A stretch of DNA of 12,010 bases, from the IMG/VR virus record IMGVR_UViG_3300045988_152045; one strand, given 5' to 3'. Position 1 is the stretch's first letter, and every line of letters starts with the position of its first letter. Origin of the DNA: a virus. The position numbers were made by a program, and so were the translations under genes. Below the pieces are notes generated by a model. The model saw nothing but the letters and a program-made list of their open reading frames with translations, had not been told where the DNA came from and ran no database searches. Shown one piece after another: positions 1 to 12,010 of this stretch.

Positions 1-85
1 TGCATTATTTTGTGTTGATTTTGTGTCAATTTTTGTGCATTATTTTGTGCCAAATTTTTTGATGTTTTGGAAACGTTACCAATGT
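1..85. repeat. Left inverted terminal repeat (ITR-L), 85 bp
   Basis: Checked base by base: 1-85 is the perfect reverse complement of 11926-12010, and identity stops at 86/11925. It contains an internal duplication of the terminal 14-mer TGCATTATTTTGTG (1-14 and 36-49). It also has four TTTTGTG boxes at 8-14, 19-25, 31-37 and 43-49. Confidence 0.95.
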
Positions 86-159
86 ATTATTTGTTTCTAC
101 CTATTATATAGTAAAAATGATGTTGTTTAAAATTGTTTGAAAATATTTTAAAATATCTA

Positions 160-187
160 TTGACAATAGAATATAAGGTGGTATAAT
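160..187 (+). promoter_or_regulatory. Sigma-A-type early promoter (P-left) with extended -10
   Basis: TTGACA (160-165), a 16-nt spacer, then TGgTATAAT (179-187). Phased A/T tracts upstream (TTGTTTAAAA, TTGTTTGAAAA and TATTTTAAAA at 123-153) resemble an UP element. The ATCTATTGAC, TATAATAG and AGAAAGAGAGGTA blocks are shared with the right-end promoter at 11481-11508. Confidence 0.75.
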
Positions 188-190
188 AGG

Positions 191-214
191 TTATGTAATC
201 AAGTTATTACATAA
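191..214. promoter_or_regulatory. Perfect 9-bp inverted repeat TTATGTAAT-N6-ATTACATAA at the predicted transcription start; candidate operator or 5' mRNA stem-loop
   Basis: 191-199 pairs perfectly with 206-214 (loop CAAGTT). It starts 4 nt after the -10 hexamer, so it covers the expected +1 of P-left. The geometry suits a dimeric HTH protein. Confidence 0.45.
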
Positions 215-242
215 AACAAAATAAGAAAGAGAGGTAGCAACA

Positions 243-596
243 ATGAGTATTGCTAACAAGTACAACAAAAGTAACATTTTTAATTTCACTGCACCGAAAG
301 ATTTTGAGTATTATTCATTACACGATTTATTTAACAATAATGGTAAAGATTTTGTGTATGAAATTAAAGCAATGTATATTAACAAAAAATCAAAGTTCGG
401 TGAAAGTCCAGTAATTGCAACAACAAATTGTTTTGTAAATCTTCCTAGTCATTTAACAGATACAGTAAAAGAAATGATTAGAGATACAGAAGTTGTTGAC
501 GCTGTAAATGGCGGTCATTTAGGGTTTCAAATTTACACATACGAAACCAAAAACCGTAAAGAGTTATGCTATTCGGTTAATTGGGTTGATTGCTAA
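243..596 (+). CDS. Hypothetical early protein, 117 aa (function unknown; speculative ssDNA-binding candidate by size and position only)
   Basis: ATG at 243 follows the strong SD AGAAAGAGAGGTA (225-237). It is the first gene after the consensus promoter and is followed by a hairpin plus T-run. I recognise no motif. Confidence 0.7.
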   Translation: MSIANKYNKSNIFNFTAPKDFEYYSLHDLFNNNGKDFVYEIKAMYINKKSKFGESPVIATTNCFVNLPSHLTDTVKEMIRDTEVVDAVNGGHLGFQIYTYETKNRKELCYSVNWVDC

Positions 597-620
597 ACCT
601 ATTTTGACAAATTAAACGGT

Positions 621-656
621 GGCGGTTGTGATAAAAAGCAACCGTCATTTTTCTTT
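621..656 (+). terminator. Candidate intrinsic terminator or attenuator after the first gene
   Basis: An 8-bp stem GGCGGTTG (621-628) / CAACCGTC (639-646) with one G-U pair and a 10-nt loop, followed by ATTTTTCTTT (647-656). Confidence 0.45.
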
Positions 657-675
657 AAAAGGTGGTGTTATTTTT

Positions 676-909
676 ATGAACGAATTTGATAAAAACAAAA
701 TCGGGTTATATTGTAAAAATTTTAGAGAACACATTTTACACGTTTCATTGATTGATTTTTGTAATGAAATGAATGAAAATTACAAGAATGTTTCAGCGTT
801 TGAAAATGGTCGAGCGAACAATATAAAGTATTTATTTCTTTATAAAAATATGTGTAAAAATGATAAAGAAAAAGAAATGTTTTGTACAGGGTTATTTGGT
901 GTGTTGTAA
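676..909 (+). CDS. Small XRE/Cro-like helix-turn-helix transcriptional regulator (77 aa from ATG 676)
   Basis: IGLYCKNFREHILHVSLIDFCNEMNENYKNVSAFENGRANNIKYL fits the XRE-family pattern: helix, then a (S/T)xxxhS..ENGr-type recognition helix. ATG 676 is preceded by AAAGGTGGTG. The track's GTG start at 619 lies inside the upstream terminator hairpin, so I prefer 676. Confidence 0.6.
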   Translation: MNEFDKNKIGLYCKNFREHILHVSLIDFCNEMNENYKNVSAFENGRANNIKYLFLYKNMCKNDKEKEMFCTGLFGVL

Positions 910-921
910 AGGGGGTAAAAT

Positions 922-1509
922 ATGTCAACAAAAATTGCAAGTGATGAATATAAAGCACTTAAAAAAGAAGTATCACGTATGGCAAGCATGGGAAACAAAA
1001 GATTGAAACGTCTTGAAACTAATGAATTAACAGATTTACCCTCTTATAAAAGTTGGGTTGACGGTGGTTCAATAAAGTTTAGCGTAAAAGGTAAAGACTA
1101 TAACCAATTACAAAGTGAATTTTGGCGGTTGAAACGGTTTCTTGATGATAAAACAAGTACGGTAAGAAGTGCAAACAAATTTTTGCGTGAAATGGCACAA
1201 AATACGGGTATTAAGTATAATGGTTTAGCAGATTTAAAAACAAAATCAAAACAGTTTTTTGAACTTGCTGAAAAGATTAAACAATATTATCAAAGTGCTA
1301 ATCAATCCGCTATTGCGTTAGACTATCAAAAAATATGGCAACAAATAAATACACAAATAAAGCAAGGTGTCATTAATATAGGCGGTACAGAAAGTACAGA
1401 AAGTATATTAAATAAGTATATTGCTGAAATGGATAAAGTACAACCCGTAGAAAATAAACAAGAGGGGTACAAAGATAATTCAAGTATTTACGATTTTATT
1501 CAGATTTAA
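922..1509 (+). CDS. Candidate terminal (priming) protein, 195 aa
   Basis: It lies immediately upstream of the protein-primed polymerase and is apparently translationally coupled to it, which matches the phi29 gene 3 - gene 2 order. The basic N-terminus SDEYKALKKEVSRMASMGNKRLKRL loosely recalls the phi29 TP N-terminal region (AEYARLVKNTKAKIAR, from memory). The C-terminal region is rich in Ser/Thr/Tyr. The call rests mainly on position. Confidence 0.5.
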   Translation: MSTKIASDEYKALKKEVSRMASMGNKRLKRLETNELTDLPSYKSWVDGGSIKFSVKGKDYNQLQSEFWRLKRFLDDKTSTVRSANKFLREMAQNTGIKYNGLADLKTKSKQFFELAEKIKQYYQSANQSAIALDYQKIWQQINTQIKQGVINIGGTESTESILNKYIAEMDKVQPVENKQEGYKDNSSIYDFIQI

Positions 1510-1511
1510 GG

Positions 1512-3659
1512 GTGGTGAGGTTTTTGTTAAATTATCAAGAAGTAGATTTTGAAAATATCGAATTTGAAACGGTTGCTAAATTTGATAAGCAAACAAAAAC
1601 CGTAAAACACTATATAAATATTGAATGTGGTTTTGATATTGAAACAACTTCAATGTTGATTGATGAAACACAAAAATTTGCGTTCATGTATGAGTGGACT
1701 TTTGGCATTAAAAACAAAGACTATATTTGTTATGGCAGAACGTGGGAACAATTCAAAGAGCTATGCAGTTATTTACAAGAAATTTATGAACTTTCACCCG
1801 ATAACAATATTTTAGTTGTTTACATACATAATTTTAGTTATGAGTTTCAGTTTATGCGTAAATACTTTGAATGGGAAAATGTTTTTGCAGTTGATGAACG
1901 TAAACCAATTAAGGCACTTTGTTCAATGGGTATTGAATTTAGAGATAGTTATATTTTATCGGGTTATTCTTTATCAAAACTTGCTGAAAATTTAGTTTCA
2001 CATAAAATTAAAAAATTGTATGGTGATTTAGATTATTCACTTATACGAACACATGAAACAGAATTAACAGAAAAAGAACTTGAATATTGTAACAATGATG
2101 TTGAAATAATACTTGATTATATCAATGAACAAATTGAACAATACGGAGATATAACAAAAATACCTATGACAAATACGGGTAGAGTTAGAAAGTTTGTAAA
2201 AGAAAAATGTTACTTTACAGACAAAAACCACAAGAAAAGTTCAAAAGGAAAATTTCAACGCTATAATGAGTTAATGAAAGAACTAACTTTAACAAGTGAT
2301 GAATATATTATGTTAAAGCGTTGTTTTATGGGTGGTTTCACACACGCAAGTATGTTATATAGTGAGCAACTTTTACACAACGTTGCAAGTATTGATTTTA
2401 CATCAAGTTATCCAGCGGTTATGTTGTCAGAAAAATTCCCTATGTCAAAGCCTATTCCAGTTGATTTAAAACGGGAAAATTTTTGGGAACTTTTAAAGAG
2501 TGATGATTATAGTATGATGTTTGACGTCAAATTTTACGGGTTGCATAGTAAATTAACGTTTGAAACATATTTAAGTGAAAGTAAATGTCAAATAAAAGAA
2601 AATGCAACAATAAACAATGGTCGTGTTTTTAGTGCTGATGTGGTTCAAACAACTATGACAAGTATTGATTTTAAAATAATGCAACAATGTTATAGTTGGG
2701 AACGGGTTGAGGTTGCTAATGTTTATAAGTTCTATATGCAGTATTTACCTAAAGCGATTTTAATGTCAATTCTTGAATTATACGGAAACAAAACAACGTT
2801 AAAAGGTGTAGAGGGTAAAGAGGTAGAATATTTGTTGTCAAAGGGTATGTTAAATAGTGTTTATGGAATGTGTGTTACTGATATTGTAAGAAATACAATA
2901 ACATACAATAACGGGTGGCAACTTGAAAAATTCACACAAGAAAGTATGCAAGAACAAATTGAAAAATACAATGACAGTAAAAACAGATTTTTATATTATG
3001 CGTGGGGTGTTTGGGTTACTGCATACGCACGTAAAAACTTATGGGTAGGTATTTTTAATATTGGTACTGATTATGTATATAGTGATACTGATAGTATAAA
3101 GTTGTTAAATTATGATAAACACAAACCGTTTATTGAGTGGTATAATAAGGATATTGAACGCAAGTTAAAATTGATGTGTGATTTTAGAAAAATTGATTTT
3201 AATTTGATGAAACCAAAAACAATAAAAGGTGTTGAAAAATTGATAGGTGTATGGGACTATGAGGGAATGTATGAAAATTTTAAAACTTTAGGTGCTAAAC
3301 GTTATCTTGTTTCAGAGGGTGGAAAACTACACTTGACAGTTGCAGGACTTTCAAAACAAAACGGAGTTGATTATATGTTAAAAATATGTAATAATAATAA
3401 CATTGATAAAGTTTTTGAAATTTTTAATGATGATTTATATATTCCCGAAATCGAAACGGGGAAAAATACTCATACTTATATTGATGAACCTATGACCGCA
3501 ATAGTTACAGATTATCAAGGTAATACAACAGAAATAACAAGTTTGTCAAGCGTGCATTTATCACCATGCGAATTTACTTTATCAATTAGTAAACAATATT
3601 CAAAGTTTTTACAAGATTTAAAGAACGGTTACTTGTTTACGGGTATTTCAGCAGAATAA
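1512..3659 (+). CDS. Family B DNA polymerase, protein-primed type (715 aa)
   Basis: Motifs read from the translation: Exo I FDIETT (D42/E44), Exo II YCNNDVEII, motif A IDFTSSYPAVM, motif B KGMLNSVYG, motif C YSDTDSIK, and a KxY-type GAKRYL. No in-frame ATG precedes Exo I, so the start must be non-AUG: GTG 1512, GTG 1515 or TTG 1524, next to the SD GGTGAGG at 1514-1520. The exact start is uncertain. Confidence 0.93.
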   Translation: MVRFLLNYQEVDFENIEFETVAKFDKQTKTVKHYINIECGFDIETTSMLIDETQKFAFMYEWTFGIKNKDYICYGRTWEQFKELCSYLQEIYELSPDNNILVVYIHNFSYEFQFMRKYFEWENVFAVDERKPIKALCSMGIEFRDSYILSGYSLSKLAENLVSHKIKKLYGDLDYSLIRTHETELTEKELEYCNNDVEIILDYINEQIEQYGDITKIPMTNTGRVRKFVKEKCYFTDKNHKKSSKGKFQRYNELMKELTLTSDEYIMLKRCFMGGFTHASMLYSEQLLHNVASIDFTSSYPAVMLSEKFPMSKPIPVDLKRENFWELLKSDDYSMMFDVKFYGLHSKLTFETYLSESKCQIKENATINNGRVFSADVVQTTMTSIDFKIMQQCYSWERVEVANVYKFYMQYLPKAILMSILELYGNKTTLKGVEGKEVEYLLSKGMLNSVYGMCVTDIVRNTITYNNGWQLEKFTQESMQEQIEKYNDSKNRFLYYAWGVWVTAYARKNLWVGIFNIGTDYVYSDTDSIKLLNYDKHKPFIEWYNKDIERKLKLMCDFRKIDFNLMKPKTIKGVEKLIGVWDYEGMYENFKTLGAKRYLVSEGGKLHLTVAGLSKQNGVDYMLKICNNNNIDKVFEIFNDDLYIPEIETGKNTHTYIDEPMTAIVTDYQGNTTEITSLSSVHLSPCEFTLSISKQYSKFLQDLKNGYLFTGISAE

Positions 3660-3705
3660 TAAAATGTTTCACGTGGAACAATTCAAAATGTTTCACGTGA
3701 AATAT
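3636..3705 (+). promoter_or_regulatory. Candidate late promoter with two tandem ATGTTTCACGTG boxes upstream of the packaging/structural genes
   Basis: The 15-nt direct repeat AAAATGTTTCACGTG occurs at 3661-3675 and 3685-3699, 24 bp apart. Box B, ATGTTTCACGTGAAATAT (3688-3705), is a near-perfect palindrome. Possible promoter elements are -35 TTTACG (3636-3641), an 18-nt spacer and -10 TAAAAT (3660-3665), ending at the same register relative to the box as at 8705-8710. The same box plus downstream block (TTATGAAAGTGAGGT) recurs at 8709-8745. Confidence 0.5.
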
Positions 3706-3725
3706 TATGAAAGTGAGGTTAAACA

Positions 3726-4829
3726 ATGGCAAAAGAAAAGACAAAATTTTATTCACTAAATAACATACTTTCAAAAGATTGTGTTTACAATGTTATTTTT
3801 GGTGAACGTTCAAACGGTAAAACATATAGTGTTTTAAAATATGCTATTGAACAATATATAAAAACGGGCGGTCAACTTGCGATTGTAAGACGTTGGAAAG
3901 AGGATATTGTCGGCAGACGTGCAAGTGATATATTTAGTGCATTAAATAACAATGGAGAAATTGAAAAAATAAGCAACGGAAAATATACGGGAATAACCTA
4001 TTTTGCAAGTAAATTTTATTTATGTAATTATGATGAAAACGGGAAACCCGTTTATAATATTGAAACTGATTGTGTTGCTTATGCGTTTGCTTTATCTGAA
4101 ATGGAACATAACAAAAGTATTTCATACCCAAAAATCACAACAATTATGTTTGATGAATTTTTGACAAAACACGTATATTTACAAGATGAATTTATTTTGT
4201 TTATGAACACTATTTCTACAATAGTGCGACAACGTACAAACGTTAAAATTTTCATGTTGGGTAATACCGTCAATAAATATTGTCCGTATTTTGAAGAAAT
4301 GGGATTGAACCATATTAAAGAAATGCAACAGGGTTCTATTGATGTATATACCTATGGTGAAAGCGAATTAAAAGTTGCGGTTGAATATTGTTCAAGTATT
4401 AGCAAGTCAAAAAAGAACAATTTTTATTTTGCTTTTAATAACCCGAAATTACACATGATAACCAATGGTGCGTGGGAGTTGGATATATACCCACATTTAC
4501 CTATAAAATATAAACCCAAAAATAAAATTTTTGAATATTTTATTGTGTTTGGTGGGAACACATACCATTGTGAGATTATCAATGATAACGGGGAACTGTT
4601 TACCTATATACATTTAAAAACAACAGAATTAAAAGACAATTCAAATGATTTAATATATTCACTTGATTTTAATTACAAGTTAAACTATAATAGGAATATA
4701 TTTAAACCAATTTCAGAGTTACAAAAACGCATATTGTGGTTTTTCCAAACAGACAGAGTTTTTTATCAAAGTAATGAGGTTGGAGACAGTATAAACAATT
4801 ATTTAAAAATTTGCAAAGGGGGTATCTAA
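3726..4829 (+). CDS. DNA encapsidation (packaging) ATPase, phi29 gp16-like (367 aa)
   Basis: Walker A GERSNGKT (aa 26-33) lies in the context FYSLNNILSKDCVYNVIFGERSNGKTYS...LAIVRRWKEDI. This parallels the phi29 gp16 N-terminus as I remember it (FY..ML.....NFVIGARGIGKSY...FIYVRRYK). Walker B is TTIMFDEF. The SD AGTGAGGT sits 6 nt upstream of the ATG. Confidence 0.85.
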   Translation: MAKEKTKFYSLNNILSKDCVYNVIFGERSNGKTYSVLKYAIEQYIKTGGQLAIVRRWKEDIVGRRASDIFSALNNNGEIEKISNGKYTGITYFASKFYLCNYDENGKPVYNIETDCVAYAFALSEMEHNKSISYPKITTIMFDEFLTKHVYLQDEFILFMNTISTIVRQRTNVKIFMLGNTVNKYCPYFEEMGLNHIKEMQQGSIDVYTYGESELKVAVEYCSSISKSKKNNFYFAFNNPKLHMITNGAWELDIYPHLPIKYKPKNKIFEYFIVFGGNTYHCEIINDNGELFTYIHLKTTELKDNSNDLIYSLDFNYKLNYNRNIFKPISELQKRILWFFQTDRVFYQSNEVGDSINNYLKICKGGI

Positions 4830-4832
4830 ACA

Positions 4833-5033
4833 ATGGACTATTCAACAGTTGTTCAACTTATTAACGGGGTTGGTTTCCCGATTGCGTGTTGTGTTGCTTT
4901 ATTTTATCAGAATACAAAGCAGTCAGAAAACCACAAAACAGAAATGAATGAACTGAAAACGGTTATTGAAAACAACACTTTAATTTTACGTGAATTGACA
5001 ACAAAAATTGATGATATGAAAGAGGATAATTAA
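4833..5033 (+). CDS. YvrJ-like small membrane protein (66 aa); candidate holin
   Basis: The N-terminal segment VVQLINGVGFPIACCVALFY has one hydrophobic helix with the GFP motif typical of the YvrJ family, followed by a charged coiled-coil-like tail. It is tightly coupled to neighbours (stop of the ATPase gene at 4829; TAAATG junction with the portal gene). Confidence 0.5.
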   Translation: MDYSTVVQLINGVGFPIACCVALFYQNTKQSENHKTEMNELKTVIENNTLILRELTTKIDDMKEDN

Positions 5034-6275
5034 ATGGCAAAAGTTGACAAATATTTTTTAAGTGAAAACAACCGTACTTTTGATATTACAGACAAGAAAA
5101 GAAATACACAAAATAATATCAAGTATATGTTAAACCGTTCTAATATTATGTTTGAGTATAAAAATTTACCCGAAACTATACCACAAAAAGAACTTGAATT
5201 ACTGTTACAATGTAACGGGTTTGCAATCTTTACAAAAATTAACGGTGAATTTTACGTTGTTAATGGTGGTTTAGGCGGTGAGGGTGATGTGTATAACAAT
5301 CCTACTATTGCAACGGTTTCTATACCTTGCCTAAATTATAATGCTAATTTAACCATTGATACAGATTGTATTATTATACCTAATGATACATTGTTAATCG
5401 GGTTGTTACCTATGTATGAAAAATACTGTACTTTAATGACAGAAAATGAAATAACAATGTTTCTTGCTGATGTGAATAAAAGAATACAAACTTTGTTATC
5501 GGCAAATGATGATAATACCGTTGCAAGTGCTAAAAAATATTTAGACGATATTTTAAACGGTAAAATCGGGGTAATTGCTGAACAAAGATTGTTTGATAGT
5601 TTAAAGGTAAATAACGCAACTCAAACAAATAGTGTTTCATTGACAGATTTATTTGAGTATGAACAATACTTAAAAGCAAGTATGTATAATGAAATTGGTT
5701 TAAGTGCTAACTACAATATGAAACGTGAACGTTTAACAAGTGCGGAAGTTGAAACAAATACAGATAACTTATATCCGTTGGTTGATGATATGTTAAACAA
5801 CAGAAGAAAAGCACTTGAAAAAATCAATGAAATGTACGGTTTGAATATTGAAGTAGAGTTCAATAGTTCATGGGATTATAGAATTAAAAACGGTGAACCG
5901 ATAGAAACGGGTGAAACTTTTGATGAAACAGACGGTGAAACAGAGGAAACAAAGGAAACAGAGGAAACAAAGGAAACAGAGGAAACAGAGGAAACAGAGG
6001 AAACAGAGGAAACAGAGGAAACAGAGGAAACAGAGGAAACAGAGGAAGAAACAGAGGAAATAGAGGAAGAAACGGAAACAGAGGAAACAGAGGAAACAGA
6101 GGAAACAGAAACAGAGGAAACAGAAACAGAGGAAACAGAGGAAACAGAGGAAACAGAGGAAACAGAGGAAACAGAGGAAGAAACGGAAACAGAGGAAACA
6201 GAGGAAACAGAGGAAACAGAAACAGAGGAAACAGAAACAGAGGAAACCGAAAATGACAAAAAAGAAAATGATTAG
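5034..6275 (+). CDS. Portal / head-tail connector (phi29 gp10-like upper collar) with a poly(Glu-Thr) C-terminal extension (413 aa)
   Basis: MFEYKNLPETIPQKELELLL, GDVYNNPT, NMKRERLTSAEV and EKINEMYGLNIEVEF parallel remembered phi29 gp10 segments (FEWENLPPTINPSFLE, RDVYNQAT, KKERMVTDEV, EKINELYGLNVKVKF). Residues 302-406 are almost purely E/T. Confidence 0.8.
   Translation: MAKVDKYFLSENNRTFDITDKKRNTQNNIKYMLNRSNIMFEYKNLPETIPQKELELLLQCNGFAIFTKINGEFYVVNGGLGGEGDVYNNPTIATVSIPCLNYNANLTIDTDCIIIPNDTLLIGLLPMYEKYCTLMTENEITMFLADVNKRIQTLLSANDDNTVASAKKYLDDILNGKIGVIAEQRLFDSLKVNNATQTNSVSLTDLFEYEQYLKASMYNEIGLSANYNMKRERLTSAEVETNTDNLYPLVDDMLNNRRKALEKINEMYGLNIEVEFNSSWDYRIKNGEPIETGETFDETDGETEETKETEETKETEETEETEETEETEETEETEETEEETEEIEEETETEETEETEETETEETETEETEETEETEETEETEEETETEETEETEETETEETETEETENDKKEND
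5937..6251 (+). repeat. In-frame 9-bp tandem repeat (GAAACAGAG = Glu-Thr-Glu) array with a 111-bp higher-order duplication
   Basis: The 315 nt consist of GAAACAGAG units with minor variants (GAAACAAAG, extra GAA, GAAACAGAAACAGAG). The block GAGGAAGAAACGGAAACAGAGGAAACAGAGGAAACAGAGGAAACAGAAACAGAGGAAACAGAAACAGAGGAAAC occurs twice, starting at 6063 and 6174. Confidence 0.95.
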
Positions 6276-6335
6276 TATTTATATCAAAAATTTCTTTTAC
6301 ATTTTACGGGTAAAATGGTTAATTAAAAACGGGTG

Positions 6336-6360
6336 TCGGCATAATTGTTTTTTATGCCGA
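6336..6360. other. Perfect 9-bp stem hairpin in the 137-nt portal-downstream gap
   Basis: TCGGCATAA (6336-6344) pairs with TTATGCCGA (6352-6360), loop TTGTTTT. There is no adjacent T-run on the + strand, so it is not a canonical terminator. It lies in the longest internal non-coding gap (6276-6412). Confidence 0.5.
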
Positions 6361-6412
6361 TATTCGTATGAATGTTTTACTCAACTAATGTATGAAAAAG
6401 AGGGTGTAAAAA

Positions 6413-6910
6413 ATGCCAGTACAAAAAATAAAAAGTGACTTGAATAATTTGTGTAATACTATTTCAAGAACTATAACAGAATGTGAACGAATGAAAACGT
6501 CTGTAAACGGTTTAGGTAATGTTTCCGAAAATGATTTAACACACATAATTTCAAGTGCTGATAATTGTATCAATTCAATAACAGTTTTTGACCGTATTTT
6601 AACAACCGTACATAATGAGTGTAGCATTGAATTAGATATATTCTTTAGAGATTTTAATACTAAAACTAAAATGTTAATGACGGATTGTAAAGAAATAATT
6701 GAACAATTAAAAACACTGATTGAAACTTGTCGGGGTTGTTATGAATTTTATCAAATTTCAAATGAAACTGAATGGATTGTAATGTGTGGTATTACCCCCG
6801 ATTTATTTAACTGGATTGAACAACCGTTATACAGTTTTAAAAATCAATTACAAATGGTTCAAATGTCAGCATATACAAACAACAACAAACTAATTGTGAA
6901 AGTGAGGTAA
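6413..6910 (+). CDS. Hypothetical protein, 165 aa (scaffolding-protein candidate by position only)
   Basis: ATG 6413 is preceded by AAGAGGGTG. The protein looks helical and is Cys-rich (8 Cys, including CRGC). It sits between the portal and capsid genes. No recognisable motif. Confidence 0.6.
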   Translation: MPVQKIKSDLNNLCNTISRTITECERMKTSVNGLGNVSENDLTHIISSADNCINSITVFDRILTTVHNECSIELDIFFRDFNTKTKMLMTDCKEIIEQLKTLIETCRGCYEFYQISNETEWIVMCGITPDLFNWIEQPLYSFKNQLQMVQMSAYTNNNKLIVKVR

Positions 6911-6913
6911 ATT

Positions 6914-7456
6914 ATGACAGTAAAAGAACAATTAAACGGGTTATTTGTTGAAATAGCAAAAATAAGAAATTTAGCGGTTTTCGATTGTTTTTCTCCGTCA
7001 ATATTAGATAAATATTATTGTGGTATGTATGGGGCAAGAACTTTATCAACTTTAGCAACCGAAAACAGTTTACATGATTTAGCAGAAATTATTGTTGAAT
7101 TTTACGGTACTAAATGGGATAGTATTCTTGCACAATACACCGCAAGTGTTACCGCATTAAAAGAATATAGTGAAAAAATTTGTGAAACAATTACAGATAA
7201 CGGAACTAATAATTTTACACGTGATAATAAAACACAAGTTTCAGCGTACAATGATGAAAATTTTGTTAATGATAATTCAGAAAATGAAACTCAACAGACA
7301 ACAACAGATAACACAAAAACACGTGAACAAACATTAACAAAGGTTAGAAACACAACAGAATATAAAGATTTAATTTTGTACTTGCGTAATGATTATTTAT
7401 GTGATATAATTTTTACAGATATAAATGATATATCAACTTTATCAATTTATGGATAA
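6914..7456 (+). CDS. Hypothetical virion-module protein, 180 aa (possible collar, adaptor or head-decoration component)
   Basis: ATG 6914 is preceded by AGTGAGGTAA, which overlaps the upstream stop. The central region is Asn/Thr/Gln-rich and low in complexity. It lies immediately upstream of the capsid gene. Function is not supported by any motif I can name. Confidence 0.6.
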   Translation: MTVKEQLNGLFVEIAKIRNLAVFDCFSPSILDKYYCGMYGARTLSTLATENSLHDLAEIIVEFYGTKWDSILAQYTASVTALKEYSEKICETITDNGTNNFTRDNKTQVSAYNDENFVNDNSENETQQTTTDNTKTREQTLTKVRNTTEYKDLILYLRNDYLCDIIFTDINDISTLSIYG

Positions 7457-7476
7457 AAGAAAGTGAGGTAAACACA

Positions 7477-8643
7477 ATGACAGTAAAACAGATTTTTACA
7501 TTGATGAACGGTGTAACAAGTGAAATTTTAGGCAAGTCAGAAATTGTAGCAGAGGACTTGTCAAACGTGGTTGATTTAGGTACAGAAATTTTTAACGCAA
7601 CAAGCGTTGATAATTATGTAAAATCTTTAGTAAACCATATCGGAAAAGTTATCTTTGTTGACCGTAAATATTCGGGTAACGTTCCGTCACTTGTTATGGA
7701 TAGTTGGCAGTTTGGTTCAGTCCTTGAAAAAATTACTGCTGATATTCCAAATGCAACAGAAAATGCAAGTTGGGAACTTGAAAACGGTAAAGAATATAGT
7801 CAAGATATTTTCTATAAACCGTCTGTAACAGCAAAATTCTTTAATTCAAAGGTTACTTTTGAAGTACCTATGTCATTTACAGAATTACAAGTAAAAGAGA
7901 GTTTTTCAAGTGCTAATCAGTTGAACGGTTTTGTAACAATGCTTTACAATGCAGTTGACAAGTCAATGACGGTTAAAATGGATAGTTTAATCATGCGTAC
8001 TATCAATAATATGATTGGCGAAACAGTTTACGCTGATTTATATGATAGTGTATCAAAAGATATTGTTCCAACAAATACGGGTGTACGTGCGGTAAACTTG
8101 TTAAAACTTTATAATGATAAATACGGTACAACTTTAACAGTTGATAAAGCAATTACCGATAAAGATTTTATCAGATTTGCAAGCTATACAATGTCGCTTT
8201 ATATGGATAGATTATCCAAAATTTCAACACTCTTTAATGTGGGTGGTAAAGAGCGTTTTACCCCGTCTGATATGTTGGGGGTTGTAATGTTATCAGAGTT
8301 TAAAGCAAGTGCAACAACGTTTTTACAGTCTGATACATTTCATGATAACTATGTTGCTTTACCAAATGCTGAAACAGTTCCATACTGGCAAGGTTCGGGA
8401 ACATCTTATAATTTTGCAGACACTTCAAAAATCAATGTAAAAACAAGTAGCGGTCACGTTGTAGAAATTGGCGGTATTCTTGCTATTATGTATGATAGAG
8501 ATAGCATGGGTGTTTGCAATCTTGACAGACGAGTTACAACCAACTACAACGCAAAAGCAGAGTTTTTTAACAATTATTATAAGTTTGACGCAAGTTATTT
8601 CAATGACTTAAATGAAAACTTTGTTGTATTCTTTGTAGCGTAA
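7477..8643 (+). CDS. Major capsid protein (388 aa), phi29 gp8-like
   Basis: The size and position fit, with a strong SD (AAAGTGAGGTAA) and a strong terminator directly downstream. The N-terminal segment VDNYVKSLVNHIGKVIFVDRKY resembles the remembered phi29 gp8 segment NDFITSLVDRIGLVVIRQ. Confidence 0.7.
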   Translation: MTVKQIFTLMNGVTSEILGKSEIVAEDLSNVVDLGTEIFNATSVDNYVKSLVNHIGKVIFVDRKYSGNVPSLVMDSWQFGSVLEKITADIPNATENASWELENGKEYSQDIFYKPSVTAKFFNSKVTFEVPMSFTELQVKESFSSANQLNGFVTMLYNAVDKSMTVKMDSLIMRTINNMIGETVYADLYDSVSKDIVPTNTGVRAVNLLKLYNDKYGTTLTVDKAITDKDFIRFASYTMSLYMDRLSKISTLFNVGGKERFTPSDMLGVVMLSEFKASATTFLQSDTFHDNYVALPNAETVPYWQGSGTSYNFADTSKINVKTSSGHVVEIGGILAIMYDRDSMGVCNLDRRVTTNYNAKAEFFNNYYKFDASYFNDLNENFVVFFVA

Positions 8644-8662
8644 TAAGTTACCGTAATAAAGG

Positions 8663-8705
8663 GCGGTTGACGGTTTAAAAACTTGAACCGTTTACCGTTC
8701 TTTTT
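8663..8705 (+). terminator. Rho-independent terminator after the capsid gene
   Basis: A 13-position stem GCGGTTGACGGTT (8663-8675) / AACCGTTTACCGT (8686-8698) with one mismatch and two G-U pairs, and a 10-nt loop. It is followed by TCTTTTT (8699-8705). Confidence 0.8.
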
Positions 8706-8726
8706 ATTATGTTTCACGTGAAACAT
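8683..8726 (+). promoter_or_regulatory. Candidate promoter (TTGAAC-16 nt-TATTAT) fused to a perfect 18-bp palindrome ATGTTTCACGTGAAACAT
   Basis: The elements are -35 TTGAAC (8683-8688) and -10 TATTAT (8705-8710). The perfect palindrome at 8709-8726, centred on CACGTG (8715-8720), would span the predicted +1. The downstream block TTTATGAAAGTGAGGTAA is conserved with 3705-3720. Confidence 0.5.
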
Positions 8727-8749
8727 TTTATGAAAGTGAGGTAATAAAA

Positions 8750-9181
8750 ATGTTGATGAAATTATACACAACTAAAACCCCGAATAATACAATCGGGAAA
8801 GTTTTAGAAAATGAAACAGAATACAACATAAAATTTAAAGCACAAGCCGACAGAACAAAACCCGTTGTTGTTTTAATGAGTGAAACAATGATTGATTTTA
8901 ATTATGCTTATATTCCCGATTTTAACCGTTATTATTTTGTTGAAAGTATAGAGGTTACACCAAACAAAATTTATAATATTTCTTTACGTTGTGACGTGTT
9001 AGAAAGTTTTAAAAATGATATATTAGAAAGTAGTGGTTTTGTTAATCAGCAGACAACCCCGAACAAATATTATAATTCAGATTATCAAACGGAGATTAAA
9101 AAAGAAGTTGACGTTATAAAAAGTAACGTTACTTTAGATACAACAAAAAGCACAATTTTAGTAACAATAGGGGGTGTTTAA
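8750..9181 (+). CDS. Small tail protein resembling the N-terminal domain of the phi29 gp9 tail knob (143 aa)
   Basis: FNYAYIPDFNRYYFVESIEVTPNKIYNISLRCDVLESFKNDI aligns by eye with the remembered phi29 gp9 segment [46 protein letters not shown]. It is the first gene after the capsid terminator. This relies on memory only. Confidence 0.4.
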   Translation: MLMKLYTTKTPNNTIGKVLENETEYNIKFKAQADRTKPVVVLMSETMIDFNYAYIPDFNRYYFVESIEVTPNKIYNISLRCDVLESFKNDILESSGFVNQQTTPNKYYNSDYQTEIKKEVDVIKSNVTLDTTKSTILVTIGGV

Positions 9182-9183
9182 AT

Positions 9184-10851
9184 ATGGTATGGTATTATAT
9201 TCATAATGCAAATAAAAACATAACTTCCACAAACCCAAATTTAACAATTTCAACATTTAGTTTCGGAGTTGAAATTGGTGGTGTAAATTGTGGCACGTGT
9301 GATAAACAATACAGAAGTGACGCTAGTTCAATTTCTGCATTTAGAAACATAAAACAACGTTTAGTTTTTGGCAACAAAAATTTTAACAAAGTTTCTGTTT
9401 GGTGTCATGCACGTTCAGGAAGTCCATACGGAACAATTAAAACATGGGTTGATGTTACGGAACAATTCACAATAAAAACATATCCGTCAAATGGAATTAT
9501 TGACTTGCAAGCAACAAGTGATTTCAAATATTCAAGCAGTTATGTTTATTTGTATGTTGCTATTGATGAAGAATTTTCAACAACATATACAATCACAAAT
9601 AACAACACAAATTGTATTTGTAATTCTGTAATTAAAAGTGAATACAAAAAGAACGAAAATATATCACTTGAATTTACTGCAAATGAGGGTTATATATTTA
9701 AAAGTAATAGTATAAGTTTAACAACGGGTGCATTAAATAACGCAAGTACAACATATTCTGATGATAGAAAAACATTAACTTTAACGGGTGCTATTATTGG
9801 TAATTTAACTATAAATGTTATTGCAAATGCTATTTACAATGTATCAATAACGGGAACATTAAAAAATTGTATTTGTAATTATTCAGACGGAGAAGTTATT
9901 ACAGAGGACAAACCCGATATTATTTTAACTGCAAATAACGGTTACGAATTTAACGGAGTTTATAATTATGTACGGGGTACAACTACACATAGTTTTTCAG
10001 TTAGTGATGATAAGAAAACATTATCTACACACATTTTAGACGGTTACAATTATAAATTAAATGATGAATACAAAGCAACAAAAATTGTTGAAAAAATCGG
10101 TAATTTTGCTAACCTATATTACACAAACGAAAGTGAATTAACAGAATTATCAAAAGTACGTTTTGTTAGTGACAGTTCAGCAACAGTTGATTATGGTAGT
10201 TTTATAACTGCCTTATATAAATTACCGTTTCCGATTGATAGTGGAATATTAACAGAGGAAAAAAGTAACATTATTTTAGGTAATTATGATAGTAATGTTA
10301 AAAGTACCCGTTTAATAACCTACAAAACAGAGATTGACGGGGGAACAATTAGTGTACCCGAAAAATATAAAAATGTATATGATTATCTGAATACCGAATG
10401 TATTTTACATTTACCACACTTTAACAAAATGCATATAAATACTGAATATGTAATCGGTCAAACTTTAACGATTAAATATATCATTGATTTATATACGGGT
10501 AACGTTACCGCAAATGTTTATTCAAGTTTTATTGATGATATTATAGAAACACAAACACAACAGATTGCGGAAAATATACCATTTATTCAGAAACAAAACA
10601 ATAGTGTTGTTGGCACAGTTTCCAACATAAATAAAAATGTTATTACTACCGCATTTATTGAAATTGTACGTAATATCCCGTATGACAATGAAAATATTTT
10701 TGGTAAAGAAACCATTGACTATTGTGTTATTGGCACAAAAACGGGTTATATAAAAGTTTCAGACGTTGTTTTAAATTGTACCGCAACAGTTGAAGAAAAA
10801 GAAGAAATTGAACAATTATTAAAAGAGGGGGTTTTTATAAATGGACACTAA
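9184..10851 (+). CDS. Tail / receptor-binding protein (555 aa) with two tandem ~85-aa beta-rich repeats
   Basis: It is the largest structural ORF and lies between the knob-like gene and the lysin. Repeats at about aa 135-216 and 218-297 share NCICN, (F/L)TAN(E/N)GY.F and SDD(R/K)KTL. A 16-nt DNA identity AATTGTATTTGTAATT occurs at 9610-9625 and 9865-9880 (255 bp = 85 aa apart). Confidence 0.55.
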   Translation: MVWYYIHNANKNITSTNPNLTISTFSFGVEIGGVNCGTCDKQYRSDASSISAFRNIKQRLVFGNKNFNKVSVWCHARSGSPYGTIKTWVDVTEQFTIKTYPSNGIIDLQATSDFKYSSSYVYLYVAIDEEFSTTYTITNNNTNCICNSVIKSEYKKNENISLEFTANEGYIFKSNSISLTTGALNNASTTYSDDRKTLTLTGAIIGNLTINVIANAIYNVSITGTLKNCICNYSDGEVITEDKPDIILTANNGYEFNGVYNYVRGTTTHSFSVSDDKKTLSTHILDGYNYKLNDEYKATKIVEKIGNFANLYYTNESELTELSKVRFVSDSSATVDYGSFITALYKLPFPIDSGILTEEKSNIILGNYDSNVKSTRLITYKTEIDGGTISVPEKYKNVYDYLNTECILHLPHFNKMHINTEYVIGQTLTIKYIIDLYTGNVTANVYSSFIDDIIETQTQQIAENIPFIQKQNNSVVGTVSNINKNVITTAFIEIVRNIPYDNENIFGKETIDYCVIGTKTGYIKVSDVVLNCTATVEEKEEIEQLLKEGVFINGH

Positions 10852-11464
10852 TGAATTTATTGATTTAATCGGTGATACAATTAAACGTGTTGCACTTGAA
10901 CGGGGTTACAAATACCCGTCAAGTGTGATAGCACAAGCAGTTATTGAAAGCGGTAACGGGAATAGTTTACTTGCTAAAAAGTATCATAATTATTTTGGTT
11001 TAAAGTGTGGTAGCGGTTGGAATGGTAAATCTGTTAATATGCAGACAAAAGAAGAATATACAACGGGAACACTAACAACAATACGTGATAATTTTCGTGT
11101 ATATGATGATATGGAAAGCGGTGTAAATGGTTACTTTGATTTTATTCAGTACCCACGTTATACCAATTTGAAAAATGCAACAAATTCAAGAAACTATTTA
11201 GAGTTATTAAAACAAGACGGTTATGCGACATCAAGTAAATATGTTGATAATGTGTATAACATTGTTGAAAAGTATAATTTAGAAAAGAGGTTCGATAATA
11301 TGACAAGTCAGACAATAATAGAAAAACATTTAACGGGTGATGAAATTATAACAATACTTGCTAAAGAGGTTATAAACGGTAAATACAGGAGCGGTGCAGA
11401 ACGTAAAAAACAGTTGGGTTGTTTATATGATTTAGTACAGAAAAAAGTTAATGAAATGTTATAA
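10841..11464 (+). CDS. Endolysin: GH73 N-acetylglucosaminidase domain plus one C-terminal CW_7 (Cpl-7-type) cell-wall-binding repeat (207 aa)
   Basis: VIAQAVIESGNGNSLLAKKYHNYFGLK and GYATSSKY are typical of the glucosaminidase (GH73) family. The C-terminal ILAKEVINGKYRSGAERKKQLGCLYDLVQKKVNEML matches the CW_7 pattern (G.yG.G..R...LG..Y..VQ..VN). It overlaps the upstream gene by 11 nt. Confidence 0.88.
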   Translation: MDTNEFIDLIGDTIKRVALERGYKYPSSVIAQAVIESGNGNSLLAKKYHNYFGLKCGSGWNGKSVNMQTKEEYTTGTLTTIRDNFRVYDDMESGVNGYFDFIQYPRYTNLKNATNSRNYLELLKQDGYATSSKYVDNVYNIVEKYNLEKRFDNMTSQTIIEKHLTGDEIITILAKEVINGKYRSGAERKKQLGCLYDLVQKKVNEML

Positions 11465-11480
11465 AATTTTCAAAAATCTA

Positions 11481-11508
11481 TTGACTTTAAAAACGTATCT
11501 GTTATAAT
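11481..11508 (+). promoter_or_regulatory. Sigma-A-type promoter (P-right) with extended -10, paralogous to P-left
   Basis: TTGACT (11481-11486), a 16-nt spacer, then TGtTATAAT (11500-11508), with an A/T-rich upstream region. The leader ends in the same AGAAAGAGAGGTA SD block as the left-end cassette. Confidence 0.75.
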
Positions 11509-11552
11509 AGATTATAGAAACAAACAAGCACAAAGAAAGAGAGGTAATTATT

Positions 11553-11852
11553 ATGCAAACAACATTAAAAACAAAAGTAACAGTTGCAACAATCTATGTT
11601 CTATTTAGTAACAAAGAAAAAGCAAGTGAAACAAGACGTGTTTTATTCATTGGTTCACCAACAACAGCAGAGGTTAAAAAAGAGTTTGAAAAAACATTAG
11701 TTGCTGATGAAATCAAGAAAACAACAGTTTGTGAACTTGAAAAAATAAATCTTATTTGCGATTTAACAAGTGCTATGTTAGTTAAAACCGTTGAAGATTT
11801 TATCATTGATTGTGCTAAAACAGTTACAGAGTTTGAAAGCACAATAATTTAA
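11553..11852 (+). CDS. Hypothetical protein, 99 aa, in an insulated right-end cassette
   Basis: ATG 11553 is preceded by AAGAAAGAGAGGTAA. It has its own consensus promoter and its own terminator. No recognisable motif. Confidence 0.7.
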   Translation: MQTTLKTKVTVATIYVLFSNKEKASETRRVLFIGSPTTAEVKKEFEKTLVADEIKKTTVCELEKINLICDLTSAMLVKTVEDFIIDCAKTVTEFESTII

Positions 11853-11882
11853 TAATCAAAATACAACTAAATAAACATTTAA

Positions 11883-11910
11883 AGAGTGATTGAAAATATC
11901 ACTCTTTTTT
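11883..11910 (+). terminator. Rho-independent terminator at the right genome end
   Basis: An 8-bp perfect stem AGAGTGAT (11883-11890) / ATCACTCT (11898-11905) with a 7-nt loop, running into TTTTTT (11905-11910). It sits just inside the right ITR. Confidence 0.85.
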
Positions 11911-11925
11911 GTTGCATTTTTATAA

Positions 11926-12010
11926 ACATTGGTAACGTTTCCAAAACATCAAAAAATTTGGCACAAAATAATGCACAAAAATTGACACAAAATCAACACA
12001 AAATAATGCA
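11926..12010. repeat. Right inverted terminal repeat (ITR-R), 85 bp
   Basis: Perfect reverse complement of 1-85. Confidence 0.95.

Follow-up and report, generated by a model that had tools for sequence, protein, structure and literature searches.

The window, that is, the whole stretch of DNA analysed (12,010 nucleotides; human gut metagenome ERR414248, PRJEB5224), very probably (about 85%) represents the linear, almost complete genome of an uncultured podophage of the human gut, a member of the Astrithrvirus-like clade within the phi29-type protein-primed tailed phages. The phage is a member of an already described group of smallest tailed phages, with Salmonella phage astrithr and Acinetobacter phage Phanie among its relatives. 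Since this group is already known, the new phage is real yet fairly ordinary, and the finding carries modest weight.

Genome layout and clade membership

Fourteen plus-strand genes were detected across the window, ~92% of which is coding; nothing on the minus strand made a credible gene. The features, with inverted terminal repeats (ITRs) at either end, were as follows (coordinates, strand, description).

1..85, plus, left ITR, inner part only (perfect 85-nt ITR; L011 and L101 run further)
160..187, plus, early promoter P1 (TTGACA-16-TATAAT with TG extension, 12/12 consensus match)
243..596, plus, single-stranded DNA-binding protein (SSB), 117 aa (AF2 model, BFVD match)
676..909, plus, small protein, 77 aa from the ATG at 676 (96 aa from the GTG at 619)
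922..1509, plus, terminal-protein (TP) candidate, 195 aa, pI 9.4, directly upstream of PolB
1512..3659, plus, protein-priming family-B DNA polymerase (PolB), 715 aa (Pfam, PHROG, motifs)
3664..3705, unstranded, palindromic motif ATGTTTCACGTGAAACAT, two copies, upstream of the ATPase gene
3726..4829, plus, gp16-type DNA-packaging ATPase, 367 aa (Podovirus_Gp16, 2.8e-22)
4833..5033, plus, holin, 66 aa, single N-terminal hydrophobic segment (phrog_4898, 2e-13)
5034..6275, plus, connector (portal, gp10-type), 413 aa (Phage_connector (GP10), 1.5e-21)
6276..6412, plus, conserved non-coding gap with strong hairpin (conservation, folding energy)
6413..6910, plus, low-GC-lineage-specific protein, 165 aa (homologs only in L013, L015, L016 and L017)
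6914..7456, plus, acidic protein, 180 aa, astrithr gp07 homolog
7477..8643, plus, major capsid protein (MCP), phi29 type, 388 aa (Phi29_MCP, 2.4e-52)
8644..8749, plus, post-capsid intergenic region, hairpin then T-run (by eye), perfect palindrome copy at 8709-8726
8750..9181, plus, tail-knob protein, N-terminal part, 143 aa (clade-profile matches)
9184..10851, plus, tail-knob C-terminal part with N-terminal Ig-like domains, 555 aa (C-half alignment, AF2)
10841..11464, plus, modular endolysin, 207 aa, GH73 glucosaminidase and CW_7 repeat (family matches)
11481..11508, plus, promoter P2 (TTGACT-16-TATAAT with TG, 11/12 match)
11553..11852, plus, 99-aa protein with its own promoter, final gene before the right ITR (ORF; relatives)
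11881..11907, unstranded, bidirectional intrinsic terminator (sequence)
11926..12010, minus, right ITR, inner part only (perfect 85-nt ITR; L011 runs further)

The sequence-only reading had described an ITR-bounded, phi29-type protein-primed tailed-phage genome of ~12 kb with co-directional replication, packaging, virion and lysis genes. The 14 plus-strand genes agreed with this layout, and family matches of the polymerase, ATPase, connector and capsid proteins supported the assignment, including the gp16-like ATPase, gp10-like portal and capsid genes (Pfam and PHROG). The lysin and tail genes were likewise recovered, as a GH73 and CW_7 endolysin and a two-gene knob, and a holin was added to them.

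The genes of the window run in the same order as in astrithr, Astrid, Phanie, DU_PP_III, Entb_47 and S.Kent. Identities to clade counterparts were 55% to 58% for PolB, 59% to 63% for the ATPase, 36% to 47% for the connector, 55% to 61% for the MCP (cultured members; 87% to L013) and 29% to 34% and 30% to 35% for the N- and C-terminal knob parts; for the TP candidate, identity to the product of the gene preceding PolB in astrithr, Phanie and DU_PP_III was 35% to 50%. Genomes of this clade, the genus Astrithrvirus and allies or "cluster 23" (Evseev et al. 2024, PMC11476376), are 11 to 14 kb long. The smallest isolated tailed phages include astrithr (11.6 kb) and Mycoplasma phage P1 (11.7 kb) (PMC7762592), and the size of the window is, as first proposed, near this lower limit. 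Its supposed rarity, for which only Mycoplasma phage P1 had been named as comparable, did not stand, as the clade is described, some of its members are in culture and its gut metagenomic relatives number in the hundreds.

These relatives also bear on whether the window is a piece of a larger genome, prophage or linear plasmid. PolB-plus-ITR linear plasmids and phage-plasmids are known among phi29 relatives, for example, in Enterococcus (PMC11476376). However, nearly all of the ~270 MCP relatives in IMG/VR were 11 to 12.7 kb long, and none of these or of 713 tail-protein relatives was embedded in a larger contig, the maximum being about 12.85 kb; the gene at either end is the same throughout these relatives. 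Relatives revealing a fragment of a bigger genome, which the sequence-only reading had named as contrary evidence, were thus not seen. Genes for the full virion and for lysis are also present in the window, none of its gene family matches pointed to an integrase or to partition or lysogeny functions, and same-sized cultured relatives form particles according to the literature. Origin from a larger element was consequently considered very improbable.

Terminal repeats and true ends

The ITR arms (1-85 and 11926-12010) were 85 nt long, 100% complementary and flush with the window ends, exactly as first reported, and the left arm held four copies of TTTTGTG (starts 8, 19, 31 and 43). Their symmetry and 85-nt length come from truncation by the assembler, and neither length nor position is biological. 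An 85-nt ITR was found in three unrelated contigs and lengths of 99, 119 and 127 nt were likewise recurrent, so the sharp ends were taken as an assembly signature. Another assembly of the same phage (L011) was 42 nt longer on both sides, and its ITR length, 127, equalled its assembler k-mer. A 93%-identical relative (L101) was 126 nt longer on each side and began with GGGTTATCC, a terminal motif also present in the cultured relatives Phanie and DU_PP_III; the corresponding motif of Astrithrvirus and allies, GGG(T/A)TATCC, was found in L101. Extrapolation from L101 would place the true termini ~126 nt beyond the window on each side, for a predicted genome length of about 12.26 kb and an ITR of about 211 nt with the 5' start GGGTTATCC, of which the window ITR would be the inner portion. 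The earlier description of the genome as complete therefore held for the genes, all of which are present, but not for the ends, as L011 and L101 show that ~126 nt with the termini and origins is missing from each; the genome is only nearly complete.

The technical length and symmetry of the ends, and the k-mer match of L011, could also be produced if the inverted repeat were an assembly or chimeric artefact and the molecule were circular or terminally redundant, a case the sequence-only reading had raised against itself. The 85-nt length is indeed technical, but the repeat is real, as independent assemblies lengthened the same sequence to 127 and ~211 nt. Annotated ITRs of 84 to 219 nt are present in cultured relatives (Astrid, 84 nt; Phanie, 171 nt; DU_PP_III, 219 nt). 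Among 82 related contigs of at least 10.5 kb, 55 had end-anchored ITRs and none had direct terminal repeats, and linear ends with ITRs are what a protein-priming PolB next to a TP candidate would lead one to expect. An artefactual repeat is hence highly unlikely, and a linear ITR-ended genome appears to be a trait of the whole clade.

Replication, packaging, tail and lysis genes

Judging from consensus matches, P1, a left-end sigma-70/sigma-A promoter, would act early and drive the SSB, small-protein, TP and PolB genes as a replication operon; a 61-nt, 72% identical copy of the P1 region was present at 11463-11523. The AF2 model of the SSB (pLDDT 81.4) had as its best BFVD match the SSB of Staphylococcus picovirus JBug18 (E 7e-10, TM 0.72, 38% identity), with only weak OB-fold SSB/RPA matches in the PDB. 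This gene was kept in all gut lineages, and the modelled fold suggests a functional analogue of phi29 p5. The 77-aa protein, whose start at 676 was the one called in L011 and L101, was ~35% identical to Phanie gp01, had no match in Pfam, PHROG, NCBIfam or the PDB and, from reading by eye only, is a possible HTH-type regulator.

A small basic protein preceding PolB had been noted earlier, and the 195-aa gene product fits this description. The gene upstream of PolB in the astrithr clade is called the p3 counterpart in PMC11476376. Direct similarity of the 195-aa protein to phi29 gp3 was not detectable, and position and homology make it a candidate TP. PolB matched DNA_pol_B_2 (Pfam, 4.6e-12) and phrog_1907 (1e-75). 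Alignment to the phi29 polymerase (PDB 1XHX) and direct reading placed the full family-B motif set that had been claimed: Exo I FDIETT (residues 41-47), Exo II HNFSYEF (106-114), Exo III YCNNDVEI (192-200), Pol A DFTSSYP (295-304), Pol B KGMLNSVYG (444-452), TAYAR (502-508), Pol C YSDTDSI (523-529) and KxY GAKRY (594-599). By homology, synthesis would start at ITR-resident origins at both linear ends, with the TP candidate priming PolB and the SSB coating the displaced strands.

The 18-nt ATGTTTCACGTGAAACAT palindrome had 3 matches in the window versus 0.02 expected, and its position was kept in L101, L013, L015 and L016. It is a candidate operator or late-promoter element and, lying before the ATPase and tail blocks, probably marks regulated transcription at the late stage. 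Within the 6276..6412 gap, the bin 6301-6400 was 97% identical to L013, and the hairpin (minimum free energy, -40.1 kcal/mol; z, -6.65) was kept just partly in L015 and L016; this gap is probably a terminator or regulatory element. A 61-aa ORF overlapping it (6253-6438) was considered doubtful, with no gene call in L011 or L101.

The gp16-type ATPase would be expected to load DNA into the small phi29-type capsid by way of the gp10-type connector. The phi29 packaging motor requires pRNA, and the lack of a pRNA match in the window (Rfam, E <= 1) was therefore counted against the best explanation. Family searches of the window genes (Pfam and PHROG) detected no head-fibre or appendage homolog, and the earlier statement that pRNA, head fibre and appendage genes are not recognisable was upheld. 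The connector ends in a poly-acidic Glu/Thr tail of 129 aa, encoded by ~35 tandem 9-nt units (5937-6247), through which its length varied between samples (413 versus 376 aa); acidic connector tails are present across the clade. The 165-aa protein had no match to families or the PDB, and a scaffold role, from position, is only a guess. The 180-aa protein was 23% to 27% identical to astrithr, Astrid and DU_PP_III homologs; clade members have a shortened lower collar (PMC11476376), and it is presumed to be the short lower-collar protein.

For the 143-aa knob part, a clade profile matched N-terminal regions in three structures, the major tail protein of phage C1 (4EO2, 8e-6), Andhra (8EGS, 1.6e-3) and phi29 gp9 (5FB4, 0.05), and hhalign gave an E value of 4e-4 against gp9. 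In the 555-aa protein, just the C-terminal half aligned with astrithr and Phanie gp10. Its N-terminal half (~300 aa) was a confident beta-sandwich in AF2, with weak fold matches to multi-Ig proteins only, and the gene had a mosaic identity pattern; it is likely the specificity determinant. The short tail would thus comprise the presumed lower collar and the two-gene knob, with the Ig-like domains probably setting specificity. Lysis would proceed by the holin, for whose homolog in Astrid a single transmembrane segment is annotated, and the endolysin (Glucosaminidase, 1.3e-27; CW_7, 1.7e-13), which had no counterpart in cultured clade members. At the right end, the 99-aa protein had no family match; it was 78% identical in L013, and an 89-aa gene occupied its position in L015 and L016.

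Probable host, possible helper dependence and comparison with named phages

A gut bacterium of the low-GC Gram-positives (Bacillota) is the probable host, although this assignment is weak. It was suggested by strong GAGG/GGGGG Shine-Dalgarno sites ahead of every gene, extended -10 promoters, the GC content of 29.6%, the CW_7 wall-binding repeat, the Staphylococcus picovirus-like SSB and an endolysin whose best cellular homolog was in a Lachnospiraceae genome (56%). The closest relatives of this endolysin, however, were all on other small phage contigs, and cultured clade members all come from Gram-negative hosts.

The earlier reading of a minimal virion-plus-replication system implied autonomy. 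In the review PMC11476376 (citing Pourcel et al. 2024), Phanie is reported as non-infectious unless attached to the tail of its helper myophage. Since Phanie, the sole mechanistically studied clade member, depends on a helper tail, the autonomy of the window phage cannot be assumed. It may infect alone or, by analogy, replicate, package and lyse by itself and become infectious only once docked on the contractile tail of an unrelated co-infecting myophage; a genome this small would be explained if adsorption and penetration were left to the helper. The same review also suggests helper dependence for relatives with a split knob and without fibre or spike genes, and the window has both traits. 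Several cultured relatives were by-products of mixed lysates or phage cocktails, recovered as secondary genomes (Vibrio K58 "g2," S.Kent "NODE_9," DU_PP_III tag "P9AB12kb," Aci01-2 and a nine-phage Salmonella cocktail). Helper dependence was nevertheless shown for Phanie alone, and others are described as non-satellite (bioRxiv 10.1101/2025.06.18.659913). The Ig-like knob half is unrelated to that of Phanie, so docking specificity, if any, is not conserved, and the helper mechanism is unreported for Gram-positive hosts. Helper dependence of the window phage is thus a tentative and rather unlikely possibility.

Comparison with named phages supported placement in the Astrithrvirus-like clade. 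Astrithrvirus and allies (Salmonella phages astrithr, Astrid and assan; Pectobacterium phage DU_PP_III; Enterobacter phage Entb_47) have genomes of 11.2 to 11.9 kb with ITRs, as in the window, a collinear TP-to-endolysin order, 55% to 63% identity in PolB, ATPase and MCP, a split knob without fibre or appendage genes and the acidic connector tail. They differ in having a single nucleotide match to the window (71% over 4% of the genome), far below genus level, a GC content of 36% to 40%, minus-strand right-arm genes in place of the plus-strand 99-aa gene, a CHAP, amidase or M15 endolysin and an unrelated knob N-terminal half; they lack the 165-aa gene and left-end SSB. Acinetobacter phage Aci01-2-Phanie (satellite of myophage Aci01-1) shares the clade, layout, ITRs, PolB (58%), MCP (61%) and a gp9/gp10 split knob, whereas its gp10 (854 aa) has other N-terminal domains and its right arm carries two minus-strand genes.

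Bacillus phage phi29 (Salasmaviridae) shares the protein-primed PolB with all motifs, the gp16 ATPase, gp10 connector, MCP and gp9-like knob, and SSB, TP and PolB genes grouped in one early operon. In contrast, it has a 19.3-kb genome, a 6-bp ITR and divergent early and late transcription, PolB identity was only about 24%, and pRNA, head fibre, gp12 appendages, gp13 tail lysin, p6 and a separate scaffold were not recognisable in the window. Mycoplasma phage P1 (Dybvigvirus), listed among the smallest tailed phages and phi29 relatives (PMC7762592, PMC11476376), was absent from the PolB and MCP matches of the window and is likened to it by size and literature listing. Amedibacillus phages AD70P2 and AD70P3 and human-faecal contig MT836125 are human or sewage phi29-like phages with low GC, ITRs and 12.2- to 12.7-kb genomes, but they differ in PolB and MCP identity (29% to 36%), in gene order and in a connector without an acidic tail.

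Gene content and clade placement

The open reading frames of the window formed a plus-strand tiling set, with minus-strand frames being short and nested inside plus-strand genes, and an independent gene call on L011, another assembly of the same phage, gave 14 plus-strand genes, in agreement with the approximately 14 unidirectional genes counted in the sequence-only reading. Coding density was ~92%, and GC content was 29.6% throughout. Pfam and PHROG scans bore out the polymerase, ATPase, portal (connector), capsid and lysin genes listed in that reading and also detected a holin. The family-B polymerase (PolB) matched DNA_pol_B_2 and phrog_1907, the endolysin combined a glucosaminidase with CW_7, and matches to Podovirus_Gp16 (ATPase; 2.8e-22), Phage_connector (GP10) (1.5e-21) and Phi29_MCP (major capsid protein [MCP]; 2.4e-52) were all above the Pfam cut-offs. 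Alignment of the 715-aa PolB to phi29 polymerase (PDB 1XHX) and direct reading recovered the Exo I, II and III, Pol A, B and C, TxxAR and KxY motifs, upholding the claimed motif set. The small basic protein said to precede the polymerase was located directly upstream (195 aa; pI 9.4); this terminal protein (TP) candidate had no detectable similarity to phi29 gp3. The window combined a protein-priming-type PolB and a linear genome bounded by inverted terminal repeats (ITRs) with a gp16 ATPase, a gp10 connector and a phi29-type MCP, all of them features of phi29-type phages.

A left early operon of four genes, encoding a 117-aa protein, a 77-aa protein, the TP candidate and PolB, was situated behind a 12/12 consensus promoter with an extended -10 element and mirrored the phi29 gene 5-4-3-2 block. 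An AF2 model of the 117-aa protein (pLDDT 81) matched the single-stranded DNA-binding protein (SSB) of Staphylococcus picovirus JBug18 (E 7e-10; TM 0.72; 38% identity). Profile-profile comparison with phi29 gp3, gp4, gp5, gp6, gp7, gp11, gp13 and gp17 yielded a knob match alone, PDB-sequence profile searches with the TP candidate, a 180-aa gp07-like protein and a 555-aa knob protein yielded nothing, and no family or structure matches were obtained for the 77-, 165- and 99-aa proteins.

Protein searches with PolB and MCP supported the phi29-type assignment but not the rarity that had been suggested for so small a genome. The nearest phages were a set of 11.2 to 11.9 kb, including Entb_47 (Enterobacter), Vibrio phage K58 g2, Salmonella phage S.Kent 1-2-1 and a Shigella phage, with identities of 48 to 58% for PolB and 55 to 61% for MCP. 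The window falls in a known, well-populated clade with hundreds of IMG/VR relatives. Astrithr, at 11.6 kb, and the 11.7-kb Mycoplasma P1 are listed as the smallest isolated tailed phages (PMC7762592). The clade, designated cluster 23, has genomes of 11 to 14 kb and is described as lacking fibre and spike genes, building its tail knob from two genes and having a shorter lower collar along with counterparts of p2, p3 and p5 (PMC11476376). The window had the same collinear order (TP-Pol-ATPase-holin-connector-gp07-MCP-knobN-knobC) and a genome within 11 to 14 kb, its TP candidate was homologous to the p3 counterpart of the clade, and its tail knob was split over two genes. Fibre, spike and appendage families were absent from the Pfam and PHROG scans, as the sequence-only reading had noted for head fibre and appendage genes. 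The MCP grouped with those of astrithr, Phanie (Acinetobacter phage Aci01-2-Phanie) and DU_PP_III (Pectobacterium), with 55 to 61% identity over 100% of the length versus 29 to 35% to the next groups.

Amino acid identity of window proteins to cultured clade members
TP candidate: 35-50%
PolB: 55-58% (48% to the Shigella phage)
ATPase: 59-63%
Holin-like: 31-39%
Connector: 36-47%
gp07-like (180 aa, 6914..7456): 23-27%
MCP: 55-61%
Knob N-part (143 aa, 8750..9181): 29-34%
Knob C-part (555 aa, 9184..10851), C-terminal half only: 30-35%

A megablast search against deposited phages returned a single 71% match over 4% of the window, far below the genus criterion of ~70% genome nucleotide identity in the ICTV sense, and proteins were 23 to 63% identical, so that genus-level similarity to Astrithrvirus was lacking. 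The window also differed from the cultured members in its lower GC content, the absence of minus-strand right-arm genes, an extra 165-aa gene, an unrelated, modular endolysin and the left-end SSB, a homolog of which was present in all gut lineages and not detected in the isolates. These comparisons indicated that the window phage is probably a new genus-level member of a known clade. It adds a well-annotated low-GC human-gut lineage, probably infecting a Gram-positive host, to the clade that contains the smallest known tailed phages.

Approximately 270 MCP relatives were found in IMG/VR, and nearly all of the 80 that were checked were 11 to 12.7 kb in length. A protein collection contained 713 tail-protein relatives on contigs never longer than ~12.85 kb, and the species-level MCP cluster had 30 members on contigs of up to 12.1 kb. 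End-anchored ITRs were present in 55 of the 82 related contigs of at least 10.5 kb, and direct terminal repeats in none (0/82). Because of these terminal structures and the bounded size of the relatives, a fragment, a prophage or a circular genome was ruled out as a serious reading. Most gut relatives (IMG/VR contigs L018-L092) had a GC content of 43 to 44%, lengths of 11 to 11.7 kb and ITRs of ~220 or ~269 nt; single protein clusters of this group had up to 2,331 member sequences, making it very common in public gut data.

Probable true ends of the genome

A repeat scan confirmed the perfect end repeat of the sequence-only reading, with 85-nt arms at 1-85 and 11926-12010 that were 100% complementary and flush with the window ends. 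The accompanying claim of completeness did not hold, and the genome is better described as near-complete. L011 (11,983 bp; human gut run ERR414248) was 99.7 to 99.97% identical to the window and reached 42 nt past it on both sides, with an ITR of exactly 127 nt, which is the k-mer in the L011 record name. A de Bruijn assembler merges the two copies of an ITR into one node, and the contig that it emits consists of the unique sequence flanked on either side by roughly k bases of repeat; perfectly symmetric, shortened ITRs are explained by this collapse. End-anchored ITR lengths recurred among related contigs (85 nt, in three unrelated lineages, 99, 119 and 127 nt), which is consistent with truncation by assemblers.

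Alignment with L101, a 93.3% identical relative of 12,107 bp, placed window positions 1-12010 at L101 positions 127-12056, and positions 1-127 of L011 corresponded to L101 85-211. The left end of L101 (starting GGGTTATCCCCCCCCTCCCCCC) carried a terminal motif that also opens the cultured genomes of Phanie (GGGTTATCCGCCCCCCTCC) and DU_PP_III (GGGATATCCGCCCCCCCCCC) and was present at the furthest-reaching end, the right end, of L016, a related low-GC gut contig. The window stops ~126 nt short of this GGG(T/A)TATCC(G/C)CCCCC sequence. As L011 and L101 extend further and the L101 motif matches the cultured termini, we infer a true ITR of ~211 nt and a genome of ~12.26 kb, the outermost ~126 nt, origins included, being missing from either end of the window. 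Searches for the outer ITR of the exact strain gave no match in IMG/VR or JGI metagenomes, and look-ups via the terminal genes found no longer contig of that strain. Where metagenomic contigs of this clade end in symmetric ITRs, the cause is usually truncation by the assembler, and calls that equate an ITR with a complete genome overstate completeness.

ITRs were a clade trait, with lengths of 84 nt in Astrid (Salmonella), 171 nt in Phanie and 219 nt in DU_PP_III. The part of the ITR within the window contained four TTTTGTG repeats, and at this part L011 had two tandem 34-nt units. The low-GC gut lineage shared the terminal GGG(T/A)TATCC and C-run with isolates from Acinetobacter and Pectobacterium (L101 1-20, L002 1-20, L003 1-20 and the right end of L016), with the remaining ITR being unrelated. 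Conservation of these terminal ~9 to 16 nt (GGGTTATCC and the C-run) across isolates and gut lineage, despite a PolB identity of only ~55%, suggested that they are probably the minimal origin recognized by the TP-polymerase complex. Since the genome ends are 5'-GGG, TP-primed synthesis would start on the template 3'-CCCAATAGG, at its terminal 3'-CCC.

Regulatory elements

An 18-nt palindrome, ATGTTTCACGTGAAACAT, occurred three times in the window versus 0.02 expected.

3664-3681 and 3688-3705: palindrome copies before the ATPase gene
8709-8726: palindrome copy 5' of the tail genes, preceded by a hairpin that lies 3' of the capsid gene

The palindrome was also detected in L101 and in the gut relatives L013, L015, L016, L021 and L047, with positions being kept in close relatives; distant gut lineages carried it within their ITRs, and it was absent from all cultured clade members. 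Most simply, it would be an operator or late-promoter element for some phage-encoded regulator. The 117-aa protein was considered as the binder and dropped once its model matched picovirus SSBs; co-occurrence counts were 68 for gene and palindrome together, 4 for the gene only, 2 for the motif only and 7 for neither. A second strong, near-consensus promoter preceded the 99-aa gene (11553-11852), the last before the right ITR, which stops at a bidirectional terminator just inside this repeat. In L015 and L016, this position was taken by an 89-aa gene.

Prohead (packaging) RNA is known only from phi29 and close Bacillus phages. The statement that the window has no recognisable pRNA locus stood up to an Rfam search at a permissive threshold, which gave no pRNA match in the window, and the same search of five relatives was also negative. 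A non-coding gap of 137 nt after the connector gene (6276-6412) had a folding energy of -40.1 kcal/mol (z -6.65) and held the most conserved 100-nt bin in comparison with L013 (97%; 6301-6400), the flanks being the least conserved regions. The gap, which was the sole structured candidate outside coding sequence, formed one long hairpin, only partly kept in L015 and L016 and with no counterpart in cultured relatives, and it was rejected as a pRNA. It contained ATGAATGTTTTAC, which is similar to the palindrome half-site; a role in termination or regulation is more convincing for it than one as a pRNA.

Virion proteins, possible helper dependence and host

The connector ended in a tail of 129 aa (encoded at 5886-6275; tandem 9-nt repeats at 5937-6247) that was 56% Glu and 29% Thr. 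Connector length varied from 413 aa in the window to 376 aa in L011, of the same phage, and 382 aa in L101. Throughout the Astrithrvirus-like clade, connectors had acidic C-terminal extensions of 20 to 150 aa, which were not seen in phi29, AD70P2 or MT836125; conceivably, such an extension acts as an internal scaffold or DNA mimic, no scaffold gene being recognisable. The lineage-specific 165-aa gene follows the connector gene. The gp07-like protein is presumed to be the lower collar, an identity that was not confirmed by a PDB profile search or by profile-profile comparison with phi29 proteins. For the 143-aa protein, a clade profile matched tail-knob proteins from C1, Andhra and phi29 in their N-terminal part.

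The 555-aa protein was composite. Its C-terminal half aligned with gp10 of astrithr and Phanie, and its N-terminal ~300 residues were modeled by AF2 as confident Ig-like beta-sandwiches; a fold search with the whole model gave weak multi-Ig matches alone. The N-terminal region (window 9184-10100) was 94 to 95% identical to L015, versus a genome average of ~75%, and 36 to 55% identical to L013, versus a genome average of ~79%. This pattern, opposite to the genome-wide trend, indicates recent module exchange, and a mosaic N-terminal region is what would be expected of a specificity determinant.

Phanie particles are reported not to be infectious on their own and to need attachment to the contractile tail of a helper myophage, Aci01-1 (Pourcel et al., 2024, cited in PMC11476376), and relatives of Phanie may likewise depend on a helper tail (PMC11476376). 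A similar dependence of the window phage is a doubtful possibility. The split knob and the absence of fibre genes are common to both phages, and the names and contexts of several cultured relatives resemble those of secondary genomes from mixed lysates or cocktails, a mode of recovery that widespread helper dependence in the clade would predict. However, the window does not share the distal domains of Phanie: only the C-terminal knob half aligned with Phanie gp10 (30% over 42% of the query), and the N-terminal half of the 555-aa protein had no similarity to it. The candidate secondary genomes were OZ195715 (Vibrio K58 g2), OR850881 (S.Kent NODE_9), MF979562 (locus tag P9AB12kb) and PX674062 (a cocktail phage). 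We consider it rather improbable that the abundant low-GC gut lineage is a Phanie-like tail-hijacking satellite in a Bacillota host, with variable Ig-like knob domains that dock onto a helper tail and not onto the cell. If this were the case, helper dependence would be a strategy shared across the clade and would underlie the smallest genomes of tailed phages. As the one studied member of the clade is helper dependent, these common gut phages are candidates for asking whether extreme reduction of tailed-phage genomes accompanies tail hijacking.

A low-GC Gram-positive host is favoured for the window phage by the strong Shine-Dalgarno sites preceding every gene, sigma-A-type promoters, 29.6% GC, a lysin with a wall-binding repeat and the picovirus-like SSB. 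Assignment of a host from the endolysin was given up: bacterial genomes gave a small number of heterogeneous matches (Lachnospiraceae, 56%; Verrucomicrobiota; 'Mollicutes'/Firmicutes MAGs), and the closest homologs were all on other small phage contigs, one of them in a doubtful Caryophanon bin. Interest in the gut lineage would rise if it proved to be helper dependent or to infect Gram-positive bacteria.

Lysis relies on the holin and the GH73+CW_7 endolysin. In the sister lineages L015 and L016, the window holin and endolysin had no detectable homolog, and the right arms examined held no lysin gene; the place of the endolysin was occupied by a 298-aa Sigma70_r2 protein and a winged-helix protein (Cdc6_C/RFX-like) (L015 10707-11931; L016 10771-11995). 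Across lineages, the right arm thus carries variable cargo. In the 43 to 44% GC group, the knob gene appeared not to be followed by a separate endolysin gene (L021), and the right arm of L047 carried an M15 peptidase on the minus strand.

Follow-up and report, generated by a model that had tools for sequence, protein, structure and literature searches.

The window, that is, the whole stretch of 12,010 nt of viral DNA analyzed here, has a GC content of 29.6%, with every predicted gene on the + strand. Its genes specify a protein-primed family B DNA polymerase for replication, a connector and a major capsid protein along with a phi29-type packaging ATPase, and, for lysis, a holin and an endolysin; among the window proteins, PF03175, PF25622, PF05352 and PF05894 all scored above the Pfam cut-offs, and the PHROG matches agreed. 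The window represents almost the whole genome of a tiny (~12.3 kb) phi29-like podovirus of the human gut, which replicates by protein priming and is kin to the Astrithrvirus group. As a megablast of the window against phage genomes returned one 4% match at most, the relatives were gathered via the polymerase protein. The nearest cultured relatives are 11–12-kb phages of the Astrithrvirus group, namely Salmonella phages astrithr and Astrid, Pectobacterium phage DU_PP_III, Acinetobacter phage Phanie and Enterobacter phage Entb_47, with polymerases 54–58% identical to that of the window. Closer uncultured relatives, with polymerases 63–97% identical, came from gut and other metagenomes. The same virus has also been assembled from a human gut sample (ENA contig ERZ919663 k127_42581), and exact-pattern scans of IMG/VR with two patterns from the inverted terminal repeat (ITR) gave no match. 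Since the endolysin carries Glucosaminidase and CW_7 domains, its sequence suggests a Gram-positive gut bacterium as the host. An Rfam scan of the whole window yielded no family match (one chance-level match, E 0.29), and thus no sign of a phi29-type packaging RNA. In the literature, we found no description of the ITR architecture of this phage group. The features discussed below are collected in Table 1.

Table 1. Coordinates of the terminal repeats, boxes, promoters and genes considered in this study (positions in the 12,010-nt window).
Feature	Position	Strand	Evidence or remark
Left ITR, inner 85 nt, cut copy	1–85	+	100% reverse complement of 11926–12010; longer in relatives
Box A, TTTTGTGTTGA	8–18	+	Sequence and spacing
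Box B, TTTTGTGTCAA, consensus box, commonest form in relatives	19–29	+	TRF consensus
Box C, TTTTTGTGCATTA, closes the 35-bp A+B+C unit	30–42	+	Tandem repeat in L031
Box D, TTTTGTGCCAAA	43–54	+	Sequence and spacing
Degenerate box E, TTTTTTGATG	55–64	+	Conserved in L031, L050 and L033
Inner ITR element, TTTTGGAAACGTTACCAATGT, includes the near-palindrome at 69–80	65–85	+	Like (G)AAACGTG / CACGTGAAAC at the ITR inner edge of relatives
Left early promoter, TTGACA-16-TATAAT with upstream TG, outside the ITR	160–187	+	12/12 consensus matches
117-aa early protein, possible OB-fold ssDNA-binding protein	243–596	+	AF2 pLDDT 86.7; clade-wide
77-aa XRE/Cro-type helix-turn-helix protein, rival candidate binder (boxes or CACGTG palindrome)	676–909	+	Pfam matches of the family
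195-aa putative terminal protein	922–1509	+	Gene order as in phi29 (genes 3 and 2); polymerase gene follows directly
Protein-primed family B DNA polymerase	1512–3659	+	PF03175 E 4.6e-12; PHROG 1907 E 1e-75
Right-end early promoter, TTGACT-16-TATAAT with upstream TG	11481–11508	+	Like the left promoter region
99-aa acidic protein, candidate p6-like dsDNA-binding origin organizer	11553–11852	+	Weak fold match to p6; pLDDT 61
Intrinsic terminator, downstream of the 99-aa gene and ahead of the right ITR	11881–11907	+	Simple terminator scan
Right ITR copy, likewise cut	11926–12010	-	L032 ends in the reverse complement of the 42 nt that open L031

The confident model of the 117-aa protein gave only weak Foldseek matches, to SSB and RPA70N OB folds (all E > 0.19), on which the protein may be a phage single-stranded-DNA-binding protein analogous to phi29 p5. 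The 195-aa ORF is conserved in all relatives and matched no protein family in Pfam or PHROG; its position directly upstream of the polymerase gene, hence synteny, is the reason for regarding it as the putative terminal protein. The early promoter regions at the two ends of the genome (142–202 and 11463–11523) both point rightward and share 72% identity over 61 nt. Elsewhere in the genome, the C-terminus of the connector (5883–6273) contains an acidic, Glu/Thr-rich repeat of 9-bp period and GAAACAGAG type with an internal duplication of ~111 bp. The ERZ919663 contig has 111 bp less internal sequence than the window, and we suspect that this difference in length lies in the connector repeat.

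ITRs bound the linear genome. The repeat is exact over 85 nt in the window; in the longer assembly of this virus it measures 127 nt, and in that of a near-identical strain at least 200 nt. A sequence-only reading had described the architecture of the window ends, and its basic observations were reproduced: positions 1–85 are the exact reverse complement of 11926–12010, with the first mismatch at position 86; the 14-mer TGCATTATTTTGTG occurs at positions 1 and 36 only; the + strand has TTTTGTG at 8, 19, 31 and 43, so that successive copies are 11, 12 and 12 nt apart; and CCAAA (50–54) and TTTGG (66–70) are separated by N11, with the near-palindrome GGAAACGTTACC at 69–80 being palindromic at 10 of 12 positions. 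Just one further + strand copy of TTTTGTG is found in the 12 kb, at 350, and at the shuffle-derived rate, the P of finding four on the same strand in a stretch of 49 nt is ~3e-9. What had been taken for a degenerate 35-bp duplication of the end (1–35 and 36–70) is really part of a tandem repeat severed by the contig end. The repeat is perfect: in the longer assembly L031, its 35-bp unit of three boxes, TTTTGTGTTGA-TTTTGTGTCAA-TTTTTGTGCATTA, recurs 2.2 times with 100% matches; the TRF consensus unit reads AATTTTGTGTC. The window opens with the last 7 nt of the first unit, which makes the 14-mer nothing but the unit junction met twice. The window carries only the innermost four to five boxes together with the inner element.

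Two other assignments within this region were rejected. The CCAAA-N11-TTTGG arrangement was considered as a functional inverted repeat and dismissed because near-identical strains are without it, namely L050 (94% identical) and L033 (polymerase 97% identical). The boxes were also considered as promoters, since the reverse-strand TTGACAC resembles a -35 element, but neither a -10 partner nor an outward gene accompanies it, and the real promoter lies at 160–187.

The comparison with other assemblies demonstrated that the ends of the window are not the ends of the virus. At its right end, the contig ERZ919663 k127_42581 is identical to the window over 3458 nt; at its left end, it differs at 2 of 3596 nt. 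It runs 42 nt outward past the window ends on both sides with AAAAATGTGACAAATTTTGTGTTGATTTTGTGTCAATTTTTG; the 14-mer that had been called terminal is therefore internal in this contig, as is window position 1 itself. The ITR of ERZ919663 k127_42581 is 127 nt long, which equals its assembly k-mer, from which we infer that this contig, too, was cut at a graph branch. In L050 (94% DNA identity; first protein 97% identical), the end sequence extends over at least 200 nt, of which the inner 32 nt are identical to window positions 54–85 and the outer tip is CCCCCTCCCCCCTCTG, with C-runs. The left end of L034 (polymerase 89% identical) starts with GGGTTATCCCCCCCCTCCCCCC / GGGTTATCCCCCCCCTCCCCCCTCTG, and its terminal non-coding sequence measures ~213 nt up to the point that forms the ITR boundary in the close relative L012. 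In an alignment of the ends, window position 1 falls at column 134, so that ~127–133 nt are missing from each window end. These alignments show a true ITR of probable length ~210 bp, starting ~127 nt beyond window position 1, within which the contig stops. The earlier supposition that terminal bases are missing was right as to their absence and wrong in expecting only a few, as the loss amounts to ~127 nt per end. As the assembly cut falls inside the ITR, the odd 14-mer at the tip is an artefact.

More generally, metagenomic contigs with ITRs may look "complete" yet be cut within the repeat, and because the cuts fall within ITRs, tip features of such contigs should not be taken as replication termini. 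Public "complete" genomes of the group (L006 NC_048862, L005 MK080312, L001 PV067697 and L004 OZ195715) also appear to be truncated or mis-set at their ends. The astrithr record retains an ITR remnant of only 18 nt; the Astrid record has an 84-nt ITR without the GGG/C-rich tip; the ends of the Entb_47 record are offset by 5 nt and the GGG tip is absent; and the record of Vibrio phage K58 g2 is circularly permuted, with its start inside the packaging-ATPase gene.

The complete ends of both close and distant relatives begin with GGG, in contrast to window position 1, which reads TGCA and has no reiteration. Contigs opening with GGGTTATCC, GGGATATCC or GGGTATATCC are those of the cultured phages Phanie (171-bp ITR) and DU_PP_III (219-bp ITR) and of two metagenomes, and since these four divergent contigs start exactly there, GGG is taken as the physical end. 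It belongs to a terminal module composed of GGG-(T/A)TAT-CC, two C-runs and a further CCCC ~33–36 nt in, which is common to Phanie, DU_PP_III and the metagenomic L028, L041 and L040, is found in truncated form in L015, L022, L021 and Entb_47, and occupies positions 1–40 of L034, L002, L003 and L028. The module links gut relatives of low GC content to phages infecting Gram-negative bacteria, in spite of a polymerase identity of only ~55%. Therein lies its potential importance, as GGG(T/A)TATCC with its C-runs would be a conserved minimal-origin motif common to phages that infect Gram-negative bacteria and to those with presumed Gram-positive gut hosts. The module also leaves a very G-rich 3' template end (GGGGGGAGGGGGGGG).

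Because the ends of complete relatives begin with GGG, the 3' end of the template should be CCC. The real ends in this clade thus appear to open with a simple reiteration suited to sliding-back, a statement that for the tip of the present strain is inferred from its relatives. Sliding-back reiterations have been reported as 3'-TTT in phi29 and 3'-CCCC in PRD1 (PMC5175343), and initiation in the present virus would likewise take place at the template 3'-CCC (3'-CCCAATAGG) by sliding-back, as in PRD1 and phi29. The sequence-only reading had suggested a different route, in which TGCA is the true end and the polymerase jumps back from the 14-mer copy 35 nt inward. The exact duplication of the 14-mer in this contig is the sole point in favor of that route, which we regard as extremely improbable and already contradicted: position 1 lies inside a longer assembly of the same virus, the 14-mer spans the junction of an internal tandem repeat, the relatives end in GGG, and the known back-translocations cover only 1–3 nt on directly adjacent reiterations (PMC5175343).

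Complete ITRs contain ~8–14 boxes, each made up of an A/T tract and a TGTGTCA-type core, and in the relatives the layout proceeds from the terminal module through a short spacer and the box array, ~60–200 nt from the tip, to an inner GAAACGT(G) element. Box starts are 11–13 nt apart in the window, L031, L034, L011, L017, L019 and L041, and the autocorrelation peaked at 11–12, 24 and 36 bp in 10 of 10 arrays (the window and nine related ones; best z 3.5–8.8). The phasing claimed for the boxes is therefore real, but it is not that of one helical turn, since the period is 11–12 bp (35/3 = 11.7; mean 11.7–12), with harmonics at 24 and 36 bp, versus 10.5 bp. Arrays of the same 11–12/24-bp period were observed in relatives with polymerases 63–97% identical, and the core TGTGTCA (complement TGACACA) persists across lineages with polymerases down to 63–70% identical. 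L017, L019 and L041 carry the core as its reverse complement (TTTTGACACAA). As the T-tract of L017 and L019 nevertheless keeps its polarity, the tract and the core seem to be determinants in their own right. More distant lineages carry other ITR repeats, (G/T)TAAAGTG and GGACAGCCAT. On the evidence of these comparisons across relatives, the phased 11–12-bp box array is real and conserved.

Of the two features for which a comparison of ITRs among relatives had been proposed, the phasing of the boxes held and the duplication of the 14-mer did not, as it is absent in the near-identical L050 and L033. Neither strain has the 35-bp duplication, and both carry runs of TTTTGTGTCAA boxes instead, indicating that the array expands and contracts like any tandem repeat. 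In a wedge model, the strongest predicted bends fell on the arrays, reaching 51–53 degrees in L050 and L034 and 28–33 degrees in the window and L031; by the same model, the 99th percentile of the predicted bend in the whole window was 34 degrees and the maximum 43.

Concerning a protein that could bind the array, the 99-aa protein encoded next to the right ITR attracted attention. It is specified by a single gene with its own early-type promoter and terminator, and from the position of the latter, transcription is predicted to stop before the right ITR. A Foldseek search of its AlphaFold model against the PDB placed the phi29 p6 structures 8pw4_A and 8pw2 at ranks 1 and 2 of 350,542 chains. 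The match to 8pw4_A (E 0.12, TM 0.38/0.44, 83 aligned columns) and that to 8pw2 (E 0.77) are weak and were obtained with a model of low confidence (pLDDT 61), for which all fold matches had E > 0.08. Weak matches of the same model in BFVD include three proteins annotated as p6 or double-strand-DNA-binding. Because the p6 fold has been reported to lack structural relatives (PMC10899789), the ranking is worth attention, though it is not significant.

Sequence comparison of the 99-aa protein with p6 was negative by hhalign with two alignments, by a Pfam scan of the family members and by a PDB profile search, and the family matched neither PF17548 nor the p6 sequence. A word-index search retrieved close homologues only, and an exhaustive HMM search added only seven remote relatives. 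Among the array-bearing relatives, a homologue was detectable in some only (L012, L017 and L019), and tblastn found none in L013 and L015. L013 does have a syntenic 89-aa ORF, whose product gave collinear alignments, at E 1.2e-3 to the 99-aa family and at E 0.034 to p6.

In phi29, a p6 dimer binds every 24 bp with a monomer contact every 12 bp, the DNA is wrapped into a right-handed superhelix with a turn of 63 bp, and p6, which nucleates 46–125 bp from the ends, activates initiation (PMC10899789). The period of the array equals this 12/24-bp contact period. The ITR of phi29, on the other hand, has only 6 bp and no explicit repeats, and p6 reads bendability, not sequence (PMC10899789). The conserved core of the boxes poorly fits such a sequence-independent mode and better fits a sequence-specific reader.

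The other small protein to be considered is the 77-aa protein. Of the 27 members of its family, 15 match Pfam HTH_19 (best E 1e-4) and 11 match HTH_3, the stretch SAFENGRANNI-Y is invariant, and homologues occur in nearly all relatives, including the Gram-negative-infecting ones. The protein of the window itself had no Pfam match even at E = 10; its PDB profile search gave a designed HTH protein as the best match (E 0.27), and hhalign against SinR returned a probability of 2.6%. With moderate confidence, the family matches point to a protein of the HTH type. A terminator-like hairpin (618–649), with a 12-pair stem followed by a T-run, is located between the 117-aa and 77-aa genes. Since this hairpin sits at the very start of the alternative 96-aa reading with its GTG start, the ATG at 676 is favored as the start of the 77-aa protein.

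A palindrome, TGTTTCACGTGAAACA, occurs three times in the window (3665–3680, 3689–3704 and 8710–8725) versus 0.21 expected. A TTATGAAAGTGAGGT ribosome-binding region comes after each of the three, which lie upstream of the packaging-ATPase gene and the gene at 8750. The palindrome is kept directly after the polymerase gene in 7–8 relatives (including L012, L013, L015, L019, L033, L034 and L041) and is also found at the inner edge of the ITR in L017 and L019. We regard it as a probable operator or late-promoter element of the early/late boundary, or else as a weak terminator there.

Based on these data, we propose that the array nucleates a p6-like complex of the 99-aa protein, and we give this reading, in a figure that jointly covers the truncation of the ITR, a probability of roughly 0.55. 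The array would be origin-proximal, intrinsically curved DNA, phased at 12/24 bp, on which a multimer of a small phage dsDNA-binding protein is nucleated, the likeliest binder being the 99-aa protein (11553–11852). The complex would wrap the DNA as phi29 p6 does, with one monomer per 12 bp in a right-handed superhelix, and right-handed wrapping of the p6 type would require a signal of 12 bp rather than 10.5 bp. Such wrapping could help to open the end for the complex of terminal protein and polymerase, and possibly regulate the adjacent early promoters. The sequence-only reading had already seen in the boxes a candidate site for an origin-organizing protein, possibly the product of a small orphan gene; the conservation across relatives, the predicted curvature and the p6-like period speak for this idea, and so, weakly, does the p6 fold match of the 99-aa protein. 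Against the 99-aa protein as the binder count its low-confidence model, the negative sequence comparisons with p6 and the detection of homologues in some array-bearing relatives only. An extension of the proposal to the whole clade, in which 12-bp iteron arrays in long ITRs are read by a highly diverged protein of the p6 fold through sequence-guided wrapping, is put forward more tentatively, and we hold it to be rather doubtful.

Other explanations of the array have to be weighed against this proposal. The boxes may be iteron-like, sequence-specific sites for the 77-aa HTH protein, serving origin control or early-promoter repression without p6-like wrapping. The persistence of the TGTGTCA/TGACACA core in lineages whose polymerases are only 63–70% identical would be expected under this explanation, as would its occurrence in either orientation depending on the lineage, which is the behavior of a discrete protein site; the family is moreover present in nearly all relatives, and its putative recognition region SAFENGRANN is invariant. 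Small XRE dimers, however, normally read palindromes, and TGTTTCACGTGAAACA, at the early/late boundary and at the inner edge of some ITRs, offers a better palindromic target. The Gram-negative-infecting relatives retain the HTH homologue, yet their ITR repeats are quite different, and the HTH assignment itself is moderate, given that the 77-aa protein of the window has no Pfam match. For these reasons, we consider binding of the boxes by the 77-aa protein to be unlikely.

It is less likely still that the array acts as naked DNA, with phased A/T tracts forming a static bend or an easily melted region that assists host factors or the complex of terminal protein and polymerase, and to which no dedicated phage protein binds. 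That the strongest predicted curvature falls on the arrays, that A(n)T(n)-type tracts recur every 11–12 bp, and that the number and order of boxes vary among near-identical strains, so that the exact sequence would not be critical, all agree with such a role. A period of 11.7–12 bp, however, is out of phase with 10.5-bp B-DNA and would give a superhelical rather than a planar bend, as a wrapping protein needs, and the conservation of the core outside the tracts is left unexplained. The variation in copy number and arrangement among strains that are 94–100% identical, the 35-bp duplication included, might even suggest neutral, slippage-prone AT-rich tandem DNA without function, maintained by repeated duplication. 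This we judge to be the less probable of the two, since many lineages, with polymerase identities as low as 63%, have this period and core in the same place of the ITR, some of them with the core orientation changed, and since 100–150 bp of junk at each end would hardly be expected in a 12-kb genome that has so little non-coding DNA.

If sequence-guided wrapping by a diverged protein of the p6 fold is real, the boxes would constitute a defined nucleation code for a p6-type protein, whose targeting in phi29 has been described only as "bendability". The combination of a conserved origin motif, a naturally variable array of 12-bp boxes and a candidate p6-like protein may provide a compact test system for the way in which origin-organizing proteins nucleate at protein-primed origins.

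The Astrithrvirus-group phages share with the window the gene order and the genome size, polymerases 54–58% and capsid proteins 56–61% identical, and an ITR that opens with the GGG(T/A)TATCC and C-run module. They differ in having Gram-negative hosts and 36–40% GC, as against 29.6% in the window; the internal repeats of their ITRs are unrelated in sequence to those of the window; and in Astrid, astrithr and Phanie, the right-end genes lie on the opposite strand, unlike those of the window. In plasmid R1, the 11-bp repeats of parC form an iteron- or centromere-like array that is bound cooperatively by the small DNA-binding protein ParR. The window array resembles it in its tandem direct repeats of ~11 bp, variable in number and suited to cooperative, filament-like binding; it differs in lying in a replication ITR, not a partition site, and no ribbon-helix-helix or Rep-type protein was identified.

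With respect to the termini, the 3'-CCC template reiteration of the ends of this clade fits stepwise sliding-back, comparable to the 3'-CCCC of PRD1 (PMC5175343), although PRD1 is a tectivirus with a 110-bp ITR. Jumping-back of the adenovirus type needs positions 1–3 to equal positions 4–6; here, the repeated sequence comes only 35 nt further in, and position 1 of the window is not an end. Finally, the virus shares with the p6 system of phi29 a protein-primed podoviral genome, a 12/24-bp signal with predicted curvature within ~50–200 bp of the ends, and a small acidic early protein, which in the present case has p6 as its best, albeit weak, PDB fold match. It is set apart from phi29 by its ITR of ~210 bp with overt 11–12-bp iterons and a conserved core, and by a candidate 99-aa protein that has no detectable p6 sequence similarity and whose gene is placed at the right end, not in the left early operon. 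As a defined core, TGTGTCA or TGACACA, is retained in the boxes from lineage to lineage, the preference of p6 for bendability over sequence is not seen here, and a p6-like binder in this virus would be a sequence-guided variant of the phi29 protein.

Follow-up and report, generated by a model that had tools for sequence, protein, structure and literature searches.

A repeat-encoded, length-polymorphic Glu/Thr tail on the portal protein of a small phi29-like phage

Introduction

The portal of phi29-like phages ends in a short, disordered crown that faces the capsid interior and touches the packaged DNA (PMC8703570). The portal C-terminus lies inside the procapsid, and its flexible C-terminal domain has been proposed as a gating trigger upon DNA contact (PMC10191066). 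Crowns of this type follow a homologous portal body in phi29 gp10 (residues ~286-309), GA1 gp10 (283-306) and phiCPV4 gp17 (281-302). C-terminal extensions into the capsid interior are also found in the gp1 barrel of P22 (PMC4992974) and in the gp8 crown of T7. Both are helical and of fixed length per species.

Flexible polyanionic C-terminal tails that compete with or repel DNA occur in T7 gp2.5, bacterial SSB and HMGB1. These tails measure 10-30 residues and either regulate the DNA-binding domain of the same protein or recruit partners, and in SSB a variable linker is followed by a conserved tip.

Cultured relatives of the portal studied here belong to Astrithrvirus-like phages, which have collinear genomes of ~11-12 kb and portal bodies 41-48% identical to ours. 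Searching the literature on acidic portal tails, on Astrithrvirus portals and on Phanie, we found nothing about the tails of these proteins. Here we describe the portal tail encoded in a 12,010-bp stretch of viral DNA (the window).

Results

A phi29-type portal with a C-terminal extension

The window is a complete phi29-like genome with perfect 85-bp inverted terminal repeats at its ends. Pfam and PHROG searches identified a type B DNA polymerase, a gp16 ATPase and Phi29_MCP among the neighbours of the portal gene, and the gene order is collinear with that of astrithr and Phanie. Compared as a whole with cultured phages by megablast, the window reached at best 4% coverage at 71% identity. The lysin carries glucosaminidase and CW_7 domains (Pfam), which suggests a Gram-positive host, whereas the hosts of the cultured Astrithrvirus-like phages are Gram-negative. 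An Rfam scan of the window (E <= 1) revealed no pRNA, its sole match being a chance snoRNA, and a terminator scan near the 3′ end of the portal gene found none.

The initial annotation had called this gene a gp10-type portal, and sequence comparisons agree. Pfam PF05352 matched residues 18-277 with 77.6 bits (cut-off 25.6, E 1.5e-21), PHROG 2038 'upper collar connector' matched with E 2.5e-40, and residues 17-307 of phi29 gp10 (PDB) aligned with residues 20-303 of the window portal (E 2.8e-18). The GA1 and phiCPV4 portals matched likewise in the PDB sequence search. The AlphaFold model of the portal is poor overall (mean pLDDT 51), and the top Foldseek match of this low-confidence model was the phi29 connector (E 1e-11).

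Invariant columns in the family alignment (A2) extend up to S278, S279, W280, D281, Y282 and R283 (Table 1). The region past this anchor comprises 28 aa in phi29 and 133 aa in the window. In the alignment with phi29 gp10 the window tail starts exactly where gp10 ends and is a pure extension, so we regard the tail as an extension of the capsid-facing crown.

Table 1. Features of the portal gene and its tail (window coordinates)
Feature	Position	Strand	Basis
Portal gene (upper collar, gp10-like)	5034..6275	+	ORF list and translation; 413 aa plus stop
Conserved portal body, residues 1-280, ending at invariant W280	5034..5873	+	Alignment A2
Proximal tail segment DYRIKNGEPIETGETFDETDG, residues 281-301	5874..5936	+	phi29 gp10 alignment; corresponds to the short phi29 crown/C-terminus
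Glu/Thr array, residues 302-406, ~35 units GAAACAGAG (Glu-Thr-Glu)	5937..6251	+	TRF and composition
Higher-order duplication, copy 1 (111-bp period)	6048..6136	+	Exact core 6062-6136
Higher-order duplication, copy 2 (111-bp period)	6159..6247	+	Protein duplicate 26 aa
Mixed-charge tip NDKKEND plus stop	6252..6275	+	Conserved across six related genomes

The extension is a Glu/Thr repeat array

The annotation's account of a 105-residue tail built almost only from Glu and Thr is borne out by direct counting: the array contains 67 E, 35 T, 2 K and 1 I (64% Glu), compared with 7.1% E and 8.2% T in the remaining proteome of the window. The chance of finding at least 102 E/T among 105 residues is ~1e-78 (binomial). 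Tandem Repeats Finder delimited the array at 5937-6247, with a period of 9, 35.6 copies as assembled, the consensus GAAACAGAG and 83% matches.

A second period of 111 bp, also noted at the outset, is superimposed on the 9-bp unit. The 75 bp at 6062-6136 are identical to 6173-6247, the two longer copies listed in Table 1 differ by a single mismatch (T6061 versus C, Ile versus Thr), and over the full period (6026-6136 versus 6137-6247) 96 of the 111 positions match. At the protein level, there is an exact duplicate of 26 aa at residues 344 and 381. GAG accounts for 37% of the Glu codons in the tail versus 16% elsewhere. The near-perfect 9-bp units, the 111-bp duplication and this GAG excess support the proposal of a recent expansion by replication slippage or unequal recombination.

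Tail length varies between closely related genomes

The prediction that this locus would be length-polymorphic was confirmed in six related genomes (78-96% identical, separate assemblies), which carry six different in-frame tail lengths, from 74 to 133 aa, with a common ENDKKEND tip. Even at 93-96% genome identity, tail lengths can lie as much as 59 aa apart. All six genomes have the same DNA at the tip, GAAACCGAAAATGACAAAAAAGAAAATGATTAG (ETENDKKEND plus stop), however long the array, and the proximal segment DYRIKNGEPIETGETFDETDG is kept in L004, L005 and L007. A second lineage behaves in the same way: 92 portals with bodies that are 94-100% identical, 281 aa long and free of indels nevertheless have 15 tail lengths.

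The locus therefore combines tandem units and variable copy number with identical 3′ and conserved 5′ flanks. It resembles coding minisatellites and VNTRs in its tandem 9-bp unit, its higher-order duplication and its allelic copy-number variation among near-identical genomes, and on the strength of these sequence comparisons the array is a genuine variable-number-repeat locus. Because the array sits in a protein inside the virion and not in a surface antigen, diversification under immune or receptor pressure is no obvious driver.

We also considered that the array, or its copy number, might be an artefact of short-read assembly of low-complexity sequence. The exact window protein is absent from a large protein collection, and the array (311 bp) exceeds typical short reads. 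However, no exact repeat within it exceeds 75 bp, so that k-mers or reads of at least ~77 bases span the array unambiguously, and an independent assembly (L007, OLFV01002863.1; 95% identity) has a similar near-pure tail of 119 aa. The six alleles are all in frame with tip and stop unchanged, long acidic tails are also present in cultured, isolate-sequenced relatives, and the contig is complete, with perfect terminal repeats. On balance an artefact is very unlikely.

Acidic portal tails across the family

The tail had been thought unusual for any portal. This is not supported: in the clade a long acidic tail is the norm, and only the Glu/Thr purity of the window tail is exceptional. Tails of ~90-156 aa are found in astrithr, assan, Astrid, S.Kent, Phanie, DU_PP_III, Entb_47, Vibrio K58 g2 and Shigella vB_SHGBLB0004. 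The family counts 2,326 matches in a representative library, and among 148 family cluster representatives tail length ranges from 8 to 338 aa (median 82). All but one of these tails (147/148) are net-negative. In the tail 37% of the residues are acidic and 7% basic, whereas the body has 13% acidic residues. Tails at least as long as that of the window occur in 30 of the 148 representatives, and 24 have tails of at most 35 aa, which indicates that a long brush is dispensable.

The tail is retained in genomes of 10-13 kb, and long-tail portals are also found on contigs of 12.5-12.9 kb. The portal of L011 reaches 607 aa, and the tail takes up to ~1 kb of coding sequence. We rejected a fusion of the L011 portal with its downstream gene, which is broken by an N gap.

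Tail motifs are lineage-specific (ETE, DDTQEVETT, EEPA, ESENES, EPEPEP and VEDEVSE), and this divergence points to the charge of the protein, and not to a DNA motif or Thr, as the target of selection. The acidity of the tail is conserved, while its sequence, its length and its share of Thr vary. A role at the DNA level, such as an array of binding sites, was rejected since relatives keep the acidity with unrelated DNA motifs. Similarly, the suggested Thr modification is unlikely as a conserved function, given that relatives have V, P, S, N, D or Q instead.

Like the window portal, the cultured Astrithrvirus-like portals have an acidic low-complexity tail after the conserved Trp, which belongs to an SSW/SVW motif; the window tail is net-negative. 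The tails of the cultured phages have a more mixed composition (D, N, Q, G, S, P) and include a GERGQG-like motif and a helix-loop-helix-like end-piece, both of which the window lacks. In the Gram-negative branch the end-piece has the motif IAELQAIIDxPxSSDxDKQAAxELLxEI. A profile of the end-piece from six isolates matched 5 of 271 portal sequences, four with E <= 2e-4 and one marginally, and was negative for the window. Family-wide, K/R make up 12.9% of the last 10 residues versus 4.8% of the tail body.

Predicted structure and charge of the tail

Residues 281-413 have pLDDT values of 29-37 and no secondary structure in the AlphaFold model, and the tail is accordingly predicted to be disordered. 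The phi29-type crown is capsid-facing, flexible, mildly acidic and not resolved in structures (PMC8703570), and the window tail would share its capsid-facing position. The window tail differs from the phi29 crown in being near-pure Glu/Thr, repeat-encoded and length-polymorphic. It also differs from the helical extensions of P22 and T7, being predicted to be disordered, polyanionic and hypervariable. We found no sequence similarity between the tail and the P22 gp1 barrel or the T7 gp8 crown, and nothing like a P22-type helical barrel in residues 286-413 (pLDDT ~30, no secondary structure, no heptad pattern). Neither Pfam nor PHROG gave a match over the tail, and its predicted disorder is unlike a DNA mimic of the Ocr/ArdA type. 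The resemblance to the tails of T7 gp2.5, SSB and HMGB1 is an analogy only; no such domain or partner is apparent here.

By homology with the phi29, GA1 and phiCPV4 portals, this portal is inferred to be a dodecamer whose C-terminus (crown) sits within the capsid, at the wide end. Counted over residues 281-413 (133 aa), the tail as a whole has a net charge of -71 per chain, or -852 per dodecamer, and the array would contribute 804 Glu per dodecamer. The early estimate of ~800 negative charges is thus right if the portal is dodecameric, as homology suggests. The 924 acidic residues in twelve tails amount to 3.8% of the 24,020 DNA phosphates, and twelve tails have a mass of ~169 kDa and a volume of ~205 nm3. 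The charge and volume that the tails would add are small relative to the DNA. We also rejected a filler that compensates for genome length: twelve tails amount to ~1.6% of bare DNA volume, and long tails occur on contigs of 12.5-12.9 kb.

Genes downstream of the portal

The genome had been described as having no obvious scaffold gene. This stands insofar as we detected no gp7-like gene, but an unassigned, all-helical gene of 165 aa (6413-6910) lies directly downstream of the portal. It is confidently predicted to form a helical bundle, its Foldseek matches were generic helical bundles only, and by sequence it matched neither a PDB entry nor gp7. The following protein (6914-7456) matched nothing in PDB or PHROG, and comparing its profile with those of phi29 gp11 and gp7 gave no significant score. 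For a gp11 counterpart we rely on the published account that every phi29-like genome has one (PMC11476376). Neither the tail, which has no predicted helices, nor the neighbouring ORFs, which have no gp7 similarity in searches with shallow profiles of low sensitivity, resembled a gp7-like scaffold.

Discussion

We give roughly even weight, for and against, to the full reading that the tail is a genuine, recently expanded in-frame allele of a clade-wide phi29-type portal extension that works as a polyanionic brush. The part of this reading that concerns identity and evolution is highly probable; the brush mechanism is tentative. Going by homology, twelve chains of ~120-130 residues would place ~850 net negative charges round the inner mouth of the channel. 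In the proposed mechanism such a disordered brush would act via bulk charge and excluded volume and not via a specific sequence or length, and would hold packaged DNA away from the channel mouth. It would stand in, as a softer structure, for the ordered crown, barrel or core that larger phages have, and might relay DNA crowding to the portal gate. Repeat number could then drift almost freely via replication slippage and unequal recombination, and in the window genome this drift would have led to the unusually pure (Glu-Thr-Glu)n, the loss of the relatives' non-repeat linker and the duplication of the 111-bp block.

Free variation in tail length is equally well compatible with near-neutral junk. 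In this alternative, which we consider a serious if somewhat unlikely contender, the tail is a tolerated low-complexity sequence, harmless in the capsid and with a length driven by slippage, and only the short ancestral crown is functional. Its acidity would persist because basic or hydrophobic variants would bind DNA or aggregate. The length differences of up to 59 aa at 93-96% genome identity, the 15 length alleles among near-identical portals, the family range of 8-338 aa with its 24 short tails, and the DNA-level purity of the units, with GAG codons hitch-hiking, are all as this alternative would have it. However, it sits less well with a net-negative tail in 147 of 148 representatives and a median of 82 aa against 28 aa in phi29, with persistence in the smallest known tailed-phage genomes, where the tail takes up to ~10% of the genome, or with the conserved end-pieces distal to the variable part.

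These end-pieces also bear on a further possibility, which we regard as improbable, namely that the tail is a portal-tethered assembly element that replaces gp7. It would be either a built-in scaffold or nucleator, or a flexible tether whose terminal motif would bind the capsid protein, the terminal protein or some other internal partner. There is no gp7 counterpart among the proteins listed as common to Astrithrvirus-like genomes (PMC11476376), and none was detected in the window. In the Gram-negative branch a conserved C-terminal helix-loop-helix-like motif of ~30 aa follows the variable linker, the tip is enriched in K/R, and the putative terminal protein is basic (pI 9.4). The Gram-negative end-piece and the K/R-rich tip are a hint at a tether plus binding motif rather than a pure brush. 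The window tail, in contrast, has neither this end-piece nor a predicted helix, the capsid protein is acidic too (pI 4.9), and the extra all-helical gene at 6413-6910 could itself be a scaffold, even though its fold search was uninformative. Furthermore, twelve chains at a single vertex could not template the whole shell, and a range of 8-338 aa is unsuited to a scaffold that determines size. We give similarly little credence to the broader idea that, in the smallest tailed phages, a crown turned into a long polyanionic disordered brush does mechanical work within the capsid, as a tethered substitute for scaffold or internal core or as an electrostatic gauge linking how full the capsid is to the closing of the portal gate, with a length tuned rapidly by slippage.

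Composition, that is dense negative charge with one residue in three being Thr, is what speaks for the last suggestions, an anti-defence DNA mimic ejected into the host or a module phosphorylated or glycosylated on Thr, and we hold both to be extremely improbable: the tail is a covalent part of a portal that stays with the capsid, as judged from phi29 biology, and so would not reach the host, DNA mimics known to date have a fold, relatives' tails do not keep Thr, and Pfam and PHROG searches found no kinase or glycosyltransferase in the 12-kb genome.

If the tails are functional, they would add to the minimal phi29-like virion a component not described before, a disordered polyanionic protein mass of ~130-400 kDa at the DNA channel of capsids that hold 10-13 kb. 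They would then matter for the question of how phages with no ordered crown, barrel or core arrange their DNA, keep it in and let it out, and of how a capsid is assembled from a genome of ~15 genes that has no recognised scaffold. If the tails are instead near-neutral, they show that a disordered segment inside the virion can expand freely in a very compact genome. In either case the portal-tail locus is a length-polymorphic strain marker, as well as a hazard for assembly and annotation in an abundant phage group, and the cultured phages astrithr, Phanie and DU_PP_III make the function of the tail testable.

A Glu/Thr array amplified within the portal gene

We found that residues 302-406 of the 413-aa portal consist of 67 Glu, 35 Thr, 2 Lys and 1 Ile, against 7% Glu and 8% Thr in the remaining proteome of the window (chance of such a composition ~1e-78). 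Tandem Repeats Finder describes 5937-6247 as 35.6 copies of GAAACAGAG, with a higher-order duplication in which 6062-6136 is identical to 6173-6247, and 6048-6136 differs from 6159-6247 by a single mismatch that turns a Thr into the only Ile of the array. Furthermore, GAG accounts for 37% of the Glu codons in the tail (residues 281-413, following the invariant Trp280) versus 16% elsewhere, a bias that DNA-level amplification of the unit GAA-ACA-GAG would produce. The net charge of the tail is -71, or -852 in a dodecamer (3.8% of the genome phosphates), with twelve copies assumed from homology. Composition, repeat, duplication of a 111-bp block and charge all hold as stated in the initial annotation. 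What is exceptional about this tail is its purity: its sequence entropy, 0.93 bits, is the lowest among 240 family tails, the next being 1.36.

Two ORFs stay open through the repeat, one at 5876-6259 (minus strand, SVSSVS... product) and one in another frame at 5911-6063 (plus strand); we rejected both as genes and consider them by-products of low-complexity sequence.

The tail is a length-polymorphic locus

Scanning public collections for an exact match to the last 33 nt of the portal gene, together with the contigs that encode the two closest proteins, yielded five related genomes from separate assemblies. The window tail measures 133 aa, and those of the relatives 119 aa (L007, 95% identity to the window, likewise nearly pure Glu/Thr), 98 aa (L008, 78-80%), 84 aa (L006, 78-79%), 79 aa (L004, 95-96%) and 74 aa (L005, 93-94%). 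Each of the six alleles is in frame, with ENDKKEND and the same stop codon at its end. A non-repeat linker, GENVSRETLT(D/E)EP, is kept in L004, L005 and L007 and gone from the window, where the array therefore directly continues the conserved proximal segment. A second lineage, which is heavily sampled, shows 15 distinct tail lengths on 92 portal variants whose 281-aa bodies lack indels and are 94-100% identical. The portal tail is thus a real length-polymorphic locus, as the initial annotation had anticipated. An assembly artefact, the copy number of the array being that of the assembly, is unlikely: the longest exact repeat within the array is 75 bp, and therefore reads or k-mers of at least ~77 bases can resolve it.

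The array extends the portal crown

The portal gene of the window clearly belongs to the phi29 connector family. Residues 17-307 of phi29 gp10 (309 aa) align with residues 20-303 of the window portal, and the Glu/Thr array therefore starts where gp10 ends, which makes it an extension of the crown. An AlphaFold model built from 20 input sequences was of poor overall quality (mean pLDDT 51) and predicted no secondary structure for residues 281-413, where pLDDT is ~30; a fold search with its folded part returned phi29-type connectors as first matches. The crown of phi29-like portals is short, disordered, faces the capsid interior and contacts packaged DNA (PMC8703570). The portal C-terminus is enclosed in the procapsid, and DNA pressing on the flexible C-terminal domain is a proposed trigger of channel gating (PMC10191066). 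By homology, the tail would lie inside the capsid in twelve copies per portal. With 133 aa compared to 28 aa for its phi29 equivalent, it is a greatly enlarged, repeat-driven form of such a crown. The P22 barrel and T7 crown are functional analogues at most; unlike them, the tail lacks structure and is hypervariable.

Acidic tails are the rule across the clade

The tail had initially been described as unusual for any portal. Acidic low-complexity tails of ~90-156 aa are instead found in all cultured relatives compared, with portals of 425 aa (astrithr, assan and Astrid), 423 (S.Kent), 361 (Phanie), 356 (DU_PP_III), 380 (Entb_47), 358 (Vibrio K58 g2) and 368 aa (a Shigella phage), and Glu/Thr/Asp/Asn-rich tails in 120 of the 120 closest metagenomic homologues. 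A whole-library search returned 2,326 family members. Among 148 representatives (39-69% identity, tail counted from after the conserved Trp), tail length ranges from 8 to 338 aa (median 82, at least 133 aa in 30), and 147 tails carry a net negative charge. Acidic residues account for 37% of tails versus 13% of bodies, and basic residues only 7% of tails, with Lys and Arg enriched at the tips family-wide. Repeat motifs are lineage-specific (ETE, DDTQEVETT, EEPA, ESENES, EPEPEP, VEDEVSE). Collectively, tails across the clade remain acidic and unstructured without keeping a given sequence, length, Thr content or DNA motif.

In cultured Astrithrvirus-like phages (loci L001, L002, L003 and L014-L019), a variable acidic linker is followed by a GERGQG-like motif and an end-piece. 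This conserved, helix-loop-helix-like end-piece of ~30 aa (IAELQAIIDxPxSSDxDKQAAxELLxEI) belongs to the Gram-negative branch, and a profile search of 271 portal sequences gave only 5 matches, the window not among them. Two family representatives, P0242 and P0188, have little or no acidic linker and are called as fusions with a downstream gp07-like protein (motif KVSAYNS...). Sequencing errors, read-through and genuine fusion are all conceivable; genuine fusions would require the topology of the gp07-like protein relative to the capsid to be reconsidered.

Genome context

The perfect 85-bp inverted terminal repeats, which contain short tandem repeats of 11-12 nt (TTTTGTGTCAAT-like), mark the 12,010-bp window as a complete genome that is linear and of the protein-primed type. 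Its genes are arranged collinearly with those of Salmonella phage astrithr and Acinetobacter phage Phanie; no cultured phages have portals closer to that of the window (41-48% identity). The lysin type and the G+C content of 29.6% point to a Gram-positive host, whereas the portal's nearest cultured relatives infect Gram-negatives.

Features of the window
Feature	Coordinates
Inverted terminal repeats, 85 bp	1-85; 11926-12010
Basic protein, 195 aa, likely terminal protein	922-1509
Type B DNA polymerase	1512-3659
gp16-type packaging ATPase	3726-4829
66-aa protein with N-terminal membrane segment	4833-5033
Portal, 413 aa	5034-6275
Glu/Thr array	5937-6251
Spacer, 137 nt	6276-6412
Gene downstream of portal, 165-aa product	6413-6910
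Second gene between portal and capsid gene	6914-7456
Phi29_MCP capsid protein	7477-8643
Two tail genes, after the capsid gene	
Lysin, glucosaminidase and CW_7 cell-wall-binding repeat	10841-11464

The 66-aa protein between ATPase and portal, a hydrophobic segment followed by a charged helix, looks holin-like; its equivalent in the Astrid record, ORF005, has an annotated transmembrane segment. The spacer following the portal gene adopts a long hairpin-rich predicted fold (-40.1 kcal/mol, z = -5.8 versus shuffles) with a 16-bp stem at ~6330-6368, and only 7 of its 137 positions vary in six genomes, two of which are only 78-79% identical elsewhere. It has no Rfam match and no T-run terminator, and the six sequences are too similar to display covariation. 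It could be a structured RNA, perhaps a packaging-RNA candidate, or a regulatory element. The next gene encodes a Cys-rich protein confidently predicted to form an all-helical bundle (pLDDT 85) and matched by Foldseek to generic helical bundles only. This protein, present in the low-GC clade (also in L004, L005 and a further genome, L009) and absent from astrithr-type genomes, may serve as a scaffold or have another internal role.

A polyanionic brush as the likeliest mechanism

Our analyses document where the tail sits, that it is predicted to be disordered, its clade-wide acidity and its freedom of length and sequence; among the mechanisms that we infer from this, a brush is the one we favour. 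Twelve flexible polyanionic chains would leave the crown, enter the capsid lumen around the inner channel mouth and act by bulk charge and excluded volume. A simple polymer-scaling estimate of our own puts the reach of each chain at roughly 10-15 nm, similar to the inner radius that a 12-kb capsid would be expected to have. Such a brush would keep packaged DNA off the portal mouth as a soft counterpart to the ordered crowns, barrels or cores of larger phages, and might relay DNA crowding to the portal gate. A brush fits tails that keep their charge but not their sequence or length, and it fits their retention, at up to ~1 kb, in genomes of just 10-13 kb. However, some relatives have very short tails, and compared with the DNA, the tails add just a few percent in charge and volume.

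The main rival is near-neutral junk on a short functional crown, which is surely partly true as to repeat number; the tails may be largely tolerated low-complexity sequence. A scaffold-like or tethering element is a less probable alternative: a gp7-type scaffold is not known in the Astrithrvirus-like group, and the Gram-negative end-piece and the basic tips would suit such a role, but the window tail has neither that end-piece nor a predicted helix, a size-determining scaffold would hardly range from 8 to 338 aa, and the gene just downstream encodes, in this clade, an extra protein confidently predicted as a helical bundle. Two earlier suggestions are unlikely, an ejected anti-defence DNA mimic because the tail belongs to the portal itself, and a conserved Thr-modification module because Thr is unconserved among relatives.

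No account of such acidic portal tails turned up in the literature searched, which included a 2024 review on phi29-like phages with detailed models of neighbours of these portals. The phenomenon is widespread, undescribed and testable in cultured phages.
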